A stretch of DNA of 63,850 bases, filler included, from Candidatus Fermentibacterota bacterium (GTDB taxonomy: Bacteria; JAFGKV01), in assembly GCA_016928395.1 (NCBI GenBank). It is 7 parts of 7 records of this genome, joined end to end, with 100 filler letters (N's around TTAATTAATTAA, not from the genome) between each part and the next. Parts side by side here need not be neighbours in the genome. Positions count along the whole stretch, not along the records: positions 15,315 to 25,036 come from JAFGKV010000107.1; positions 25,137 to 40,281 come from JAFGKV010000108.1; 5 more parts are not named here. One strand, written 5' to 3'. Below the pieces are notes generated by a model. That model was not told where the DNA came from and did no database searches. It saw only the letters and a list, made by a program, of their open reading frames with translations. Position numbers and translations under genes: made by a program. Each line of letters opens with the position of its first letter. The stretch's first letter is position 1. This document shows positions 1 to 63,850 of this stretch, in pieces.

Positions 1-3000
1 GATCAGGTTCCCGGTGGTTCTGATCCCGATGCTGATGAAACCGAGGATCTGACGATTCTGTTGAGCTACAAGCGGACCCCAGCGACTGCGAATTGGACTC
101 AGATCGCCCAAATCCAGAATTCGGCCACCCAGCCCGATTCGTTCCTGTGGAACATCTCGGGGCTGGCCGAAGGAACCCAGTATGCGCTTCGGGCCATCGC
201 CAGGGATCCTTCGTCCTTCGCGGATACGGCTCTGGTGCAGCCCTTCACCATCAACCGGCCGGATACGCCGTCCGTCACCGTGATCCAGCCCAATGGCGGC
301 GAGGTCATTTTGGGGCTGTACATGGTCAAATGGCGGGCCACGGATCCCGACTCGCTCTACGGCGAGCCGAACCTCAGCCTCCGCATCGATGGGTGGTACT
401 CGCCGAATGCGGGGGCGAGTTGGCAGCCCATGGTGTGGGACAGCAATCTGAATGACGGCCAGGAGCAGTGGGATACTTCGAATCTGGATGACGGTGAGGA
501 GTACCTGGTGAGACTCCGCGTGACAGACCCCCGCGGTCTGTGGGCCGAGGACACCTCGAATGGTGTGTTCACCATCGATAACAATGATCCGCCGGATGAG
601 GTTGTGCTCATCGCGCCCAATGGGGGAGAAACCTGGTACGGCGCCCAGACAGTTCGGTGGTTTGCCAGCGATCCTGATCAGCAGGACACCTTGCGAATCA
701 AACTGAACTATCGGCGATACGACCCGGCAAATCCGCAATTCTGGAATCTTATCGCGCCCGATGCCGGGGACCTTTCCAATACCGGGCAGTACCAGTGGAG
801 CATACCGACATACCTGCAGGGCCAGTACGAAATGCAGGTGGTGGCCATTGACAAGGGGGGTCTGAGCGCTTCCGATACTTCCGACGCCCCCTTTGTCATC
901 AATTCGCCTGATCCTCCCACCGTGCAGGTTACCTCCCCCAACGGCGGCGAATTCTGGACAGGCATCCAGACCATACGATGGACCGCGACCGACCCAGATC
1001 TCCAGTTCGGCGACACGCTGGCCGTCGCCATCGAGGTATCGCCCGACAGCGGTTCGACATGGATCGCCGAAGCCCAGGGTCTGGCCAATACCGGCGCATA
1101 CCAGTGGAATACCGATCAATCCGTCTATCCCGATGGTGCCCTCTACCTGATTCGCGTCTGCGCCACCGACACGTTCGTCGGCACCACGGTGTGCGATGTA
1201 AGCGACGGGCCATTTTACGTGCTCAACGACGATAGCCCGCCATCGGTAGGGGTGCTCTATCCCAATGGCGGCGAAAGCGTGCGAAACGAGGTGCTGGTGC
1301 GGTGGCTGGCCACCGACCCTGATACCACCATAGGTGACACGCTGGCAGTCGGCATTTCCTTTAGCGCGGATAGCGGGGCCTCGTGGACTGACCTGGCCGG
1401 CGGCCTGGCCAATACCGGGTCATGGCTTTGGGACATTCGTACTCTGGATGATGGCGATCAGTATCTCGTGCGGATCTCGGCCACAGACCGGCAGCAAGTG
1501 ACCGCATACGACACCTCCGACAGTACATTCGCGGTGTTCAACGATCCTGACAACCCCAGTGTCACAGTTACTTCACCCAATGGCGGCGAGCGATGGTTGG
1601 GGGTGCAGGAAGTGCTCTGGGACGCCGATGACCCCGATCTCTTCGTGGGAGACACTCTGTCTGCCACGATTTGGGTGGATTCGAGCGCCACGTCCGGCTT
1701 CCAACCCTTGCTTCTGGCCCAGGGCATACCGGGGCTTCCCGGCCGCTACGTGTGGGATACGGCCGCGTGGGGGCTTCCCGACGGCGATTGGTACCGGATC
1801 CGGGTGCGCGTCACCGACACCGATTCCCTCTCCTCCACCGACGATTCCGACGAGCCGTTTCTGCTGTTCAACAACAATGATCCGCCTACCATCTCCATTC
1901 TCCAGCCCCAGGAAGGCGACATCTGGAAAGGCGAGCAGACCATCCGGTGGTCTGCCACGGATCCCGATTTGATATGGGGGGATACCCTGGCCGTTTCGCT
2001 CTACGTCAGAGGCTCTTCTGTGCAGAGCTGGACACCCGTGGCCTTGGGCCTTGCCAATACGGGATCGCGCCTGTGGGATACCGGAAGCGTGCCTGATGGG
2101 CTCACCTACCAGATCAGGGCAGTGGCTCGGGATTCGTCGTGGCTTGAAGCCGCTGACATCTCGGGAGTTTTCGCGGTGGAGAACGTGAACGAGCCGCCGG
2201 CGCCTTTTGATCTGGTGTCGCCGGTCGAGGGTGCCACCGTGACGGTGTTCAAGCCGATGTTGCTCTGGCGAAGGGCTCTCGATATCGATGCCGGCGACCG
2301 GGTATCGTACGAGGTCGTCTACTGGCCCGACGGCGGCACTCCGATTCGATTGAGTGCCGGTCTTGACACAACCCTCACCGACCTGGGCTGGCCACAGCCC
2401 CTGATGGATGACACCAAGTATCACTGGTATGTCGAGGCCACTGACAGTCTCGGCCCCGCGACAACCCGCAGCCGCCAGACCTGGTGGTTTGTCACGAATG
2501 TTGACGGCAATGATACTCCTCAGCCGTTCAACCTTCTGGCGCCGCCCGATGGGGCATTAGTTCACCCGGATTCGGTGGTATTCCGGTGGACTGCGTCCTA
2601 CGACGAGGACGTGCTCGACTCTCTGCGCTATGAGCTGGCCGTGGATACCTTGCCCAGCCTGGCCACCGCCGAGCGGATCGACGCAGGGGGGGCGCTTTCC
2701 TGGCATATTCATCCCCTTCAGGACAATGCAACCCACTTCTGGGCGGTGCGCGCCTATGACCTGCATGGCGCAGAGCGTTGGAGCGACGAGACATGGCGGT
2801 TCACCACTGACCGCGGCAATGACGGGCCGATGCCCTTCAGCCTGAGGTTCCCTCCTTCAGGCACGGTGCTATCTACTGCTGAGAGGGACACATTGAGACT
2901 ACGGTGGTTCGCATCCAGCGACCCAGATCCGCTGGATACCATTACCTACGCCGTTGTCGTCCTGGACAGCGTGCATCCGGCGGATCCGGATTGGGCCGGA

Positions 3001-3804
3001 CAGACGACGGTACTTGATGCGAGCAGCGGCACAGCCCTGCATCTCAGGGCCGCCCTGGACACAGCAGGTATCGGTTTTCACGATAACCGCATCTATCGAT
3101 GGAGCGTTATCGCCACAGACAGCCGCGGCGTATCCACGGTATCCACGGAGACCTGGTGGTGTGCCACCAACGATGCCAATGAGCCGCCCCTTCTGTTCGA
3201 TCTGCTGTCTCCCTGTGACGGGTGTACCCTGAGTTCGGCCACTCCCCAGTTCTCTTGGCAGGCAGCCCTGGATCCCGATCCTCTGGATGCCCTTACCTAT
3301 CTTCTTGAGTACGATGTCGATCCTTCCTTCCCCACGCTGGTCGCGCATTCGGGCCTCGGCTCGACGTCCTGGGAGCCGTCCGAGCCGTTCCGTGACCGCG
3401 GCACGGTGTACTGGCGGGTCTGGGCAGTGGATGCAGGCGGCTTGCGGACTCGGTGTCGCGAGGAGTGGGAGTTCGTGATTCTTCCCCAGGCGATGATGGA
3501 GGGGTTGATCAACTACCCGAACCCATTCGCCGCTGGCCGGGAGATCACCCGTGTCCAGTACATTCTCCGGTCAGATGCGCGGGTCGAGATCAAGGTCTAT
3601 GACCTGCTGGGCGACCCGGTATGGCGGTGGTCGTGCGGGGTCGGTGAGGCGGGGGGCCGCACGGGCACTAATGTCGTCACGTGGGACGGACGCACCGAGG
3701 CTGGTACCGTGGTGGCCAATGGCGGATATCTTTGCGTGGTCAAGGCGTTTCCCCCGGGAGGGCACAGCGCCGAGGGGATGCGCAAGATCGCCGTCATGAA
3801 GTGA
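1..3804 (+). CDS. Large secreted/surface protein with tandem Ig-like/Fn3-like repeats and a C-terminal FlgD-Ig/T9SS-CTD-like domain (5' truncated by window edge)
   Basis: Frame is open from base 1. About six ~110-aa repeats (PxVxVxxPNGGExWxG..RWxAxDPD..GLANTG..WD), then four PxPFxLxxP Fn3-like units, ending in NYPNPF...IKVYDLLG...WDGR...NGGY...KIAVMK. Confidence 0.8.
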   Translation, partial: DQVPGGSDPDADETEDLTILLSYKRTPATANWTQIAQIQNSATQPDSFLWNISGLAEGTQYALRAIARDPSSFADTALVQPFTINRPDTPSVTVIQPNGGEVILGLYMVKWRATDPDSLYGEPNLSLRIDGWYSPNAGASWQPMVWDSNLNDGQEQWDTSNLDDGEEYLVRLRVTDPRGLWAEDTSNGVFTIDNNDPPDEVVLIAPNGGETWYGAQTVRWFASDPDQQDTLRIKLNYRRYDPANPQFWNLIAPDAGDLSNTGQYQWSIPTYLQGQYEMQVVAIDKGGLSASDTSDAPFVINSPDPPTVQVTSPNGGEFWTGIQTIRWTATDPDLQFGDTLAVAIEVSPDSGSTWIAEAQGLANTGAYQWNTDQSVYPDGALYLIRVCATDTFVGTTVCDVSDGPFYVLNDDSPPSVGVLYPNGGESVRNEVLVRWLATDPDTTIGDTLAVGISFSADSGASWTDLAGGLANTGSWLWDIRTLDDGDQYLVRISATDRQQVTAYDTSDSTFAVFNDPDNPSVTVTSPNGGERWLGVQEVLWDADDPDLFVGDTLSATIWVDSSATSGFQPLLLAQGIPGLPGRYVWDTAAWGLPDGDWYRIRVRVTDTDSLSSTDDSDEPFLLFNNNDPPTISILQPQEGDIWKGEQTIRWSATDPDLIWGDTLAVSLYVRGSSVQSWTPVALGLANTGSRLWDTGSVPDGLTYQIRAVARDSSWLEAADISGVFAVENVNEPPAPFDLVSPVEGATVTVFKPMLLWRRALDIDAGDRVSYEVVYWPDGGTPIRLSAGLDTTLTDLGWPQPLMDDTKYHWYVEATDSLGPATTRSRQTWWFVTNVDGNDTPQPFNLLAPPDGALVHPDSVVFRWTASYDEDVLDSLRYELAVDTLPSLATAERIDAGGALSWHIHPLQDNATHFWAVRAYDLHGAERWSDETWRFTTDRGNDGPMPFSLRFPPSGTVLSTAERDTLRLRWFASSDPDPLDTITYAVVVLDSVHPADPDWAGQTTVLDASSGTALHLRAALDTAGIGFHDNRIYRWSVIATDSRGVSTVSTETWWCATNDANEPPLLFDLLSPCDGCTLSSATPQFSWQAALDPDPLDALTYLLEYDVDPSFPTLVAHSGLGSTSWEPSEPFRDRGTVYWRVWAVDAGGLRTRCREEWEFVILPQAMMEGLINYPNPFAAGREITRVQYILRSDARVEIKVYDLLGDPVWRWSCGVGEAGGRTGTNVVTWDGRTEAGTVVANGGYLCVVKAFPPGGHSAEGMRKIAVMK

Positions 3805-3835
3805 CGGCCTTTCCAACGAGCGCGGAGGTTTGTAC

Positions 3836-4735
3836 ATGAGATGGACTGTGTTCGTGGCCATTGCTTTGGCCTTGCCGTGCATGGCAGCCGAATGGTGGGA
3901 GGAGGAGCTGCAAGCTCAGGAGGCTGTGGAGGAGGGCACTCCCGTGCAGGCTTGTGCAGGCAAGGTATTGTGGACTCAGGGCTTTATCGAGGTCGTGGGA
4001 GAAGCGGCCTGCGACATGGATGAGGCGCTGAGCGAGGGCCACTGCTACGTGATGGCGCGGCGCGCGGCCATCGTACTGGCCCAGGAGAAGCTGTCGGAGA
4101 CGGTGAACGGCATCGTCGTTGACGGCGAGACCCTCCTGCGCAATGAGCTGCTGAGCTCCAGTACGCTTCGCACCACGATGCGAGGCCTGGTGAAGGGCGC
4201 TCAGGTGGTTCACGAGGACAGGGTGACCCTGCCCGACGGCTCCATTCTGGCGCGGGTGTGGATGCAGCTTCCCCTGCGGGGAGAGGGCGGTCTTGCGGCC
4301 CCCATCCTCGAACATGCCGCCCAACTGTCGGCCCAGCGGCCGGTCCCTGCATTCTCGTTCGACAAGGCGCCGCCTGCTGAGCCCTTCACGGGGATCATTG
4401 TAAACGCCTCAGGTCTTCAGGCGGTGCCCGCCATGGCGCCACGGCTGCTGGTGCTGAAGGAGTTGACCGCTGCCCTGAGTGTTGAACACGTGGAGCTTGC
4501 CACGGCGCAGGAGATAGGCCTCGTGGAGTATGCGGGCTCAGTGGACGATGCCAGGGCGCTTGGCGCCCGCATCGGTTCAAATCCCTTGGTGCTGAAAGCC
4601 GAATCGAGCCACGGCGCCACCAAGTCCGACCTGGTCATCTCCGCGCAGGAGGGCACGCGGTTGGCCGCGGGTGACCCCGAGGGGACTCTGGTCAGGGCCT
4701 GCAAGGTCGTCTTCGCGGGGCATCAGTTCATCTGA
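3836..4735 (+). CDS. Secreted LPP20-family-like protein
   Basis: GGAGG RBS at 3824-3828 and a signal peptide. Motifs ARRAAIVLAQEKLSETVNGIVVDGET, RGLVKGAQVV and FTGIIVNASGL..PAMAPR resemble LPP20-type proteins. Confidence 0.55.
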   Translation: MRWTVFVAIALALPCMAAEWWEEELQAQEAVEEGTPVQACAGKVLWTQGFIEVVGEAACDMDEALSEGHCYVMARRAAIVLAQEKLSETVNGIVVDGETLLRNELLSSSTLRTTMRGLVKGAQVVHEDRVTLPDGSILARVWMQLPLRGEGGLAAPILEHAAQLSAQRPVPAFSFDKAPPAEPFTGIIVNASGLQAVPAMAPRLLVLKELTAALSVEHVELATAQEIGLVEYAGSVDDARALGARIGSNPLVLKAESSHGATKSDLVISAQEGTRLAAGDPEGTLVRACKVVFAGHQFI

Positions 4736-6297
4736 TGCGACACGGCATGGCGTGGTGTCGGTGGGGCGTCATCCTCGCCTGCATGATTGCCACGGCAGGC
4801 GCCCGGGATCCCACCGCGGTGGATCGAGAGGCGACTGAGCTGCTGGACGACGGGCGGTTTCTGGAAGCGATGGCAGCCTTCGACGAGTTGACTGCCGAGG
4901 CACACCCAGCGCCTTGGCGGGCAAAGGGATACGCACGAATGGGGGGTATCATGGCGCTCTTCCTCGGCCAAAACGCCGATGCCGAGCGGGCGCTGCAGAA
5001 GGCGATCGGGCTGGATCCGAAGGGACCCATCGGCGCCGACGCTCACTTCCAGCTCGCAATGATTCTCCACGAGCAGGAACGGTATCGTGAGGCCGCAGAC
5101 CAGTTCGAGGCCTTCCTTGCCATCGATGCAGGCAGTATGAACGGCCCGACGGCTGAGTTTCTCCTGGGTCAGTGCCGGCGTCTGGCGAATGTTGCGGTTT
5201 CCGTGAGTGAGCCCGCTCTCGTCCCAACCGATGTGTTTCACCTTCGTGATGGCACAATCCGGGTCGCGGTGGTCAGGAATGCCGATCAGGTAATCCTCGG
5301 GTGCACGGGCCCTTGGGCTGCGACGGTATCCCGTCGCGACATTCGAGACCTACACCCGGGCCCACTCACGTTGAATGCCAAGGACACGGAGGTTATCGGC
5401 CTGCGGGAGCCTGTCTCCACGAGCCCGGTGTTCTCACCCACAGGGGCGGATATGGTCACGGTCAATGGGGTCCGGTTCTCGGGAGTTCTGCGGGTCCTGG
5501 CGGCCAAGGGCAAGCTCACCGTGGTGAATATCGTTGACATGGAGGACTACCTCCGGGGGGTCGTGCCGCGGGAAATGCCCGCATCGTGGCCGGCCAAAGC
5601 CCTGGAGGCGCAGGCAGTCTGTGCCCGCACCTATGCAGTGTACCATAAGGTGCGCCGGCGCGATCACGATTTTGACCTCCTGGCCACGGTCGCATCCCAA
5701 GTCTATGGCGGGGTTGACGGTCAGGACGCCCGCTCCGACAGCGCGGTGACGCGAACCCGGGGCCGGATTCTTCTCTACGAGGGAGAACCCGCCCTGACTC
5801 TGTTTCATTCCTCCAGCGGAGGGCACACCGAGGACATGGAGAAGGTCTGGGGTTCTGGTGTGCCCTACCTTGTGGCGCAGGAGGATCGTCACAGTCCTGC
5901 CAGCGCGTGGAAACTGTCGTTGAGCAAAGACGACATTGCCCGGGCCCTTTCCTCGTGCGGCGAAGATATCAAAGGGCTTCGCACCGTTGAGTTTGTGGAC
6001 AAGGATGCCTCGGGGAGGTATCAGAGGGTCAAGATCGTCCGAACCGACGGCGCCGTATTCCTGAAGAGCGATCGATTCCGTGGCTGCGTCGGTGCGGGCG
6101 CCATGAAGAGCACGCGGCTTGGGATGACGACGAAGGGTGATACCTTCGTGCTGGAAGGCACGGGATTCGGCCATGGGGTCGGCCTGTCCCAGTGGGGCGC
6201 CCGAGACATGGCCGCCCACGGCATCGATGCTTCCGCCATCCTGGCGTTCTACTATCCCGGCAGCGTGCTGGGGCGTCTCGAAATCGCCGGCGGATGA
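4735..6297 (+). CDS. TPR + SpoIID/LytB domain protein (lytic transglycosylase-like)
   Basis: Signal peptide, N-terminal TPR-like helices, SpoIID motifs EDYLRGVVPREMPASWP..ALEAQAVCARTYA, SQVYGG, FHSSSGGHTE and GFGHGVGLSQWGA..FYYPG. Confidence 0.9.
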   Translation: MRHGMAWCRWGVILACMIATAGARDPTAVDREATELLDDGRFLEAMAAFDELTAEAHPAPWRAKGYARMGGIMALFLGQNADAERALQKAIGLDPKGPIGADAHFQLAMILHEQERYREAADQFEAFLAIDAGSMNGPTAEFLLGQCRRLANVAVSVSEPALVPTDVFHLRDGTIRVAVVRNADQVILGCTGPWAATVSRRDIRDLHPGPLTLNAKDTEVIGLREPVSTSPVFSPTGADMVTVNGVRFSGVLRVLAAKGKLTVVNIVDMEDYLRGVVPREMPASWPAKALEAQAVCARTYAVYHKVRRRDHDFDLLATVASQVYGGVDGQDARSDSAVTRTRGRILLYEGEPALTLFHSSSGGHTEDMEKVWGSGVPYLVAQEDRHSPASAWKLSLSKDDIARALSSCGEDIKGLRTVEFVDKDASGRYQRVKIVRTDGAVFLKSDRFRGCVGAGAMKSTRLGMTTKGDTFVLEGTGFGHGVGLSQWGARDMAAHGIDASAILAFYYPGSVLGRLEIAGG

Positions 6298-6300
6298 TCC

Positions 6301-6717
6301 ATGATTCCGGCTGAGGTTCACACCGTTCTCCTCGTTGGCGTGTGTCTCCTCACGGCGATGGCCGTCGGTCCAGTGTCCTCCCGTGCCGCACGGGCGGCTG
6401 GGGTGGGCATCTGGGTTATCATCGCCGTCATGGCCGTGGCGGTGGGAGGCGTAGCTGGCGTTCCCGTGACAGTGGTGTGCGCCGCAGTGATCGAACGCCT
6501 CGCGCGATCCCGCGCCATCACGACGCCATCTCCCGTCGGTTTTATCGGCGCTATGCTCATCGCGGCCCTGGCTGTCATGGTGGGAGTTCACGCCCTGAAT
6601 CTGCCGTTTCCCCGCGTGCCGCACGTATCGGTCGCGCCATCCCATGGGCCGTGTACCGCAATGGCGATCTCTTCCATTGGTGTGCTGGTAGCCCGGGCGG
6701 TGACGGGTCGCGGATAA
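6301..6717 (+). CDS. Small integral membrane protein (possibly a degenerate NuoJ-like subunit)
   Basis: 138 aa, mostly hydrophobic; its stop overlaps the next start (TAATG). Family guess rests only on size and position. Confidence 0.5.
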   Translation: MIPAEVHTVLLVGVCLLTAMAVGPVSSRAARAAGVGIWVIIAVMAVAVGGVAGVPVTVVCAAVIERLARSRAITTPSPVGFIGAMLIAALAVMVGVHALNLPFPRVPHVSVAPSHGPCTAMAISSIGVLVARAVTGRG

Positions 6718-7007
6718 TGTGCGCCATCGTTGCCTGCCGGGCTGTTGTGATTGTTGCCGGATTGGCAGTTGGTGCAGGTATACGGGCCCGGACACTGTGG
6801 GAGCTTGACAGGCCGGTTCTTCTCCTCGGCTGTGCCAGCGTCGTAGGCTCGATTTCTGCAGCATCCATTGAAGGTGGATGGGGATTGCCTCTGGTGGCCA
6901 CTCTGGGTGTGTTGGGGTATGTGCTCACGCTGGGAGTTCCCGGTGCCGAGCCGCCGGATGAATCCTCAAAGCCTTTCGGCTCACCCTTGGAGGATGAGGG
7001 CACGTGA
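6717..7007 (+). CDS. Small membrane protein (possibly degenerate NuoK/MrpC-like)
   Basis: ATG at 6717 overlaps the upstream TAA; 96 aa with about three hydrophobic segments; stop overlaps the next GTG. Confidence 0.5.
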   Translation: MCAIVACRAVVIVAGLAVGAGIRARTLWELDRPVLLLGCASVVGSISAASIEGGWGLPLVATLGVLGYVLTLGVPGAEPPDESSKPFGSPLEDEGT

Positions 7008-8614
7008 TCCCGGCGTTGCTACTGGCAGTGCTGGTCGTGGCGGCCCTACGCCCACGATGGGCGCATCCCGCCCTTCTGATTGCCGCTGCGCTCGTCGCTG
7101 CCATGCAGGTGCACCTGCTAGTGTCGCCGGAGGCGCTGTGGACGGGTGGTCTGGGCATTCTGCGCGGAACCCGCCGGGGCTTCGAAACTGCTTTTGGCGA
7201 TGGTGCAATCGGGAGTTGGGATTCCTTGGGCCTGCTCATGGCCCTGTGGATTCTTCTGGTCACCGCCCGAGCGGCGAGTTCGTCTCTCATGCCGGTCTTG
7301 GGAGTCACGGGGTTCATTGGGCTGGTCACGCTCAACGGCATCGGCCTTCTGGCGGCCGCGTGGTCCCTGGTGGTCATGGCATGCACCTTGAGCGGAACTC
7401 CATTGCGCTGGAGGTGGTCGGCGGCAGCAGCGTCCGTGTTGTTGGCTGGCGTCGGTATGGCTGCACTGGCCGTTGCGGGCTTCCCCACCATGCTGCACGC
7501 CCCCGAGGGCTTCGGAGGAGCGCTTGACGGGGATGGAATCGGTCTGATTCGGCACATGCTCACCGGCCGATTGTCCGGCTGGCAGGGCAACCTAGTGGTA
7601 GCGCTCCCCCTGCTGCTTTTGCTATCGGCCGTCTGCGTGGCGGCAGGGATGTCACGGGATCTCGCTGTGGTTGGCGCGGCGGCTGGACCGATGCTGCTCT
7701 TGAAGCTGTATCCACTCATGGAGTTGGCCTTGAGGGAAGGCCCCTTGGCCTCAGTGGCGCTGCAGGCTTCGGGTGCCGCGTTGGTTGCGTGGGCCGGTTT
7801 TGGCCGTGTATCCCGACCCGCCAGACAAGGGTTCGTCTGTGTTGGAGGCGCTGCCGCGCTGCTTGGTGCCCGTCTTCCCGTGGAGGGCGTGGCCTGGGCA
7901 ATGGCGTGGTCATGCGTGGCTGCTCCTGGTGGGCGCGCCCTGTTGGGTCCCCTGGTGCCTGCCGTTGCCATCTCCGGCTGTGCACTGGCGAACTACGCGG
8001 CAGGGGATGCCGGCGCATTCAGGTTCACTGTGTGCCTCATCATGGCCGTGGGCGTCGTTGTGGCCGCCGGGACGCCCGCGCGGCGCTCGCGTTGGTTGAC
8101 GGGCTTCGTGGCCTGCGTCGCATTGGCTCTGGTCATGATCCCGCCTGTGGCATCGCCCTTCTGGCAGTGGTGGACGGGGAAGCTCCGCCCGATTGTCCCG
8201 GGAAGCTTGGCGCCGTGGATGGTAGTCGCCGCCGGGTATGGCGCCGGCTTCATCATGCGACGGGCGGCGAAGGATATGCTGGATCGCATTCAGACACGCC
8301 TCATGGGCATACGCGCGAGGCTGGCATACCACATCACCGCGTGGACCACGCCAGTTGTGGACACCGTGGCGGTGCTCTGGGTGGCGGCGGAACGATTTGG
8401 TTGGCAGGGTTTGACTCTGTGGCTACCGCGTCGCGCGGCAGGGTTCGGCGCCATCGCGGTTGCATGGTTTCATCTGGTGGTTGTGCCCGGTGTGGGTCGA
8501 ATCCCGCTGCACGGTGTAGCATTGATCGCGTGGTGTGCCGCTCAAGTGACGAGAACTCCCGGGGCGGTGGTCCTCGTGATTGCAGCCGTGCTCGGTCTGG
8601 CGTGGATATTCTGA
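7004..8614 (+). CDS. Polytopic membrane protein, degenerate NuoL/MrpA-like antiporter subunit
   Basis: 536 aa with many TM segments. DSLGLLMALWILLVT resembles NuoL DxLSxxMxxxV. C-terminal amphipathic stretch plus final TM resembles the NuoL lateral helix. Canonical GKSAQ/DAMxGPTP motifs absent. Confidence 0.5.
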   Translation: MIPALLLAVLVVAALRPRWAHPALLIAAALVAAMQVHLLVSPEALWTGGLGILRGTRRGFETAFGDGAIGSWDSLGLLMALWILLVTARAASSSLMPVLGVTGFIGLVTLNGIGLLAAAWSLVVMACTLSGTPLRWRWSAAAASVLLAGVGMAALAVAGFPTMLHAPEGFGGALDGDGIGLIRHMLTGRLSGWQGNLVVALPLLLLLSAVCVAAGMSRDLAVVGAAAGPMLLLKLYPLMELALREGPLASVALQASGAALVAWAGFGRVSRPARQGFVCVGGAAALLGARLPVEGVAWAMAWSCVAAPGGRALLGPLVPAVAISGCALANYAAGDAGAFRFTVCLIMAVGVVVAAGTPARRSRWLTGFVACVALALVMIPPVASPFWQWWTGKLRPIVPGSLAPWMVVAAGYGAGFIMRRAAKDMLDRIQTRLMGIRARLAYHITAWTTPVVDTVAVLWVAAERFGWQGLTLWLPRRAAGFGAIAVAWFHLVVVPGVGRIPLHGVALIAWCAAQVTRTPGAVVLVIAAVLGLAWIF

Positions 8615-8618
8615 AGAG

Positions 8619-9827
8619 ATGTACCGCCTTGTAGCCTCTCTGTTTGGCCTCGCCTGGATTCTTCTACTCATCCCTGGAGGGGAGACGGCCTTGGCTGCCA
8701 TGGCGTTGTCAACCGCGGGTTTGTGTCTTCTCTTCTATGGTGCCCAACGTCATGCTCATGGCCTCCTACTGGCGACGACGGCTGTATCATCCATCGGTGT
8801 GGCATTCTCGCATCACGCGGGCGTTTTACTGCTGGCGTGGGTTGTTTCCGGTGGATCGTTGACCTACGTGGTCCGCCGGGAGGGCGGCGAAACCTCCGGC
8901 AAGCCGGGGAGGGTGTTGGAACTGCAGCAGCACATATCGTCGGTTCTTCTCCTGCTGGCGCTTGCCGGCATCGTTGTCGTCGGGCAGAGTTGGGATCTTG
9001 CCGCGTCACCACCCGTTCACCGCCTTTGGGATCGAATCATGTGGCTTCTGGCTGGTGCGGGGGTGCAGAAGAGTGCCAGGATCTGGGATGCAGTGCTGAC
9101 GACTCTGGTTGCCTCTGCCGCCGTGTTTCGATTGGGGGTGTTTCCTTTTCCCTTCTCGTTGCGGCGGAGTGCGCGGCGACTGCATGGCATCCCACTCCTG
9201 ATCCTTCTGGCGGTATTTCTGCCGACCAGTATGTGCGCTGTGGCGAGGCTGTCCTTCGGCGCCGAGACGTACGGCGCGATTTCCCTGGGCAGTGTGGCCA
9301 CGATACTAGGGGCCATTGCGTTGGTCACCGGCGCGCTGTTGCTTCAGGCGGAATGGCTGGGCGAATCCATTATTGGCCTCGTGGCACAGTGCTATGTGGG
9401 TCTTGCGCTGTTGGGCATTGGCTCTGGCGAGAGTATGCGCACGACCATGGTGGTCATCCAGGCAAGCATTGCCTGTGGTGTCGGCGGGTTGTGGACGATG
9501 CGACTGCGATCCCTGGCGCAGACGTCGGATCTGGCGAAGGCTTCGGGAGGGTATGCGCGTCATCGCGAGCTCCAGCTATGGCACGGGGTCTTCGTGATGG
9601 CTGCCTGCCCCTGGCCAGGTACTCCCGGAGGGCTCATCTGGATGTGTGTACTGGGGCGTTCCATCGCAGCCGGGACCGGATTTGGGCTGGTGGTGTTGTT
9701 AGGGATAACGTTACTATATTGTGGCCTGTTTCGATCTATCGGCAAAGTGAGTGTCCGGCTTGGTCTCGTCGGCGCGACACCAGCCCCCTCACCTCAGCGC
9801 ATGGAGCCACAGGTTGAGCGTACTTGA
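8619..9827 (+). CDS. Proton-conducting membrane transporter family protein, degenerate NuoM/NuoN/MrpD-like
   Basis: AVFRLGVFPFPFSL resembles KxxxFPFHxWLP; QTSDLAKASGGYARH...MAACPWPGTPGG resembles TxDxxxxGGLxxxxP...SxxGLPxxxGF. Confidence 0.65.
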   Translation: MYRLVASLFGLAWILLLIPGGETALAAMALSTAGLCLLFYGAQRHAHGLLLATTAVSSIGVAFSHHAGVLLLAWVVSGGSLTYVVRREGGETSGKPGRVLELQQHISSVLLLLALAGIVVVGQSWDLAASPPVHRLWDRIMWLLAGAGVQKSARIWDAVLTTLVASAAVFRLGVFPFPFSLRRSARRLHGIPLLILLAVFLPTSMCAVARLSFGAETYGAISLGSVATILGAIALVTGALLLQAEWLGESIIGLVAQCYVGLALLGIGSGESMRTTMVVIQASIACGVGGLWTMRLRSLAQTSDLAKASGGYARHRELQLWHGVFVMAACPWPGTPGGLIWMCVLGRSIAAGTGFGLVVLLGITLLYCGLFRSIGKVSVRLGLVGATPAPSPQRMEPQVERT

Positions 9828-11301
9828 CAGCCCTGCAGTCCACATCGATGCCACGGTAGAGGAGGATTGTCGGGAGTACACACCGTGTTTTCATGAGTCA
9901 AAGCCTTTGGCTCGTCAGGCTGTGTTCCCCGTGGTCGCGCTGCTCACGGACGCACTGTGGATTGTGGTCTCCTTCATAGTGGCGTACTACTTGCGGTTCT
10001 CTCTTCCGGTCTTCCCTGTCGATGCCGGCTATCCCTCGCTGCACTCCTACCTTCCCGGCGTCGCCGGTGCTCTTGTTATCTGGATCGTTCTTCTCTCCCG
10101 CAGCGGCATGTACCAGATGGGGCAGACGCGGTGTCTTGGGGATCAGCTTGCGGCGGTGTTCAAGGCAGGAGCCTTGAGTTTCCTGCTCTTCCTCGCGGCG
10201 GCTTTCTTTTTTCGAGATCAGACCTATTCGCGGCTGGTCGTAGCCCTCACATGGGTTCTAACGCTTGTCTTGCTCGGCCTCAACAGGACGACGCTGCTTC
10301 GCGCCGTATCGCGGTGGTTGACCAGCAAGGGCATTGGAATCACGAGAGTCGCCGTGGTGGGAAAGGGCCCCCATACGGCCAAGATCCTCCACAATCTGAC
10401 CTATCGTCCTCCTCCCGGAATCGTATTGATGGGAACCATAGGCACGGGCCAGATGAACTGCGGCGACTTCGAGATCCGTGACTTGGGCGACCTCGATCAT
10501 CTGGCTGCCCTGCTCGGCGCGCACCGTCTCGACCGGCTCATTATCACGATTCCATTTCAGCACCACCAGCGGATTCTCTCGGTGCTCCGTGAGTGTGCGC
10601 GAAGCAGGGTCAGCTATGACATGGTGCCCGATCTTTTCGGCATGATGACCACCGGTTTTCAGGCCACCGACCTGGGCGGAGTGCCCCTTCTGGTGTTCCG
10701 TTCCAGGCCCATTGACGGGTGGGGCGCGGTCGCCAAACGGATGACCGATTTGGTCGTTTCGGCGTTGCTTGTCGTGTTCTTGCTGCCGGTGTTCGTCATC
10801 ATCGTGGGGGCTATCTGGCGTGACTCAGGCCGTCCGATTCTTTTCGGCCAGAAGCGCGTGGGGTTGAACAACCGGTTGTTCACCATGTACAAGTTTCGAT
10901 CCATGCGGGTCGATGCCGAGGCGGCATCAGGGCCGGTATGGGCGACGCCGGGAGATCCCCGCCGGACTGCGGTGGGCCGCTTTCTCCGGGAATGGAATCT
11001 CGACGAACTGCCCCAACTCTGGAACGTACTGCGCGGCGAGATGAGCTTGGTTGGCCCCCGCCCTGAACGTCCATTTTTCGTGGAGCGGTTTCGTGAGCAG
11101 GTGCCGCGATACCTTGACAGGCACAAAGTCCGCGCGGGACTGACCGGCTGGGCCCAGGTCAACGGTTTGCGCGGGAATACAAGCATCGAGGAACGGACGA
11201 GGTTCGATATTTACTATGTGGAGAACTGGTCACTCTGGTTTGACCTGAAGGTGTTCATCCGCACATTGTCCGAATGGGCGAAGAGTAAGAACGCTTACTA
11301 G
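9751..11301 (+). CDS. Undecaprenyl-phosphate sugar phosphotransferase (WcaJ/WbaP family); true start likely near TTG 9907
   Basis: N-terminal TMs, CoA-binding-like domain, and catalytic motifs KRMTDL, YKFRSM, LDELPQLWNVLRGEMSLVGPRPE, GLTGWAQVNG, DIYYVENWSLWFDL. Confidence 0.93.
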   Translation: MSGLVSSARHQPPHLSAWSHRLSVLDSPAVHIDATVEEDCREYTPCFHESKPLARQAVFPVVALLTDALWIVVSFIVAYYLRFSLPVFPVDAGYPSLHSYLPGVAGALVIWIVLLSRSGMYQMGQTRCLGDQLAAVFKAGALSFLLFLAAAFFFRDQTYSRLVVALTWVLTLVLLGLNRTTLLRAVSRWLTSKGIGITRVAVVGKGPHTAKILHNLTYRPPPGIVLMGTIGTGQMNCGDFEIRDLGDLDHLAALLGAHRLDRLIITIPFQHHQRILSVLRECARSRVSYDMVPDLFGMMTTGFQATDLGGVPLLVFRSRPIDGWGAVAKRMTDLVVSALLVVFLLPVFVIIVGAIWRDSGRPILFGQKRVGLNNRLFTMYKFRSMRVDAEAASGPVWATPGDPRRTAVGRFLREWNLDELPQLWNVLRGEMSLVGPRPERPFFVERFREQVPRYLDRHKVRAGLTGWAQVNGLRGNTSIEERTRFDIYYVENWSLWFDLKVFIRTLSEWAKSKNAY

Positions 11302-11358
11302 AACCTCACCGCATGGCGGCGCCCTGGATTTCACCCATCTCCCACCGGCATTGATCCG

Positions 11359-12378
11359 ATGAATCTCCGGCATCTTCGTCTGCCCATCGGTATCGTCATC
11401 AGCGCGTTCTTCCTGTGGCTTGTCGTCAGGCAGGTGAATTTCGACGAGGCGATGCGCAGCCTCAGGCAGGTCAACTGGCTTCTCATGATCCCCGCCATCG
11501 CGGTGTTTTTGGCGAGCTATGTTCTCAGGGCGTTCCGATGGCAGGTTCTGCTCGATCCCGTCGGCAGAGTGAGCCTGTCCAGTTCGTTTCGGGCGATCAT
11601 GATCGGATTCATGGGGAACAGCATCTTCCCGGCAAGGATGGGCGAGTTCCTGCGCGCGTTCACCCTTGTCCGCAGAGAACGCCTGCGCTTCGAGTCGGTC
11701 TTCGCCACCATCGTCATCGAGCGTCTGTTCGACGGCTACATGCTACTGCTGTTTCTCTTCGGGGCGTTGTTGATGGCGCCGCTGCACGGTACGGGAGGCA
11801 GCTTGCTGCGTACCGGGATCATCGGTGCTTTGTTCATTTATACCGCCGCCCTCATAGGCATCCTGTTCCTCCATCACCGGAGGGAGGCGACGCTCACGTT
11901 CTTTCGAAAGGCATTGCGGTGGATGCCCGGTCACCAGCGGGTGCTCGTCTCATTGGAGAAGTTTGCGTCGGGCCTGGCCATCTTCGATTCTCTGCGGCAG
12001 CTTGCGGCTGTGGCGGTGTGGACGCTGGTTGTGTGGGTGGTGAGCATGGCGGTGGTTCATCCGGTTATCTGGGCGTTCCCCTTGGGCGTCAGCCTTCCGT
12101 GGTACGCACCCTACGTGATCACGCCTATAGTGGCCTTGGGCGTGCTCATACCGTCGGCTCCGGGGTATGCAGGCCCCTATCACGCGGCATGCGTGGCCGC
12201 GGTCCTCCTGATGGCTCCCGAGGTGGATCGGGATGCCAATGTGGCGTTCGCCTTTGTCTTGCATGCAATGAACATGATCCCGATCATTGTCGTGGGCGTG
12301 GTTTGCGTCTGGCTGGAAGGCTTGTCGTTGGGAGACCTGAGCAAGAAGGCGGTCTCGTCAAGCGATGAAGGAGGTTAG
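11359..12378 (+). CDS. Lysylphosphatidylglycerol synthase TM / UPF0104 flippase-like membrane protein
   Basis: [36 protein letters not shown] and [10 protein letters not shown] motifs. Confidence 0.85.
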
Positions 12379-12380
12379 CG

Positions 12381-13331
12381 TTGGCAACCTATGTGATTAC
12401 CGGAGGCGCGGGGTTTATCGGCTCCCATTTGTGCGATTACCTCGTGTCGCGTGGTCATCGGGTTATCTGCATGGACAATCTCATCACGGGTCGGACCCGC
12501 AACATCGAGCGGTTGGCGGGGAATGACCTCTTCCTGTTCATCAAACAGGACGTGACGAACTACATCTTCGTTGAGGGCCCGGTGGATTTCGTTCTTCACC
12601 TCGCCAGCCCGGCCAGCCCGGTCGACTATCTGAAGTACCCCATCCAGACGCTGAAAGTAGGGGCCTTAGGAACCCACAAGGCCCTGGGGCTGGCCAAGGC
12701 CAAGAACGCACGATTCTTCTTGGCTTCCACCTCGGAGGTCTATGGCGATCCCCTGGAGCATCCGCAGCGGGAGACCTATTGGGGTAATGTGAATCCCATC
12801 GGTCCACGGGGTGTGTATGATGAGGCGAAGCGATTTGCGGAAGCCATGACTGTGGCATACCACCGTTATCACGGGCTGGAGACCAGGATCGCGCGAATCT
12901 TCAACACCTACGGGCCGCGCATGCGCATGAATGACGGCCGCGTGGTGCCGACCTTTGTCCGCCAGGTCCTCTCCGGGGAACCGCTGAGCGTCTTCGGTGA
13001 CGGCACGCACACGCGCAGTTTCTGTTACGTTGATGATCTGGTACGGGGCATCGATCTGCTCTCCCGAAGCGACCTCACCGAGCCGGTGAACCTGGGCAAT
13101 CCCGAAGAGCGCACCATCGAGGGCTTCGGTCGTGCGGTGAGTGCGGTGGCCGGCGTGGAACCGGATTTCCAGTTCAAGCCGCTGCCCGTGGATGACCCCA
13201 AGGTCCGTCAGCCTGACATCAGCCGTGCCAGGGATCTTCTGGGCTGGGAGCCTGAGGTGTCTTTGGAGGAGGGGCTCCGGCGGACCATTTCCTGGTTCAG
13301 GGAGGATGATCGGTTCCGTATGCCCGACTGA
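12381..13331 (+). CDS. UDP-glucuronate decarboxylase-like NAD-dependent epimerase/dehydratase (SDR)
   Basis: [67 protein letters not shown]. Confidence 0.93.
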
Positions 13332-14241
13332 GCGTCTCGGCGTGCCCCTCCTGACCTTGTGCCCAGCGAAGATCAACCTGGGCCTTTGGGTGGTTGGGCG
13401 GCGCGCGGACGGGTATCATGACCTCCAGACCACGTTCGTGCGGCTTGCACTGGCCGACCGGCTCGCTTTCGATCCGGAGGGAGGGCGCCTGTCGTGCGAA
13501 GTCGCGGGCCGGGCAATCGACTGCCCTGCCGGCGATAACCTTGTACTGCGTGCCGCTGCGGCCTTTGGGGAGGCTGCGGGGATCCCTGTCGGTGGCACGT
13601 GGCGCCTCCACAAGCGCATCCCTGTGGCGGCGGGCTTGGGCGGCGGATCTAGCGACGCGGCCGGCGCATTGAGGATTCTGCAACGGCATCACGGGAATCC
13701 CCTGAGCCATGAGACACTGCGTCGGGTGGCGTCGGCCATCGGCGCCGATGTACCGTTCTTCCTCGTGGGCGGCGCCGCGACAGGGCAGGGGAGGGGAGAC
13801 GAGGTGCGGCCGGTTGCGTGGCCAGGCGAGTTTTACGTCGTGCTGGTCACACAGGCGGCGGGGTTGTCGACGCGCGAGGTGTTCGCCGAATACGACGCGA
13901 TGAGGCCACGGGAGCAGTTGACAGGCGGCCCCGTCGAAGCTAGCGTTGTCATGACCGACCGACTCGGCTGCGATCCCGGCGGTGCGCCGCGGGAAGTCCC
14001 CAACGACCTTGCCGAGGCGGCATTTCGGCGTATGCCCGCGTTGAGAAGGGTGCTGGATGCCATGCGGGATCAGGGATTCTCGGCGATCGGCCTCTCCGGA
14101 TCAGGGCCGACGGTCTACGGCGTGGTCCGCGACAGGGGCGTGGCACGGCGCGCGGCCTCGCGCCTTCGCAGCCGTGGGTGGGCGGTCCTAATGACCGCGT
14201 TTCGCAGGGGGCTGCCGCGCGTTGTGTGTAGAGTCCACTGA
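13306..14241 (+). CDS. ispE: 4-diphosphocytidyl-2-C-methyl-D-erythritol kinase (start 13306 or 13342)
   Basis: [51 protein letters not shown]; followed by tRNA-Gln as in the common ispE-tRNA-Gln synteny. Confidence 0.93.
13918..13946 (+). promoter_or_regulatory. Candidate sigma70 promoter inside ispE for tRNA-Gln
   Basis: TTGACA-N17-TAGCGT about 300 nt upstream of the tRNA. Confidence 0.5.
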
Positions 14242-14246
14242 CAGCC

Positions 14247-14321
14247 TGGGGCGTCGTCAAGCGGTAAGACACGGGACTTTGAATCCCGCATTCGTAGGTT
14301 CGAATCCTACCGCCCCAGCCA
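14247..14321 (+). tRNA. tRNA-Gln (anticodon TTG) with encoded CCA
   Basis: Acceptor stem TGGGGCG/CGCCCCA, anticodon arm CGGGA-CTTTGAA-TCCCG, T-arm GTAGG-TTCGAAT-CCTAC, 3' GCCA. Confidence 0.97.
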
Positions 14322-14991
14322 GTGAACTCCTTTGTCTCGCCCTGTGCTCGGCCGCAGCCCGACTTCTGACGAAGTCAGAGAGGCGTCTGGCCAGTTCTGG
14401 AGGTATGGGCTGCCGCCCCGGCGTGCGGTCTTTCGTCCAGTTCTCGTGCAAGCCTATCGCACATCCATCGGCGTCGAGGTCACCGGCGCTCAGACTCCTC
14501 AGTTCACCCGCCCGCAGCCCGGTACACAACGCAGTCTCATAGAGTCTCCGCCAAAGGGGAGCAACGCGCAGAAGCGAACTACGCTCTGCTTCAGAGAGCG
14601 CTCTTCGACGAGTCCTGGGTGCTCCATGGGGAGGAGGCAGCGTACGGAGCGGATCCCCATCCAGGTATCGGTGGTTGATGCGCCATGCGATGAACGCCCG
14701 CAAGGCCGCTACACGGTGACGTATGGTCGTGGGTGAGACATCATCCTGGACCATGCCCTGAATCTGGCGCTCAACCGATTCGAGAAGTTCAACATCGACA
14801 TCAGCGACGAATCGGAGTCCCGCAAGGTCGCCCCACTGGCTGAGGTACCGCTGGATGTTCTCAGCATGTTTCGGTGACCAGGGTCTGCCACGCGTACTCT
14901 GGGTCTTCCCCCACGCCACGTATCGGCGCACGGCCTCGGTAGGGGAGCAGGCGGCGCTCATCGGCATCGCTCGGCTTCGGCCGCAGCCCAC
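14257..14991 (-). pseudogene. Truncated tyrosine recombinase/integrase reading into the antisense of tRNA-Gln
   Basis: Core-binding segment (SPTTIRHRVAALRAF..W), RRALS, box I LYETALCTGLRAGELRSL and WTKD are present. HxxR and the catalytic Tyr are missing; the last residues (GAVGFEPT...) are tRNA antisense. Confidence 0.8.
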
Positions 14992-15014
14992 GGACTGCCT
15001 ACTGCCGACTGCCG

Positions 15015-15214
15015 CTTCGCTCCGCTCGCAGTCTCCAGGGTTCTGGGTTCAGGGTTCAAGGGTTCAGCCCGGACTGCCGACAGAGGGACTTGCTTCCCCC
15101 TCCTCACTCCTCACTCCTATCTCCTCACTCCTATCTGATCTCGTGTCTCTGTGGTGAACTTCGCTCCGCTCGCAGTCTCCAGGGTTCTGGGTTCAGGGTT
15201 CAAGGGTTCAGCCC
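15015..15214 (+). repeat. 56-bp direct repeat (15015-15070, 15159-15214) with GGGTTCA and CTCCTCA heptamer tracts
   Basis: Identical CTTCGCTCCGCTCGCAGTCTCCAGGGTTCTGGGTTCAGGGTTCAAGGGTTCAGCCC twice, the second at the contig end. Confidence 0.9.
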
Positions 15215-15319
15215 NNNNNNNNNNNNNNNNNNNNNNNNNNNNNNNNNNNNNNNNNNNNTTAATTAATTAANNNNNNNNNNNNNNNNNNNNNNNNNNNNNN
15301 NNNNNNNNNNNNNNCCCCC

Positions 15320-15401
15320 GTCATTGCCCGACTCGATCGGGCAATCCAGGCAGGAGCATCTCGGCCGAGTCCTGGATCACCCGGTCAAGCCGGGTGATGA
15401 C
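15320..15401. repeat. GTCAT...ATGAC double-hairpin palindromic element (REP/RPE-like)
   Basis: GTCATTGCCCGACTCGATCGGGCAATCCAGG ... CCTGGATCACCCGGTCAAGCCGGGTGATGAC: two inverted hairpin units. Confidence 0.75.
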
Positions 15402-15556
15402 TTCCGTGCTCCTCATTCCTTCGGCTGGTTCTCATGCGCTGCGTAGGAACGCAGAGCTCCCCGGTGAAGTTACAGCTTAGGGTTCGGTCGATCATCGGGT
15501 GAGCCTCGGCTGCCGCTCCTCCCTTACGCAAAGGGAGGTTGAGAGGGATTCCCTAT

Positions 15557-15683
15557 TGGATGGATGGATGATTGGACGAGTGGATGGAACAGTGGAACGA
15601 TGGAATGGTGGAACATTGGAATGATGGATGAATGGATGAATGGATGAGTGGATGATTGGATGAGTGGATGAGTGGATGATTGG
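15557..15683 (+). repeat. Degenerate octamer tandem repeat (TGGATGAN)n
   Basis: Visible 8-nt periodicity tggatgaa/tggatgag/tggatgat/tggaacat. Confidence 0.85.
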
Positions 15684-15780
15684 GTGGGGGGAATGTCTTG
15701 TGGGCATTGGTCCGAGGGCGCCTCCTGGAGAGGAGGAAGGAGCTGGGCGCGGACACGGCCGGGGTCCGAGGCTTCGGCGA

Positions 15781-16671
15781 TCACACGTCGGCGAACATCT
15801 CCCGGAGGCGTTGTGGGGTCGGGATGCCGCGGTGATCCGCATTGCGGCGGGCGACCTGGGCGGCGGCGCGCGCTGCGTCAATGCCGGAGAGACCACGGAG
15901 TCGTCCCACCAAGAAGCAGGCCCCGAACACATCCCCGCAGCCCGTGGGATCGACCGGGGTCGTGGTTGGATCCGCCGCGGCGATGTGGACCGCCTTTCCT
16001 GACTCCGCAACGATGACCCCGTGGCTGCCATCGGTGATAATCACTACAGCAGGCCCCCAGGTCGAAAGCGTGGCAGCGGCTTCCATCGGGAGCGCATCCG
16101 GAAGAACTGACTGCAGCTCCGCGCAGTTCATCTGCAGCGTGTGAGCCCGCGAACACCATTGCCACGCATCAGGGTTCAGCGCAGGGATCCTAAGCCCTGA
16201 TTCGTCGCGCCCCAAGGCCAGGCTATGGAAGTCAAAATGGAGGGAGGAGGAGCTGGGGGCAAACTTCAAAAACTCACCCAGCGTGATCTCGTAGCCGGTG
16301 ACCATATTGAGCAGCGCCGCGTCGCAGCCCTCAACCGCCCTCACCAGTTCCTCGGCGTGCCATGGCGGCACATCCCCCCGCAGCCGCTCGCGACGCCGTT
16401 CTCCGTCAAGGTAGTTCGCGTGGACCATCCAGCCGTAGTCAGGCACGGTGTCAATGTGTGGCAGGATAGCGCCGTAGCGGCCCACGAGGCGTCGCACGTC
16501 GGGCTCGATTGCTGCCCCGACTCGGGATACCAGCACCACCTCGCCATCTCCTGCCAGGGCGCCTGCCAGGGCGGCCGCTCCGTAGAGTACGCCCCCGAAG
16601 CCGTTGTAGGCAGAGCCATCTGTGAAGACGTAGCGGTCATGGGGTATGTGGCCGATTATGGCGATTCGCAT
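15781..16671 (-). CDS. PfkB/ribokinase family carbohydrate kinase
   Basis: N-terminal IAIIGH..D..FGG, QMNxxE, ITDGSHG and the signature VDPTGCGDVFGA. Confidence 0.88.
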   Translation of the reverse strand: MRIAIIGHIPHDRYVFTDGSAYNGFGGVLYGAAALAGALAGDGEVVLVSRVGAAIEPDVRRLVGRYGAILPHIDTVPDYGWMVHANYLDGERRRERLRGDVPPWHAEELVRAVEGCDAALLNMVTGYEITLGEFLKFAPSSSSLHFDFHSLALGRDESGLRIPALNPDAWQWCSRAHTLQMNCAELQSVLPDALPMEAAATLSTWGPAVVIITDGSHGVIVAESGKAVHIAAADPTTTPVDPTGCGDVFGACFLVGRLRGLSGIDAARAAAQVARRNADHRGIPTPQRLREMFADV

Positions 16672-17034
16672 GGTGCTCTTTTGGACGAGAGGTTTCAACC
16701 CGAGCCATGAAAGGGGCGCTTCCCCGCGGAGTTACGACAGACGTGGCGCATCGGCAACTGCTTCTTCTGTCGTGGCGTCTCGCCGATCAGTACCGGAGGA
16801 GACTGTCCAACCTGGGTATCCCCGACGCGCGCTCGTGAACCCCTGGAGAGGGAGGCATGGGCATGCGGGAGGCTCGGCGCACCGATGCCACGGGGGTCCT
16901 CTCCACCCCATTGAGAGACTGACTCCGATTCCTCAGGTCTTGCGGCAAGCCAGGAAAACGCTAAACTGCGCCCATTCCTTGGCCGGCATTCACCGCCTTT
17001 CATGACGCGGACGCGTCAGCGTGAGGAGGAGCCC

Positions 17035-17145
17035 ATGTCGAAGAGCCGTGACACCAAGAAGGAAACGAAGAAAACCGCCGCCAAGAGCATCAAGGAGAAG
17101 CGAGCCGAGAAGAAGGCAAAGAAGTCTGGGACGAAGACGACCTGA
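17035..17145 (+). CDS. 36-aa lysine-rich small protein MSKSRDTKKETKKTAAKSIKEKRAEKKAKKSGTKTT
   Basis: Strong RBS GAGGAGGAG just upstream of ATG; clean ORF below the ORF-track length cutoff. Confidence 0.7.
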   Translation: MSKSRDTKKETKKTAAKSIKEKRAEKKAKKSGTKTT

Positions 17146-17714
17146 GCATGCGCCGGGATCGTCACGCGGGCGGGATCCGGTAGGCAGAGATCATCGGCCG
17201 GCCACAGGGCCTGCGTACCGGGTTCCGCTCCCAGCATTCTTCCTCGCTCCATGGCGGGTTCGCCTTCACTGCTGATTCATGACGGCCCAACCTTTGCCGC
17301 GGCCTATCTCCCCTGCCCCTTTCCACAAAGGCATGTTTACTGTAAGTTGTCGCCTGGGCGAAGAACGTCTCCACCCGCCGGGCTATCGTTCCCACGCGGG
17401 CACCTCCGTGCGGATCCGTCCTCAGGATAGACGAGGAGCCGGCCAAAGCCGGAGACGGACACGGTGACGTACCGTCCGGGCTCATCCGGCAGGCAACTCG
17501 ACCCGAGGGCACAAGTGGAGCCATTCGGGCAACACGCGTTCGGCGTCGCTGAGGAGTGGCTCATGGTTCACTTCCCGAAGTGACACACGCTCAGTGCCCA
17601 CCGGGCTTTTCCTTGCTCACACGAAGACAGGATTTGGGCAGAACAATGCTGCCAGCGGACGGAACGGCCTTCGCGATTCCGGGAAGAAGTCGCTGTGCAG
17701 GAATAGGAAATCAT

Positions 17715-19583
17715 ATGCTGTCTGAGAGAAGAGATCTGCGCAACGTCGCCATTATCGCGCATGTCGATCACGGTAAGACCACCCTGGTCGACGGAATGCT
17801 GAGGCAAGCTCGCGTATTTCGCGAGAACCAGCAGGTGGCCGAGCGAATCATGGACTCCAACGACCTGGAACGTGAGCGTGGCATCACAATCCTGGCCAAG
17901 AACACCGCCATCACCATCCACGATCCTGAGACCCGTGCCTTGGTGAAGATCAACATCGTTGACACCCCCGGCCATGCGGACTTCGGCGGGGAGGTGGAAC
18001 GGGTGATGAACATGGTGGATGGGGTTCTGCTCCTGGTCGACGCAGTGGAAGGCCCCATGCCGCAGACCAGATTCGTTCTGAAGAAGGCTTTGGCGATGGG
18101 CCATCGCGCCATCGTGGTGATCAACAAGATGGACCGGCGAGATGCCGACCCTGATCGGGCGGTGAACGCGACCTTCGACCTGTTCGTCGAGTTGGGTGCC
18201 AGCGACCGCCAGATCGATTTTCCCATAGTCTACGCCAATGCGCTGACCGGTCAGGCGGGAACCAATCCCTACGATCTGGGACCTGACCTGCGCCCGCTCT
18301 TCCAAGCGATCCTGGGCGCTGTCCCCGCGCCGTGGGCGGATCCGGATGCGCCACTGCAGATGCTGGTCACCAACCTGGGCTACGATGATTATCGAGGCAC
18401 CACGGCGCTGGGCCGCATCTTCGCCGGGCGGATGGCCGCGGGACAGCGCGTCGCGCGAATCGGGCTGGGCGGGCAGATCACGCCGGAACGAGTACGGTAC
18501 TTGTACGTGCATCGGGGGCTGGAGAAAGTCGAGGTCGAAACCGTCGAAGCGGGCGAGATTGTGGCTATCGCCGGGTTGGAGGGTATCGCCATCGGAGAGA
18601 CCCTCGCCGATCCCGAGAATCCTGTCGCGCTGCCACCGATCCGGGTGGAAGAGCCAACGGTGCGAATGACCTTTGGGGTCAACACCTCACCGTTCGGCGG
18701 GAGGGAAGGCCGTTGGAGCACCTCTCGCAAACTGCGCGAGCGGTTGTTCGATCAACTACGCCATGACGTGGCACTGCGTGTGGCCGAGACGGCTACGACG
18801 GACAGCTTTCTCGTCTCGGGCCGCGGCGAGCTGCACTTGGCCATCCTGATCGAGACCATGCGCCGGGAAGGATACGAGTTCGAAGTGTCGCGACCCGAAG
18901 CGATCTTCAAATCGGGCGCCAAAGGAGAGGTGCTGGAGCCGTACGAGGAGCTTCACGTCGAGACCGGCGCGGATACGGCCGGTACCGTGGTGGAGATGTT
19001 GGGCAGGCGCCGGGGCCAAATGGTCCAGATGACCGCCACCAGTGACAACCGCGTGCATCTGGCCTTCACCGTGCCGACGCGCGGGCTTCTGGGCTTTCGT
19101 TACCAGTTTCTCACCGCGACCCGCGGGATGGGTACCATGAATGCAGTCTTTCAGGGGTATCGGCCGTTTGCCGGGGCCATTGCTGCCCGCACCGCGAACT
19201 GCCTCGTGGCCTGGGAAACCGGGGTCACTACCACCTACGGTCTGAAGAACGCCGAAGAGCGCGGCATCCTTTTTCTCGGGCCGGGCATTGAAGTGTACGA
19301 GGGCATGGTGATCGGCGAGACGCAGCGCGGCAGCAGCGACATCCCGGTCAACGTCTGCAAAAGGAAGCACCTGACCAACATCCGCTCCTCGACACAGGAC
19401 ATCATGGTGCGGCTGACGCCGCCGCGGAACATGAGCCTCGACGAGGCCATCGAGTATCTGACCGACGATGAGCTGTTGGAGGTCACCCCCCAGACATCTC
19501 GTATCCGCAAGCGTATCCTGGCGACTGACGTACGCCGCAAACACACCAAGCGCGCCGCACGAGGCGACAACGGACCCGATTAG
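17715..19583 (+). CDS. typA: Translational GTPase TypA/BipA
   Basis: [68 protein letters not shown]. Confidence 0.97.
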
Positions 19584-19932
19584 GGGTACGAACCCCTGCG
19601 GTCATGCCCCTGCGCACCCACGGGCTTCGGGGGTGCTGTTCAGGCGAAGAAACCCGGCCGCAACCGCTCACGACCACCACAGCGACTCGCCTCGTCTTCG
19701 TCCATGCCATGCTCCTGGTCCTGCCCTTCCCGCGCGGCCTTTCCCTGAAACGGCGAGGATGTCTGTGACGGACTGACTCGTGCCTCTACCTTTCCTTCCA
19801 TTGGCGCTCGCCAACGAATGGCTTCGCACTCCCAGGGTGGTGCGATGAAGCGCGGCGTTCCTGTCGGGACGGATGGTCAGTGTGTCTGAAACGCCGCCGA
19901 AGAATGTCCTTGCCCGCTGACGGCAGAGACAT

Positions 19933-19951
19933 TACTCTGTTTCGCAAAGTA
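19933..19951. promoter_or_regulatory. Candidate operator TACTCTG-N5-CAAAGTA
   Basis: Imperfect palindrome 20 nt upstream of the membrane-protein/regulator operon; same motif at 21207. Confidence 0.65.
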
Positions 19952-19970
19952 CTCTTCACACGGAGGAACC

Positions 19971-20606
19971 GTGATTGCTGCGCATGTGCATGACGCCCTG
20001 CGGCAGGTGCGGGAGCTGAAGCTCAGGGTGCTGGATTCCCAGATGTTCACCGGGTACTCCGGGCGCGTCCGGGCCGTGGCGGGAGGCGCGTCGCTGCTGG
20101 CGGCCGTGATCATGAGCAGGTCAGGCTTTCCGGCGACGGCCAGAGCGCATCTGGTGGGGTGGGGAGTCGTACTGGCAGTGGCAGTGATTGCGAACTATGC
20201 AGCCCTCATCGTCTGGTTCGTGACGACCTCCGGCCCACGGCGTGACGTTCGCCGGCTCATGCCCACCGTAGACGCACTGCCGCCTTTGGCAGTGGGAGCA
20301 ATCCTGTCCGTGGTGATGGTGCTGCAGGGAATGGTTGATCTTTTGCCCGGCACGTGGATGTGCCTCTACGGCCTTACCAACCTTGCTTCGCGGCGGGTGC
20401 TTCCGAAGGCCATGTGGCTGGTAGGGCTGTACTACATCGCCTGCGGCGTGGTCCTGTTCGTCACGCCCGGGTTCACCTTCACCAACCCGTGGCCCATGGG
20501 CATCGCGTTCTGTGTCGGCGAAGTGGTAGGGGGATTCATCTTCCACAGGAATCGTGTACCCAACGGGTCGATCCAGAGCTTCGTCGCGGGAAGGGAGCAA
20601 TCATGA
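19971..20606 (+). CDS. Hypothetical membrane protein (about 6 TM)
   Basis: GGAGG RBS, GTG start, hydrophobic segments; coupled to the downstream regulator. Confidence 0.75.
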   Translation: MIAAHVHDALRQVRELKLRVLDSQMFTGYSGRVRAVAGGASLLAAVIMSRSGFPATARAHLVGWGVVLAVAVIANYAALIVWFVTTSGPRRDVRRLMPTVDALPPLAVGAILSVVMVLQGMVDLLPGTWMCLYGLTNLASRRVLPKAMWLVGLYYIACGVVLFVTPGFTFTNPWPMGIAFCVGEVVGGFIFHRNRVPNGSIQSFVAGREQS

Positions 20607-20983
20607 CTGAACGGGATGTACCCTTCGATCTCCTTGAACGCATCTTCCACTCGCCGCCTCGCCTTGCGATCGTGACCAACCTGCTGGATGCACCCCGGGG
20701 CATGGCGTTCTCGGAGTTGCGCGACCGATGCAGCCTTACCGACGGCAACCTCAACCGCCACCTCAAAACGCTCGCGCAATCGGGGATTGTCCAGATAGAC
20801 AAACGTTTCGTCGGAAGCTACCCGCGCACCACCATCACGTTGTCGGTGGAAGGCCGGGAGCGTTTCATGGAGTATCTGGGGGCGCTGGAGGCGGTACTCC
20901 ACGATGCCGCGCGTCGCCTCGGCACGCAGACGGCAAAGGCGGATAGGCCCGAGTCAGAGGAGTTGGGGCTTGCGACGACGTGA
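20603..20983 (+). CDS. Winged-helix transcriptional regulator (HTH_34 / MarR-ArsR-like)
   Basis: IFHSPPRLAIV..AFSELRDRCSLTDGNLNRHLKTL..K.FVG..PRT..L..EGRERF..Y. Confidence 0.88.
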   Translation: MTERDVPFDLLERIFHSPPRLAIVTNLLDAPRGMAFSELRDRCSLTDGNLNRHLKTLAQSGIVQIDKRFVGSYPRTTITLSVEGRERFMEYLGALEAVLHDAARRLGTQTAKADRPESEELGLATT

Positions 20984-21206
20984 GATCGGCCTGGTGATGC
21001 CGCAAATCCGAAATCCGAACCGCCCGGCATGGGGAGAGGCACACGTGGCTGAGTGGACTGATGGGATGCCGGAGTGGACCTTAGTGAAGGCTCGGAGCCT
21101 CCAGCCGACCAGTCCCCGGGTTTCAACTCCTCACTCCTATCTCCTCACCCCTCACCCCGCAGGCGCGCAGACGCGAGCCGAGTGTCTTCCCCCCTTTTTG
21201 CCCATT

Positions 21207-21225
21207 TACTCTGAATTCCAAAGTA
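21207..21225. promoter_or_regulatory. Candidate operator TACTCTG-N5-CAAAGTA with an overlapping extra TACTCTG half-site
   Basis: Same arms as the 19933 site, 30 nt upstream of the radical SAM gene. Confidence 0.65.
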
Positions 21226-21254
21226 CTCTGTGAATCACTCAGTGAAGGAGCACC

Positions 21255-22688
21255 ATGAAGGTCAAACTCATCCTCCCTGCTTTGACTGAAGCCCGAAGCC
21301 CCTACTTCCGCCCCATCAAGTACTCACTGTTCCCTCCGCTGGGGCTGGCGACGCTGGCCAGCTATCTCTCGCCCGACGACGAGGTGACCCTGTGCGACGA
21401 GCACGTCGAACGCCTTGATCTCCATGACGAACCCGAACTGGTGGCCATTGAGACCTACGTGACCGCGGCCAGGCGTTCCTATGAGATCGCCGACAACTAT
21501 CGCGCCAAGGGGGCGTATGTCTGCATCGGCGGTATCCACCCGACATCCCTGCCGGACGAGGCGGCTCAGCATGCCGACACGGTGTTCCTCGGCCCCGGAG
21601 AGGACACCTGGCCTCGATTCCTCGAGGACTTCAGGGCATGCCGGCCTCAACGACGATACCAGTCCGCCGTTCGGAGTCTGGTGGGTGCTCCTCCGCCGCG
21701 CCGGAATCTCATCAAGCGCCACAAGTACTTCGTGCCCAACTCCCTCATCGTCTCGCGAGGGTGCCCCCAGCGATGCGACTTCTGCTACAAGGAGGCGTTC
21801 TTCGCCGGCGGGCGTTCCTTCTACACCCAGGCCGTCGATGACGCCCTGGCGGAGGTCGATTCATTGCCCGGACGACATCTGTTCTTCCTTGATGACAATC
21901 TCTTCGCCGACAAGCGTTTCACGGCAGCGCTCTGCGACGGCATGCGGGGAATGGGTCGACTGTGGCAGGGCGCGGCAACCGTCGCTGCGCTCTTTGACGA
22001 TGATCTCCTCGACAATGCGGCGGCGTGCGGAATGCGGAGCCTGTTCGTGGGGTTTGAGACCCTCAGCAGGGAGGGCCTCTCCGACCAGAACAAGGTGCAC
22101 AACCTCAACCTCGACTATGCCTTGGCAATCCGCCGCCTGCACGACCGAGGGGTCATGGTCAATGCCTCGTTCGTGTTCGGCATGGACTACGATGACGAGT
22201 CGGTGTTCGACGCCACGGTGGACTGGGCAGTGGCGCAAGGCATCGAGACCGCCACCTTCCACATCCTCACGCCGTATCCCGGTACGATCCTGCACCAGCG
22301 CCTTGCACAGCAGGGCCGCATTCTGACCTCAGACTGGGACCTCTACGACACCCGCCACTCTGTGTTCCGGCCCGCGCGCATGAGCCCTGAGACGTTGGAG
22401 GCAGGCTACTGGCGGGCATACGAGCGGTTCTACTCCTGGCGAAGCATTCTGTCGGCAGCGTACACCAAGCCGTCATGGCAGGAGTTCGCCCGGCATGTGG
22501 CCTATTCAGGCGGCTGGAAGAAGTGCGAGCCCCTCTGGGCCTTTCTGATCCACACCGGCCTTCTGGGACGGGCACGGGGCGTCTTGGAGAGGGTTCTTGA
22601 GGGATTCGGTCACAGGGATGGTGTGCGCGAGTCCGCTTCAGAAGGCGCATCCCAGGATGAATGCGCGGTCGCTCCATTGCCCATGTAG
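21255..22688 (+). CDS. B12-binding domain radical SAM protein
   Basis: PPLGLATLA, GGIHPT, RGCPQRCDFC (CxxxCxxC), FLDDN, GFE, LTPYPGT. Confidence 0.93.
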   Translation: MKVKLILPALTEARSPYFRPIKYSLFPPLGLATLASYLSPDDEVTLCDEHVERLDLHDEPELVAIETYVTAARRSYEIADNYRAKGAYVCIGGIHPTSLPDEAAQHADTVFLGPGEDTWPRFLEDFRACRPQRRYQSAVRSLVGAPPPRRNLIKRHKYFVPNSLIVSRGCPQRCDFCYKEAFFAGGRSFYTQAVDDALAEVDSLPGRHLFFLDDNLFADKRFTAALCDGMRGMGRLWQGAATVAALFDDDLLDNAAACGMRSLFVGFETLSREGLSDQNKVHNLNLDYALAIRRLHDRGVMVNASFVFGMDYDDESVFDATVDWAVAQGIETATFHILTPYPGTILHQRLAQQGRILTSDWDLYDTRHSVFRPARMSPETLEAGYWRAYERFYSWRSILSAAYTKPSWQEFARHVAYSGGWKKCEPLWAFLIHTGLLGRARGVLERVLEGFGHRDGVRESASEGASQDECAVAPLPM

Positions 22689-22881
22689 AAGCCACGCCGC
22701 TCCGCGACGGGGATAGAACCCGGCGCAGAGCGCCGGGGTTACAGCACGCGGGGACGCAACGCGGCCGGAGCTGCAGCATGCGGTGGCTGCAGCACCGCCA
22801 TTGCGGAGGCACACGGGGATCGTTTCTTGATCGTGGTTCCCTGAGAATCGGCTCACAACCGTTCCTGCCAAGGAGTCGAAT

Positions 22882-24144
22882 ATGCCCATGACATTCGCGG
22901 AGAAGGTGCTGGCTCAGAAGGCCGGTCTAGATTCGGTCGTCCCGGGGCAGATCGTGACCGTACGGCCCGATCATGTCCTCATGCACGACAATGCGTCGGC
23001 AATCTTCGGCAAGGTGGCCGACGCATTGGGCACCTATGGCATCGCGAATCGTGAGATGCCGGTCATCATTCTGGATCACGTGATCCCGGCGGCCAGCGAG
23101 AAGGATGCAGCCGGGCACAAGAAGATCCGCCAGGCTGTCGAGCGCTTCAGTCTTCCCCACTTCTTCGACATCGGCCGGGGCATCTGCCACCAGGTCATGA
23201 TGGAGGAACGTTTCGTCCGCCCGGGGCAGCTCATCTTAGGCTCGGATTCGCACACCTGCACCTATGGCGCTTTGGGGGCCTTCGCCACAGGAATCGACCG
23301 CACCGAAGCGGCGGCGCTCTTGCTCACCGGCGAAACCTGGCTCAAGGTGCCGAACACGTTTCGCATCGTGCTGCGACGAGCGTTGAAGCCGCCGGTTTCA
23401 GCCAAGGACCTGGTACTCTCCCTCATTGGGAAGCTGGGGGCTGATGGCGCCGACTACCGCGCCGTTGAGTTCCACGGCTCCGTGGGCACGCTCTCCATGG
23501 ATGATCGGATGACCATCGCCAACATGGGCGTTGAGATGGGCGCCAAGATCTTCGTGTTTCCCGTGGATCACTCGACCAGGGAGTGGCTCTCGTCCCGTGG
23601 GTTCGGCCCCGATGCGTATGAGCCTGTCTGGGCCGATGTTGCCGCCACCTATGAGCGAGAGATCACCTTTGACCTCGCCGAGATCGTCCCCGTGGTGGCG
23701 ATGCCGCACAAGGTCGACAAGGTGAAACCGGTAACCGAGGTCGCCGGCCTGCCCATCCAGCAGGCTTTGCTGGGTACCTGCACCAATGGCCGTCTGGCCG
23801 ACCTGCGGATCGCGGCAGACCTGCTCAAGGGCAAGAAGGTGGCCCCCGGCGTACGTCTTCTGGCGTTGCCCGCTTCCCGCGAGGTGCTGCAGGAGGCTAT
23901 TGCCTCGGGCGTCGTCTCGACGCTCATTGAGGCCGGCGCGGTTGTGCTTCCTCCCGGGTGCGGTCCATGTTTGGGCGCGCATCAGGGAGCTCTGGCCCCG
24001 GGCGAGCGGTGCATCAGCACGGCGAACCGCAACTTCAAGGGTCGCATGGGCTGCAAGGAGGCGGAGATAGTTCTGGCCAGCCCGGCCACCGTGGCAGCCA
24101 GTGCGATAACCGGCGTCATCACGGATCCGCGGGAGGTGGGATGA
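22882..24144 (+). CDS. 3-isopropylmalate dehydratase/homoaconitase family large subunit (LeuC/HacA type)
   Basis: GICHQV, GSDSHTCT, LGTCTNGR, PGCGPCLG, STANRNFKGRMG, ASPATVAASA. Confidence 0.92.
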   Translation: MPMTFAEKVLAQKAGLDSVVPGQIVTVRPDHVLMHDNASAIFGKVADALGTYGIANREMPVIILDHVIPAASEKDAAGHKKIRQAVERFSLPHFFDIGRGICHQVMMEERFVRPGQLILGSDSHTCTYGALGAFATGIDRTEAAALLLTGETWLKVPNTFRIVLRRALKPPVSAKDLVLSLIGKLGADGADYRAVEFHGSVGTLSMDDRMTIANMGVEMGAKIFVFPVDHSTREWLSSRGFGPDAYEPVWADVAATYEREITFDLAEIVPVVAMPHKVDKVKPVTEVAGLPIQQALLGTCTNGRLADLRIAADLLKGKKVAPGVRLLALPASREVLQEAIASGVVSTLIEAGAVVLPPGCGPCLGAHQGALAPGERCISTANRNFKGRMGCKEAEIVLASPATVAASAITGVITDPREVG

Positions 24145-24638
24145 TGAGAGTCTGGAAGTACGGCGACGACATCAATACCGATATGCTGTTCCCCGGCAAG
24201 TACACGTATACCTGCGCCACGGCAGAAGAGATCAAGCCACATCTCTTGGAAGACCTCGATCCCCGGTTCGCCACCGAGGTGCAGCCGGGCGACATCATCC
24301 TGGCGGGCAAGAACTTCGGCTGCGGCAGCTCCCGGGAGCAGCCCGCGCTGGGCTTGAGGGCCGTGGGTGTTGCCGCGGTGGTGGCGAAGAGCTTTTCGAG
24401 AATCTTCTACCGGGCCGCCATCAACCAGGGCCTTTTGCTGGTCGAGTGCCCGCAGGCGGTGGATGCGTACGCCGAGGGTGATGGGGCGACCCTCGATCCC
24501 GCCGCGGGAACCATCACGGTCGGCGCGAAAACCTTCACGTTTCCCAAGTTGCCGGAGCGCATCCTGGCCATCAGGGATGCGGGAGGACTCCTGCCGTACA
24601 CCTTGGCAAGGCTGAAGGAACAGAGGGAATTCGCGTAG
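24141..24638 (+). CDS. 3-isopropylmalate dehydratase/homoaconitase small subunit (LeuD/HacB type)
   Basis: VWKYGDDINTD, GKNFGCGSSRE, SFSRIFYRAAINQGL, AGGL; ATGA overlap with the large subunit. Confidence 0.92.
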   Translation: MMRVWKYGDDINTDMLFPGKYTYTCATAEEIKPHLLEDLDPRFATEVQPGDIILAGKNFGCGSSREQPALGLRAVGVAAVVAKSFSRIFYRAAINQGLLLVECPQAVDAYAEGDGATLDPAAGTITVGAKTFTFPKLPERILAIRDAGGLLPYTLARLKEQREFA

Positions 24639-24698
24639 CGACTCCGCAGGCTGCCGCATAGTGCCCATCCAGTCATCTCACGCAAGGAGTGTCTCTAC

Positions 24699-25036
24699 AT
24701 GTGTGTCGTGAAGCGAACCGGCGCATCAGCGAGGCTTCGGGCGCGTGTCCCATGGGCCGGTGTGTGGGCCGCAGTACTGGCATGGTTTGGGACGGCTGTG
24801 GCCGGCACAGAGGGGCCCCGGCTTGCCATCACCATCGATGACCTCCCCTTCGTCAACGCCGTGAAGCCGGGAGACTCGCGGATAGAGGCGACGGGACGCA
24901 TTCTGTCGTCCCTGACGGCGCACGATGTGCCGGCTACCGGGTTCGTGGTCTGCGATCGGATAGGGGGGCAGGAGGAGATCCTGCAGCGGTGGATGGATGC
25001 CGGCATGGAGCTGGGCAACCACTCCTGTTCGCACCC
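24699..25036 (+). CDS. Signal peptide plus N-terminal half of a polysaccharide deacetylase (cut by linker)
   Basis: AITIDDLP (CE4 motif 1), VPATGFV, ELGNHSCSH (motif 2). Confidence 0.85.
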
Positions 25037-25137
25037 NNNNNNNNNNNNNNNNNNNNNNNNNNNNNNNNNNNNNNNNNNNNTTAATTAATTAANNNNNNNN
25101 NNNNNNNNNNNNNNNNNNNNNNNNNNNNNNNNNNNNG

Positions 25138-26469
25138 ATGCCGCTTGGCAAATGGGCGGAGGAGGTGCGTGCGTGCGCCGACACCCTGGCACGATTCACC
25201 GGCACGCGCCCCCACTGGTTCCGCTATCCCTTCCTACAGATGGGCGCGACCGCCAGGCTGCGGGATTCGGCAATGGCAATCGTGCACGACAGCGGCCAAC
25301 GGATCGCCCACGTATCGGTCGATACCGGCGAGTGGGCGCTGGTCAAGCCGTATGTGGATGCATGGCGCGCGGGGGACGCGCGCCTGGCGAGAACGGTCGG
25401 AGACGCCTATGTGGAGCACCTATTGAACGCCATCGACCACTACCGTGCCGTGGCCCAGGCCCGATTCGGGCATGATGTCCCCCAGGTGCTTCTCCTCCAC
25501 GCCAATGCGCTGGCTGCCGACTACCTGGATGCGCTGCTGACGGCACTGGAAGACCGCGGCGTCACTTTCGTCTCTTTGGCGGATGCACTCTCCGACTCGG
25601 TGTATGCGCTGCCTGACGGGTACGTGGGGCCCATCGGCCTGTCGTGGCTGTATCGTGCGGCGCCCTATCTGGAGGGCGCCTGGTCATGGGATGATGCACA
25701 GGTGAAAGCCTTTGGCCAACGCTTCGGCGGCCGGACTGATCCCGACTCCTGTTGGATCGATCAAGACCTTCGCGTCCGCAGGCTCCGCTCTGGCGTGTGG
25801 GTTGTCACCCACGAAAGGCCGTGGCCCGCCAACTCGTTGGTGGCCGAGCTGGCCGATTCAACCATCTTGCTCGTCGACACGCCCTACACCCCGGCGGCGA
25901 CCCGCAGCATGCTCCAGTGGATCTTTGCCCGGTTCGGACGCCGCCCGATGATCGCGGTGAATACCCATTTCCACTACGATGCCCTGGGAGGCAATGAGGC
26001 GCTCGGGGAGGCGGGCGTGCCTGTCTATGGTTCCGACTTCACCGTGCGGCTGCTGGCCGAGCGGGAAGACGCCATGCGGGAGCAGGTCGTGGGCTGGCTC
26101 CGCGGTCGGCCCGAAGGAGACTGGTTCGCAGATCTGAGGCTGGTTGCCCCGGACCATCTCTTCCCCGTGGACGAAGGGCTCGTCCTGGTGCGTGGGGATA
26201 CGGTGCGGGTGATCTACCCCGGCCCGGCCCATTCATCCGACAATGTCGTGGTCTACCTTCCCAGCCAGAGGACCCTGTTCGGTGGATGCATGCTCCTCAG
26301 CGGCGACAGAATCGGCAACACCACCGATGCCGATGTGCCCGCCTGGCCTGCGGCGGTGGAGCGACTGAGGGGGCTACCGGCAGATTTCGTGATACCCGGC
26401 CACGGCGATCTCTTCACGCCGGGCCTGCTGGATCATACGGTTCACGTGCTGGCCGCATCTCAAGAATAG
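25138..26469 (+). CDS. C-terminal half of a polysaccharide deacetylase fused to a subclass B1-like metallo-beta-lactamase (5' cut by linker)
   Basis: CE4 motifs WFRYPFL, VDTGEW and VLLLHAN, then MBL motifs LVDTP, THFHYD, GPAHSSDN, LFGGC, IGN, IPGHG. Confidence 0.88.
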   Translation: MPLGKWAEEVRACADTLARFTGTRPHWFRYPFLQMGATARLRDSAMAIVHDSGQRIAHVSVDTGEWALVKPYVDAWRAGDARLARTVGDAYVEHLLNAIDHYRAVAQARFGHDVPQVLLLHANALAADYLDALLTALEDRGVTFVSLADALSDSVYALPDGYVGPIGLSWLYRAAPYLEGAWSWDDAQVKAFGQRFGGRTDPDSCWIDQDLRVRRLRSGVWVVTHERPWPANSLVAELADSTILLVDTPYTPAATRSMLQWIFARFGRRPMIAVNTHFHYDALGGNEALGEAGVPVYGSDFTVRLLAEREDAMREQVVGWLRGRPEGDWFADLRLVAPDHLFPVDEGLVLVRGDTVRVIYPGPAHSSDNVVVYLPSQRTLFGGCMLLSGDRIGNTTDADVPAWPAAVERLRGLPADFVIPGHGDLFTPGLLDHTVHVLAASQE

Positions 26470-26555
26470 CAGCTTTCGGCTCGTCGCTCAGGGGCGGGTG
26501 CCGTTGACCTGCCGCGAACCATCGGTCGGTGGGAGGCGAGAAGACGGGGCGGACG

Positions 26556-27977
26556 CTACCGGATGGAGTGGCGAAGCCGGGAGAACCCCATGGTGGCGAC
26601 CGAAAGGGCGCCGTGGAACATGACCTGCACGTCATACCACCCGCGGATCCCGGCGATCCTGCGCAGGACGTATGAGGGGCGGGCATAGTAGCGGGCATAG
26701 CCCCGTTCCACCAAGTCGACTATCTGTTCCTCAGTCATGGTGGGCGCGACAAAGGGCGCCGCCTTGAAGAGCATGCCAAGTCGCTCCTGGGGAGCATTGA
26801 GTCGTCCATAGCGGTCAATCTCGTCGTACAGCTTTGTGCCGGGAAACGGGGTCAGGGGGAAGAACTCCACGTAGAAGTGATTCATGCTGCACGCGAACCG
26901 TATGGTCTCCTGCCCCTCTTCATAGGTTTCCCCGGGGATCCCGAACACATAGGTGCCCATGCTCTCGATGCCCGCCCGGTGGGTGAGGCACACCGCCTCA
27001 CGGCCCTGCTCTACCGTGGTGCGCTTGTTGAGCGTCGCCAGGTTCTTCTCCACACCGCTTTCCAGCCCGTAGCTGATGCACCAGCATCCGGCGCGCTTCA
27101 TCATCCGCAGCAGTTCCTCGTCGACCGTGTCGACCCGGCCGGTGCACCAGAACACAATCTTCAGATTGCGCCGCAGGATCTCCTCGCAGATTCCCATGGC
27201 ACGCTCTCGATTCAGCATGAACTGCTCGTCCCAGAATTTGATCTCGCGGGCCCCGTGCCTTCGTACATACGACTCGATCTCATCCACCACGTGGCCGGGC
27301 GAGCGATACCGCGTCGCGCCGTTGATGGTCTTGAAGCAGAAAATGCATCGGCTGGCGCAGCCGCGCGAGCTTATCACCTGCATCGCCGGAAGTCGCTTCA
27401 CCTGGCCATAGGAAGGCCGATACGAATAGTGGGCGACGAGGTCATAGGCTGGCATGGGCAGCGCATCGAGGTCAGGAATGGGAGCGCGGGGAGGGTTCTG
27501 TACGATGAGGTCGCCGTCCCGCCAGACGCAGCCCTGCACGCCATCCAGATCGGCCCCTGACGCCACACGTGCGGCAAGTTCTACCACCGTGAGGTCGCCC
27601 TCCCCGTATACCACGGCGTCCAGCGCGGGCTCGTCGAGGCAGCGTGACATGAAGCCGGTGGGGGCCGGACCGCCTGCAACGGTGAATGTCTTCGGATCCA
27701 GACGTTTCACCCGACGGAATAGCTCCGTGGCCCGATTCCACATGAGCGTGACGCTGTAGACGCCCAGAAGATCAGGCTTCCATGCCTCGATCTCCCCCAG
27801 CAGTTGCGCTTCGGTGTGAAAGTGACCATCGAGGATCCGCACGTCATGCCCCGCCTGGCGCAAGGCCGCACCTACGGAGAGCACTCCCGGCATGGGCCAG
27901 ACGCCCGATACGGCCCGTGTCTGGACCGAACGGATATCCTCGGTTCTCCAGGAGGGGGAGGTGAGAAGGCATTTCAT
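26556..27977 (-). CDS. B12-binding domain radical SAM protein
   Basis: GGPAPT, GEGD, SRGCASRCIFC, GLESG, FGIPGET, TPFPGT. Confidence 0.93.
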   Translation of the reverse strand: MKCLLTSPSWRTEDIRSVQTRAVSGVWPMPGVLSVGAALRQAGHDVRILDGHFHTEAQLLGEIEAWKPDLLGVYSVTLMWNRATELFRRVKRLDPKTFTVAGGPAPTGFMSRCLDEPALDAVVYGEGDLTVVELAARVASGADLDGVQGCVWRDGDLIVQNPPRAPIPDLDALPMPAYDLVAHYSYRPSYGQVKRLPAMQVISSRGCASRCIFCFKTINGATRYRSPGHVVDEIESYVRRHGAREIKFWDEQFMLNRERAMGICEEILRRNLKIVFWCTGRVDTVDEELLRMMKRAGCWCISYGLESGVEKNLATLNKRTTVEQGREAVCLTHRAGIESMGTYVFGIPGETYEEGQETIRFACSMNHFYVEFFPLTPFPGTKLYDEIDRYGRLNAPQERLGMLFKAAPFVAPTMTEEQIVDLVERGYARYYARPSYVLRRIAGIRGWYDVQVMFHGALSVATMGFSRLRHSIR

Positions 27978-28147
27978 GAAGGTTTCCTATCTTTAGGCAC
28001 GCGCCCGTGACCACGGGGTGGGGTCACCATCCACGAATGGCGCGCGTTGTGCGGGGTGCTCCCCACGGGCAGCGGAATGCTGCGGACGGGAAAGAGTGCC
28101 GACAGCAGGTGCAAGACCACCGTCGAGGTGAAGACCGCCGTGGATCA

Positions 28148-29986
28148 TCACGGGGAGCCAAAGTCCTTCACTGTTATGTCGCGGGAATGGGGATCGTACC
28201 TGAGCAGATACCCGCTCCGGCCCGGGAAGCGTTGCAGACATGCCCGGTCTGTCTCAGGGCTGATGTGCCGTGCATAGATGATCGGTCTGCGCAAGAACGG
28301 ATCATTGTGTATGAAGCCAGAGGTGTAATAGTCGGCGGGCTCCTCCGGGCACTGCATGAACACCACGGCGGGGGTCTTTACCTGCTGTCGCGCGACTTCG
28401 TGAACCCTCGGATCAACGCCAAGGCGACGGTCAGTCAAATCACGAACCCGCATGGGCACGTACAGCACGAACGACACGAGGAACAGCGCTCCGACGGCGG
28501 CTAATGCGGCATTCGACCCGGCAACACCGAACCTCCGGCGGAGGCCGCTGACCCCTCCACGGATGCCCAGAGCCGAGAGGATCACGAGTCCCGGCCAGGA
28601 ATCAAGGTAGTGTCGCGGCCCATGTTCGACTGCGGAATACCAACTGAAGAACAGAATGCTCCCGGTCATCAGCACTGCCAGCGCAAAGGCCCAACTCCAT
28701 ACGGAGCGGCGGCTGCACCAGAATCCCGCCATTGCCGGTATCAGCGAGATGAGCGGCCACCCGAACAGACCCGTCGAGAGGGTGGCAGACTGCAGCAGGA
28801 GGTTCCGGGCTCCTTTCGCGGGGTTGTGACCCATGCTGCCGTAGCTGGGCCCGTGGGAGGCGGAATCACCAAAGCCCAAAAGCGAATTGGGGTAGATGCA
28901 TTGCCGTGCCGTGCACAGCGCGTGGCCGGTCACCGCATGGTTGTAGAACAACCAAAGGGTGATGAGGGGAACAGCGCCCAGCAGGATCCTCCCCCACCGT
29001 GCCCACAGCGGACCCCGGCGTTTCCACGAGCTCAACTCCACCACCATGATGGGCACCAGCAGAATCCCCGCCGCCAACGGGCGGACGAGGAAGAGTGCGC
29101 CGACGGCGACGCCGACACACCAATCCCACAATCGCCGATTGCCCCTTCCGTGGGCCTTGGCCACCGCCAGAAACACGAATGATGAAAGGGCCAGAGAGGT
29201 TACGTGGTAGCTGTGGCAGGCCGCCAGGAACACGAAGAAGGGAGAGATGGCACCAATGGCCAGTGCCAAGACCGCCAGGCCCGCGCCATGAAGGTGCGCG
29301 GCCAGGAAATAAAGAAGCCAGAGTGAAAGCGCACCAGTGAGCGGGCCGACCGCCCACGCCAACCCGAATCGGTCGGCGAGCCCCAGAAGTAGTGGATGGC
29401 CCGGTTCATAGGGAGTGATCCATCGGCCGTTCCAGATGACCATGCCGCGGAGCGCGAACGCATCGACGCACGCCGGCGGGGGTGCGCTCAGCGACCCCGC
29501 TGCCAGCGCCCTGCCCTGAAACAAATACTGCGCTTCGTCCCGGCTTCCGGGAAGCCTTTGCATGGGCCACGCTGCCACCGCAAGGAGTACGCAGAGCCCG
29601 AGAAACACCAAAGTCCACGGCCGCAGCCGCCCCGCGACTCTGTCCAGCGCCCCCGCGATGTCAAACTTCAGCAGCGCCCCACTCATCAAGGCCAACGCGC
29701 CGATGGCTGGCCCCAAGAAGAGAAGCTGCCACAGCTTGTCCCACCGGCGGCGGGACAGCACGGTGCTCACCTGCCTGCCGGAGACCATTCCGTAGGCTAT
29801 GACGCCCGCAATCAAGACCGCCACGCTCCCAATCAAGAGCACCCGATACGCCCGCCGGGAGGATTCCCCGCGCATCGTATCTTGAACAAGAGCGCCAAGG
29901 CTCCCGTTGTCGTCGCCCGGGCCTTTCGCGGGAGAGCCCGAAATCATGGGTTCAAGTGGGGGAGGCGCTTCGGCTCGGAATCGCAT
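28148..29986 (-). CDS. GT-C fold membrane glycosyltransferase (ArnT/PMT-like); start uncertain
   Basis: Many TM segments, DEAQYLFQG early loop, YEPGHPLLL, LFLVRP, GPRHY. Confidence 0.75.
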   Translation of the reverse strand: MRFRAEAPPPLEPMISGSPAKGPGDDNGSLGALVQDTMRGESSRRAYRVLLIGSVAVLIAGVIAYGMVSGRQVSTVLSRRRWDKLWQLLFLGPAIGALALMSGALLKFDIAGALDRVAGRLRPWTLVFLGLCVLLAVAAWPMQRLPGSRDEAQYLFQGRALAAGSLSAPPPACVDAFALRGMVIWNGRWITPYEPGHPLLLGLADRFGLAWAVGPLTGALSLWLLYFLAAHLHGAGLAVLALAIGAISPFFVFLAACHSYHVTSLALSSFVFLAVAKAHGRGNRRLWDWCVGVAVGALFLVRPLAAGILLVPIMVVELSSWKRRGPLWARWGRILLGAVPLITLWLFYNHAVTGHALCTARQCIYPNSLLGFGDSASHGPSYGSMGHNPAKGARNLLLQSATLSTGLFGWPLISLIPAMAGFWCSRRSVWSWAFALAVLMTGSILFFSWYSAVEHGPRHYLDSWPGLVILSALGIRGGVSGLRRRFGVAGSNAALAAVGALFLVSFVLYVPMRVRDLTDRRLGVDPRVHEVARQQVKTPAVVFMQCPEEPADYYTSGFIHNDPFLRRPIIYARHISPETDRACLQRFPGRSGYLLRYDPHSRDITVKDFGSP

Positions 29987-31457
29987 CCCGACGAAGCAGT
30001 GCTCTTAGCGGCCGTCGCACACGCCAGTCGACCGCATCGAGTATGACCCGGGTAACGGTCATCTCCCCCTTAGTCTCGTGACGTCGGGTGAGCACATTGG
30101 CAATCTGGCGGAGGCTGGCGCCGGGACGGTGGAATGCTCTCACGGTGAGGAACATCGCATAGATGGCCGTTCGAAATCGGGAAAGGGCTCGGTAGTCCTT
30201 CCGCCAGCGGGGACTGAAGCACATTTCCTCCGCTTCACACCCCGGAAAAGCCTCCATGGAGGCCGTGCCCGGAAAGGGCGTCATAATGGGGATGATCAGC
30301 TCATCCAGGCCTTGGCGGGCCAGGTGAGCGACATACCGCCTGGTCATCGCGCGGTCTTCATCCTCCTCGCCGGGATAGCCTAACATGAAACATGCATTGG
30401 TGCGAATACCCCTCTTGGATGTCATGGCCACGGTGGCGCTCACCCGCGAGAGATCCATGCGCTTGCCCATGAGCTCCAGAACCCTGGGTGAGCCGGTCTC
30501 GGGAGACACTGAGAGATAACGGAACCCCGCCCGGGCCATCAGGTCTACCAGTTCCTCATTCAGGGTCATGGCATTGATGCCCGAGGGAAGGCAGAAAGTG
30601 AACCCGCGACCCAGCCTGATGACCTCCCGGCATATCTCTGCGCAGCGCGCTCGGTTCAAGGCAAAGTTCTCATCCTGGATGTGAAAATCGGTGATGCCCC
30701 ACCGATCGTGATAGAAGACCAACTCCCTCAGAACATCATCTGGCGAGCGGGCCAGCCACTTGCCTCCCGACATCAGGGGCGCCTGGCAAAAGCCGCAGTG
30801 GAACGGGCAGCCGCGGGAGGTGATCACGTTCATGTACGGCCCGCGCACCGGGCCGTGGCCGTAGGGCAGCTTCCAGTAGTTCTCCAGCGGGAGCAGCTCC
30901 GCGGCGGGGAGAGGAAAGCCGTCCAGTGTCCCCAGAAGCTTCGTGCGCGGGCGGATCACTTCCCCTGTGGCCAACCCCTCGACTTCTTCCAGGGAGCCAC
31001 GGCCTTCCAGTGCATCGAGAAGCGCGGGAAGCCGGTGTTCGCCTTCGCCCAACACGACAAAGTCAGCGCCCAAGGCAACGAACTGCTCCGGCACAAACGT
31101 CGGGTGGTACCCGCCCACGATAAGGGGCATACCGGGGAATGCATCCCGCAGTTCGGACAGTAGTGCCCGCGCTATCGCCTGCTCGGTGGTACAGTGGACG
31201 CTCAACCCGATGGCATCGATCTCCCCTGTGACCGACCTGACGATCTCTGACGGCGTCAGACCCCGGGCCACATACTGACGTGCAAACGAATAAAGCCTCC
31301 GGGGGGCACTGCCATAGGCGTCCAGCACCGCCACGGGATGCCCCGCGGCCTGTACCACCGCGGCAAGATGGGCAATCCCGATGGGAATGCCGGGGATGGA
31401 GCCGTAGAAATCGCCTCGGTGATGAATCACGGGAGGGCGGATCAGGAGCAGCTTCAT
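29952..31457 (-). CDS. B12-binding domain radical SAM protein
   Basis: PIGIAHLAA, GGYHPT, GEGE, SRGCPFHCGFC, QDENF, PETGS, TPFPGT. Confidence 0.93.
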   Translation of the reverse strand: MKLLLIRPPVIHHRGDFYGSIPGIPIGIAHLAAVVQAAGHPVAVLDAYGSAPRRLYSFARQYVARGLTPSEIVRSVTGEIDAIGLSVHCTTEQAIARALLSELRDAFPGMPLIVGGYHPTFVPEQFVALGADFVVLGEGEHRLPALLDALEGRGSLEEVEGLATGEVIRPRTKLLGTLDGFPLPAAELLPLENYWKLPYGHGPVRGPYMNVITSRGCPFHCGFCQAPLMSGGKWLARSPDDVLRELVFYHDRWGITDFHIQDENFALNRARCAEICREVIRLGRGFTFCLPSGINAMTLNEELVDLMARAGFRYLSVSPETGSPRVLELMGKRMDLSRVSATVAMTSKRGIRTNACFMLGYPGEEDEDRAMTRRYVAHLARQGLDELIIPIMTPFPGTASMEAFPGCEAEEMCFSPRWRKDYRALSRFRTAIYAMFLTVRAFHRPGASLRQIANVLTRRHETKGEMTVTRVILDAVDWRVRRPLRALLRRDAIPSRSASPT

Positions 31458-31589
31458 TTCGGCGTGCAGGATAGCGTGGAGAGCCGCCACCTGTCGACGG
31501 ACAGGCTATCGAAGAGCGTGGTACGCAGAGCGCACCCATCCCGGAAGCGGACTATCCGACGTGGGACACACGGGAGGCGGTCAGAGCAC

Positions 31590-31690
31590 GTGTCACAGCC
31601 GCGCTCCACGGGGTTGACGATCTGCTCCAGCGTCACTTCTTCCTCCCCGAAGACCACCACGTCCAGCGGGGGATCATCGAAACCGGCGGC
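31590..31690 (-). pseudogene. Short remnant resembling the end of a B12-binding domain (approximate bounds)
   Basis: DPPLDVVVFGEEEVTLEQIVNPVERGCD aligns by eye with EPALDAVVYGEGDLTVVELAARVASGAD of the 26556-27977 protein. Confidence 0.5.
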
Positions 31691-31719
31691 GCGGCGAGAC
31701 GACACTTCATCGAAGACTT

Positions 31720-33144
31720 CTAGCTTGCGGTCAGGAGAAGAAAAAAGCCCTTGATGTTCTTCTTCAGGTCATGGATGTTGCGCATCTTGCGGATCCGCTG
31801 CCCTACCAGACGCGGCCGCAGGTAGAAGCGCTTATGTCCCTGCTTGATGAGACTGATGATCTGCTCTTCGGTCATCCCCTCGGGCACAAACGACACGTTC
31901 TTCAGATCGTACGGGGCTTCGTGCTTCACGGCGCGAATCCTGCCGGACTGCACGTCTTCATAGACCGCCGAACCCGGGAACGGGGTGAGCGACACGAACA
32001 CCGCGAAGTCCAACCCGATGGAACAGGCGAACTCGATGGTCTGCAAGCCCTCCTCATAGGTCTCGCCAGGGATGCCGAACATGAATGTGCCGTATGCCTC
32101 GATGCCGGCCTTGTTCGTCATGCGCACGGCATCGGCGATCTGCGTGAGGGTAAGTTCCTTCCGCAAGGTGTCGATGTTCTTCTGCACGCCCGATTCTATG
32201 CCGTAGAGCACCCGCCAGCATCCGGCCCGCTTCATGTGCCGCAGCAGCGGCAGGTCTACCTTGTCGGCCCGGGCATTCACGCACCAATCAACCTTCAGTC
32301 TGCGCCGAAGCATCTCGTCACAGACCTCGCTGGCCCGGCGCTCGGACAGCGTAAATGTGTCGTCCCAAAACGCAACATCCACCACACCGTGATCGCGATG
32401 CAGCATCTCAATCTCATCCACAATATTGCGCGCGCTGCGCATCCTCGTGAACGGATCTGTGTGGCAGAAGGTGCAGTGATACGGACACCCACGGGATCCG
32501 ATTATGGACTCGTGGGGCAGCCGGTGGTAGAAGGTCGGCGAGGGAAGGTACTTGGAAAGGTCAACCACCGAACGATCGGGAAACGGCAACGTGTCCAAGT
32601 CTTTCACCGGGGGGCGCGGCGGGTTGACCGCCACCTCCCCGTCATTCCGGTAGATGATCCCCTGAACTCCCTCCAGCGGTGCCCGATCCTGGAGCCGGCG
32701 CATGAGCTCCCGTGCGGTGATCTCGCCGTCACCGTAGACGACGATGTCCAATTCGGGACACTCCTCGAAGCACTGCTCTTTCCACAGGGTCGGGTGAATG
32801 CCCCCCGCCACAAGAGTCAACTCGGGGAAGGCGCCGCGCAGAGACCGGGCCAAATGCTTCATGTTGCGCCAGTCGACGCTGGTGACCGTCATCCCGACCA
32901 CGTCCGGTTGTATCCGCCTGACCGTCTCCAGCACGATCTCCGGGGTGCTGAAGAGCCCTTCCAGATAATGCACCTCATGCCCGTCGCCCTTCAGATGGGG
33001 CACGAGGTACAGCAGGGAAGGCGAGGGAACGACATTGACCAGAGGTCGTATCTTGAGCCAGCCGAAGCCTTTCCTCCGGATGTTCATGAAGCGGTGCTGA
33101 TCCTGCTCCCACGGGGCAGGCACGGTCATGAGCAGGACACGCAT
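31720..33144 (-). CDS. B12-binding domain radical SAM protein
   Basis: GGIHPT, GDGE, SRGCPYHCTFC, WDDTF, GIESG, FGIPGET; close paralog of 26556-27977. Confidence 0.93.
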   Translation of the reverse strand: MRVLLMTVPAPWEQDQHRFMNIRRKGFGWLKIRPLVNVVPSPSLLYLVPHLKGDGHEVHYLEGLFSTPEIVLETVRRIQPDVVGMTVTSVDWRNMKHLARSLRGAFPELTLVAGGIHPTLWKEQCFEECPELDIVVYGDGEITARELMRRLQDRAPLEGVQGIIYRNDGEVAVNPPRPPVKDLDTLPFPDRSVVDLSKYLPSPTFYHRLPHESIIGSRGCPYHCTFCHTDPFTRMRSARNIVDEIEMLHRDHGVVDVAFWDDTFTLSERRASEVCDEMLRRRLKVDWCVNARADKVDLPLLRHMKRAGCWRVLYGIESGVQKNIDTLRKELTLTQIADAVRMTNKAGIEAYGTFMFGIPGETYEEGLQTIEFACSIGLDFAVFVSLTPFPGSAVYEDVQSGRIRAVKHEAPYDLKNVSFVPEGMTEEQIISLIKQGHKRFYLRPRLVGQRIRKMRNIHDLKKNIKGFFLLLTAS

Positions 33145-33147
33145 CGA

Positions 33148-34158
33148 TCAGTACCTCTTGCCAAAGAGAAACGAGACTGCGCCCGAGACGATGCCCGCAT
33201 CGATGGCGGCGACATCAGCCACGAGAAGCGCGGCGATCGCGCCGGCTTGGAGGGCGCCGCGGCGACGGGAAATGAAGAACAAGAACGGAAGCTGGAAGAG
33301 AATCACGCACGCACCCAGCGCGACCGCAAGAGGCACTGCCCCCGCCCAGGCCGCCGCGATCCCCAAGGGAAGACAGGCGAGACTCCCCAGCCAGGCCCTC
33401 ATCTCGCCGGCGCGGGCTGTGCTCACGGCCCAACCACCACCGGGATGCAATACCGCTACATCCCTGGCCAAAGCCCGGCGCAGCATGAACCGCGTCTTTG
33501 CCGCAGCCAGACGGAAATCATAGCGCAGCAGTTCACCTGCTCCATAGTGCCGGTCGTGAATCACCCGAAGCCGCGAGTCAAGGAGAATGCGGCCTCCTCT
33601 CCGCACGACGCGATGCCCCAGGTCTGCGTCTTCCACCGTCGGCACGGTGATCCTCTCATCGAAACCACCCAGTTCACGAAACAGCGACGCTCTGATGGCG
33701 AAGAAGAACGACGCGGCCGACACCAGCCAGGGGTTCTTGATCCGTCGCGTCCATGAGTAGTGGTAGTAGAGGTTCTTGTACTGGCTGGATGCATTTGGAT
33801 GCGGGCATTCCGCGGCATAGATCCCCTGCACCGCATCGGGGCAGTCTGGCGCCTGAAAGTGGTGGAGGAGGAGGGTGAACGCATCGGGCGGAACCATGAC
33901 ATCGGCATCCACGAACACTACGATCTCTCCGCCAGCCTCGCGGGCGCCCAGATTCCTGGCCCTGGACGCGCCCACTGACCTCGGCAGGGTAATGACCCGC
34001 GTGGCGTCGCGTTCCGCAAGGGACGCCGTCGCATCGCAGGATCCATCATTGACCACAAGGATCTCTAGTGACATCCCCCCCGCGCGGCGGAGAGCAGCCA
34101 GGCACGAGGGAAGGGTGGGCGCAGCATCCCGCGCCGGCACCACTGCGGACACCGTCAT
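33148..34158 (-). CDS. Glycosyltransferase family 2 with C-terminal TM segments
   Basis: SAVVPA, VVNDGS, ARNLGA, FVDAD, GGFDER, VEDADLG. Confidence 0.9.
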   Translation of the reverse strand: MTVSAVVPARDAAPTLPSCLAALRRAGGMSLEILVVNDGSCDATASLAERDATRVITLPRSVGASRARNLGAREAGGEIVVFVDADVMVPPDAFTLLLHHFQAPDCPDAVQGIYAAECPHPNASSQYKNLYYHYSWTRRIKNPWLVSAASFFFAIRASLFRELGGFDERITVPTVEDADLGHRVVRRGGRILLDSRLRVIHDRHYGAGELLRYDFRLAAAKTRFMLRRALARDVAVLHPGGGWAVSTARAGEMRAWLGSLACLPLGIAAAWAGAVPLAVALGACVILFQLPFLFFISRRRGALQAGAIAALLVADVAAIDAGIVSGAVSFLFGKRY

Positions 34159-34934
34159 GAGAAGCGGGGAAGCGTCGGGTCGCGACGGATACCCAGGCGG
34201 TGTAGGAAAAAGCGCGCCATGTGGCCCAGAAGGCTGAGCCCGTAGCGGATTCCCTGGCGAAAGCTCATCTTGGAGCTGTCATCGGCGAAGCGTGTCGGGC
34301 TGGGGATTTCGTCGATCCGGTGGCCGCGGGCAGCCAGATGCACCATGATCTGAGTGTCGAAATCGAATCGGTCGGAGAAGGTGTGAAAGGGAACCGCCTC
34401 CAGCCCTCGCCTCGAATATGCGCGGTAGCCGTTGTGAAACTCGGAAAGCCGCGTGCCGAACACGAGGTTGCCCAAAAACGTCAGGGTTCGGTTCGGAATG
34501 TACTTCCAGATGGGCATACCCCCCTTCAGGGCATCACCGCTCTTGATGCGTGACCCGGTCACGCCATCGGCCCCCGCTGCCACGGCTTCGACGAATCTGG
34601 GTAGGATGGCGGGGCTGTACTGAAAATCCGAGTGGAGCAAGACCACGATGTCGGCCGCATGCTCCAGAGCCCAGGCGTATCCCGTCTTCTGTGCTCCGCC
34701 GTATCCTCTGTTTTTCGGATGGTTCACCACCGCAAGGCCCAGAGAGCGGGCGACTTCATCGGTGCCGTCGCGGCTACCGTCATTCACCAGGACGATTTCG
34801 TCCACCCATCCTTCGGGGATGGCCGCCACGGTCTTCGCCAGAGTGCGGGCGGTGTTGTAGGCGGGCATGACCACTACGACCCTGCGACCCGAAGCGTGCG
34901 CGCTCACTGTGTCAAAACCTCCTACCCACAGCAT
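34155..34934 (-). CDS. Glycosyltransferase family 2, polyprenol-phosphate sugar synthase (DPM1-like)
   Basis: VMPAYN, VNDGSRD, NRGYGGAQKTG, HSDFQY, GSR, GGMPIWKY, EFHNGYRAY, FDTQ. Confidence 0.9.
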   Translation of the reverse strand: MLWVGGFDTVSAHASGRRVVVVMPAYNTARTLAKTVAAIPEGWVDEIVLVNDGSRDGTDEVARSLGLAVVNHPKNRGYGGAQKTGYAWALEHAADIVVLLHSDFQYSPAILPRFVEAVAAGADGVTGSRIKSGDALKGGMPIWKYIPNRTLTFLGNLVFGTRLSEFHNGYRAYSRRGLEAVPFHTFSDRFDFDTQIMVHLAARGHRIDEIPSPTRFADDSSKMSFRQGIRYGLSLLGHMARFFLHRLGIRRDPTLPRFS

Positions 34935-35952
34935 ACTCCAGGGCGCCTACCATGAGCCCAGCCCCCACAGCCAGCATGTCGAACCACAGCATTCCAAGAG
35001 AGACCATGGCGGCCACCCAGCCGTGGGTGACTCTGACATGCGTGAGGAACCCGCCGCCGAGACAGGCCAAAACTACCCAGGCCCCGAGAAAGACCGCCAG
35101 AAGTCTCCAGCCCGGCATCACCAGCAGTGCGCCCAGCAGAAGGGCAATCCCCCACGACACGGGAATTGCCAGCACAATCCTGCGGGAATGGTGTGTCAAG
35201 TTGCTGCCCACATTGGCATAGCGACGAAGAAGCCGGAGGCGAACATGCCGCAAGGCGCTCTTCATCTGGCTGCGCCCCATCCGGAATCGGCGGATGAGAA
35301 AACGACCGAGCGTGTAGTCAGCCAAGTGATCCACCAGAAGCGTTCGGTCAAGCAGTATCTGATAGCCTTTGTCCACCAACGTATACCCAAACTCCTCATC
35401 CTCCACGGTGGCCCCCGGTATCCGCTCGTCGAATCCGCCTGCCCGCAAGAATACGTCCCGGCGCACTGCGGCGCACCACGTCGCAAACACACTGGTATGG
35501 TCTCCCGGCACGCGGCGCAGGGAATAGTGGTAGTAGTCGTTCTGATAACGGCTCCACGGGTTGGCCACGGGGCCCGGGCATCGGTAGAGGCTCTGCACCG
35601 CCGCCACGTCCGGATGTCGGGAGAAATCCTCCCGGACCCGGTGCAGCGTATCCGAAGCGATCACCACATCGGCATCCACGAAGACGATGATGGCCCCCCG
35701 AGCCGCCCGCGCCCCCGCATTGCGGGCGGCGGCGGCGCCTCGCCGGGAGGTCAGCCGCACCAGACGGTGACACAGATCGCCGGCGATGCGGGCAGAGTCG
35801 TCGGCAGACTTGTCGTCAACTACGATAAGCTCGGCGTCATCCAGGCCTGACCCGCACACCGCCTCAAGGCATCGGCGAAGAGTCCCCGCGGCATCATGCG
35901 CGGGGACCACAATGGAGAGGTCCGGAAGGGACCGGCTCGATTCGGCGGCCAT
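34912..35952 (-). CDS. Glycosyltransferase family 2 with C-terminal TM segments (paralog of 33148-34158)
   Basis: SIVVPA, VVDDKS, ARNAGA, FVDAD, GGFDER, VEDEEFG. Confidence 0.9.
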   Translation of the reverse strand: MAAESSRSLPDLSIVVPAHDAAGTLRRCLEAVCGSGLDDAELIVVDDKSADDSARIAGDLCHRLVRLTSRRGAAAARNAGARAARGAIIVFVDADVVIASDTLHRVREDFSRHPDVAAVQSLYRCPGPVANPWSRYQNDYYHYSLRRVPGDHTSVFATWCAAVRRDVFLRAGGFDERIPGATVEDEEFGYTLVDKGYQILLDRTLLVDHLADYTLGRFLIRRFRMGRSQMKSALRHVRLRLLRRYANVGSNLTHHSRRIVLAIPVSWGIALLLGALLVMPGWRLLAVFLGAWVVLACLGGGFLTHVRVTHGWVAAMVSLGMLWFDMLAVGAGLMVGALEYAVGRRF

Positions 35953-36168
35953 TGTAACAACCCTGAAGGCTCCCCCATGCCGCGCCCACTGGCAGGCTCT
36001 CGGCCGGAGAACCGGAGAGAATGGAACAAAGTTCCCGGGTCATGGGAACGGGAATCTTCCAATGTCACCGTTGGGAGTCTGGGTGTCAATGTGGACTCTG
36101 GTCGACCTCGCCCTCAGGGAACGGGCGCGCGGGCCTGCACCTTTGAGGACCGTGCACCACCTTCCTGC

Positions 36169-36196
36169 TTGACATCTCGCCCGGACATCGTACCAT
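36169..36196 (+). promoter_or_regulatory. Candidate sigma70 promoter
   Basis: TTGACA-N16-TACCAT in the divergent intergenic region upstream of the radical SAM gene. Confidence 0.5.
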
Positions 36197-36338
36197 CGAG
36201 TCTTCATCCCCTGTGTGTCGCGAATCCGCAGTCACGTCCCACGGCCTTGAGGGCGTGACAGTGGGCCGGCACGGTGGTGCCGGCGGTCTCCATGGATACG
36301 ACCGGCCCCGCCGGAATCAGAGAAGGCAGGTAGCCTGC

Positions 36339-37976
36339 GTGCATACACCCTCCATCGCGGTGATCACTCCCATCGAAGACGGCATACCCGTCCAGGTGTC
36401 CGCCTACAAAGCGTGGATGCCCCGATACGGCAGCGTTTCGGTGGCCCAGGCCCTCAAGGATGCGGGCTATGAGGTCCGCCATTACTGCGAGCACTCAGGA
36501 AGCGTCATCGATTGGGAGTGGGTCTTCTCCTGCGACTATGTCGGCCTGTCGCTCATGACGTTCTGCGCCCGCAAAGGCGCCCAGTACGCCCGGCGGATCC
36601 GCGAGCACTCCAAGGCCCGCATCATTGCCGGGGGCTGCCATGCCTCGGTCGCGCCGGAGGACTGTCTGGATTTCGCCGACATCGCCGTCCGCAACGAAGG
36701 CGAGGCCGCGCTGCTGGAGGTGCTGGATGCCCTGGGCCACGGGGGTGATCTCTCGGGTGTGCAGGGTATCAGCTATCGCGACGGGTTCGGCCAGATACGG
36801 CACAATCCTGATCACGCCTTCATTGCGGATCTGAGTAGAGTCGTCGACATCTCTCTCATCGATGGCTACCCCAGGAATGACCCACGCCGGTTCCTCAAAG
36901 AGGCGTTCAGGCGGCGCCAGATTCCCCGGATCAGCCTACCCGTAGCGCAGACATCCCGGGGCTGCGTGCACCGCTGCCGTTTCTGCATGGTCAAGTTCGA
37001 GCTGGGATCAACCTACCGCCGCCGTCCTCCGGAGGTGGTGGTGCAGGAGATCGAAAAAGCCTTCGATCATCTTAGATCGCGCACCATCTTCTTGGTGGAC
37101 AATGACTTCACCCACGACACCGACCATGCGCTGGCGGTGCTTACGCCACTGGTCGAGAAGTACGGCGGGAGATTTAACATCTACTTCTTCAGCCGTATCG
37201 ATCTCGCGAAGAAGCCGCGGCTGCTGGAGGTCTTGCGCACCATCGACAATGTCTATATCGGCGTCGGGTTCGAATCAACCAATGATTCGACCTTGTCGGA
37301 GTTCTCCAAGGGGCAGCGCCACGGCGACTTCATCGAGAGCGTCGACACGCTTCACCGGTACGGATTCAATATCCACGGCCTCTTCATCTTCGGCGCGGAT
37401 ACCGATACGGTCCGGAGTCTGGAGGAGACTGTGGGATTCGCTCTGCAAAACAAGCTCTACACGGTGGGGTTCAGCGCCCTCTACGATATCCCGGGCAAAG
37501 AGAAGACCCTGGGCCTCCCCCAGCTCATTCCTGACCATCGCTTCATTCATCGGGACTGGCGACTCTTCACGAGCCACTTCGTCGTGCACTACCCAAGACA
37601 GATGCGGCCCAGCCAGCTCCAGCGCGCCATCATCGACGGCCAGAAGCGCTTCTTCCGCGAGAACCGGGCGACCTTCTTCCAGTACTTTCCGGTGTACGCC
37701 AGCTCCGAGCCTTATATTCGCTACCTCGAACAGGCGGAGCGGGATCTGTACGACACCCAGGATCGCCTCATTGAGGAACGGCTCATGGGGAGAACCTACG
37801 AGGATCTTCCCGACCTCGTGCCGCTGCGGGCCAGTCGGTGGGTGAAAAGCCGGGAAACCGGGGAGTTCATCCTGCAGAACGCCTTCCGCGCCAAGGCATG
37901 GCAGATGCTGTCATCCAACTTCGGCCGTCGGGGGACCGGGGCCAAACCCCTCATCCTCGGCAGCCTCCAGACGTAG
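36339..37976 (+). CDS. B12-binding domain radical SAM protein (start uncertain)
   Basis: MPRYG, GGCHAS, NEGE, TSRGCVHRCRFC, VDNDF, GFES, FIFGADTD. Confidence 0.9.
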   Translation: MHTPSIAVITPIEDGIPVQVSAYKAWMPRYGSVSVAQALKDAGYEVRHYCEHSGSVIDWEWVFSCDYVGLSLMTFCARKGAQYARRIREHSKARIIAGGCHASVAPEDCLDFADIAVRNEGEAALLEVLDALGHGGDLSGVQGISYRDGFGQIRHNPDHAFIADLSRVVDISLIDGYPRNDPRRFLKEAFRRRQIPRISLPVAQTSRGCVHRCRFCMVKFELGSTYRRRPPEVVVQEIEKAFDHLRSRTIFLVDNDFTHDTDHALAVLTPLVEKYGGRFNIYFFSRIDLAKKPRLLEVLRTIDNVYIGVGFESTNDSTLSEFSKGQRHGDFIESVDTLHRYGFNIHGLFIFGADTDTVRSLEETVGFALQNKLYTVGFSALYDIPGKEKTLGLPQLIPDHRFIHRDWRLFTSHFVVHYPRQMRPSQLQRAIIDGQKRFFRENRATFFQYFPVYASSEPYIRYLEQAERDLYDTQDRLIEERLMGRTYEDLPDLVPLRASRWVKSRETGEFILQNAFRAKAWQMLSSNFGRRGTGAKPLILGSLQT

Positions 37977-38286
37977 CATCTCATCCTCGGGGCGCCTCAC
38001 ATTGTGAATGAGGGCTTCCATGGCGTGTATCGTGAAGGCGGCAAGACTCAAGGAGTCAGAACCCAGAGTGGCCCCTGAATGGGCGCCGAGTGCCGGGCGC
38101 CGCTTCCCGCAAGGCGCCCATATCCGAGATCGCTGGCGGGAATCGGATACGACAGTCTCGCTCCCTCTCCACCAAGCCCCCAGTGACGGTCGCCCCTTCG
38201 GGGGCGAACAGCCATCCGCCCGAATGCTCATTCCCCACAAATCCGACAGTCTTCGGCCCGCAAGAAGCCTGCCCACGCTACGGGGG

Positions 38287-39702
38287 TCAGGATTCCACTG
38301 AACTACTGAGCCTTCCCTTATCACGCATACGCCGGAACCACAGCCAGGCGGCGTTGCTCCAATCGATTCTCAGCCGGGGCATTCCCATAAGGATCTTGGG
38401 CGCCTTGGCGGCATAGAAGCGGCGGTAGGCCCGGCGTTGGAGACGCCGCAGCTCCTCCCCGGAGACGGCGCTCAGGTTGAAGTAGCCGGAGAGGTAGTTG
38501 TACTTCCCGAAGTCCAGCGTCGCCGACTCTTCCGGCCCCACCGTTTCGTCCCACAGCGGCGTTCCAGGGTAGGGTGTGACGATGAAGAAGCTGGCGAAGA
38601 ACAGATCCGTGGCAACGGCATAGGAGATCGTCGCCTCCATCTCCTCGGCCGTCTCCGTGGGAAACCCAAGCATGAAGTAGCCGTTGGTCACAATGCCGTC
38701 GGCATCGGCCCAGGTGATCGCCTCGCGAACGCGCTCAATGTCCAAGTGCTTGTGGATGAGCTTCTGAAGGCGCGATGATGCGGTCTCAACCGCCACGGCA
38801 AGGTTCGTGGTGCCTGCATCGGCCATCAGACTGACCAGCTCCCGATCCAGCCTGTCGGCACGGACTCCATTGGGAAATGCGAGCTGGAAGCTCCCGTCCA
38901 TCCGGCAGAGCCCTTCGCAGATGGCCTTCGCCCTGGGCAGGTCAAGGTTGAAGATATCGTCATATACCTCGATATCGCGAATGCCGAAGCGCCCCACGAT
39001 CTCTCGCGCCTCCTCCACCACGTTCTCTGCGGATCTCGGGCGGAACTGCTTCCCGAAGAGGTTGTGGCAGTAAAAACACTGGTAGGGACACCCTCGCGAG
39101 GTGAACAGGGGAAGGAACCGGCCACGCTTGAGATTGCCGGCTCGCCCCCGGCGTGCATAGAGATTGATGTCTACCAGATCCCATGCGGGGAAGGGAAGCG
39201 CATCCACATCGGAGACGGCTTGGCGCGGCGGACCCCAGGCAACCTGCCCATCGGTGCGCCACCCAACCCCCGGGATTTCCGGCCGGTCTCCTCCACCCTC
39301 CACCGCGCGGACGACTGCGGCAAAGCTCTCCTCGCCTTCACCCGTCACCAAGACATCGATGTTCCCATCGGCGATGACATCGGCAGTGCATGCGGAAATG
39401 TGAGGGCCACCGACAACAACGGCCGTACGTCGATCTGATGCCTTGGTCTCCGCGGCAACCCGATGCATGCTGGCTGCTTCGCATGTCAAGGCGGAAACCG
39501 CCACCATATCGGCCGGAGAGGAGGAGAGTCGCTGCTTCAGGAGCGTGAACGGCTCGGGATGGCACCGAAGGTCAAGGAGCTCTATCTCGTGGCTCTTCTC
39601 CAAGGACCGGAGGTAGGAAGCCAAGTACATCAGCCCCAGCGGGTACGATATCTGCGGGACTTCTCTGTTGAAGGAAGAACACTTGACCATGAGGATGCGC
39701 AT
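38287..39702 (-). CDS. B12-binding domain radical SAM protein
   Basis: PLGLMYLASYL, GGPH, GEGE, SRGCPYQCFYC, DDIFN, FPNGVRAD, GFPTET, TPYPGT. Confidence 0.93.
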   Translation of the reverse strand: MRILMVKCSSFNREVPQISYPLGLMYLASYLRSLEKSHEIELLDLRCHPEPFTLLKQRLSSSPADMVAVSALTCEAASMHRVAAETKASDRRTAVVVGGPHISACTADVIADGNIDVLVTGEGEESFAAVVRAVEGGGDRPEIPGVGWRTDGQVAWGPPRQAVSDVDALPFPAWDLVDINLYARRGRAGNLKRGRFLPLFTSRGCPYQCFYCHNLFGKQFRPRSAENVVEEAREIVGRFGIRDIEVYDDIFNLDLPRAKAICEGLCRMDGSFQLAFPNGVRADRLDRELVSLMADAGTTNLAVAVETASSRLQKLIHKHLDIERVREAITWADADGIVTNGYFMLGFPTETAEEMEATISYAVATDLFFASFFIVTPYPGTPLWDETVGPEESATLDFGKYNYLSGYFNLSAVSGEELRRLQRRAYRRFYAAKAPKILMGMPRLRIDWSNAAWLWFRRMRDKGRLSSSVES

Positions 39703-40065
39703 ATCCGTTCTCCTGTGACTGTGCCGTGGCGGAACCTACCCGGCGGAACGTATTCGTCAATACCGGCGCCCATCATGAGGCACAGCAGTGAAGAAGTGAA
39801 GGGGCACGGGCATTCGGTAACAGGACAGTGAGACGAGTGCGATGTGAGTGAGCCGGGATCGGCGGGCCGAAAGCCGAGAGCCTCCACCCCATCGGCAAAA
39901 CCCCCGATCGAGGCCATAACCCGTACGCGCCCGGCAACGCCCGGCTTGCGACGAGTCCGCACCGTCTTCATTATGATCCCTGCGGGCCCCCGGGGGCTCC
40001 CGGCGGACCGCTCGGAATGGTCTCGCGGTTCCCTCTCATGACTCCCGCTGGGAAGGATCCTTTTC

Positions 40066-40281
40066 GTGTTGAAGAACAGATGGCGTGTGCGCCGTTGGTC
40101 CCTGGTTTCCAAGAGACGAGCATGGCCGGCCATCCTGCTCGCCCTTCTCTCCTGCGGGGGCGGCCGGGACCTTGGTGTCGTGAGCCTCATGGATGGCATT
40201 CCCGATGACCTTCCCGCGGGGCCATGGCGAGTGGTATACCTGCACGACAGGCTGCACGACGGCGCCGTGGCGGCGGCGGAC
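40066..40281 (+). CDS. N-terminus of a putative lipoprotein (cut by linker)
   Basis: Basic N-region, hydrophobic AILLALLS, lipobox-like LLSC. Confidence 0.4.
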
Positions 40282-40389
40282 NNNNNNNNNNNNNNNNNNN
40301 NNNNNNNNNNNNNNNNNNNNNNNNNTTAATTAATTAANNNNNNNNNNNNNNNNNNNNNNNNNNNNNNNNNNNNNNNNNNNNCCCGACAC

Positions 40390-40517
40390 GGGCGGAGTCA
40401 GAGCTCCGCCCCTACAAGGCAACGGTTCCTCGCAGGCCTCCGTAGGGGAGGGCGTCTCTGCCCTCCCGTGCAGCCGAACCCCGCCCCCGACGGGCGACCA
40501 GAGACGGTCGCCCCTAC
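40390..40517. repeat. GTAG-family REP cluster / REPIN
   Basis: GGGCGGAG..CTCCGCCC-CTAC; GTAG-GGGAGGGC..GCCCTCCC; GGGCGACC..GGTCGCCC-CTAC, the last being the exact reverse complement of 42249-42274. Confidence 0.85.
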
Positions 40518-40584
40518 GAGGGCAACGGTTTCTCGTAGCGCAGGGCGGGCCTGATAGCTGAGGGCCGATAGCTGACAGCAGATG

Positions 40585-40690
40585 GCCAACTGCCGGCCGT
40601 ACTCTCCACCTCGAAAAACCTGAGTGCTCTCGCATCCAGAGGCCCCACTGACAACGGACGACTGAGAACCGCGAGCGAAGCGACCCGAGG
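40585..40690 (+). repeat. Dispersed ~100-bp repeat family, copy 1
   Basis: GCCAACTGCCGGCCGTACTCTC..CTGAGTGC..GGCC.CACTGA shared with 47192-47296. Confidence 0.7.
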
Positions 40691-40727
40691 CCTCTCCATT
40701 GCGCCTGCTCTCTAGACAATAGTCATT

Positions 40728-41699
40728 GTGCCTCTGTCCCTGCGCTCAGAACCATCTGCTCTGGAGGCATTCGTGGTTGCCGACCATCATCATCCCCCTT
40801 CTCCCAGCCATCATCACGACGCACGGCAGGCTTCCGTCCGGCGGCTTCGCATTGCCCTAATGATCAACCTGGCGTATCTGATCGTGGAGGTCATCGGCGG
40901 GCTCCTTTCCAACAGCCTGGCTTTGCTGGCTGATGCCGGGCACATGGTGACCGATGTGGCGGCATTGGGCGTGGCGCTGGTCGCCGCCAGGCTGGCCATG
41001 CTTCCTGCCAGCCCCCGGCGGACCTTCGGTCTTCTGCGTGCCGAGGTCTTGGGCGCGTTCCTCAACGGCGCAGCCCTGGTCATTATGGTTGGGTTCATTG
41101 CATTCAAGGCAGTACAGCGCCTGGGAGCCCCTCCCGTGATTGAGGGCCCATTGATGCTGGCGGTGGCAGCCGGAGGGCTGGCGGCCAATGCTGCCGCCGC
41201 CGCGGTCCTCTTCGGCAGCCGAAAAGAGAACCTCAATGTCAGGGGGGCCTTCGCCCACATGGTTGCCGATGCTCTGGGATCGGTCGGGGCCATTGTGGCC
41301 GGAGGGGTGATCGCGCTGACGGGCTGGGTTCCCATCGACGCGGTGGCGAGCCTGATCATCGGTGCGTTGATCTTGTACAGCGGCGTGGGTCTCCTGAGGG
41401 AGAGCCTTCAGATCCTGCTTCAGGGCACGCCGGCCGACATCGATTTCGATGAAGTGCGCACCGCGCTTGCCGAGATAGAGCACGTTACCGAGGTCTACGA
41501 TCTGCACATCTGGACCATCACCTCCGGTTTCCCGGCCTTGAGCGCCCATCTCCGGCTCGAACCGGACTGCAGTGATACCGCCCACTGGCAGAGCTGCCTT
41601 GCCTTTGCCCAAAAAATGCTCAGGGAGCGTTTCGGCATCGTGCATTCCACTTTGCAGTTGGAATCACCGACTCATCAGCGCGACCAGAGGCCGGTGTAG
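40728..41699 (+). CDS. Cation diffusion facilitator, CzcD/ZitB-like Zn/Co/Cd exporter (start may be near 40773)
   Basis: His-rich N-terminus, SLALLADAGHMVTD, NVRGAFAHMVAD, DLHIWTITSG, HSTLQLE. Confidence 0.92.
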   Translation: MPLSLRSEPSALEAFVVADHHHPPSPSHHHDARQASVRRLRIALMINLAYLIVEVIGGLLSNSLALLADAGHMVTDVAALGVALVAARLAMLPASPRRTFGLLRAEVLGAFLNGAALVIMVGFIAFKAVQRLGAPPVIEGPLMLAVAAGGLAANAAAAAVLFGSRKENLNVRGAFAHMVADALGSVGAIVAGGVIALTGWVPIDAVASLIIGALILYSGVGLLRESLQILLQGTPADIDFDEVRTALAEIEHVTEVYDLHIWTITSGFPALSAHLRLEPDCSDTAHWQSCLAFAQKMLRERFGIVHSTLQLESPTHQRDQRPV

Positions 41700-41797
41700 G
41701 CTCGCTTGGCGAGCAGGGTTCAGGGTTCGGGGTTCAGTCGGGCCTCCGAGGGTGCAGGCACTCAGATCATTTGGGGTGAGAGGACGGCGCATTGCAG
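41699..41797 (-). repeat. Dispersed ~100-bp repeat family, copy 2
   Basis: First ~57 nt nearly identical to the start of 42066-42165; reverse complement aligns with 47192-47296. Confidence 0.75.
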
Positions 41798-41819
41798 GAG
41801 CGCGGTGCCGCGGCTTCCT

Positions 41820-42274
41820 TGTAGGAGCCCCGCATCCAGAGGTGCGGGGCGATACGGGTGGGGCTCACCATCAGATCGTCTACATCTTCGCGCCGTACGG
41901 CGCTCCTACAGTGTAGCCACGCCGCTCTGCGGCGCGCCCCTGTCGGGCCTGAAGGCCCTCCTACACTGCCCATGCAGCCCACGTCGCCCGCCTTCGGCTC
42001 GGGCTCGGTATCGCTATCGTTGTCGCTGTCGTAATCGTAATCGACGCGCCGGGCAGTCAAGTACGGGCTCGCTTGGCGAGCAGGGCTCAGGGTTCGGGGT
42101 TCAGTCGGGCCTCTGAGGGTGCGGAGCGCACCCAGATCTCAAGGGTCGAGTATGCGGCGCAGTGGGGGCGGCGTCACCCACGAATGCCCGACCTGCTGTT
42201 CGCGACTGACGTCGCTCCTACACTCTACGTCCACGGCGTTGTTGCCTCGTAGGGGCGACCGTCTCTGGTCGCCC
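41820..42274. repeat. Mosaic of several GTAG/CTAC REP types
   Basis: TGTAGGAGCCCCGCA..TGCGGGGC; GCGCC..GGCGCTCCTACA; GGGCCTGAAGGCCCTCCTACA; CGACTGACGTCGCTCCTACA; GTAGGGGCGACC..GGTCGCCC. Confidence 0.8.
42066..42165 (-). repeat. Dispersed ~100-bp repeat family, copy 3
   Basis: GGCTCGCTTGGCGAGCAGGGCTCAGGGTTCGGGGTTCAGTCGGGCCTCTGAGGGTGC... Confidence 0.75.
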
Positions 42275-42566
42275 GCCAGGGTGAGAGTGCGGAACATTGC
42301 AGCGATGGGGATGGTTGGATGAACGGATGGAGGGATCTCCTGAATCCTGAGTTCTGACGTGTGTATCCTGAGCTCCGCCGACTGCCGGACGTGCCCCTCC
42401 ATCCTTGACGCATGGGCACCCATTCGGCAAGTTGGGGCAGTGAGGCGACATTCGGGTTTCTCTCCAGGCATACCCGGCCTGTCATCGCCCGGATTCTCGC
42501 CCATCTCCGCTGGAGCTAGTGATTTCCCGCGTTCTTTCCCCTGTGCGTATCTCCCGGGAGGCCACC

Positions 42567-45500
42567 ATGATTCGACGTAACGGGCTTGCCCTTGCCTGCG
42601 TTCTTGCCGTCACTGCGCACGCCTACGGCGGCGTGAAGACCCTGACCCTTGACGGCACGACAGACTCTGCGACTCCATCCTTCACCGTCGTTGAACAGAC
42701 GGCCGGTTCTCTCCGCCTTCAGATGCGACTCGGCGCCCTGGACCACGAGGAGTTTGCGGTAGACGGCGAAGTATTCTCGGCCTTCACGATTCCGGGAGGC
42801 GGGATCCGCGGCGCCGACGGGCAACCGGGGCTTCCCGTGATCACCCGGCTCGTGGCTGTCCCCAGCAATGCGGCCGTCTCAGTGAAGAGCGTGACTCATA
42901 AGCAGACGGTGCTGGCCGGGTATCGGGTGTTCCCGGTGCAGCCGGATCAGGCAGCGGACTTCGTCATTGACCGGGCAGCCTACGCGCAGCCCATCGTCAA
43001 CGCACCCCCAGCGGTCGAAGTCGGCGAGCCCGCCCTGTTCCACAGCCTCCGGGTCGTACCGTTGACCTTCAGCCCGGTGACCTACGATCCCCTGCGAGAC
43101 GAGCTGACGGTATGCACCGAGATCGAGGTGAAGCTGGACTTCGGCGGCCATGACCCGCGCAACGGCTCGCCGCTGCCGCGGAGCCGCATACCCGAATCCT
43201 TTCACTTCATGTACCAGGATGTGGTGCTGAACTACGACGCGTCTATGGACCGCAGCGGCGTCGAGGTCGGCCCGGGGACGTACCTTGTGATCCACCGGGC
43301 GGTTGACGGCGTATTGACGCGGCTGCAGCCCCTCATTGATTGGCGTACCCGGCAGGGTTTCAATGTACTGGTGGCGTCGACGACGCAGACGGGGACGACG
43401 ACGACCACCATCAAGAACTACATACAGAACATCTACGATACCGCAGATCCGCCTTTGGAGTTCGTGACCCTCGCCGGTGATGCGGACGGCACGTATGCGA
43501 TACCGTGCTACAGCTACTCTGGCGGTTCGGCCGATCACCAGTACACGATGCTGGAAGGCGGGGACAACCTGGCGGACGTGCATCTGGGTCGGCTGTCGTT
43601 CAGCGATCTGAACAATCTCCAGGCCATCGTGACCAAGATCCTGACCTATGAGACAAACCCCCCGACCATCGACGCGGGCTGGTTTCGGCGCGCCAGCCTG
43701 ACCGGCGATCAGAGCACCTCAGGCATCACCTGCATCCAGGTCAACCAGTGGGTGAAGACCCAGCTCCTCCGGGAGGGCTACACCCAAATCGACACCATCT
43801 GGTCGAGCCCTTTCGTCAGCCAGATGGTCAACAGCCTTAACCAGGGGTTGACCGTGTTCGGCTATCGGGGGTATCTGGGCATGAGCGGCTTTGGTACGGG
43901 GGATGCCTCCGGCTTGACCAACGGCTTCAAGCTGCCGTTTGCCCTCATGCCTACCTGCGGCACGGGAGACTTCTCCGGATCTACCTGCCGGCCCGAAGCG
44001 TTTCTCCGCAATGCGAACGGCGGCGGCATCGGCGCGGTCGGCACCGCCACACTAAGCACCCATACCCGCTACAACAACTGCTACTACAACGGCGCCTGGG
44101 AGGGGGCCATCAACGGCGCCGATCACCGCCTCGGTTCGGCTCACACGCGGGGAAAGCTGAATCTGTACCTCAACTTCCAGTATGACGGGAGCAATGCGAT
44201 GGCCTTCTCGTGCTGGAACAACCTGATGGGAGACCCGGCGACGCCGATGTGGACGGGGTTTCCCGTGACGCAGATGGTGAGCTACCCCGCGACGCTGCCG
44301 GTGGGAGCCGCCTCGGTGCCGGTGACGGTGACGTCGGCGTTCGGGCCGGTGGAAGGGGCGTTGGTGACGCTGCATAAGGGGAGCGAAGTGCACGTGAGCG
44401 GCTACACGGACTATGCGGGCCGCATCAACCTGCCTTTGGGGGCGGTGACGGCGGGTGCGGTCTTGGTGACGGCGACGAAGCACAATCACAAACCGTATCA
44501 GGGATCGGTGACCATGGGGTCCGGCGGGACCTATGTGGGCTACGTGAACTCGACGGTGGATGACGACGGTAGTGGCGGCAGCTCGGGCAATGGCAACGGC
44601 ATAGTGAATCCTGCGGAGACCATCGAGCTGGCCGTGGCATTGCGGAACTACGGGACATCCACGGCGACCGGGGTCACGGCGACCCTGTACAGCATTGATC
44701 CGTATGTGACCATCCTCGACGGAGACGAATCCTTCGGCGATATCGGAGCGGGCGCCACGGTGTGGAGCGCGGAGGATTTCGACGTTTCAGTGGCCCCCGC
44801 GACGCCAGACGGTCACGTGCTCTCCCTTGATCTGACCGCGCAGAGCGGCTCTTCGAGCTGGACCTCGCTGATCCAGCTTCCGGTACAGAGTGCGGCGTTT
44901 GAGGCGGATCACTTCACCTGGGGCGGTGGGGGGCTGACGCCGGATCCCGGTGAATCGGGGACCTTGAGCGTTCGAATCAGCAATACCGGCAGCATCGCGG
45001 GCGCGACAGTGACCGGCGTCCTCGCCACCAGCAGCCCCTGGATCACGGTCACCGACGCCACCGGCAGCTACGGCTCCATCGCGGTGGGCGGGGCGGTGGA
45101 GAACACGGCGAATCCCTTTGCCCTGAGCATCGCGCCGGATTGCGTGAAAGGGCATCAGGCCTCGTTTACCCTGACGCTGACGTTCAATGGGCAGGCCCAG
45201 GATATTGTGGAGTTTACCTATCCCATCGGGACCACGGCGACGACCGATCCGACGGGACCGGATGCATACGGCTACTATGCGTTCGACAACACCGATACGG
45301 GCTACCTGTATGCGCCGACCTATAGCTGGGTGGAGATCGATCCGAACTACGGCGGCCCGGGCGCCGATGTCGGACTTACTGATTTTGGGTATCAGCAAGA
45401 CCACACGAAGGTGATGACGTTGCCCTTCACGTTCCGGTTCTACGGGGAGGACTACACGCAGATCAGTATCTGCTCCAACGGCTGGGTCGCCATGGGGCAG

Positions 45501-47051
45501 TCCTACCTGAAGCTTCTCATGAACCAGATCCTGCCCGGGTCCGGTTCGCCGGAGGCGGCGATCTGCGCGTTCTGGGATGATCTGTACCAGAGCGGCACCA
45601 ACAGGGTGTACTACTGGCACGACACGGCGAATCACCGCTATGTGATCCAGTGGAGCCGCATGAAGAACTACATCGACAGTTCACCCAGCCAGACGCAGAA
45701 CGTCGAGGCGATCCTCCATGATCCGGTCTACTACCCGACACCGACGGGCGACGGCGAGATCTTGTTCCAATACCAGACGGTGAACAATAGCGACTATCGA
45801 AACGGATACGCGACCGTCGGCATCCAGAACCAGGATCACACGGATGGGCTGCTGTACACCTATGCGAACAGCTACACAACGGGCTCAGCCAGCCTGACCG
45901 CCGGCCGTGCGATCCGCATCCTGCCCATCGGCTCGCTAACCATCGGCACGCTGCAAGGCGACGTCACCAATGCGAGCAACGGAGGGACGCCGATACCGGG
46001 GGTCACGATCCGGGCGATAGAGACGAATCAGACCATGGTCACCGGTGGCGACGGTCACTATACCGGTTCCCTGCAGGAAGGCACGTATACGATTCGGGCG
46101 GAGCATCCCAGCTTCGCCCTAGAGACCGTGGGGGGAGTGGCCATCGTGGAAGACGAGACCACGACGGTGAACTTCTCGCTGACGGATGTGGCGGGGCCAG
46201 CAATCAGCGCGACGACGGTGCTGCCGACTACCGACGACACGACAGGCCCGTATGTGGTGGAGACGACCATCACGGATTACTCTTCCATCACGGGAAAGCA
46301 TCTGTACTACACGATCAATGGGGGTTCGGCTCAGGAGGCTGCGCTGGCGGTCATCAGCCCCACGACAGGCCTGCACCGTGCGGAGATACCGGGGCAGCCG
46401 CTGAACACCCAGGTCGAGTACTGGGTGGAGGCGCAGGACATAGCCGCCAACACGAGCCGTGATCCTTCGTCGGGCACCTATGGGTTTGGCGTTTTGGCTT
46501 CGGTGGTCATCGCCTCTCACGACATGGAGAGCGACCAGGGGTGGACAGTGGGCGCCACGGGCGATGATGCCACATCAGGCATCTGGGTGCGGTGTGATCC
46601 CAACGGCGTGTGGAATAGCAGCGTGGAGGTGCAGCCGGAAGATGATGCCACCCCCGATCCGGGAGTCATGTGCTTCATCACGGGCAATGATCCGCCCGGA
46701 TCGACCCAGGGCGCCGACGATGTAGACAATGGCACGACGACCTTGTTGAGCCCATGGTTTGACCTGTCACAGTATGTCGGAGTCGTCCTCAACTACCGGC
46801 GGTGGTATACCAACGATACGGGCTCCTCGCCTGGGTTGGACTACTGGGTGGTGCAAGTGACTGCCGACGGCTCGACATGGGTGACCCTGGAGAATACGGC
46901 GGCCAGCGACCGCAGTTGGGCGCTGAAGACGTATGCATTGGACGAGTACATTGCCCTGAGCAATACCGTGCGATTGCGTTTCGTCGCGTCCGACGTCTCG
47001 CCGGGCTCCGTCGTGGAAGCCGGTGTAGACGACGTGATGCTGACCGGCTTC
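42567..47051 (+). CDS. Peptidase C25 (gingipain-like) multidomain secreted protein, 3' cut by linker
   Basis: Signal peptide, C25 propeptide (GQPGLPVITRLVAVP), catalytic domain (FVTLAGD, DVHLGRL, CGTGDF, NLMGDP), Ig-like domains, GPDAYGYYAFD module, carboxypeptidase-regulatory-like domain. Confidence 0.88.
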
Positions 47052-47191
47052 NNNNNNNNNNNNNNNNNNNNNNNNNNNNNNNNNNNNNNNNNNNNTTAAT
47101 TAATTAANNNNNNNNNNNNNNNNNNNNNNNNNNNNNNNNNNNNNNNNNNNNGGTGAGAAGTGAGGAGAAAGGAGTGGGCTGAGAGCCGAGA

Positions 47192-47296
47192 GCCAACTGC
47201 CGGCTGTACTCTCAACCCTGAGAATTCTGAGTGCGCCCCGCGACCTCAGCGGCCGCACTGAACCCTGAACCCTATGCCCTGCTCGTAAGGCGAGCC
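47192..47296 (+). repeat. Dispersed ~100-bp repeat family, copy 4
   Basis: GCCAACTGCCGGCTGTACTCTC..CTGAGTGC..CACTGAACCCTGAACCC..CCCTGCTCG..GCGAGCC. Confidence 0.75.
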
Positions 47297-47329
47297 GAAC
47301 CCTGTGCCCTGCTCGCGGAGCGAGCTGCC

Positions 47330-50300
47330 TCAATCCCGTGGGCATGCCGGGGGAGTCCATACCATCTCGGACGCGCGAAAAACCTCCTCGGCGTCGGCTA
47401 ACAGGGCGCGGCCACGCTCCTTGTCGCCGTGGGTGCATTCAAAAACGCCCCATGCACGAAGCGCCCACCCGCGCTCTGACTCGATGCCTGCGTGCGCGAT
47501 GGTTTCCAGGCTCCGCCTGAAACACCACCGTGCATCGCGCCTCACTCCGTCGATCTCCAGAGGACGCTCAAGACTCCCAGCGATCAGGCCCGCGGTGCGC
47601 CACGCAATGCCTTCAACCTCCGGCCCACCCTCCCGGGCGGCACGTAGCGCTTCAGTCACGGCCACGCATGCCTCGACGGGACGACCCAGGCCCAGCAGCG
47701 CCTCCGCCAGGAATGCATAGGTCTCACCCAGAGCATACCAGGCGGGGTCGGCACCGCTGAGCGCTTCTCGGAGATCCTCCTCGGCCAGCGCGAACTCCCC
47801 CATCCCGACCCGAGCTCCTCCCAGGTTGCTGCGGTAGAGGCGCTCTCCGTGGTGAAAACTTAGCTCTCGGGCCTCCTTGACGGCCCGCTCAAACCAGGTC
47901 ACCGCCTGGGCGAAATCGCCCATGACCCGCGCCGTTTCTCCCAGATTGCTGAACGCAGTGAGCATTCTGAGGCGGGCCTTGCGGCGTTGCGACGCGGCCA
48001 AAGACTCCTCGAACCGGCGCACCGCCTCTCGGCAGTGACCAGTGCTCAGTTCAACGGCACCCAGCAAATTGGCGGCGTAGCTGATCTCCTGGTCATCACC
48101 AAGGCGCATCGCCAGATCGAGGCTTGCCAGCCCAAGCGACCGGGCCTCGTCGAATCTGCCCAACCAGCGGCATCCCCAGCCCCGAACGCTCAACGCCCGG
48201 ATGCGCTGCGGGCGTCCGGCCTGCCCGGCGCCTTCGGTCAGGGACAGTGCGGCATCCGCGCAGGCGATCACCCCCTCATAGTCGGCCCGGGGAGTCTTCG
48301 TCTCGGCCAGCAGATTCAATGCCCGTGCCTGACCGATCGCGTCACCCTGCGCGGCGGCAATGTGTATGACGGTGTCGCAGGCTTCGGCGGCATCCTCGTA
48401 CTTCTCGGTCGCGAAGAGCGACTCTCCAAGCCCTTCGTGCCAGAGGCGCCTGAAGGTGATGGTCTCTTCGTCGGCGGCGTCTCCCAACAGCTCGAGGGCC
48501 TTCTGATAGTGCGCAACCGCGGCGGCGGGGGCCGTCTTGCTCGCCGCGTCGCCTGCCTTTGCGAACCACAGCGCTGCCTCGCGGGACATGCCGGCATTCG
48601 CATAGTGATCAGCCACGACCGGAGCCCACTCCGCTGCGCGGTCCCCCAGCTTTGCCAGGAGCCATTCTGCCGCCTTGGCGTGCAGAACGCGGCGAGTCCT
48701 CTTGAGCGTACATTCATACACCACATCGCGGAGCAGCACATGCTTGAAGCGGAACTCGCGTTCCGCAGGAACCTGGGATACCGGGTGAGCAACTATCAGA
48801 TCCCGGCCTTGAAGCAGATCCCACTGTGTCGTGGGTACCGAGGCCCCGCGTAGATGGGCCACGCCGCCCGACCAGAAGATCCTGCCGACGACTCCCGCGC
48901 ACTCCAGCGTCGTTCTCTCGGGGGCGCCAAGCCTCTCCAGCCTCGCCTGCAGGACGGCCTGCACCGTTGTTGGAATCACCAATTCCTCCGGAGCGTCCTC
49001 GGCAGCTTCGTATCCGTCGGGCCCCGAGGTCACGACTCCTTGCTCGATGAGCCAACGGGCAAGTTCCTCCGTGAAGTACGGATTTCCCTCTCCCCGCTGC
49101 ACCAGGAGTCCCAGAAGCCAGGCAGGAAGTCGTCGCTTTCCTGCCAGAAGCGCCACGGCCAGCGTCTGGGCCGCCTCTGCGGGCAGGGGCGACACGTCGA
49201 TTCTCCTATGAAGAGCCTTCCCCTGGGCAGACCCCTCTCCCCATACGGGGAAGCGCTCCCACAACATCGGCCGCGTCGCGGCCACGGCGCAGAGCGGCCC
49301 GGGTGGGGGATCCGACAGGAGTGCCGAGAGCATCTCCAGCGACTGATCATCGGCCCAGTGGAGGTCCTCCAGAAGCAGGACCACCGGCCCGCGCTGTGCC
49401 AGCGCAGCGAAGTAGCGGCGAAGCAGCACCTCGGCGCGACCTCGGATCTGCCGAGCGTCGGCGACGTTAGCCAGATCCGATGCGCCGCCGAAGTCAATGC
49501 CGACCAGATGGCCGACCACCGCGGCCGCCTCCTCGCCCTGTGCGCCCAGACCGTCGCAGAACATCCTCTTCAGCTTCGTGCACGCGACGTGCAGTGGTTC
49601 ATCGTCGCCAATGTCGCAACGGGAGGCTATGATATCACGAAGCACGAAGTAGGGGGTGCGTTGCGTATGCGCCCACCCCCGGCCTTTGAAGAACCACACC
49701 CTTTCAGGATGATCCGCAAGCCACGCCTCGAGCTCCTCCACAAGGCGGCTCTTTCCGACGCCTGCGTCGCCGCAGATGGTGACCCACCGAAGGCGTCGAT
49801 GACTCGCTGCCAAGGTGAACGCCTCCTGCAACGCCGCCAGTTCTCGTTCGCGGCCTATGGTCGGCGCCTCAAAGCCAGACTCATGCCGCACGGCGTGAAA
49901 TGACCGCGGTCGTGAGCTGACGACGCGGAAGGCCTCCACCGGTTCACTCTTTCCCTTCAGGGCCAATGTGCCGCGGGCTTCACACCCGAACAGACCGCTG
50001 ACGTGCGCGTAGGTACCGCTTCCGATGAGCACCGTATCCGACTCCGCCGCCGTCTGGAGCCGGGACGCCGTGTTCACGGTATCCCCGACTACCGTGACAT
50101 CTTCGCCCCCTCCTCGCCTGTCCAGAAGCACCACCCCCGTACTGATGCCGACCCTGACTGCCGGCCGGGGATCGGTCGCGCGTCTGAGCTGTGCCTGCAA
50201 CCCGCGCACCGCGTCGACAATCTCCAGCCCCGCCCGCACCGCATTGGCGGGTGCATCCTCGCTGTCTTCCCCGATGCCGAAAACCGCCATGACCGCATCG

Positions 50301-50620
50301 CCGATATACTTCTCCACGTGACCGCCGAACCGCCTGATGGCGCCCGAGCAGCGAGAGAAGTAGGCTTTCATGAGATCCTTGACGTCTTCAGGATCCACGG
50401 TACTGGAGAGAGCTGTGAACCCCACCAGGTCGGCGAACAGCACCGTGACCAGAGCGCGACGTTCCTCTTGTTCGGCGGGCCGGCCAGCCAGCTTGCCCAG
50501 AACCGCGGCAATCATCGCGTCCACCATCTCATCGCCCAGATGGGGGCGCTGGGCTTCCAGGGCGTCAACCGCTTTGGTCAGCGCATCATTGTGCCTCGAC
50601 GTGTCGGATTCACGGTTCAT
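47330..50620 (-). CDS. Class III adenylate/guanylate cyclase - STAND (AAA_16) NTPase - TPR protein
   Basis: VLFADLVGFT, KYIGDAVMAVFG, GDTVNTASRLQ; IGRERE, Walker A GDAGVGKS, Walker B LLLEDLHWAD, GNPYF; C-terminal TPR-like repeats. Confidence 0.93.
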   Translation of the reverse strand: MNRESDTSRHNDALTKAVDALEAQRPHLGDEMVDAMIAAVLGKLAGRPAEQEERRALVTVLFADLVGFTALSSTVDPEDVKDLMKAYFSRCSGAIRRFGGHVEKYIGDAVMAVFGIGEDSEDAPANAVRAGLEIVDAVRGLQAQLRRATDPRPAVRVGISTGVVLLDRRGGGEDVTVVGDTVNTASRLQTAAESDTVLIGSGTYAHVSGLFGCEARGTLALKGKSEPVEAFRVVSSRPRSFHAVRHESGFEAPTIGRERELAALQEAFTLAASHRRLRWVTICGDAGVGKSRLVEELEAWLADHPERVWFFKGRGWAHTQRTPYFVLRDIIASRCDIGDDEPLHVACTKLKRMFCDGLGAQGEEAAAVVGHLVGIDFGGASDLANVADARQIRGRAEVLLRRYFAALAQRGPVVLLLEDLHWADDQSLEMLSALLSDPPPGPLCAVAATRPMLWERFPVWGEGSAQGKALHRRIDVSPLPAEAAQTLAVALLAGKRRLPAWLLGLLVQRGEGNPYFTEELARWLIEQGVVTSGPDGYEAAEDAPEELVIPTTVQAVLQARLERLGAPERTTLECAGVVGRIFWSGGVAHLRGASVPTTQWDLLQGRDLIVAHPVSQVPAEREFRFKHVLLRDVVYECTLKRTRRVLHAKAAEWLLAKLGDRAAEWAPVVADHYANAGMSREAALWFAKAGDAASKTAPAAAVAHYQKALELLGDAADEETITFRRLWHEGLGESLFATEKYEDAAEACDTVIHIAAAQGDAIGQARALNLLAETKTPRADYEGVIACADAALSLTEGAGQAGRPQRIRALSVRGWGCRWLGRFDEARSLGLASLDLAMRLGDDQEISYAANLLGAVELSTGHCREAVRRFEESLAASQRRKARLRMLTAFSNLGETARVMGDFAQAVTWFERAVKEARELSFHHGERLYRSNLGGARVGMGEFALAEEDLREALSGADPAWYALGETYAFLAEALLGLGRPVEACVAVTEALRAAREGGPEVEGIAWRTAGLIAGSLERPLEIDGVRRDARWCFRRSLETIAHAGIESERGWALRAWGVFECTHGDKERGRALLADAEEVFRASEMVWTPPACPRD

Positions 50621-50848
50621 GGGTCGTTCGGCTCCCCTGTCGATACAAGAATGAGGAGACTGGGACACACTGGATGCAATCCAAGCAAAGCAGGCGACCC
50701 CGATCGGACAAGGTGCCATCCTGCCTCACTCCCGGTGTTGGCTTTAGTATGGTAAGGATTCCATCACCGTGCCGCCTGCACACCCCGCGGCTCGCCATAC
50801 CCCCGGGTGTCTCACCGGCGCAGGTTCGCAGAGCTATGGAGGTACCGC

Positions 50849-51003
50849 ATGAAGAACCGATTGCTCTTCCTTGGATTGCTCATCCCGTGTCTGATGCCCA
50901 CTGGCGCCCCCGCCGGGTCGGGAGCGCCCGAGTCCCCCTCGTACCGTAACGGTATTCAGGCCGGCGCGCTTGAGTTGCTCTGGCGGGAGTACTCGGTGAA
51001 GTA
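50849..51003 (+). CDS. N-terminus of a putative secreted protein (cut by linker)
   Basis: GGAGG RBS and MKNRLLFLGLLIPCLM signal-like peptide. Confidence 0.5.
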
Positions 51004-51103
51004 NNNNNNNNNNNNNNNNNNNNNNNNNNNNNNNNNNNNNNNNNNNNTTAATTAATTAANNNNNNNNNNNNNNNNNNNNNNNNNNNNNNNNNNNNNNNNN
51101 NNN

Positions 51104-54100
51104 GCGACGCGCACATTCATCTGGTGGGCCGCCCAGCCGAGATGGGTCTCCAGGATCTGCCCCACATTCATTCGGGAAGGCACTCCCAGCGGGTTGAGCA
51201 CCATCTCCACCGGCCGCCCATCCGGCATGAACGGCATGTCTTCCTGTGGCACAAGCACCGAAACCACGCCTTTGTTCCCGTGACGACCTGCCATCTTGTC
51301 GCCTACCGAAAGCTTGCGCTTGCGAGCCACGTAGACCTTGACGAGTTTCAGCACTCCGGCGGGAAGTTCGTCGCCCTTGGTGATCCGCTCGACCTCTCGT
51401 TCATAGTTCCGGTTCGTCGCATCGGTGGCTTCGGCCGCTGCCTCGAGAACCCTGCTCACTTCCTCCGATATCTGCGCGTCCTTCACGAGCTTAAAACTGC
51501 GACGGATCCTTGCGGTATCCAAAACCGCCAACTTCTCCTCGGTGAGAACCTCGCCCTTTCGGTAGATAGGCATCCCTGATGCATCGTCCAGCAGGAAACC
51601 GGCGCGTTGCCCGACCAAAGACGCGCGGATCTGGCGATCCATTACCTCCCGAATCCGTCTCACCGCGGCATCCTTGTCCTTGGTAAGCTTATCGATGCGA
51701 CGGCGCTCATCGGCCTTCACCCGCTCGTTGCGATCCCGGCGCGAGAAGACCTTCACTTCTATCACGATCCCATCCATTCCGGGAGGCGCCTTGAGCGATG
51801 CATCGCGGACATCGCGGGCCTTCTCACCGAAAATCGCCCTGAGAAGCCGTTCCTCCGGGGAGAGTTTGGTCTCCCCCTTGGGGGTTACCTTGCCGACAAG
51901 TATGTCATTATGGAAGACTTCGGCTCCCACCCGGATGACGCCCTCTTCGTCCAGGTTCCTGATGGCTCCTTCGCCTACGTTCGGAAGCTCCTTGGTGATC
52001 TCCTCGGGGCCCTGCTTCGTCTCTCTTACCTGGAGCTCGAACTCCTCGATGTGAACCGACGTGAAGGTGTCATCCTTCACAAGGTTCTCGCTGACTACGA
52101 TGGCGTCTTCGAAGTTGAAGCCTCGCCACGGCATGAAAGCAACCAGCACGTTGCGTCCTAAGGCAAGCTCACCTCCGGCCGTGGCTGGCCCATCGGCGAT
52201 CACCTGACCCTTGCGCACTCTGTCACCCTTGCGAACCAGGGGCCGTTGGTTGATGCATGTGTCCTGATTGGACCGCGTGAACTTGGTCAGTCGGTACGTA
52301 TCCAAGCCCAGGAGTTCCGAAGGATCACCATGAAGCGTGCCTTGGGAGAAATCGATTCGCACGGTGTCGCCCGTCACGCGTTCCACGATGCCGTCACGTT
52401 TGGCAATGACTACCGCCGCCGAGTCAACCGCACAGCGGTACTCGAGGCCTGTCCCCACCAGAGGCGGTTCGGTGACCAGGAGAGGCACCGCCTGGCGCTG
52501 CATGTTGGAACCCATCAGCGCTCGGTTGGCGTCATCGTTCTCTAGAAACGGAATCAGCGCCGCCGCCACCGAGACCATCTGCATCGGCGCCACATCCATG
52601 TAGTCGATCTGGTCTCGTCGGACCAAGGGAAAGTCACCACCACGCCTGGCCATGATGATGCCGTTCACCAGCACACCATTCTCATCGATGGGTTCACTAG
52701 CCTGCACGATGTTCTTGTTGACCTCTCGGTCCGCGGTGAGATACTCCAGCGTCTCCGTTATTCGCCCATCCTTGACCTTCCGGTAGGGAGTCTCCAGAAA
52801 CCCGTAGTCGTTGATCCGCGCATAGGTAGCCAAGGAGGTGATGAGGCCAATGTTCGGGCCTTCCGGCGTCTCCACGGGACACAGCCGCCCATAGTGGGTG
52901 TGATGCACATCCCGAACCTCGAAACCCGCGCGATCCCTGGTGAGACCGCCAGGCCCCAACGCACTAAGGCGTCGTTTGTTGGTAACCTCTGCCAACGGAT
53001 TGGTCTGGTCCATGAACTGCGACAGCTGGCTCGATCCGAAGAAGGCATTCACCACTGCCGAGACGGTTCGCGAATTCACCAACTCGTTCGGCTTTACCTC
53101 CTCTGTATTCAGAAGGCTCATCCGTTCCCGCACGATCCTTGCCATGCGGGTCAAGCCCATGAGCAGCTGGTTCGCCAACAACTCGCCGACAGGGCGAGCA
53201 CGGCGATTCCCTAAGTGGTCAATGTCATCGACCATGCCTTTGCCATTGCGCAGTTCCCGCAGCGCGTTGACGATGGCAACAATGTCATCCACCGTCAGCA
53301 CTCGCTCCTCGGGCGGAGTCTTCAGCTTCAGTCGCTGGTTAAGTTTGTAGCGACCCACCCTCCCCAAATCGTATCGTTTGGGGCTGAAGAACAGACGATG
53401 GAGGAAGTTCCTAGCGGTTTCCAGGTTGGGGGGGTCACCCGGCCTCAGGAGGTTGTAGATCTTGATCAACGCCTCCTTTTCGCTGGAGGTCGTGTCCCGA
53501 CGAAGGCTGTTCAGCATGACGTTCGCAGAGTCGCCGCGGTCAGACGTAATGATCTCGATAGAGGCGATGCCATGACTGCGCAACAGGTCGAGGTCACCTT
53601 CAGTAAGCTCATGTCCAGCCTTGAGGAGGGGTTCTCCCGCCGGCGAGACAGGGTCCGGAATGGGGGCCACAACCACCTTCCCAACCAACTTGCTTGCCTT
53701 TCCTGCAGGGTCGTCGATATCCACCTGTCCCGTCTTGTAGAAGAGCTTGAGAATGCTCTCGTCACTCTGGTAACCCAGCGCGCGTAGCAGCACGGTGACG
53801 GGAATCTTTCGCTTCCGCTCGCTATGCACGAACATCACGTCTTTGATGTCGAGACTGAACTCCACCCACGGCCCGCGGTAGGGAATGACCCTGGCAGAGA
53901 ATAGGCGCTTTCCGTTAGGGTGCACTTCGTCATCAAAGAACGCGCCAGGAGACCGGTGGAGTTGGCTGACTACCACCCGTTCTGCGCCGTTGATGATGAA
54001 TGTGCCCTTCTCAGTGATGAGGGGCAGTTCCCCGAGATAGACCTCCTGCTCGATGATCTCCCGTGTGCGCTTCTGATCATCCTCCTCTTCGTTGACCAAG

Positions 54101-54408
54101 AGCCTCAGAGCCGCTTTCAAGGGCACTGAAAACGTGAGATCCCGTTCGATGCATTCACGCTCTGTATACTTTGGGCGCCCAATTGAGTATGAGACAAAAT
54201 CAAGGATGATGCTCTCACGGGCGTCCGTGATTGGGAACACTTCCTTGAAGACGAGCTGAAGCCCTTGCTCCTTGCGCTGCGAGGGTTCTACGTCAGCCTG
54301 CAGAAACGCATTGTATGACTGCAGCTGGGCGTCGAGGAGATTGGGCATCTCGACGCTCGCGACAACCTTCTCGTAGTTCTTCCTGCCTGTGTCGTGCACG
54401 CTCACCAA
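51104..54408 (-). CDS. rpoB: RNA polymerase beta subunit (3' cut by linker)
   Basis: FIINGAERVVVSQLHRSPG, SSQLSQFMDQTNPL, ETPEGPNIGL, GDKMAGRHGNKGV, NPLGVPSRMN. Confidence 0.99.
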
Positions 54409-54514
54409 GCCACCTTCCCCCTGGTAGAGTAACGCCGCGCCTCATCACTTTCGATGGGCCCTGACGTCACGGAAGCGCCGGCCGAACCCGTTGCGTCGAC
54501 CGGCACCGGCGGAC

Positions 54515-54904
54515 CTACTTCAACTGAATACTGGCGCCAACCTCTTCAAGCTTGACCTTCATTTCGTCGGCCTCTGCCTTGGTTACGCCTTCCTTGACGG
54601 GCTTGGGCGCACCATCGACCAAGTCCTTGGCTTCCTTGAGCCCCAGCCCAGTCAGCTGGCGAACGATCTTGATGACTTGGATCTTCTGGGCACCGACCTC
54701 AGCCAGGATCACGTCGAATGCTGTCTGTTCCTCTTCTTCGGGCGCAGCCGCTCCTGCCGGCGCGGCTGCGGCCGCCATCGGAGCAACTGCTGACACGCCG
54801 AAGCGATCCTGAAGATCCTTCACCAACTCGGCCAGCTCCAAAACCTTCATGTTCTCGATCATCTCGATGATGACTGCCTTCGAACTCTTCTCAGTGGTAT
54901 CCAC
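54515..54904 (-). CDS. rplL: 50S ribosomal protein L7/L12
   Basis: [33 protein letters not shown]; synteny. Confidence 0.98.
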
Positions 54905-54923
54905 GCTGGATTCCCCTTTCTAG

Positions 54924-55451
54924 CTAGCTTGCGGAAGCTTCTTTCTTCTGTCGAATTCCATCAATAACGCCGGTCAGGTTTCCCAGCAGAGCACCGAGGG
55001 TATACACCAGACCCGACAACGGTGCGCCGATTCCGGCACTCACCTGCGCGAGCAATTGCTGGCGTGTAGGGAGCGTGGCAAGGCTCGCGACACGATCCTC
55101 TCCGAGCACGGTTCCTTCCACCCAGGCGCCCTTGAGGCGGGGCTTCCCGTACTGCCGCTGGAACTCCGCGACGATCCTGGCGGGGCCCGCGGGGTCTTCA
55201 GTCGCCAGGACTACCCCAGTAGGTCCCCTGAGGTAATCGGAGATACTCTCCAACGGCGTGTCGCGCACTGCCAAGCGGGCAAGCCGGTTCTTGACGACTA
55301 TGTACCTGAGGTTCGCCTGGCGGCAGCGATTCCGGAGATCGGTAACGGCTTCCACGGTCAAACCGGTGAAGTCCGCCAGCACGAGCCCTCGAACATCCTG
55401 GAAACGCTGAGCGAGCTCGCGTACTTCCTTCTCTTTCAGCTCTGTCGGCAT
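54924..55451 (-). CDS. rplJ: 50S ribosomal protein L10
   Basis: ADFTGLTV..LR, VVKNRL, GPT, LATLPTR; synteny. Confidence 0.97.
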   Translation of the reverse strand: MPTELKEKEVRELAQRFQDVRGLVLADFTGLTVEAVTDLRNRCRQANLRYIVVKNRLARLAVRDTPLESISDYLRGPTGVVLATEDPAGPARIVAEFQRQYGKPRLKGAWVEGTVLGEDRVASLATLPTRQQLLAQVSAGIGAPLSGLVYTLGALLGNLTGVIDGIRQKKEASAS

Positions 55452-55460
55452 GGGTGCACC

Positions 55461-55880
55461 CTACCTGAAGATTTCGCTGAGGCTGGATGGATCCACGGTG
55501 ATCCCCGGCCCCATGGTACTGCTAATGGCCACATGATTGAGATAGCGTCCTTTGAGCCCCGTGGGGCGCGCCCTGGCCACCGACTCCAGAAACGCCGTCA
55601 TGTTTTCCAGCAACTTGTCGGGACCGAAGGACACCTTGCCCACCGCGGCCTGGACATTGGCCCCCCGGTCGACGCGATACTCTATCTTGCCGGCCTTCGC
55701 ATCCCGGACGGCCTTGCCGACATCTCGAGTAACCGTGCCCGACTTCGGATTTGGCATGAGCCCTCGTGGACCAAGGACCCTGCCCAAAGGACCCACGATC
55801 CCCATCATGTCAGGAGACGCCACCGCGGCGTCAAACTCCAGCCAGCCCTCTTTGATGCGATCTGCCAGATCCTTCCCTCC
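55461..55880 (-). CDS. rplA: 50S ribosomal protein L1 (5' cut by linker)
   Basis: [32 protein letters not shown]. Confidence 0.98.
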
Positions 55881-56175
55881 NNNNNNNNNNNNNNNNNNNN
55901 NNNNNNNNNNNNNNNNNNNNNNNNTTAATTAATTAANNNNNNNNNNNNNNNNNNNNNNNNNNNNNNNNNNNNNNNNNNNNCGCACTACACAAAGCCAACG
56001 TCTAGTCGCCACATACCAGTGAGCGCAGGATTCCCCGATCCGGCTTTCGCAAAGGGAGACTGAGAGGAATTTTGCCCCATATCGCTTCCGAAGCGTCCTG
56101 TTTCACCAGGCCGTCGGCCGGGGTATCTTGCGCACGTATGCGGACAGACCCAGGACTACGTCAGGAGGCACACCG

Positions 56176-56379
56176 ATGACGAACACATCGTGCCAGGGGG
56201 TGAGCGCTCCGGGGTATGACCCTGCGCCGCAACCGCGTCGGACACAAGATCCGGACGACGGTGTGGATGTGACGCTCATCCGATGGATGCTCTCCATGTC
56301 TCCTGAACAGCGACTGGAGGTTCTCCAGAATGCTGTCGACTCCCTTGAAGAGCTGCGCGATGCCGCGAAGCTCGCCTGA
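56176..56379 (+). CDS. Small partner protein of a nucleotidyltransferase (putative antitoxin)
   Basis: AGGAGG RBS, GVDVTLIRWMLSMSPEQRL; overlaps the downstream gene. Confidence 0.65.
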   Translation: MTNTSCQGVSAPGYDPAPQPRRTQDPDDGVDVTLIRWMLSMSPEQRLEVLQNAVDSLEELRDAAKLA

Positions 56380-56851
56380 CTTCCTGGGCATTCTTCGAGT
56401 TCTGCACGGGCACAATGTCCGCTCCATCGTGGTCGGCGGGGTCTGCGCGACCTTGCATGGGGCGCCGGTGGCGACCTTCGACCTTGATCTCGTTCACGCT
56501 CGTGATGAGCAAGACCTCGACCGGCTCATCACGGCCCTCGACGAGCTTGGCGCAGTCTACCGTCTCCGGGGCGAGCAGAAGCTCTCGCCTCAGCGAGACG
56601 GTCTCCGGGGCGACGGGCACCATCTCCTGATGACCACGCACGGACCCCTGGATCTCCTCGGTGTCATCGGCAGAGGCCGAGACTTCAGCAGCCTGCTGCC
56701 ACAGTGCGCCAGAGTCGACATCGGCGGGTTCATCGTCAACGTGCTTCCTCTGGCGCTACTCATTCAAACCAAGCGAGAGGCCGGCCGTGCGCGAGACCTG
56801 GCGGTGCTCCCGATTCTTGAGCGTACTCTGGCGGAACGCCACGGCGCCTAA
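56360..56851 (+). CDS. Nucleotidyltransferase-fold protein (DUF6036/AbiEii-like, putative toxin)
   Basis: IVVGGVCATLHG..TFDLDL, GPLDLL, KREAGRARD. Confidence 0.75.
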   Translation: MPRSSPDFLGILRVLHGHNVRSIVVGGVCATLHGAPVATFDLDLVHARDEQDLDRLITALDELGAVYRLRGEQKLSPQRDGLRGDGHHLLMTTHGPLDLLGVIGRGRDFSSLLPQCARVDIGGFIVNVLPLALLIQTKREAGRARDLAVLPILERTLAERHGA

Positions 56852-57285
56852 TCTCACCGAGAGGCGCGCCGCGCTCGCTAATCCAGACCCCCCTCTGCCC
56901 AATCTCTCATCGATAGCCGTCGCTATCTCCTTGACCTTCCCCCGGTGTCTTCAGATGTTGCAGCCCATCGGAAGGTCGGCGTAGTGTACCGTTGAGCCGG
57001 GATAATGCCCCGGCGTGGCGGCACCCGGCCCTTCCGCACAAGGGGTGCGCATGAGCTGTGGCCTCCTGCTGCGATCTTTTCGATTCCCCCCCTCAGCCCT
57101 CGCTCCACCGCGGGCAGGGCTTCCTCAGTGTGGTCGTTTTCCCCCTGTTTCGTGTTCCCCCATCTCCCCTTCAGCCTGGCAGGTGCTGCCGGAAAGGAGC
57201 CCGCGTGATGAGTTCCATGCGTATGGGTCTGTACCATTCACCCTGTAGCCACGGCGCTGTGCGCCGTGCATGGAGGAGGCCTGGA

Positions 57286-59475
57286 ATGAAAGCCAGTGTG
57301 ACGGTGCTCGGGTTGATGCTGCTGTGCGTGGTGGCATCCGCGGAGATTCCACAGATGATCAGCTATCAGGGTAAGGTGACGGATGCGGCGGGGAATCCTG
57401 TCGCGGACGATACCTACACCATGCGGTTTCGGATCTACGATCAATTTGCCGGGGGTGCGCTGCAGTGGGACAGCGGTGACCAGAGTGTGGAGGTGGCGGG
57501 AGGCGTGTTCAGCGTCTTGTTGGGCGAGAGCCCGCAGCCTACGCTGGGGCTCGACTTCAGCACCGACTACTGGCTTCAGGTGACCTTTGCGGGAGTGGAT
57601 CAGACGCCCTGCCAGCGCCTGACATCCGCGGGATACGCGTACATGGCCAGCGGGCTGGTGGCGGGGACCGAGGTGATCGGGTCGGTGACGAGTGGGACAT
57701 CGGCGGCGGTCAAGGGGACGAACACGTCCACCGTCGGCTCCACCTACGGTGTCTACGGCGTCAGCTCCTCCACTGCCGGCTCCACCTGCGGTGTCTACGG
57801 CGTCAGCTCCTCCACTGCCGGCAGGGGGGTCTATGGCTGGGCTGCGGCCACCTCGGGCTACACCTCAGGCGTCTATGGCGTGAGCCACTCCGAGAACGGC
57901 CGCGGGGTGCAGGGCCTGGCCGTCCTCTCCTCGGGCACCAACTATGGGGGCTACTTCGAGAGCTACTCCCCCGAAGGCTGCGGGGTGTATGGCAGTGCCA
58001 CCGCCACATCGGGTAGCACCTACGGCGGCTACTTCCAGAGCGACTCCCCCGCAGGCCGCGCGGTGTACGGCGTTTGCACCGCCACATCGGGCGACGCCCG
58101 CGCAGGATACTTCAAGAGTTTCTCCCCCTCGGGCTGCGGAGTGTACGGCTGGGCCACGGCCACGGAGGGTACCACCTCCGGAGGCCGCTTCGAGACCTCC
58201 TCTCCCGACGGTCACGCGGTGTGGGGCTTGTCCTGGGCCACCTCAGGCGGGGCCTCGGGCATCTATGGCGAGAGCCACTCTCCTGTCGGCCGCGGGGTGT
58301 ACGGCCGGGCAACCTCAGTATCTGGCGGGGCCTCGGGCGTCTATGGTGAGAGCTCCTCCACCGACGGCCGAGGAGTTACCGGCTGGGCCTCCGCCACATC
58401 GGGTTCCACCTATGGAGGGCGGTTCTCTACTGCCTCGCCCGAGGGCCTCGGCGTGCTCGGCTGGGCCACCGCCTCATCGGGTTCCGGCTCCGGCGTTCTT
58501 GGCGCGAGCGCCTCCCCCTCAGGCCGCGGGGTGCACGGCTGGGCCACGGCCACGTTCGGCACCACGTACGGCGTCTATGGCGAGAACCTCTCCAGCGCCG
58601 GCCGCGGGGTATACGGCTGGGCCGCGGCAACGTCGGGCTCCACCTACGGCATCTTTGGCGAGAGCTCCTCCACCGCCGGCCGCGGCGTGTACGGCTATGC
58701 CACCGCCGCATCGGGCACCACGTACGGCGTCTATGGCCGCAACGCCTCCACCGGCGGCCGCGGGGTGTACGGCTGGGTCAGTGCCACGTCGGGTACCACC
58801 TACGGCGTCGTTGGCGAAAGCTCCTCCACCGACGGCCGCGGGGTGTACGGCTGGGCCAGCGCCAACTCGGGCACCACCAACGGCGTCTATGGCCGCAGCG
58901 CCTCGACCGCAGGCCGCGGCGTGCGTGGCTACGCCGTCGCCACATCCGGCGTGACTTTTGGTGTGCATGGCCAGAGCGAATCGCCGAGCGGCTATGGCGT
59001 CTACTACGCCGGTGGCCTTGCCGGCAGCGGCACCAAGAGCTGTGTGGTCAAGACATCGAAAGGCCCGACCCTCATGTACTGCCAGGAGAGCCCCGAGAAC
59101 TGGTTCGAGGACTTCGGCAAAGGCCGTCTCGTGCGTGGCAGATGCCGCATCGAGCTGGATCCGCTGTTCCTGGAGACCGTGACCGTCGATAAGGCTCACC
59201 CGATGCACGTCTTCGTGCAGTTGGGTGGCGACTGCCGGGGTGTGTTCGTGGAAGAGGGAGTCATCGGGTTCGAGGTGATCGAGCTCCAGGGCGGGACGTC
59301 CTCCGTTCCCTTCACGTACCGCGTGGTCGCCAAGCGCAAGGGCTTCGAGGCGAAGCGCCTGGACGTGTGCGAGGCGGCGCGAACGGACGGCTACCTGTAT
59401 CCCGAAGTCCGGGAGAAGGAGCGGGAGGAGATAGGAGTCAGGCGTGAGGCGTCAGGCGAGAGGCGCGAAAAGTAA
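57286..59475 (+). CDS. Secreted Gly/Ser/Thr-rich repeat surface (fibre/adhesin-like) protein
   Basis: GGAGGAGG RBS, signal peptide, EIPQMISYQGKVTD N-domain, many ~26-aa repeats (GRGVYGWASATSGTTYGVYGESSSTA), C-terminal YCQESPENWFEDFG...FTYRVVAKRKG domain. Confidence 0.85.
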   Translation: MKASVTVLGLMLLCVVASAEIPQMISYQGKVTDAAGNPVADDTYTMRFRIYDQFAGGALQWDSGDQSVEVAGGVFSVLLGESPQPTLGLDFSTDYWLQVTFAGVDQTPCQRLTSAGYAYMASGLVAGTEVIGSVTSGTSAAVKGTNTSTVGSTYGVYGVSSSTAGSTCGVYGVSSSTAGRGVYGWAAATSGYTSGVYGVSHSENGRGVQGLAVLSSGTNYGGYFESYSPEGCGVYGSATATSGSTYGGYFQSDSPAGRAVYGVCTATSGDARAGYFKSFSPSGCGVYGWATATEGTTSGGRFETSSPDGHAVWGLSWATSGGASGIYGESHSPVGRGVYGRATSVSGGASGVYGESSSTDGRGVTGWASATSGSTYGGRFSTASPEGLGVLGWATASSGSGSGVLGASASPSGRGVHGWATATFGTTYGVYGENLSSAGRGVYGWAAATSGSTYGIFGESSSTAGRGVYGYATAASGTTYGVYGRNASTGGRGVYGWVSATSGTTYGVVGESSSTDGRGVYGWASANSGTTNGVYGRSASTAGRGVRGYAVATSGVTFGVHGQSESPSGYGVYYAGGLAGSGTKSCVVKTSKGPTLMYCQESPENWFEDFGKGRLVRGRCRIELDPLFLETVTVDKAHPMHVFVQLGGDCRGVFVEEGVIGFEVIELQGGTSSVPFTYRVVAKRKGFEAKRLDVCEAARTDGYLYPEVREKEREEIGVRREASGERREK

Positions 59476-59676
59476 GGCGGCGTAGCCGCAGAACTGCGTG
59501 GCGACAGCGAGTTGGGACTGGGCTGACAGCCGAGATCAGAAAGCTGAGAGCTCGTCGCGGAGCGAGGCTCGTCTCGCGACCTTCCTTCTTCTCCGAGAAT
59601 GAGATCCGCTCACCTGGGGCGGGTGTCCCTGGCGTAGCCTGGAAGAATGGCACTATTCTGCTTCGTAAATACGAGT

Positions 59677-60957
59677 TCACGCGGCTCTTTCTTGGGGCTC
59701 GATCGAGACGTGATGGCCAAGCGATGCAAGACGCTTCAGATGGTAGGTGACGAGACTCTCGTTGTTGAGTCGGTCGAAGTAGTCCGCGCCTAGATCTTCG
59801 TAGAGTTGATGACGGGTGAGCATGTAGTAGATAGTCGCGAGTATGGAATGTGCGAGGGCCACCTGGGCGCGCTTCTTCCCCCTCCGCCGCGCAAGTCGAC
59901 GGTGTTGCTCGGACAGATACGTGTTCCGGGTGCGACTGGCCGCCCATGCCACCTGGGTCAATGTGCCACGAAGCCACCGATTGCCTTTTGTCGTCTTTCC
60001 TGTCCGCCGCTTGCCTGCGCTCTCGTTGTTCCCCGGACATACGCCCGCCCATGATGCAAGATGTCCGGCGGTCGGAAACTGGCTCATGTCCGTCCCTATC
60101 TCTGCAACGATTGCCTCCGCGCTGCGTACATCTATCCCCGGTACACTCACCAGCAGTTCTACTGCTTCCGTGAATCCCATGATGCCCTCCTCTCCCTCCC
60201 GCTCACCGCTCAGTTCGTCCGAGCGCAGCACCGTCTCGATCCGTGCCGTCAGTTCCACAAGCACCTCTCCCAAGTACTGCCAATGCCTATACAGCGTCCC
60301 CAGCATGAATCGATGATGGTCCGTTACCTTCCCCTCCAGCGCCATCCTCAGCTCCGGCAGTTTCCGCCGTAACCGTCGCCGCGCCTTCTCTGCCAGTACT
60401 CCCGCGTCGTCCTCACCTCCGATGATTGCCGTGATCATCGCCTGCCCCGATACCCCCATGATATCCGACGCCACCGCACTCAGCTTGATGTTCCCATCCT
60501 CCAGTACCTTCTGCATCCGGTTCACCACCCGCGCACGCTCTGCCGTCACCTGCGTCCGATGTCTCGTCAGATCCCGTAACTCCCGGTGCGGTCGCGGCGG
60601 TATGAAGCTCCCTCTCAGGAGCCCATGCTGTAACAGCTGCGCCAGCCACTGGCAGTCCCGTACATCCGTCTTCCGCCCCGGCACCTGCTTCACATGATGG
60701 GCGTTGCAGATCAACACCTCAAACCGCCCCTCAAGCAGGTTGTACAACGGCTTCCAATACACTCCCGTCGATTCCATCGCCACGTGTGTCACCCCCCACC
60801 CCTCCAACCACTCACCAAGCTCCACCAACTCTCTCGTCATGGTCCCAAACGTCCGAGTCTCCTGCTCCACCCCTCCTCCCTCCGCCACCCGTACGTTCAC
60901 CTTCACGTTCTGCTTGTGCACATCGATCCCTGCGCACCTCGCATACATGACGTCCAT
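59677..60957 (-). CDS. IS110 family transposase/recombinase (DEDD RuvC-like + Tnp20)
   Basis: GIDVHK, MESTG, KTDVRD, LVSVPGI..AEIG..F, CPGNNESAGK (catalytic Ser), VALAH; GAGGAGGT RBS. Confidence 0.96.
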   Translation of the reverse strand: MDVMYARCAGIDVHKQNVKVNVRVAEGGGVEQETRTFGTMTRELVELGEWLEGWGVTHVAMESTGVYWKPLYNLLEGRFEVLICNAHHVKQVPGRKTDVRDCQWLAQLLQHGLLRGSFIPPRPHRELRDLTRHRTQVTAERARVVNRMQKVLEDGNIKLSAVASDIMGVSGQAMITAIIGGEDDAGVLAEKARRRLRRKLPELRMALEGKVTDHHRFMLGTLYRHWQYLGEVLVELTARIETVLRSDELSGEREGEEGIMGFTEAVELLVSVPGIDVRSAEAIVAEIGTDMSQFPTAGHLASWAGVCPGNNESAGKRRTGKTTKGNRWLRGTLTQVAWAASRTRNTYLSEQHRRLARRRGKKRAQVALAHSILATIYYMLTRHQLYEDLGADYFDRLNNESLVTYHLKRLASLGHHVSIEPQERAA

Positions 60958-60979
60958 CTCTCACCTCCTCTGTGCTCTT

Positions 60980-61131
60980 CGCCAAGGAGGACATCGCGTG
61001 CTCTTCCATTCTGCTTCGCGCGCTCGCCGGATCCCCGGCGGCAACACTCTTGGGTGCGGTTCGATGTCCACGCCAGACTAACATCCGGGCTCAACGCTCC
61101 AAGAATAGACGGCGTCTTCCCTTGGCGTCCT
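60980..61131 (-). ncRNA. Predicted IS110 bridge RNA
   Basis: Outer stem 61120-61127/60980-60987; loop 1 closed by 61111-61115/61070-61074; loop 2 closed by 61062-61069/60989-60996. Guide matches at 61102-61108, 61076-61084 and 61008-61018. Confidence 0.8.
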
Positions 61132-61137
61132 CGCCAC

Positions 61138-61166
61138 AGTCTAGCGGACCCCACGACCATTTTCAT
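61138..61166 (-). promoter_or_regulatory. Candidate promoter for the bridge RNA/transposase
   Basis: ATGAAA-N17-TAGACT on the minus strand, placing the start near 61131 just before the outer stem. Confidence 0.55.
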
Positions 61167-61408
61167 CCTCTTCGGGCGTCGCCCCTCGGCGTCATGACGA
61201 CTAACATGAGAATAGTGTCTCTCTTGTGCTCCCGCGGGCCTCCCCTGCGGGAGTATGCCGCTTTCCCCTCCTGAGCGGCATACGACGTCGCTGGGCCGTC
61301 CCGACAAGAGACTCAGTCATCCCCTCGATGATTCAGGGAGTCGCGGCCTTGACAGTACCCATTACTCTGCCCAATATGTGGTCGCTTCAATCCTCAAAGG
61401 AGACTACA

Positions 61409-61738
61409 ATGCCCGACCAAGTTGCTCCGCTGTCGGATCGAGACCGCCACGCCAAGGGTCCGAAGGGCAGCCGGACCATCGGCATCAGGGAACTCAAAGC
61501 GCATGCCTCTGCGGTCATCCAGGAAGTGAAGCGTCGCCGGGTCAGCTATGCAGTCACGAAGCGTGGCCGGGTTGAGGCCGTGATCGTTCCGGTGGATGTC
61601 GGGGAACGGCTGCTTTCACCCTCCCCGGCGGAGACCGCGTGGGAAGAGTGGCAGTGCTTGGCGACTGAACTGGCCAGGAGTTTTCAGGGCCGCACGACGC
61701 ACTCCGCCGTTGAAGAGCTGAGCCGGATGAGGCGCTGA
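61409..61738 (+). CDS. Phd/YefM family antitoxin
   Basis: AAGGAG RBS; TIGIRELKAHASAVIQEV..VTKRGRVEAVIVP. Confidence 0.88.
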   Translation: MPDQVAPLSDRDRHAKGPKGSRTIGIRELKAHASAVIQEVKRRRVSYAVTKRGRVEAVIVPVDVGERLLSPSPAETAWEEWQCLATELARSFQGRTTHSAVEELSRMRR

Positions 61739-61739
61739 G

Positions 61740-62171
61740 ATGCGTCTGATCACGGTCGATTCGAGCGTCTTCGTGAGCGCAGCCCGGCCATCGGAGCCGG
61801 GTTTCGAGGAGAGTACGGCGTTTCTCGCGTGGATTCGCCGTACCCAGCCGCGACTCTTTCTTCCGACGTTGGCCATCGTCGAGATGGCTACCGCTCTCAG
61901 TCGAACCGGGAACGACGAGGATATGGCGCAACGCTATGCCATGGCAGTCGGCCGATTGCCGAACACGGTGTTGGTCGCACTGGATGAGGGGCTGGCACGG
62001 CAGGCTTCGGAGCTCGGATCGCGCCACAAGCTGCGGGGAGCGGATGCAGTGTACGTGGCGACCGCGTCGCTTTTTGCCGCGCAGTTGGTGACGCTGGATC
62101 GAGAGCAGTTGGAACGCGGGGCTGCCATTGTTCAGACACTGACGCCATCTGGTTTCGTCGCCGCGACGTGA
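61740..62171 (+). CDS. PIN-domain (VapC-like) toxin
   Basis: VDSSVFV, E in LAIVEM, LRGADAVYVA, LVTLD; directly after the antitoxin. Confidence 0.9.
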   Translation: MRLITVDSSVFVSAARPSEPGFEESTAFLAWIRRTQPRLFLPTLAIVEMATALSRTGNDEDMAQRYAMAVGRLPNTVLVALDEGLARQASELGSRHKLRGADAVYVATASLFAAQLVTLDREQLERGAAIVQTLTPSGFVAAT

Positions 62172-62506
62172 TCCCCCCGCCGAGTTCGCCAATGGCCACC
62201 GTCTGGAGGTGGTCGCAGTAGATGGTGTACTCCCGGGACACACGATCCTCGCTGAACAGGTGAACCTTGGAGGGGACATCTCGCACGGTCGTGGTGATGG
62301 GTGTGCCAATTTGACTTCGCCGAGGTACTCATGAGCGGGCGTGGCGGATGTCGGTGCGGGGAGTGCATCATACATGGGTCAAGATTCGAGGATCGATCGG
62401 GCGATCTTGCTGAGCCATATCTGCGCATGTTCTGCACCAACGTCCCCCAGGTGGTCCTCCAATGTCCCCCAAATGGTCCTCGTGCAAGGGCCTTGCAGCG
62501 ATTCCC

Positions 62507-62737
62507 GGAACGACAGGATTCGATGTCGGGGAACTCCTCGATGGGACAAGCAACGCGGCCTTCGCGTACCGCGTGGTCGCCAAGCGCAAGGGGTTCGAGG
62601 ATCGCAGCCTCGACTGCTGCGCAGCCGCGGAACAGGATTCCTGCCTGTTCCCGGAGCTTCGGGAGAAGGAGCTGCGGGAGCATGAGGAGAAGCAGGAGCG
62701 GATGGTGCATGCGACGCCGGTGGGGAGCGAGGAGTGA
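62507..62737 (+). pseudogene. Orphan C-terminal fragment paralogous to the end of the 57286-59475 protein
   Basis: GFDVGELLDGTSNAAFAYRVVAKRKGFED..LFPELREKE versus GFEVIELQGGTSSVPFTYRVVAKRKGFEA..LYPEVREKE; 28-nt identity 62565-62592 = 59315-59342. Confidence 0.85.
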
Positions 62738-62792
62738 GGGGTGAGGCCGAAGGAACTGAATGAGCGACAGAGGGGGCGACTCGGGATCGTGC

Positions 62793-63137
62793 CTACGACG
62801 CTTCGGCCTCCAGTACGCGCTCGAGCTCACGCTTCATAGTGGGGACTCTCTCGGTTACTACTTCCCAAATCAATCCGTAGTCTACCCCGAAGTATCCGTG
62901 GATTAGCCGGTCCCGCATCCGCGCTACGCGTCGCCACTCGACCGCCGGGTATCGATCACAGAGATCCTCCGGAACCTTCTTCGCGGCCTCCCCGATCACC
63001 TCCAGGCTGCGCACGAACGCACGGCGCAAGGTCGGATCGGCGAGAAACCGGGCGCGTGAGAGGCCTTGGCTCTCCCTGGTGAGGTAGTCCGCCTCAGCCA
63101 GCATGTGACGAACGTATTCAAGCGGCTCGAAGGACAT
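62793..63137 (-). CDS. HEPN (DUF86/HepT-like) ribonuclease toxin
   Basis: RAFVRSLEVIGEAAK, RMRDRLIHGYFGVD (RxxxxHxY). Confidence 0.92.
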   Translation of the reverse strand: MSFEPLEYVRHMLAEADYLTRESQGLSRARFLADPTLRRAFVRSLEVIGEAAKKVPEDLCDRYPAVEWRRVARMRDRLIHGYFGVDYGLIWEVVTERVPTMKRELERVLEAEAS

Positions 63138-63435
63138 CAACTGCTTCGGCAAGTATGTGCGGACCGATGAATGGAGAGAGCGCCTCGGTGGTGATGAGAT
63201 CAACCGGCACCCCGAGGAGCGCCTCCAGGAGATCGGCGAGGGCAAGAAAGCCATCCACGCTCTTCCGTCCGGGCTCAAACTCCACAAGCAGGTCTATGTC
63301 GCTATCGGGTCTGGCGTCACCCCGGAGCGACGAGCCGAATAGTGCAAGTCGCCGCACACCCAGCTCGCGGATATTCGGTTCGACGCTCTGCATGAGCGTG
63401 ATGAGCTGCTGAGAAGGGAGAATCATCGTTTGCAT
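63118..63435 (-). CDS. Minimal nucleotidyltransferase (MNT/MntA-like) antitoxin
   Basis: LALFGS..RG..PDSDIDLLVEF, VDL; overlaps the HEPN gene. Confidence 0.92.
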   Translation of the reverse strand: MQTMILPSQQLITLMQSVEPNIRELGVRRLALFGSSLRGDARPDSDIDLLVEFEPGRKSVDGFLALADLLEALLGVPVDLITTEALSPFIGPHILAEAVDVLRAA

Positions 63436-63636
63436 GCGTCCCAACTTATGCGGCAGCCGGCTCTGGTGCCATGTCAGAGTGTCGGTGAGTTCAGCTGCGT
63501 CGAGTTGACGCCACACTCCTTGCACTCCCGGTATGGGGCATTGGCTGTAGAGATGGGACCACCTCATCTGCTTGACTCTCTGGGCCGAAGAAGCGAGCTC
63601 GCCATCGCGTAGTGGGGCTGTGCGACCCTGAGGTGA

Positions 63637-63850
63637 GCCGGGCAGGACCCCTTTCGTCCCCTTGCCTGCGTGCGAGTGGCGTTCATCGGGCAGGTGGATG
63701 TGAAGGTGGTAGGCCCCGTCCAATCGGGGAATCTGCTGGTGCCGTCGGGGATGGGAGACCGGACAGCGGTGGCGGTGCTGCGGGATGATATCAGTGCGAC
63801 GCAGTTCCGCGAGGTATTCGGCCAGGTGTGGGAGGGAAGCAGTGACAGCG
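63637..63850 (+). pseudogene. Fragment resembling the C-terminal chaperone-like domain of fibre-type proteins; runs off the window
   Basis: VAFIGQVDVKVVGPVQSGNLLVPSG..TAVAV..FGQVWE, with in-frame stops just upstream (63610, 63634). Confidence 0.45.

What the first reader, a model, noticed from the sequence alone, without database searches (positions are those of the whole stretch)
24699..26469. Secreted polysaccharide deacetylase fused to a B1-type metallo-beta-lactamase
Seen: in one frame on one contig, CE4 motifs 3-5 run into an MBL domain with the full B1 ligand set (HFHYD, AHS, GGC, PGHG) and IGN. Motifs 1-2 and a signal peptide sit immediately before the linker and appear to be the same gene. 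Known: His-His-His plus Asp-Cys-His defines subclass B1 (NDM/VIM/IMP). Inference: a bifunctional envelope enzyme coupling glycan deacetylation to beta-lactam hydrolysis, or a non-resistance role for a B1 domain.
Basis: partly seen in the sequence, partly recalled or inferred. Interest (0 to 1): 0.72.

Follow-up and report, generated by a model that had tools for sequence, protein, structure and literature searches.

The report
Sugar deacetylase fused to metallo-beta-lactamase
One gene, interrupted only by a tiny assembly gap, encodes an exported protein that joins a sugar-deacetylating enzyme to a zinc beta-lactamase-type enzyme, a natural pairing found in many sediment and soil bacteria that nobody appears to have studied.

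Summary
The window is a chain of contigs joined by N+TTAATTAATTAA+N linkers. The finding spans one joint, 25037-25136.

- Left of the joint (24699-25036): a signal peptide plus CE4 (NodB) motifs 1-2.
- Right of the joint (25138-26469): one 443-aa frame carrying CE4 motifs 3-5 and a complete MBL domain with H116/H118/D120/H196/C221/H263.
- An 80%-identical intact 563-aa orthologue from a Candidatus Eisenbacteria MAG aligns colinearly to both contig ends. Exactly 12 nt lie between them, in frame.

The MBL domain is closest to SPS-1 and SPM-1, by sequence for the window and by fold for a model of the orthologue. That places it in the small SPM-like branch of subclass B1. It scores 162.9 bits against NCBI's B1 model, below the 200-bit cut-off.

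The fusion is a real family. At least 60 CE4-MBL proteins were gathered, mostly from Myxococcota MAGs, all under generic names. Both active sites are invariant in the 41 full-length members checked. Three proteins carry the reverse order, MBL-CE4, with a different CE4 lineage.

Five literature searches found no description of the fusion. Function is inferred, not shown. My reading is an exported two-headed envelope enzyme: a glycan deacetylase plus a carbapenem/cephalosporin-type hydrolase.

The parts
24684..24689 (+). Shine-Dalgarno-like AAGGAG, 9 nt before the ATG
   Evidence: Read from the sequence. No sigma-70-like promoter was found by the simple scan.
24699..24803 (+). Start codon and predicted Sec signal peptide (residues 1-35). 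Basic n-region K5, R6, R12, R14, R16; hydrophobic W19-A35; A-V-A before G36.
   Evidence: Translation. Hydrophobic maximum at residues 24-35. Cleavage site judged by eye; no signal-peptide predictor was available. Homologues all begin with a hydrophobic segment, and 17 of 41 have a lipobox-like Cys.
24804..25036 (+). CE4 (NodB-homology) domain, first part. Motif 1 T-I-D47-D48 (24831-24842); motif 2 H108-S-C-S-H112 (25020-25034). Ends with CC of a Pro codon at the contig end.
   Evidence: PF01522 E 1.3e-11, 44.9 bits, above the 23.1-bit cut-off. D47, H108 and H112 are in 41 of 41 fusion homologues and D48 in 40 of 41.
25037..25136 (.). Artificial contig joint (N44 + TTAATTAATTAA + N44) between G000 contigs C139 and C140. 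It stands for about 12 real bases.
   Evidence: Six identical linkers in the window. Contig numbering. 12-nt in-frame interval in relative L010. Logan contig runs over the C139 end.
25137..25725 (+). CE4 domain, second part. Motif 3 R29-x-P31-F (25222-25233); motif 4 D62...W66 (25321-25335); long helical insert; motif 5 L120-H121 (25495-25500); conserved C-terminal extension (G167, S169, L171, R173, W182, R195).
   Evidence: R29, P31, D62 and H121 are in 41 of 41 homologues. Family HMM matches. The fold of the orthologue matches CE4 structures at Z 20-22.
25726..25755 (+). Short linker (about 10 residues, GGRTDPDSCW) between the CE4 extension and the MBL domain.
   Evidence: Stand-alone CE4 relatives end just after the 'RFG' that precedes this stretch. 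PDB and NCBIfam alignments of the MBL domain start at residues 207-209.
25756..26466 (+). SPM-1/SPS-1-like subclass-B1-type MBL domain. H277-F-H279-Y-D281 (25966-25980; H116, H118, D120); H365 (26230-26232; H196); C384 (26287-26289; C221); R391; N394 (26317-26319; N233); H422 (26401-26403; H263).
   Evidence: NF033088 162.9 bits, blaSPM 140.3, B2 80.3. PDB phmmer: 6cqs 211 bits, SPM-1 150. All six Zn ligands are in 41 of 41 homologues.
26467..26469 (+). Stop codon TAG
   Evidence: No intrinsic-terminator-like site was found nearby.

Best explanation
Window 24699-26469 is one gene of about 560 codons, broken only by an assembly gap of about 12 nt. It encodes an exported two-domain metallo-hydrolase.

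Shown by sequence, alignment and fold:
1. An N-terminal signal-like segment.
2. A complete CE4/NodB deacetylase domain with the Asp-His-His metal triad, the catalytic Asp and the catalytic His.
3. After a linker of about 10 residues, a complete di-zinc MBL domain of the SPM-1/SPS-1-like branch of subclass B1. It has all six Zn ligands, N233, a short L3 hairpin and a long alpha3-alpha4 insert.
4. The pairing is a conserved family, mostly in Myxococcota plus this Eisenbacteria-like genus. Both active sites are invariant, and the two families have been joined in both orders.

Inferred:
- After export, the MBL domain hydrolyses beta-lactams, most likely carbapenems and some cephalosporins, as SPS-1 and SPM-1 do.
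- The CE4 domain de-acetylates an envelope or extracellular glycan. Peptidoglycan is the leading candidate but is not shown.
- The rigid fusion keeps the lactamase at the cell wall or glycan layer, giving one co-expressed envelope-protection module against lysozyme-type and beta-lactam-type attack.
For: One gene:
- Colinear alignment of both contig ends to L010 leaves exactly 12 nt between them, in frame.
- The same spacing is found in the 6 full-length homologues aligned.
- A Logan contig runs on past the contig end.

Real fusion, not a chimera:
- 41 of the 120 listed hits are proteins of 514-637 aa carrying PF01522+PF00753, from NCBI, JGI, ENA and Logan assemblies.
- By my HMMs, the 205 proteins gathered split into 60 CE4-MBL, 3 MBL-CE4, 82 CE4-only and 60 MBL-only.
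- 12 representatives at the 50%-identity level cover both halves in one stretch.
- 13 forward and 2 reversed fusions occur among 80 species-representative loci.

Both sites under selection:
- H116, H118, D120, H196, C221 and H263 are in 41 of 41.
- CE4 D47, H108, H112, R29, P31, D62 and H121 are in 41 of 41, and D48 in 40 of 41.

B1 type:
- NCBIfam B1 162.9 bits against B2 80.3.
- Best solved relatives are SPS-1 at 211 bits and SPM-1 at 150 bits.
- Orthologue model: pLDDT 94.4, pTM 0.88.
- VIA-align Z scores on that model: SPS-1 39.8 (rmsd 1.2 A over 238 residues), SPM-1 36.6, CcrA 31.3, B2 Sfh-I 31.3, B3 L1 19.0.

Carboxylate-type substrate. A cationic residue is kept on the 221-233 loop in 40 of 41 members, at mutually exclusive positions:
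- K/R at position 224 only in 13.
- K/R three residues before N233 only in 23, the window's R391 among them.
- K/R elsewhere on the loop in 4.
From recalled knowledge, this mirrors K224 in NDM/IMP against R228 in VIM.

SPS-1 hydrolyses carbapenems and some cephalosporins (passages of 10.1101/336024).

Export: hydrophobic N-termini throughout, with lipobox-like Cys in 17 of 41.

Selection for the pairing: the reversed-order fusions carry CE4 domains from a different starred clade. A single clade of all fusion CE4 domains is rejected at p-AU 0.002.
Against: - No activity, expression or localisation data exist. No RNA holder was listed.
- The MBL domain is below NCBI's curated B1 cut-off, as were all 9 relatives tested (131-199 bits against 200). 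It is only 28-36% identical to VIM, IMP and NDM.
- The window's protein has Leu at position 224.
- SPS-1, the closest solved relative, has high Km values.
- CE4 substrate is open. Sequence and fold matches to xylan esterases, peptidoglycan deacetylases and chitin deacetylases are tied at Z 20-22, and NCBIfam PgdA scores 26 bits against a cut-off of 800.
- Gene neighbourhoods of 13 fusion loci share nothing. Cell-wall genes sit next to only 2 of them: SLT in L021 and YkuD in L024.
- 65 of 80 CE4 loci have no MBL within 6 kb, so the two families are not generally linked.
- The AU-test group was named after the tree was seen. Non-monophyly can also arise from loss of the MBL part.
- The K/R switch follows the two main clades, so it may reflect few events.
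Confidence: 0.55

Rival explanations
1. The B1-like domain is not a resistance enzyme. The two fused hydrolases act one after the other on the same cell-wall or exopolysaccharide substrate. For example, the MBL domain would cleave a D-Ala-D-Ala-like amide or a lactam in material that the CE4 domain has de-acetylated, on the organism's own wall or on prey walls in predatory Myxococcota.
For: - CE4 domains are typically fused to partners that work on the same polymer. Multidomain xylanase-CE4 entries 2c71 and 7ax7 are among the hits.
- The two families were joined in both orders.
- A short linker and pTM 0.88 suggest one rigid unit.
- SLT or YkuD sit next to 2 of 13 fusion loci.
- The native role of B1 enzymes in Myxococcota is stated to be unsettled (abstract of PMC13616975).
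Against: - From my own knowledge, no B1/B2 MBL is known to cleave peptides or glycan-borne amides.
- The active site, N233/Y233 and the mobile cationic residue look like ordinary beta-lactam-binding B1 sites.
- The closest solved relatives are proven beta-lactamases.
- Neighbourhoods are not cell-wall operons.
Confidence: 0.15
2. A tandem antibiotic-inactivating enzyme. The CE4 domain works as an esterase or amidase on acetylated beta-lactams, for example 3'-acetoxy cephalosporins of the cephalosporin C type. The MBL domain opens the ring of the same molecules.
For: - CE4 includes O-acetyl esterases. Acetylxylan esterases 7fbw and 2cc0 are among the best structural matches.
- Fusion implies a shared substrate or a shared location.
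- SPS-1-type enzymes accept some cephalosporins.
Against: - From my own knowledge, no CE4 enzyme is known to act on beta-lactams; the known cephalosporin C deacetylases belong to CE7.
- Stand-alone orthologues of this CE4 are widespread without any MBL, in 65 of 80 loci, which points to an MBL-independent glycan role.
Confidence: 0.08
3. Artefact or broken gene. The two contigs are not neighbours, or a stop or frameshift lies in the gap, so the window holds a truncated CE4 fragment and a separate CE4(partial)-MBL pseudogene. Alternatively the fusion is an assembly chimera.
For: - The junction is not covered by sequence in the window.
- One relative, L026, shows frame breaks. P0031 diverges exactly at the domain junction.
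Against: - Colinearity with L010 leaves a 12-nt in-frame interval.
- A same-genus genome, G001, has an intact 594-aa open frame.
- The CE4(3-5)-MBL junction lies inside one contig.
- The same architecture appears in dozens of independent assemblies.
- A Logan contig continues 8.1 kb past the contig end.
Confidence: 0.03

Closest known systems
SPS-1 (Sediminispirochaeta smaragdinae B1 MBL, PDB 6cqs)
   Same: - Best solved relative: 211 bits, E 2.7e-61, over residues 207-438.
- The orthologue model superposes at Z 39.8, rmsd 1.2 A over 238 residues, 40% identity.
- Shares the extended alpha3-alpha4 helices, the short L3 hairpin, and the same spacing from C221 to N233.
   Different: - SPS-1 has Gly at position 116 and a water-mediated Zn1 site. 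The window's domain has the canonical His116.
- SPS-1 is a single-domain protein of 276 aa. Here the domain is the C-terminal half of a protein of about 560 aa with no signal peptide of its own.
SPM-1 (acquired B1 carbapenemase of Pseudomonas aeruginosa, PDB 2fhx/4bp0)
   Same: - Full H116/H118/H196 and D120/C221/H263 ligand set.
- The same insert above the active site.
- 150 bits; blaSPM model 140.3 bits; Z 36.6.
- Y233, as in SPM-1, occurs in 17 of 41 family members.
   Different: - About 32-33% identity for the orthologue, far below the blaSPM cut-off of 500 bits.
- SPM-1 has K224. The window has L224 with R three residues before N233.
- SPM-1 is single-domain and mobile. This gene is chromosomal, in environmental bacteria.
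CE4 / NodB-homology deacetylases (SpPgdA 2c1i, PdaC 6h8l, Bc1960 4l1g, acetylxylan esterases 7fbw and 2cc0)
   Same: - All five CE4 motifs and the Asp-His-His metal triad.
- PF01522 above its gathering score.
- Fold match at Z 20-22 over about 185-190 residues.
   Different: - Only 18-27% identity.
- An extra helical insert of about 45 residues lies between motifs 4 and 5, plus a conserved C-terminal extension shared with stand-alone orthologues.
- Substrate cannot be assigned.
- Fused to an MBL.
Multidomain CE4 enzymes (xylanase-CE4 such as 2c71/7ax7; PgaB, recalled)
   Same: A CE4 domain is covalently joined to a second hydrolase in one exported protein.
   Different: In those, the partner is a glycoside hydrolase acting on the same polysaccharide. 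Here the partner is a beta-lactamase-type MBL with no known glycan activity.
Natural bifunctional beta-lactamase fusions (e.g. LRA-13, a class C + class D fusion from soil; recalled, not checked here)
   Same: A beta-lactamase domain in a natural two-domain fusion from an environmental bacterium.
   Different: Those join two beta-lactamases. Here the partner is a carbohydrate esterase, and the lactamase is class B.

Membership tests
Subclass B1 metallo-beta-lactamase | Zn1 ligands His116-His118-His196 | tested here: met
   H277, H279 and H365 align to these positions in SPM-1 and SPS-1. They are invariant in 41 of 41 fusion homologues.
Subclass B1 metallo-beta-lactamase | Zn2 ligands Asp120-Cys221-His263 | tested here: met
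   D281, C384 and H422, in 41 of 41. Position 121 is Ala, not the His of B3.
Subclass B1 metallo-beta-lactamase | Score above the curated cut-off of NCBIfam NF033088 (equivalog, 200 bits) | tested here: not met
   162.9 bits over model positions 3-216 of 217. Nine relatives scored 131.5-199.2 bits, all below 200.
Subclass B1 metallo-beta-lactamase | MBL alpha-beta/beta-alpha fold closest to B1 structures | tested here: met
   Tested on a model of the 80%-identical orthologue P0002. Z scores: SPS-1 39.8, SPM-1 36.6, CcrA 31.3, BcII 29.9, VIM-2 28.1, B2 Sfh-I 31.3, B3 L1 19.0. Foldseek TM 0.91 to 6cqs.
Subclass B1 metallo-beta-lactamase | Zn-dependent hydrolysis of beta-lactams | not testable with these tools
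   Needs enzyme assays.
SPM-1/SPS-1-like lineage (group B1-5 of Berglund et al. 2017, passages of PMC5637372) | Extended alpha3-alpha4 insert and shortened L3 hairpin; best scores to SPM/SPS rather than to other B1 families | tested here: met
   Alignment to SPS-1 has only two small gaps and alignment to SPM-1 only a one-residue gap, with the insert region aligned in both. Helix 420-441 in the model. blaSPM is the best family-specific model. A tree that includes SPM-1 or SPS-1 was not made, because no stored sequence of them was on hand.
Subclass B2 metallo-beta-lactamase | Asn116 (NxHxD), mono-zinc; NCBIfam NF033087 cut-off 240 bits | tested here: not met
   His at position 116. 80.3 bits against a cut-off of 240.
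Carbohydrate esterase family 4 (NodB homology domain) | Five motifs: TFDD, H(S/T)xxH, RxPY, DxxDW-like, LxH; Asp-His-His metal site; Pfam PF01522 | tested here: met
   TIDD, HSCSH, RYPF, DTGEW and LLHAN. PF01522 44.9 bits, above the 23.1-bit cut-off, on the N-terminal piece. Motif residues are invariant in the family. Fold Z 20-22.
Peptidoglycan GlcNAc deacetylase PgdA (equivalog) | NCBIfam NF045820 cut-off 800 bits; activity on peptidoglycan | tested here: not met
   26.2 bits on the N-terminal piece. This excludes membership of that equivalog, not peptidoglycan as a substrate.

The most novel reading that the evidence does not exclude
The B1 metallo-beta-lactamase fold has a native job in cell-wall or glycan chemistry. 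In this family, and in the independently formed reverse-order fusions, the MBL domain and the CE4 domain would act in sequence on one envelope substrate. Candidates are a D-Ala-D-Ala-like amide or a sugar-borne lactam in de-acetylated peptidoglycan, on the cell's own wall or on prey walls. Beta-lactam hydrolysis would then be a side activity that later became resistance.
Probability: 0.12. Interest if true: 0.9.

Novelty: new variant of a known kind. Interest (0 to 1): 0.6.

Why it matters
B1 metallo-beta-lactamases are the most worrying carbapenemases. Their origin and native function in environmental bacteria remain open.

Here a B1-type domain is hard-wired to a glycan deacetylase. The fusion has both active sites conserved, sits in an exported or lipid-anchored protein, and has arisen in both domain orders. 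That gives a concrete and testable hint about where, and next to what, these enzymes work in nature.

It also shows that annotation pipelines hide such domains. These proteins are named 'polysaccharide deacetylase family protein' and score below the curated B1 threshold, so resistome surveys based on cut-offs or product names will miss them.

It enlarges the small SPM-1/SPS-1-like branch with many environmental members, both stand-alone and fused.

Tried and rejected
Reads and expression:
The continuation of the 9129-nt contig was therefore not seen.
- RNA evidence: no RNA holder was listed.

Scans that gave nothing:
- Pfam on the downstream piece did not report PF01522 at E <= 0.01.
- Promoter and terminator scan: nothing.
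- Conserved neighbourhood: 45 neighbour ORFs from 12 of the 13 complete fusion loci (my gene caller listed none beside L029), plus 4 window ORFs, showed no shared partner genes.
- Earlier findings of this scan: none for this sequence.
- Relatives: the lineage is barely sampled. The match was found in G000 and in the one same-genus genome. It was not found with this query in the one other same-family genome, which is 98% complete.

Calls that failed and were redone:
- The search for related loci with alignment A1 failed for lack of a conserved stretch. It was redone with A2. Both search patterns came from the CE4 half, so that scan is biased towards CE4-bearing loci.

Limits of what was done:
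- CE4 substrate could not be assigned from fold. The top CE4 rows differ by less than 2 Z units.
- Tree placement within B1: no stored sequences of SPM-1, SPS-1, B2 or B3 enzymes were on hand. The trees hold only VIM-1, IMP-1, SIM-1 and NDM-1 as named references, plus one MBL-fold outgroup. They were quick LG+G4 searches. Rows dropped were those without an MBL stretch covering at least 180 query positions.
- 'Stand-alone' P0052 and P0066 lie inside fusion clades. They come from contigs of 1546 and 2045 nt, so they may be truncated fusions.

Literature:
- Five searches found no paper on a CE4-MBL fusion.
- PMC13616975 has 0 occurrences of deacetylase, fusion or fused in its text. Its 5 readable supplementary files have 0 occurrences of deacetylase, fusion or Eisenbacteria. 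One picture-only PDF was not searchable.
- PMC5637372 has 0 occurrences.
- Subscription journals are not covered.

Considered and rejected:
- Assembly chimera: rejected by the many independent assemblies.
- B2 or B3 membership: rejected by ligands and scores.
- CE4 pseudoenzyme: rejected because the motifs are intact.
Full report
**1. What is in the sequence**

The window is not one molecule. It carries six identical joints of N44 + TTAATTAATTAA + N44, and the genome tool numbers the pieces as consecutive contigs of a 343-contig assembly. The finding spans the joint at 25037-25136.

Left of the joint, an ORF starts at ATG 24699, 9 nt after an AAGGAG. It runs to the contig end at 25036. It encodes:
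- a basic-then-hydrophobic N-terminus (residues 1-35, A-V-A before G36);
- CE4 motif 1 (T-I-D47-D48);
- CE4 motif 2 (H108-S-C-S-H112).

Right of the joint, a single 443-aa frame (25138-26469) lies on one contig. It encodes:
- CE4 motifs 3-5 (R29-Y-P31-F, D62-T-G-E-W66, L120-H121);
- a short linker;
- an MBL domain with HFHYD (277-281), H365, GGC384, IGN394 and PGH422G.

Pfam calls PF01522 on the left piece (E 1.3e-11) and PF00753 on the right piece (E 6e-16). It does not call PF01522 on the right piece at E <= 0.01.

**2. Is it one gene?**

The best homologue, P0002, is an intact 563-aa protein from a Candidatus Eisenbacteria MAG. It is 80% identical to the right piece and carries PF01522+PF00753.

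Its locus L010 aligns at 1555-1766 to window 24825-25036 and at 1779-4630 to window 25137-27979. Exactly 12 nt of L010 fall between the two contig ends. They read c-CAC-CTC-GAT-ga. This completes the Pro codon that the left contig ends in, and the Glu codon whose last G opens the right contig.

Further support:
- The 6 full-length homologues aligned have the same spacing.
- A same-genus genome has an uninterrupted 594-aa open frame.
- An independent Logan contig of 9129 nt in run X1 covers 24437-25036 and continues 8114 nt beyond the contig end.

I could not see what the Logan contig continues into.

I conclude that this is one gene of about 560 codons with about 12 nt unassembled. I give 3% to a stop or frameshift hidden in the gap.

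**3. The MBL domain**

| Test | Result |
|---|---|
| NCBIfam bla_subclass_B1 | 162.9 bits over model positions 3-216 of 217; cut-off 200 |
| NCBIfam blaSPM | 140.3 bits |
| NCBIfam blaGMB | 132.1 bits |
| NCBIfam subclass B2 | 80.3 bits |
| PDB phmmer, 6cqs (SPS-1, named) | 211 bits |
| PDB phmmer, SPM-1 | 150 bits |
| PDB phmmer, Pontibacter MBL | 120 bits |
| PDB phmmer, VIM enzymes | about 110 bits |
| tblastn against plasmids | VIM-1 35.7%, IMP 30-33%, SIM-1 27%, NDM 28% identity; all 3031 matching records below 60% |

Nine relatives tested, both fused and stand-alone, score 131-199 bits against the B1 model. All are under the cut-off.

An AlphaFold2 model of P0002 built on 41 family sequences has pLDDT 94.4 and pTM 0.88. 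Its C-terminal domain superposes as follows:
- SPS-1: Z 39.8, rmsd 1.2 A over 238 residues, 40% identity
- SPM-1: Z 36.6
- CcrA: Z 31.3
- Sfh-I (B2): Z 31.3
- BcII: Z 29.9
- VIM-2: Z 28.1
- L1 (B3): Z 19.0

The alignments to SPS-1 and SPM-1 need only one or two short gaps, and the long alpha3-alpha4 insert and the short L3 hairpin are aligned in both. These are the hallmarks of that small B1 branch (passages of 10.1101/336024; group B1-5 in passages of PMC5637372). Unlike SPS-1, the window's domain keeps His116.

In a quick tree of 104 MBL domains, the fused and stand-alone environmental sequences form a starred clade (99) apart from VIM-1, NDM-1, IMP-1 and SIM-1. The window pairs with P0002 (100). 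SPM-1 and SPS-1 themselves were not in the tree, because I had no stored sequence of them.

**4. The family**

- Of the 120 hits listed, 41 are proteins of 514-637 aa with both Pfam domains. They come from NCBI, JGI, ENA and Logan assemblies. Where named, they are called 'polysaccharide deacetylase family protein' or 'metallo-beta-lactamase class B'.
- By my own HMMs, the 205 proteins gathered split into 60 CE4-MBL, 3 MBL-CE4, 82 CE4-only and 60 MBL-only.
- At the 50%-identity level, 12 representatives cover both halves in one stretch.
- Among 80 loci from species-representative genomes, 13 carry the forward fusion. They come from Polyangiaceae, Sandaracinaceae, Myxococcaceae, 'Deltaproteobacteria'/Myxococcota MAGs and the Eisenbacteria MAG. 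One of them, L026, has frame breaks.
- Two of the 80 carry a reversed single ORF, MBL then CE4 (L042, 551 aa; L050, 544 aa).
- The other 65 carry the CE4 gene alone, with no MBL within 6 kb. These are from Gemmatimonadota, Acidobacteriota, Emticicia and others.

Across the 41 full-length forward fusions:
- all six Zn ligands are invariant;
- CE4 residues D47, H108, H112, R29, P31, D62 and H121 are invariant, and D48 is in 40 of 41;
- position 233 is Asn in 22 and Tyr in 17.

A cationic residue on the 221-233 loop is kept in 40 of 41, but at mutually exclusive places:
- K/R at 224 only in 13;
- K/R three residues before N233 only in 23, including the window's R391;
- elsewhere on the loop in 4.

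This resembles the K224 (NDM/IMP) versus R228 (VIM) alternatives for binding the beta-lactam carboxylate, which I recall rather than tested. The two states follow the main clades, so few switch events may be involved.

All N-termini are hydrophobic. 17 of 41 have a lipobox-like Cys by my regular expression. That fits the statement that myxobacterial MBLs are predicted lipoproteins (abstract of PMC13616975).

**5. How often was the fusion made?**

In a CE4 tree of 141 rows:
- The three reversed fusions sit in a starred clade (99) with 12 stand-alone CE4 proteins, apart from all forward fusions.
- P0002's CE4 domain sits in a starred clade (99) with 15 stand-alone CE4 proteins.
- Forcing all fusion CE4 domains into one clade costs 377 log-likelihood units (p-AU 0.002).

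Two caveats apply. The group was named after the tree was seen, and loss of the MBL part can give the same picture. The reversed order by itself requires a separate joining or a rearrangement.

The same MBL clade also occurs fused to BNR/Sortilin-type propellers and to a YdjM-type membrane domain.

**6. The CE4 domain and the context**

Sequence matches to solved CE4 enzymes are weak (best E 2.7e-9). Fold matches are tied at Z 20-22. They include an acetylxylan esterase, BA3943, SpPgdA, PdaC and Bc1960. The substrate is therefore open.

The domain has a helical insert of about 45 residues between motifs 4 and 5 and a conserved C-terminal extension. Stand-alone orthologues share the extension and end just after it.

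Neighbours of 12 of the 13 complete fusion loci have nothing in common. An SLT transglycosylase follows the gene in L021, and a YkuD L,D-transpeptidase precedes it in L024.

In the window, the gene follows an aconitase-type large/small subunit pair. It precedes, on the other strand, a B12-binding radical-SAM gene, which is the only neighbour shared with L010.

**7. Reading**

Shown: one exported two-domain protein with two intact, conserved metal-hydrolase sites. The second is of the SPM/SPS-like B1 type. The architecture is recurrent.

Inferred: the MBL domain hydrolyses beta-lactams, as its closest solved relatives do. SPS-1 takes carbapenems and some cephalosporins. The CE4 domain de-acetylates an envelope glycan. 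The rigid fusion keeps the lactamase at the wall as a combined protection module.

I give this combined reading 0.55. The rivals are:
- a shared non-antibiotic wall substrate (0.15);
- a tandem enzyme acting on acetylated beta-lactams (0.08);
- an artefact or broken gene (0.03).

**8. Novelty**

Both domain families are textbook, and the fused sequences already sit in public databases under generic names. However:
- five full-text searches found no description of the fusion;
- the 2026 phylogenomic survey of B1 enzymes does not mention it, in the text, in section 6 part 1 or in 5 of its 6 supplementary files;
- Berglund et al. 2017 does not mention it in the passages searched.

Subscription journals were not searchable. 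I rate it a new variant of a known kind, with interest 0.6.

Noticed in passing
window 15259, 25081, 40326, 47096, 51048, 55925: The window is a concatenation of seven contigs joined by N44+TTAATTAATTAA+N44 six-frame-stop linkers. Any feature that spans one of these joints needs the same adjacency check as here.
   Followed up: partly
L042:5932-7587 and L050:5944-7578 (Myxococcota MAGs); proteins P0121, P0122, P0123: Reverse-order fusions: signal peptide, then a B1-like MBL domain, then a CE4 domain, in one ORF of 544-551 aa. The full B1 ligand set and the CE4 motifs are present. Only 3 clusters were found. Their CE4 domains belong to a different clade from those of the forward fusions.
   Followed up: partly
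proteins P0102, P0150, P0092, P0067: The same environmental B1-like MBL clade is also fused to BNR/Sortilin-Vps10-type propeller domains (562-566 aa), to a YdjM-type inner-membrane domain (597 aa) and to PF21827. This MBL lineage seems prone to domain fusions.
   Followed up: no
L026:1326-2720 and protein P0031: L026 (Myxococcota MAG) has the fusion split over several frames, so it is a possible pseudogene or carries sequencing errors. P0031 is 84% identical to the window's CE4 part. It diverges into an unrelated Arg-rich tail exactly where the MBL domain should begin, which may be a frameshifted fusion.
   Followed up: no
window 26556-27977 (-) and 28148-29986 (-): Downstream on the other strand lies a B12-binding radical-SAM protein of 473 aa, conserved and colinear with relative L010. 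After it comes a 612-aa multi-pass membrane protein with no Pfam match at E <= 1e-4. By eye it looks like a GT-C/ArnT-type glycosyltransferase.
   Followed up: no
G000:C301:2588-2902 (-), C320:130-351 (-), C184:45237-45476 (+): Three further weak matches to the B1 model elsewhere in the same genome (42.6, 23.8 and 22 bits). They are probably ordinary MBL-fold hydrolases.
   Followed up: no
L021:7498-10092 and L024:63-935: Cell-wall enzymes sit directly next to two of the fusion genes: an SLT lytic transglycosylase (865 aa) downstream in a Sandaracinaceae MAG, and a YkuD L,D-transpeptidase upstream in a Deltaproteobacteria MAG. This is 2 of 13 fusion loci, so it is anecdotal.
   Followed up: no

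Follow-up and report, generated by a model that had tools for sequence, protein, structure and literature searches.

An IS110-family element whose bridge RNA reads its target and donor with the polarity of IS621 inverted

An intact IS110-family element in a REP-like palindrome

The window (the whole stretch of 63,850 nucleotides that we analysed, from a Candidatus Fermentibacterota bacterium) contains one intact IS110-family element at 59658-61202, on the minus strand, which encodes a DEDD recombinase of 426 amino acids and, upstream of it, a bridge RNA with two loops. The recombinase gene (59677-60957, minus strand) was identified from the ORF call and from its domains: PF01548, the N-terminal DEDD/RuvC-like domain, matches at 8.3e-28 and PF02371, the C-terminal Tnp domain, at 4.7e-22. 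NF033542 matches the protein at 285 bits (the cut-off is 140). The element belongs to the subgroup with long recombinases (395-455 amino acids), which is the group of IS110 itself. It has no long terminal inverted repeats, shares a core dinucleotide between its two boundaries, and inserts site-specifically, and its non-coding RNA has two internal loops whose strands match the target and the donor, all of which are traits of the IS110 family. The core, at 59658-59659 and again at 61201-61202, reads CT on the plus strand and AG on the coding strand.

The insertion site is the loop of a REP-like palindrome. The left arm (CACTATTCT; 59651-59659, plus strand) ends in the core CT that adjoins the right end of the element. 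On the other side, positions 61201-61217 of the plus strand hold the core CT, the remainder of the loop (AACATG), and the right arm, AGAATAGTG. The palindrome ACTATTCT-N6-AGAATAGT occurs 72 times in a related genome (G001), versus 0 times for the reversed control, and this genome also contains empty sites with the type of loop that flanks another copy of the element, L001. The window has only one copy of the element, and we did not find an uninterrupted target within it.

The ends of the element are set independently of the guides by three sources. The alignment to L001, which is 96% identical, starts exactly at 61202; L001 has another left flank, and its 3' target guide differs correspondingly (AUAUGAG instead of AUGUUAG in the window copy). 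A contig from run X2 departs from our sequence before 59651, and its other end reads ...CATGACGA-CT-CATATT. Miniature derivatives in a related genome carry the element's termini but neither its RNA nor its gene, having kept 45 nt at the left and 12 nt at the right; one of these (L169) has a different right flank directly after the AG. The termini of L001, L166, and the miniature copies are identical, and all of these copies lie within one palindrome family. The initial annotation predicted a circle junction of ...CATGACGA-CT-GCTTCG... and held that different ends in other copies would speak against it. The junction is consistent with all of the ends we observed.

The bridge RNA and its guides

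The target-binding loop (61071-61114, minus strand), which we delineated from the consensus structure and from guide matches, is closed by a basal stem of 61110-61114 with 61071-61075. It contains the 5' guide CUAUUCU (61102-61108), a distal stem (UGGAGC...GCCCG), and the 3' guide AUGUUAG followed by UC (together AUGUUAGUC, 61076-61084). The donor-binding loop (60989-61069, minus strand) has a basal stem of 61062-61069 with 60989-60996, which is supported by a stem test (cognate 7.85 versus 5.57). Its 5' guide is CACCCAAGAG (61047-61056), which is followed by a distal hairpin and then by the 3' guide CGAAGCAG (61011-61018) and AAU (61008-61010).

The consensus of the target loop has four pairs with compensatory changes, and G-U pairs in 20-21 of 22 sequences fix the strand of the RNA, which is the same as for the recombinase. 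A profile of the RNA matched upstream of the gene and on the coding strand in 70 of 71 cases; the other match was partial, on the other strand, at the edge of a contig. A search of 59300-61700 against Rfam gave no family at E ≤ 1, and a single-sequence fold of the 245-nt left end was uninformative (z = -0.30).

Three of the four guides obey the pairing rules of IS621, but on the non-coding strand. The 5' target guide (61102-61108, minus strand) is identical to 59653-59659 of the plus strand, so that at the right flank it complements the coding strand. Both 3' guides are identical to the coding strand: at the left junction, the 3' target guide is the reverse complement of plus-strand positions 61199-61207, and the 3' donor guide with its AAU (61008-61018) is the reverse complement of 59655-59665, at the right end, where plus-strand positions 59658-59665 correspond to this guide.

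The inverted layout across relatives

We compared the longest exact matches at cognate loci to those across loci for 54 non-redundant relatives (43-96% protein identity). The 3' target guide matched the upstream region, on the same strand, over 8.30 nt on average, versus 4.59 nt across loci, with matches of at least 7 nt in 84% versus 3.5% (n=50). The 3' donor guide matched the region after the stop codon, also on the same strand, over 7.24 versus 5.03 nt, with at least 7 nt in 76% versus 7.8% (n=41). Columns 150-156 of the RNA form a covariation diagonal with positions -7 to -1 of the right-end DNA, and the second base of the core co-varies in both loops. The signal for the 5' target guide is modest: it agrees with the reverse complement of the core and right flank at 5.76 of 10 positions, versus 4.19 across loci, and none of 5,000 shuffles attained the cognate mean, but at least 7 of 10 positions match at just 13 of 38 loci (versus 2.5%), with fewer at the other 25. 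The canonical reading of this guide, as left flank plus core, gave no signal across the relatives (3.82 versus 4.00).

At the left end, the core on the coding strand is AG in 30 relatives, AA in 14, and CA in one (45 in all), and both ends carry the same core in 29 of 33 relatives; in most relatives the boundaries were placed by guide matches, a circularity that the cross-locus controls cover but these tallies do not.

These matches show that the guides read the DNA as in IS621, but turned through 180 degrees, with the non-coding strand as the "top" strand of the CT core. Thus, the right donor is the end that follows the stop codon, and the role of the left donor falls to the RNA-proximal end. 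The initial annotation had placed the CT-core top strand on the plus strand, with the transposase and RNA on the minus strand, and had described this as inverted relative to IS621. The guide matches and their controls bear this out, at least against IS621 as the papers word it. It had also called for a comparison of orientation among homologues of the transposase, and we see the same layout in the 54 relatives, in ISArsp3, and, by eye, in a subfamily at 32-36% identity. These last are the most distant relatives that we compared. The inverted layout is not peculiar to the window copy; it belongs to a large clade.

Asymmetric ends and a candidate left-donor site

As cis-acting sequences, the two ends differ in their layout. 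A repeat, 5 nt, and the core make up the right end; the left end is the core, an 8-nt tip, a hairpin, a segment of 10-12 nt, and a repeat. In the window copy, the right end consists of the 17 nt that follow the stop codon (59660-59676, minus strand), with the 5 nt by the core at 59660-59664 and the right subterminal inverted repeat, ATTTAC, at 59665-59670 (the clade's consensus, from the logo, is ATTTTC). The left tip (TCGTCATG; 61193-61200, minus strand) includes a semi-conserved CATG, and its first 2 nt are matched by an extension of the 3' target guide, which resembles a handshake guide. Next to it is a short hairpin, CGCC-GAGG-GGCG (61180-61191, minus strand), whose structure is conserved across the clade while its sequence varies (mean z = -1.67; z < -1 in 22 of 39). 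The left subterminal inverted repeat, GATGAAAAT (61159-61167, minus strand), is 93-100% conserved, starts 28-35 nt from the core, and shows complementary covariation with the right repeat (93% versus 49% expected). The repeat GAAAAT/ATTTTC is 6 bp, or 8-9 bp in some members, and the window copy matches at 5 of 6 positions.

Between the hairpin and the left repeat lies the segment ACGCCCGAAGAG (61168-61179, minus strand). Its sequence is similar to that of the 5' donor guide and co-varies with it, and it is our candidate for the left-donor site. It ends 28-35 nt from the core and has the same sense as the coding strand. The segment and the guide share 8.19 versus 6.62 identities, and none of 2,000 shuffles reach this; the excess is about 1.6 identities on average, and a conserved CACC motif accounts for part of the likeness. 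We also looked for a canonical left donor guide, and no column of the RNA co-varies with positions +2 to +8 of the left tip. Complements of the 5' donor guide were sought as well, both in the RNA and in the body of the element, and matches stayed at background levels (5.11 versus 4.92, and 6.00 versus 5.84). A test for wobble bias did not favour pairing of this guide to the non-coding strand (24 compatible versus 40 reverse transitions), with conserved differences at the edges dominating.

The earlier suggestion that the left donor is recognised differently than in IS621 agrees with both the covariation of the 5' donor guide with the subterminal segment and the lack of covariation with the tip. 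We infer that the 5' donor guide would recognise this segment rather than the tip, and that both donor guides would pair with one and the same DNA strand. Tentatively, the donor may be read on one strand only in this clade: the CT strand, which is the transferred and non-coding one, would be bound by both donor guides, with the 3' guide at the core and the 5' guide about 25-35 nt away, across the hairpin. Combined with an internal promoter by which the integrated element would go on expressing its RNA, this would be a mechanism distinct from the synaptic complex of IS621. If true, it would suit a circular intermediate that is single-stranded or that extrudes the hairpin.

A plausible internal promoter

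The initial annotation also proposed an internal promoter, ATGAAA-N17-TAGACT (61166-61138, minus strand). The motif is present, but it agrees with the sigma-70 consensus at just 8 of 12 positions, and a scan of 59400-61500 with a threshold of 9 of 12 found no sites. ATGAAA is foremost the subterminal inverted repeat, as it is part of a nearly invariant block, co-varies with the right repeat, and lies at a variable distance from the -10-like box (2 to 34 nt between GATGAAAAT and the box, across the clade). At most, it doubles as a -35 box in some members. The -10-like box, TAGACT (61138-61143, minus strand), fares better: TANNNT is present in 32 of 38 spacers, versus 9.3 ± 2.4 in shuffled spacers, and is mostly 15-24 nt before the target loop. 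This positioned enrichment favours an internal promoter, and from the sequence a promoter before the target loop is plausible, with a predicted start near 61131. In the mechanism that we propose, the RNA and the recombinase would be transcribed from this putative promoter. Because it lies wholly inside the left end, the system could be expressed while integrated, unlike with the junction-dependent promoter of IS621. By eye, we saw no -35/-10 pair across the circle junction.

Assembled RNA data touch the element in two places. One 151-nt contig from an RNA library (X20) covers 61134-61284 and so runs from the flank into the left end, and two contigs from an RNA run (X14) lie inside the gene; these contigs carry no information on strand, start, or level. 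The X20 contig would fit read-through transcription.

Alternative explanations

An element with ordinary, IS621-type polarity could look inverted if its ends were mis-set: the palindrome lets CUAUUCU be a canonical left-target guide, with the crossover elsewhere. Indeed, CACTATTCT is present on both strands flanking the element, and because the target is palindromic, the 5' target guide of the window copy fits both arms and is ambiguous there. We nevertheless consider this very unlikely, as the sequence in common with L001 begins at precisely 61202 while the flank and the 3' guide of L001 have changed together, identical termini recur in the miniature copies and in the X2 contig, and relatives whose targets are not palindromic give a signal for the inverted reading and none for the canonical one.

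The likeness between the segment and the 5' donor guide might not reflect donor recognition: the segment could be an operator for self-regulation, or both could share a protein-binding motif that is kept by conversion. The segment is directly upstream of ATGAAA and abuts the repeat and the putative -35 box; per-column identities show that CACC contributes much of the likeness; and the strand is "wrong" for a left donor guide of the IS621 type. We think this rather doubtful, though. Several independent sublineages share lineage-specific bases at variable positions between the two segments, the segment lies between tip and repeat, the very place that the guide-matched bases occupy in the right end, and our searches by covariation and by complement found no other guide for the left end. 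Also, the miniature derivatives retain the segment although they lack a promoter that it could regulate. These derivatives bear on a related and unlikely alternative as well, in which the leader (the tip, the hairpin, the CACC segment, and GATGAAAAT) is the 5' part of the RNA, transcribed from outside or from the junction, and TAGACT and ATGAAA are RNA or protein-binding motifs instead of a promoter. Compensatory changes do keep the hairpin, as in an RNA stem; both a 5' stem-loop and read-through transcription at a low level are described for IS621; the X20 contig extends across the leader; and no sigma-70-like site passes our scan. However, the miniature derivatives keep the leader and none of the loops, which argues that it works as DNA in cis. 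The covariation of its repeat with the right-end repeat is that of a DNA-level inverted repeat, TANNNT shows both enrichment and a preferred position with respect to the target loop, and the junction shows no promoter-like pair by eye. Overall, we believe that this is probably an intact IS110-family element with the rotated logic of IS621, in which distal recognition by the 5' donor guide and an internal promoter are the inferred parts.

Comparison with known systems

As described in the text of the papers on IS621, this element reads 5' LT-core-RD at its left end, has CT on its coding strand, and uses the 5' sides of its loops, which equal the coding strand to the left of the core (LT by the left end, LD at the right end), to pair with the bottom strand; its RNA has a 5' stem-loop, there is low-level read-through transcription, and a promoter forms at the circle junction (Durrant 2024, Hiraizumi 2024). 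Our contrast with the polarity of IS621 and ISEc21 rests on this wording rather than on their sequences in the same pipeline, and among the matches listed from tblastn against plasmids, no element was named IS621, ISEc21, or IS1111. Like IS621 and IS622, our element combines a DEDD and Tnp recombinase with an RNA that its left end encodes upstream of, and on the same strand as, the gene. It also shares with them a pair of internal loops, both of which have a 5' and a 3' guide that includes the core dinucleotide; 2-3 nt after the 3' target guide that match the donor side, like a handshake guide; a REP-type target; a CT core; and the lack of long terminal repeats. Unlike in IS621, the CT strand is non-coding (the coding strand has AG or AA), the 3' sides of the loops equal the coding strand, and so each side of a loop reads the flank or the end that the opposite side reads in IS621. 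There is no core-adjacent guide for the RNA-proximal end, whereas the donor guides of IS621 both pair beside the core, on opposite strands. Other differences are the length of the subterminal repeats (6-9 bp versus 2-3 bp in IS621), a left end with a hairpin and a distal guide-like segment, a promoter-like box about 60 nt inside the element instead of across the junction, and the size of the recombinase (426 versus 315-330 amino acids).

In the IS1111-type seekRNAs of ISEc11, ISPa11, and ISKpn4, as given in the text of Siddiquee 2024, the complement of the top strand is 5' of the match to the bottom strand, and the RNA is downstream of the gene. That group has subterminal inverted repeats of 7-17 bp, a long downstream non-coding region, and recombinases of 330-350 amino acids. 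The order of the target matches is the same in our element, which also has subterminal inverted repeats (6-9 bp). Its RNA is upstream of the gene instead, its right end is just 17 nt, its recombinase is longer, and the distances of its repeats from the two ends are very unequal.

A named relative is ISArsp3 (the ISfinder name in NCBI's annotation), from plasmids of Arthrobacter and Glutamicibacter, at 46.6% protein identity. It has the same RNA blocks, its left junction equals its 3' target guide, and its right end, AATTTTC-ATGTC-AG, equals its 3' donor guide. Its target is different, and by eye the region before its target loop lacks a TANNNT box. The three plasmid copies share one context, so we count them as one insertion.

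We did not find an explicit description of reversed polarity in bridge RNAs encoded at the left end in the text of PMC11208160, PMC11208158, PMC13626964, PMC11187229, or bioRxiv 2024.06.21.599552, 2025.10.25.684509, 2025.05.14.653916, 2026.08.14.744561, and 2026.10.21.760802; this refers to their text, and Durrant's Extended Data Fig. 10c (with ISAar29 and ISHne5) or the 2026 preprint's Fig. S12 could depict it. Of the initial proposal of a distinct architecture, the inverted layout is real, but it describes a large clade instead of a single distinct element, and its guide order has been published for IS1111-type elements.

Implications

Bridge recombinases are being developed as programmable tools for genome rearrangement. 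To our knowledge, nearly all of the mechanistic knowledge about them comes from IS621 and IS622. Our results suggest that a large and widespread branch of the IS110 family, which includes the subgroup of the founding IS110, places the donor site in an orientation opposite to that of its genes. They also suggest that this branch has subterminal repeats like those of IS1111, plausibly its own internal promoter, and one end that is recognised via a distal site beyond a DNA hairpin. If so, these orthologues would follow other rules for the design of guides and of minimal donors (of about 45 nt plus 12 nt), and excision would be licensed differently here than in IS621, where licensing is coupled to the promoter at the junction. 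The layout is intermediate between the IS110-type and IS1111-type architectures, and it bears on how the two groups diverged.

The element and its insertion site

The element is bounded by two copies of a CT core on the plus strand (59658-59659 and 61201-61202). Between them, on the minus strand, is the open reading frame for a recombinase of 426 amino acids (59677-60957), with 17 non-coding bases after the stop codon and 243 ahead of the start codon. The recombinase has both of the IS110-family domains (PF01548, 8.3e-28; PF02371, 4.7e-22) and scores 285 bits against the NCBIfam model NF033542, "IS110 family RNA-guided transposase", which has a cut-off of 140. A search of the element region against Rfam gave no match. 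Within the window, the element is single-copy.

Each end was compared with related sequences. The alignment to L001, a 96%-identical copy from a Candidatus Eisenbacteria MAG, runs inward from exactly 61202, and the flank of L001 beyond this end differs from that of the window. A contig from an unrelated sediment run (X2) departs from the window just ahead of 59651, and its opposite end reads ...CATGACGA-CT-CATATT. In L001, 77 nt of the recombinase gene are missing towards its 3' end (L001:4131-4132 versus window 59750-59826), and since this is not a multiple of three, that copy is probably defective.

The insertion site is an AT-rich palindrome, ACTATTCT-N6-AGAATAGT, in a GC-rich genome; its arms are at 59651-59659 and 61209-61217 of the window. 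This palindrome is dispersed: there are 72 sites in G001, the 3.9-Mb MAG that contains L001 (for example L173-L178), versus 0 for the reversed control, and they include uninterrupted sites with the L001-type loop.

The MAG of L001 also contains a second full copy (L166, at a contig edge) and three miniature derivatives: L167, 330-455, minus strand; L169, 1-130, minus strand; and L168, 1500-1603, plus strand, truncated by the end of its contig. All three are at the same palindrome family. They are non-autonomous. In each, 45 terminal nt of the RNA-proximal end and 12 terminal nt of the opposite end enclose about 57 nt of unrelated filler. On the coding strand, AG marks the boundaries of each one, and L169 has a different flank immediately past the AG. 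Like contigs are present in the sequencing runs X1 and X2, where they appear as joints from window 59671 to 61156/61158; in X1, which may be the sample that the window derives from, contig depth was 17.7 for the miniature derivative and 12.3 for the full copy.

In some relatives (the right end of L109; L099:1566-1726; L156:2573-2733), the right-end tail is duplicated in tandem (GGTTTCATAAT-AG-GTTTCATAATAG) or a second copy of the bridge RNA lies directly 3' of the gene, which suggests head-to-tail or nested insertions. As for the neighboring genes in the window (which has 528 N letters), a pair encoding a Phd/YefM antitoxin (PF02604, 4.8e-08) and a PIN-domain toxin (PF01850, 6.4e-13) is directly beside the element (61409-62171, plus strand). 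On the other side, at 57058-59475 (plus strand), is an open reading frame of 805 amino acids with many G-x-Y-G and T-S-G repeats and no match in Pfam; its C-terminal motif recurs, as a paralog, at about 62462-62737.

A bridge RNA on the recombinase strand

The 260 nt ahead of the start codon could be aligned for the window and 33 relatives (43-90% protein identity). We built an RNA profile from 33 of the 34 aligned sequences and searched it against the 159 fetched loci and the window. There were 71 matches, and 70 of these were upstream of the gene and on the same strand; the remaining one, at the edge of a contig, is a partial match to the opposite strand. RNAalifold, run with 22 sequences, recovers the basal and distal stems of the target loop, in which four pairs keep pairing despite changes on both sides. 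G-U pairs in 20-21 of these 22 sequences establish that the RNA strand is the recombinase strand. For the basal stem of the donor loop, we found 7.85 consecutive pairs in cognate combinations versus 5.57 across loci (n = 54).

Polarity of the guides

The initial annotation had proposed that the polarity of the element is inverted relative to IS621. We took both strands, 5' and 3', of the target and donor loops in 64 profile matches (54 non-redundant). Each guide was tested in either orientation against the region upstream of the RNA and against that following the stop codon, and its longest exact match within its own locus was set against that in other loci. Four of the 16 combinations of guide, region, and orientation stand out. 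The 3' target guide matches the upstream region on the same strand (8.30 versus 4.59; at least 7 nt in 84% versus 3.5%; n = 50), and the 3' donor guide matches the region after the stop codon, also on the same strand (7.24 versus 5.03; at least 7 nt in 76% versus 7.8%; n = 41). The other two are the 5' target guide as the reverse complement of sequence past the stop codon (5.39 versus 4.86; 20% versus 4.2%) and the 5' donor guide with the upstream region on the same strand (6.12 versus 4.96; 40% versus 7.6%). If the 5' target guide is anchored at the boundary, it agrees with the reverse complement of the core and right flank at 5.76 of 10 positions, versus 4.19 across loci. At least 7 of 10 positions agree in 13 of 38 loci, as compared to 2.5% of cross-locus pairs, and none of 5000 shuffles attained the cognate mean. 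The canonical reading, with the 5' guide as left flank plus core, gave no signal (3.82 versus 4.00).

These own-locus matches put the CT top strand on the non-coding strand, as had been proposed. The individual matches in the window also hold: the guides at 61102-61108, 61076-61084, and 61011-61018 fit 59653-59659, 61199-61207, and 59658-65. L001 forms a natural compensatory pair with the window, in flank and guide, and the second base of the core covaries in both loops. On the coding strand, the left-end core is AG in 30 loci and AA in 14 (together 44 of 45), and in 29 of 33 loci the two ends have an identical core, but these tallies are not independent, as the guide matches were used to fix the positions. 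The guide-DNA relations are as in the window element for ISArsp3 from Arthrobacter plasmids and (by inspection only) for a Firmicutes subfamily that is 32-36% identical and has well-defined multi-copy ends.

In this Firmicutes subfamily (L070-L075, L050-L056, L021-L025), the left ends are near 2700 and the right flanks near 4345-4375. Its insertions adjoin CTCC, which is complementary to a ribosome-binding site, and have variable left flanks. On the opposite strand, the left tip resembles a ribosome-binding site and spacer (GGAGG-N7) pointing outward, with ATG next in one set. The 3' target guide of this subfamily is the element's first 9-10 nt, not the flank.

The left-end leader and a putative internal promoter

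The left subterminal inverted repeat, GATGAAAAT (61159-61167), is 93-100% conserved. Its counterpart is ATTTTC at the right end, five bases off the core, with TTTC 93-98% conserved. The two blocks co-vary, GAAAC with GTTTC (complementarity 93% versus 49% expected), so the ATGAAA that was initially annotated as a -35 hexamer is the left subterminal inverted repeat. The repeat begins 28-35 nt from the left boundary and is preceded, in order, by an 8-nt tip (T-C/T-N3-CATG), a hairpin, and a segment of 10-12 nt. Compensatory changes maintain the hairpin (mean z = -1.67; z < -1 in 22 of 39). The miniature derivatives retain precisely the tip, hairpin, segment, and repeat, so the leader has a cis-acting role as DNA.

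Positions +2 to +8 of the tip covary with no RNA column. At the tip, covariation is confined to the first two bases and involves an extension of the 3' target guide that resembles the handshake guide of IS621. Read in the same sense, the segment is similar to the 5' donor guide (8.19 versus 6.62 identities of 14; n = 37; attained by 0 of 2000 shuffles), and in several sublineages the two have lineage-specific bases in common. Neither the RNA nor the body of the element has a complementary partner for the 5' donor guide. This guide would address the segment through base pairing to the non-coding strand, with which the 3' donor guide pairs as well, and we judge the chances of this to be even. 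The coupling is modest and is partly due to a common CACC motif, which counts against such pairing, and in the mismatch spectrum wobble to the non-coding strand is not favored (24 versus 40).

The other half of the proposed promoter is the -10-like box TAGACT (61138-61143, minus strand). The spacer from the repeat to the target loop is 23 to 57 nt, and TANNNT is present in the spacers of 32 of 38 loci, versus 9.3 +/- 2.4 for shuffled spacers (attained by 0 of 1000 shuffles), mostly 15-24 nt ahead of the target loop. In 12 of 38 loci, including the window, TANNNT lies 15-19 nt past ATGAAA (1.6 expected). The site in the window has 8 of 12 matches to the sigma-70 consensus, which is below the scan threshold. 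Transcription from an internal promoter would begin near 61131, and we lean slightly towards this prediction. A single RNA-library contig that spans from the flank into the leader counts against it.

Relation to known elements

As described in the text of PMC11208160, PMC13626964, and PMC11208158, IS621 is flanked by CT, with a 5' LT-core-RD region at its left end and LD-core-RT at its right end, and its promoter is split between the two ends (-35 box, right; -10 box, left). In the window element, unlike in that description of IS621, the loop sides are swapped relative to the genes or, put differently, the non-coding strand serves as the CT top strand. Siddiquee et al. state that the guide order of the IS110-type ISEc21 is the reverse of the IS1111-type order, and they use the length of the recombinase to subdivide the IS110 family (IS492/IS621/Piv, 315-330 amino acids; ISEc21 cluster, 345-385; IS110 subgroup, 395-455).

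The family is known, and the reversed guide order is already in print for IS1111-type elements. Our search, which covered the running text of publications, did not find an element with an upstream RNA and reversed order that also has asymmetric subterminal repeats, a hairpin in the left end, a distal guide-like segment, and a -10-like box in its interior. The sign reversal may already be in the figures or supplements of the preprint 10.64898/2026.10.21.760802, whose text describes 86 bridge-RNA models and signed covariation within 25-nt donor windows, or in Extended Data Fig. 10c of Durrant.

With a recombinase of 426 amino acids, and on the orders described by Siddiquee et al., the window element combines an IS110-like (upstream) RNA position with an IS1111-type guide order. 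Our results show that the pairing of its target loop and 3' donor guide is like that of IS621, with the strand reversed with respect to the genes, and that its insertion into a palindromic repeat is RNA-guided and orientation-specific.

What the first reader, a model, noticed from the sequence alone, without database searches (positions are those of the whole stretch)
60980..61131. Bridge-RNA-like ncRNA in the IS110 5' end, with guides matching this copy's own target and donor, including handshake bases
Seen: with CT cores, the plus-strand empty target is GGCACTATT-CT-AACATG and the circle junction (donor) is CATGACGA-CT-GCTTCG. The minus-strand non-coding end folds into an 8-bp outer stem holding two stem-closed loops. 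Loop 1 has CUAUUCU on its 5' side (left target + core, 61102-61108) and AUGUUAG on its 3' side (complement of core + right target), extended by UC, which complements the donor-left GA (61076-61084). Loop 2 has CGAAGCAG on its 3' side (complement of core + right donor), extended by AAU, which complements the target-left ATT (61008-61018). Known: this is the LTG/RTG/RDG plus handshake-guide logic described for the IS621 bridge recombinase. Inference: an RNA-guided, potentially reprogrammable recombinase, probably from a candidate-phylum lineage. Caveat: I cannot find a convincing left-donor guide.
Basis: partly seen in the sequence, partly recalled or inferred. Interest (0 to 1): 0.92.

Follow-up and report, generated by a model that had tools for sequence, protein, structure and literature searches.

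The report
Bridge RNA of an IS110 element
The flagged stretch encodes the two-loop guide ("bridge") RNA of an intact IS110-type jumping gene, a mechanism known since 2024, here in a large uncharacterised branch that reads its DNA in the opposite polarity to the model element IS621 and lacks one of its four guides.

Summary
Confirmed. Window 59660-61200 (minus strand) is an intact IS110-family element: a 426-aa DEDD/Ser recombinase preceded by a 148-nt structured RNA (60980-61127). A covariance model built from relatives finds this RNA upstream of the recombinase gene in 156 of 160 homologous loci and once in the window; 25 of 29 base pairs show compensatory changes. Across the family, three loop strands track each element's own junctions: the 3' strand of loop 1, the 5' strand of loop 1 (weaker signal) and the 3' strand of loop 2. 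A 2-nt handshake after loop 1's 3' guide is real. The missing left-donor guide is missing in the whole family. Instead, the 5' strand of loop 2 is a same-sense copy of a subterminal left-end box; this covariation is robust and unexplained. Polarity is reversed relative to IS621: the CT core lies on the strand antisense to the RNA. That guide order is in print for IS1111 elements, which carry the RNA downstream. No usable expression data; host lineage undetermined. This scan has reported other IS110 bridge RNAs on other DNA. Verdict: a known kind of system, with a variant donor loop.

The parts
59660..61200 (-). IS110-family element, 1541 bp, plus one CT core copy (59658-59659 or 61201-61202 on the plus strand)
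   Evidence: Junction repeats and restored flanking palindrome. Relatives show the right end, core and left end directly abutted (L035, L122, L085, L123 in the output).
59677..60957 (-). Recombinase gene, 426 aa. Catalytic D12, E62, D98, D101 and S313.
   Evidence: PF01548 + PF02371. NF033542 'IS110 family RNA-guided transposase', 285 bits against a cut-off of 140. Alignment to IS621 D11/E60/D102/D105/S241. These residues are invariant in 25 homologues. The only PDB match is the IS621 transposase, E 1e-9.
60980..61127 (-). Bridge RNA core: outer stem P1 (61127-61119 with 60988-60980) enclosing the target loop and the donor loop
   Evidence: CM R1 hit at 60984-61120, 107 bits, E 1e-29, the only hit in the window; the window was in the seed. 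Pair covariation. P1 covariation.
61102..61108 (-). Target loop 5' strand, CUAUUCU. Same sequence as plus-strand left target CTATT + CT core (LTG-like).
   Evidence: In the family, the reverse complement matches core + flank over a run of >=5 nt in 47/129 loci, against 74/3822 in controls.
61076..61084 (-). Target loop 3' strand, AUGUU-AG-UC. Complement of plus-strand CT + AACAT (RTG-like), plus a 2-nt handshake that pairs with the donor GA.
   Evidence: 9-nt repeat. In the family, 130/137 loci match with <=1 mismatch (92 exact), against 22/2699 exact in cross-locus controls. Handshake positions match in 120/130 and 108/130 loci.
61008..61018 (-). Donor loop 3' strand, CGAAGC-AG-AAU. Complement of plus-strand CT + GCTTCG (RDG-like). 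The trailing AAU matches this copy's flank but does not covary in the family.
   Evidence: 11-nt repeat. In the family, 129/143 loci match with <=1 mismatch (95 exact) across 66 distinct 8-mers; cross-locus control 366/2755. Handshake test.
61047..61056 (-). Donor loop 5' strand, CACCCAAGAG. Not a left-donor guide of the IS621 type; a same-sense copy of the left-end pre-box.
61168..61178 (-). Left-end 'pre-box', CGCCCGAAGAG. Covaries in the same sense with the donor loop 5' strand.
   Evidence: Longest common substring: own mean 5.83, cross-locus 4.10. Identity 0.76-0.92 against an expected 0.33-0.54. 43 matched co-changes in 63 independent pairs.
61159..61166 (-). ATGAAAAT box. Its GAAAAT is the inverted repeat of ATTTTC near the right end of relatives (ATTTAC in this copy, 59665-59670).
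   Evidence: Found about 180-255 nt upstream of the start codon in 76 of 80 genome loci and in the window. Right ends listed.
61177..61194 (-). Left-end palindrome or hairpin; its sequence varies but its pairing is kept
   Evidence: Mean MFE -6.96 against -3.90 for shuffles; 67% against 23% at <= -6 kcal/mol; n=104.
59643..59659 (+). Left half of the target palindrome, including the CT core (59658-59659)
   Evidence: Inverted repeat I2.
61201..61225 (+). Second CT core copy and the right half of the target palindrome

Best explanation
Window 59660-61200 is an intact IS110-family insertion sequence. Its 5' non-coding end encodes a bridge RNA (60980-61127, minus strand). The RNA has an outer stem enclosing two internal loops.

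Loop 1 is the target loop. Its 5' strand (CUAUU-CU) has the sequence of the plus-strand left target plus core, so it would pair with the opposite strand. Its 3' strand (AUGUU-AG) pairs with plus-strand core plus right target. It is followed by two handshake bases (UC) that pair with the last two donor bases (GA) after strand exchange.

Loop 2 is the donor loop. Its 3' strand (CGAAGC-AG) pairs with plus-strand CT + GCTTCG. That sequence is the recombinase-distal end of the element as it appears in the circle junction.

The DEDD/Ser recombinase would use this RNA to recombine the circular form into CTATT-CT-AACAT, a palindromic intergenic site.

Shown here: the anatomy, the conserved structure, guide-junction covariation across about 130-140 related elements, and an intact catalytic set.

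Inferred from IS621 and seekRNA work: RNA expression, RNA binding by the recombinase, and the chemistry of recombination.

Two differences from IS621 were shown. First, the CT core is on the strand antisense to the RNA and recombinase gene, so the 'right target' abuts the RNA-proximal end. Second, there is no left-donor guide next to the core. The donor loop's 5' strand instead copies a box 23-33 nt inside the left end.
For: Recombinase: PF01548 + PF02371, NF033542, catalytic residues aligned to IS621 and invariant in 25 homologues.

RNA: the RNAalifold consensus shows two stem-closed loops. CM R1 hits 156 of 160 loci, 122 of them not in the seed; the 4 misses (L009, L039, L067, L146) were not examined further, and at least three have little or no sequence upstream of the gene. 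R1 hits the 63.85-kb window once. On alignment A4, 96.4% of cells are paired, 25/29 pairs show double changes, 0/500 shuffles reach the observed score, and slid controls give 23-54% paired. The outer stem covaries.

Guides: the exact 11-nt and 9-nt junction repeats are in this copy. In the family, the loop-2 3' strand matches the element's own right end + core in 129/143 loci with <=1 mismatch (95 exact), against 366/2755 cross-locus. The loop-1 3' strand matches its own left junction in 130/137 loci (92 exact), against 22/2699 exact cross-locus. The loop-1 5' strand matches in 47/129 loci against 74/3822.

Core, read in the gene's sense: AG 111, AA 14, AT 3, AC 1 of 129. On the other strand this is CT/TT/AT/GT, with the T invariant. 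That fits the core preference reported for IS621 (PMC11208158, passages read).
Against: There is no evidence that the RNA is made. No sigma-70-type promoter was found in the integrated copy. The RNA-library contigs that match do not cover 60984-61120 and cannot show strand.

The junctions in relatives were located with the guides themselves. The per-position identities near 1.0 are therefore partly circular; the cross-locus controls and the abutted right-end/left-end junctions are the independent support.

The loop-1 5' strand matches its flank in only about a third of loci.

One defining IS621 guide (the LDG) is absent. R1 does not detect the IS621 bridge RNA and Rfam has no matching family. 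Homology of the RNA to IS621's is therefore inferred from architecture, not from sequence.

Only one copy is visible and no genome is held, so recent activity is not shown.
Confidence: 0.9

Rival explanations
1. The structured region is only the 5' leader of the recombinase mRNA. It would regulate translation or block read-through, and the matches to the junctions would be incidental or would reflect protein-recognised terminal repeats.
For: The structure lies directly upstream of the ribosome-binding site and start codon. No separate promoter or terminator was found. An RNA-library contig spans the left junction (61134-61284), which is compatible with read-through from outside.
Against: A leader role does not explain why loop strands change in step with each element's own flanks and ends across 66 distinct donor 8-mers. 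It also does not explain why the flank bases, which are host DNA, are copied in the loop. The stems covary while the loops carry the junction sequences.
Confidence: 0.03
2. It is a bridge RNA, but this copy is an inactive relic: a fossil insertion whose guides merely record an old event.
For: Only one copy is in the window and no genome is available for counting copies. The right-end inverted repeat is ATTTAC rather than the family's ATTTTC. The pre-box/loop match is imperfect in this copy: one mismatch and one extra base.
Against: The open reading frame is full length, with all five catalytic residues. Target guides match the flanks at 7/7 and 7/7 positions, and the donor guide at 8/8. The RNA scores 107 bits, in the upper part of the family range.
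Confidence: 0.1
3. The open frame across the region (60903-61307, 134 aa, containing the conserved ATGAAAAT as Met-Lys-Met) encodes a small protein rather than an RNA.
For: An ORF is listed there, and ATGAAAAT is nearly invariant.
Against: Relatives differ by insertions and deletions of many lengths in this region, and conservation follows base pairs, not codons.
Confidence: 0.01

Closest known systems
IS621 bridge recombinase and bridge RNA of E. coli (Durrant 2024, PMC11208160; Hiraizumi 2024, PMC11208158; Hiraizumi 2026, PMC13626964)
   Same: A DEDD/Ser recombinase with the RNA encoded upstream in the left end. Two stem-closed internal loops. A 5' strand ending in CU with the sequence of left target + core. 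A 3' strand ending in AG that pairs with core + right side, followed by a 2-nt handshake. A CT core with an invariant T.
   Different: In a real IS621 copy (E. coli W), CT is on the RNA-sense strand and the left target abuts the RNA-proximal end. Here the sense strand reads AG and the arrangement is reversed. The recombinase has 426 aa against 326, at 27-30% identity over the aligned parts. An outer stem encloses both loops. There is no LDG next to the core. The donor loop 5' strand copies a subterminal left-end box. The loop-2 handshake does not covary. The RNA model does not cross-detect the IS621 bridge RNA.
IS1111-group seekRNA elements: ISEc11, ISPa11, ISKpn4 (Siddiquee 2024, PMC11187229; abstract and sections 6, 9 and 12 read)
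   Same: The order of target matches: the segment complementary to the sense ('top') strand lies 5' of the one complementary to the bottom strand. That paper reports this order as reversed between IS1111 and IS110 types. Subterminal inverted repeats are present (here 6 bp, ATTTTC/GAAAAT).
   Different: There the RNA lies downstream of the gene and the transposases have 330-350 aa. Here the RNA is upstream and the protein has 426 aa. The paper notes a few exceptions with an upstream non-coding region (for example ISMtsp17).
ISEc21 (IS110 type with upstream seekRNA; same paper) and the IS110-proper subgroup (transposases of 395-455 aa)
   Same: Upstream non-coding region. The protein length falls in the range given for the subgroup that includes IS110 itself.
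   Different: ISEc21 has the IS621 order (bottom-strand match 5', top-strand match 3'). Membership of the IS110-proper subgroup was not tested by a tree.

Membership tests
IS110-family DEDD recombinase (bridge recombinase) | N-terminal RuvC-like DEDD domain plus C-terminal Tnp domain | tested here: met
   PF01548 (97.6 bits) and PF02371 (78.6 bits). NF033542, 285 bits against a cut-off of 140.
IS110-family DEDD recombinase (bridge recombinase) | Catalytic D, E, D, D and Ser in the G-x-x-P-x-x-x-x-S motif | tested here: met
   D12, E62, D98, D101 and S313 align with IS621 D11, E60, D102, D105 and S241. They are invariant in 25 homologues.
Bridge RNA (IS621 type) | Non-coding RNA next to the recombinase gene with two internal loops closed by stems | tested here: met
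   29 pairs, 25 with compensatory changes, 0/500 shuffles reach the observed score.
Bridge RNA (IS621 type) | Target loop: the 5' strand equals left target + core; the 3' strand is complementary to core + right target | tested here: met
   This copy matches 7/7 and 7/7. Family covariation.
Bridge RNA (IS621 type) | Donor loop 3' strand complementary to core + right donor | tested here: met
   8/8 in this copy. 129/143 loci with <=1 mismatch, against 366/2755 cross-locus.
Bridge RNA (IS621 type) | Donor loop 5' strand equals left donor + core (LDG) | tested here: not met
   The reverse complement of core + the first 12 left-end bases finds no better match in the element's own RNA than in other loci's RNA (114 loci).
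Bridge RNA (IS621 type) | Handshake bases 3' of the RTG and the RDG | tested here: inconclusive
   Loop 1: met (120/130 and 108/130). Loop 2: position 1 only weakly (63/129 against 0.38); positions 2-3 at background.
Bridge RNA (IS621 type) | CT core on the RNA-sense strand, with the left target next to the RNA-proximal end | tested here: not met
   IS621 in E. coli W reads CT at both ends in the sense orientation. This family reads AG in 111/129 loci.
Bridge RNA (IS621 type) | Detectable homology of the RNA to the IS621 bridge RNA or to a curated family | tested here: not met
   R1 with filters off gives no hit on the IS621 left end; best E is 0.52, elsewhere. No Rfam match.
Bridge RNA (IS621 type) | RNA expressed (junction promoter) and bound by the recombinase | not testable with these tools
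   No consensus promoter in the integrated copy. RNA-library contigs are uninformative.
IS1111 group / seekRNA | Non-coding RNA region downstream of the transposase gene | tested here: not met
   The right end is only 17 nt (59660-59676). The RNA is upstream.
IS1111 group / seekRNA | The sense-strand ('top') match lies 5' of the bottom-strand match | tested here: met
   The loop-1 5' strand is complementary to the sense strand and the 3' strand is identical to it. The criterion is from PMC11187229, sections 9 and 12.
IS1111 group / seekRNA | Subterminal inverted repeats of 7-17 bp; transposase of 330-350 aa | tested here: not met
   The inverted repeat is 6 bp (5/6 in this copy) and asymmetrically placed. 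The protein has 426 aa.

The most novel reading that the evidence does not exclude
In this large branch of IS110 elements, donor recognition differs from IS621. There is no guide for the donor half next to the core. Instead, the 5' strand of the donor loop would base-pair with the antisense strand of a box 23-33 nt inside the left end. That box sits between a conserved hairpin and the subterminal inverted repeat. This would be a displaced guide of opposite strand polarity. It could tether the left end, or it could feed back on the adjacent -10-like GAAAAT promoter element. If so, reprogramming donors in this branch would follow different rules.
Probability: 0.35. Interest if true: 0.65.

Novelty: new variant of a known kind. 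Interest (0 to 1): 0.5.

Why it matters
Bridge recombinases are being developed as programmable genome-rearrangement tools, and the rules come almost entirely from IS621 and close relatives. This element belongs to an abundant environmental branch: 8000 database proteins passed E <= 0.001, which was the search's own cap, and the listed relatives are 56-68% identical. In this branch three of the four guides can be read directly. The fourth guide is replaced by something else, and the site polarity relative to the RNA gene is reversed. The 2-nt handshake is unusually clear: covariation at both positions. If the subterminal box pairing is functional, it defines a second way for a bridge RNA to recognise its own element. 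For the genome itself this is an ordinary insertion into an intergenic palindrome, next to a Phd/PIN toxin-antitoxin pair.

Tried and rejected
1. Whole-genome copy count: no genome is held for this window.

2. Rfam: only a chance lncRNA match at E 6.1.

3. Empty target site elsewhere in the window: 0 matches with up to 3 mismatches.

4. Expression. RNA-library runs X1-X3 and run X4 (library kind not on record), all laid as contigs. X1 and X3 cover parts of the recombinase gene with 3-5 differences. One X2 contig is identical over 61134-61284. Only the X4 contig covers any of 60984-61120 (60895-61106, with 14 differences and one gap). Contigs show neither strand nor ends, so nothing follows for or against transcription.

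5. Promoter and terminator scan of 59550-61350: none found. GAAAAT as a -10 element is only a guess, based on its position about 38 nt before the outer stem.

6. IS621-type left-donor guide: no signal.

7. An RNA partner complementary to the donor loop 5' strand anywhere on the element's sense strand: own matches are no better than cross-locus.

8. Loop-2 handshake against the flank and against the target guide: at background.

9. Position-by-position test of the loop-1 5' strand: blurred by 1-nt register differences between sub-branches. The offset-tolerant run-length test was used instead.

10. Host lineage from BipA: the nearest atlas clusters are Gemmatimonadota and Pseudomonadota, which is uninformative.

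11. Earlier scan notes near this place: none.

12. Supplementary tables of PMC11208160 and PMC11187229 (lists and folds of predicted bridge and seek RNAs) could not be seen. They may already include this branch.

13. Literature. Together with the sections and passages I read, they showed no description of a subterminal box copied in the donor loop. That is a limited search, not proof of absence.

Full report
**What is there**

The minus strand of window 59677-60957 encodes a 426-aa protein with the two Pfam domains of IS110 transposases (PF01548, PF02371). It also matches NCBIfam NF033542, 'IS110 family RNA-guided transposase', at 285 bits against a cut-off of 140. Its only relative with a solved structure is the IS621 transposase. 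Aligned to a real IS621 protein from E. coli W, residues D12, E62, D98, D101 and S313 correspond to the IS621 catalytic D11, E60, D102, D105 and S241. All five are invariant in 25 homologues.

The element runs from 59660 to 61200. On the plus strand it reads GGCACTATT-CT-[GCTTCG ... CATGACGA]-CT-AACATG. Taking it out together with one CT restores a palindrome, CACTATTCT / 6 nt / AGAATAGTG (pair I2). This palindrome lies between an 805-aa repeat-protein ORF and a Phd/YefM-PIN pair.

**Checking the observation**

The repeat finder independently reports two exact direct repeats. One is 11 nt, at 59655-59665 and 61008-61018. The other is 9 nt, at 61076-61084 and 61199-61207.

The outer stem is 61127-61119 with 60988-60980. 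Single-sequence folding energy is not distinctive, so the case for structure has to rest on relatives.

**Relatives and structure**

The listed hits are 56-68% identical. I fetched 80 loci from species genomes and 80 from metagenomes.

Their upstream regions align over about 200 nt. RNAalifold on 35 of them gives two stem-closed internal loops. A covariance model (R1, 136 positions, 29 pairs) was built from 35 sequences that included the window. It finds a full-length match directly upstream of the gene in 156 of 160 loci, 122 of which were not in the seed. I did not examine the four misses (L009, L039, L067, L146) further; at least three have little or no upstream sequence. R1 hits the window once, on either strand.

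On the 99-match alignment:
- 96.4% of cells are paired;
- 25 of 29 pairs have changes on both sides;
- 0 of 500 shuffles reach the observed values;
- sliding the partners by 1-3 columns drops pairing to 23-54%.

That alignment was fitted to the model, which favours the structure. The independent RNAalifold result shows the same helices.

The outer stem lies outside the model. Its own-locus duplexes average -20.0 kcal/mol against -10.9 for cross-locus pairs (n=138, p=1e-63).

**Do the loops track the junctions?**

- Donor loop, 3' strand. The first 8 nt equal the last 6 nt of the element's own right end plus the 2-nt core in 129 of 143 loci at <=1 mismatch (95 exact). There are 66 different 8-mers. 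Cross-locus pairs with a different guide reach this in 366 of 2755 cases.
- Target loop, 3' strand. A 7-mer (5 flank bases plus core) matches the locus's own left junction in 130 of 137 loci (92 exact), against 22 of 2699 exact cross-locus.
- Target loop, 5' strand. Its reverse complement matches core plus right flank over a run of >=5 nt in 47 of 129 loci, against 74 of 3822 controls. This signal is real but weaker, partly because the register differs by one base between sub-branches.

These junctions were located with the guides, so the controls carry the argument rather than the raw identities. Independent support comes from loci in which a right end, the core and a left end abut directly (L035, L122, L085 and L123 in the output), and from the restored palindrome in the window.

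**Handshake bases**

The two bases after the core in the target loop's 3' strand equal the first two bases of the left end in 120/130 and 108/130 loci. Cross-locus expectation is 0.58 and 0.31. The third base is at background: 23/130 against 0.19.

The AAU after the donor guide is different:
- Position 1 is an A in 113 of 129 loci and matches the flank in 63/129, against 0.38 cross-locus.
- Positions 2 and 3 match in 37/129 and 28/129, against 0.24 and 0.21.
- Position 3 is a U in 127/129 loci and forms a G-U pair in a covarying 3-bp helix.
- There is no internal agreement with the target guide either.

The 3-nt match in this copy is therefore real, but I cannot distinguish it from chance plus a fixed A.

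**Polarity**

Read in the sense of the gene, the core is AG in 111, AA in 14, AT in 3 and AC in 1 of 129 loci. On the other strand that is CT/TT/AT/GT, with the T invariant.

I fetched a real IS621 copy from E. coli W, annotated 'IS110-like element IS621 family transposase'. In the sense orientation it reads ...caggc-ct-tgtatt... at the RNA-proximal end and ...acagtat-ct-acgtg... at the distal end. So in IS621 the CT strand is the RNA-sense strand.

The RNA itself is laid out exactly as in IS621: the 5' strand ends in CU, the 3' strand ends in AG, and two handshake bases follow. Here, however, the DNA strand it reads is antisense to the RNA gene. As a result, the junction that IS621 nomenclature calls the right half lies at the RNA-proximal end.

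Siddiquee et al. report that the order of top-strand and bottom-strand matches is reversed between IS1111-type and IS110-type seekRNAs (PMC11187229; abstract and sections 9 and 12 read). This family has the IS1111 order, but with an upstream RNA and a 426-aa protein. I saw only that note's summary. My own test was done on this family, not on that note's DNA.

**The missing left-donor guide**

Neither could I, in 114 loci. The reverse complement of core plus the first 12 left-end bases matches the locus's own RNA no better than another locus's RNA.

What the 5' strand of the donor loop does carry is a same-sense copy of a 10-11-nt 'pre-box'. The pre-box lies immediately upstream of an almost invariant ATGAAAAT, about 23-33 nt inside the left end. 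The evidence:
- Longest common substring: own mean 5.83 against 4.10 cross-locus; the reverse-complement control is much lower.
- Column identities of 0.76-0.92 against an expected 0.33-0.54, with MI of 0.6-0.9. The anchor here is the box motif, not a guide.
- In 63 nearest-neighbour pairs, 83 positions differed in the RNA. The pre-box carried the same two letters at 43 of them, changed otherwise at 17 and did not change at 23.

No complementary partner exists elsewhere on the element's sense strand. The only covarying complement is therefore the antisense strand of the pre-box DNA.

Two further features frame this. Between the left terminus and the pre-box lies a palindrome whose sequence varies but whose pairing is kept. 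The GAAAAT of the box is the inverted repeat of ATTTTC, which sits 5-6 nt from the core at the right end.

The strand polarity of this pairing is opposite to what an IS621-type left-donor guide would need, whichever strand is called top. I therefore record it as unexplained. My leading hypothesis is a displaced donor contact (an R-loop). The alternative is feedback on the adjacent promoter-like element.

**Expression and host**

No consensus promoter or terminator was found in the integrated copy. Public metatranscriptome contigs touch the element but not the RNA core. They cannot show strand. The host lineage could not be determined.

**Verdict**

The finding is a correct reading of a bridge RNA, a kind of system known since 2024 and already reflected in NCBI's family name. 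This scan has reported other IS110 and IS1111 bridge RNAs on other DNA. What is not ordinary is the donor loop of this branch, together with the IS1111-type polarity combined with an upstream RNA. I found neither described for such elements in the searches and sections listed, but the supplements that might hold them were closed.

Noticed in passing
L002, L004, L008, L085, L014 and others (left flanks); L035, L122, L085, L123, L153 (downstream of the gene); L056 and L111 (two RNA-model hits each): In 22 of 130 related loci the left flank looks like the right end of a sibling element (xTTTTC + 5-6 nt + AG). Several loci show a right end, the core and a left end directly abutted. These may be head-to-tail tandem copies, elements whose target guide is aimed at a sibling's end, or circle junctions captured by assembly.
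   Followed up: partly
window 61400-61738 and 61740-62171 (+): Phd/YefM antitoxin and PIN-domain toxin pair immediately beside the insertion.
   Followed up: partly
window 57058-59475 (+): An 805-aa ORF made largely of GVYG/ATSG-type repeats. It ends about 180 nt before the element. The target palindrome could be its terminator. No terminator-like site was called, with the element in place.
   Followed up: no
window 21255-22688, 36213-37976, 38287-39702: Three B12-binding radical SAM proteins in one window.
   Followed up: no
window 62793-63287 and 63118-63723 (-): Two overlapping-end ORFs whose motifs I recall as a HEPN (DUF86) / nucleotidyltransferase toxin-antitoxin pair. This is from reading the translations only and was not tested.
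   Followed up: no
window 61134-61284: A 151-nt contig from an RNA-library run (X2) is identical to the window and spans the left junction of the element. The same insertion therefore exists in that sample. Strand and RNA origin are unknown.
   Followed up: partly
L075 and L077 (Alicyclobacillus fastidiosus chromosome and plasmid), L047, L078, L079: Members of this RNA/recombinase family occur in cultured strains with complete genomes. These would be convenient for copy counts, empty-site comparisons and experiments.
   Followed up: no
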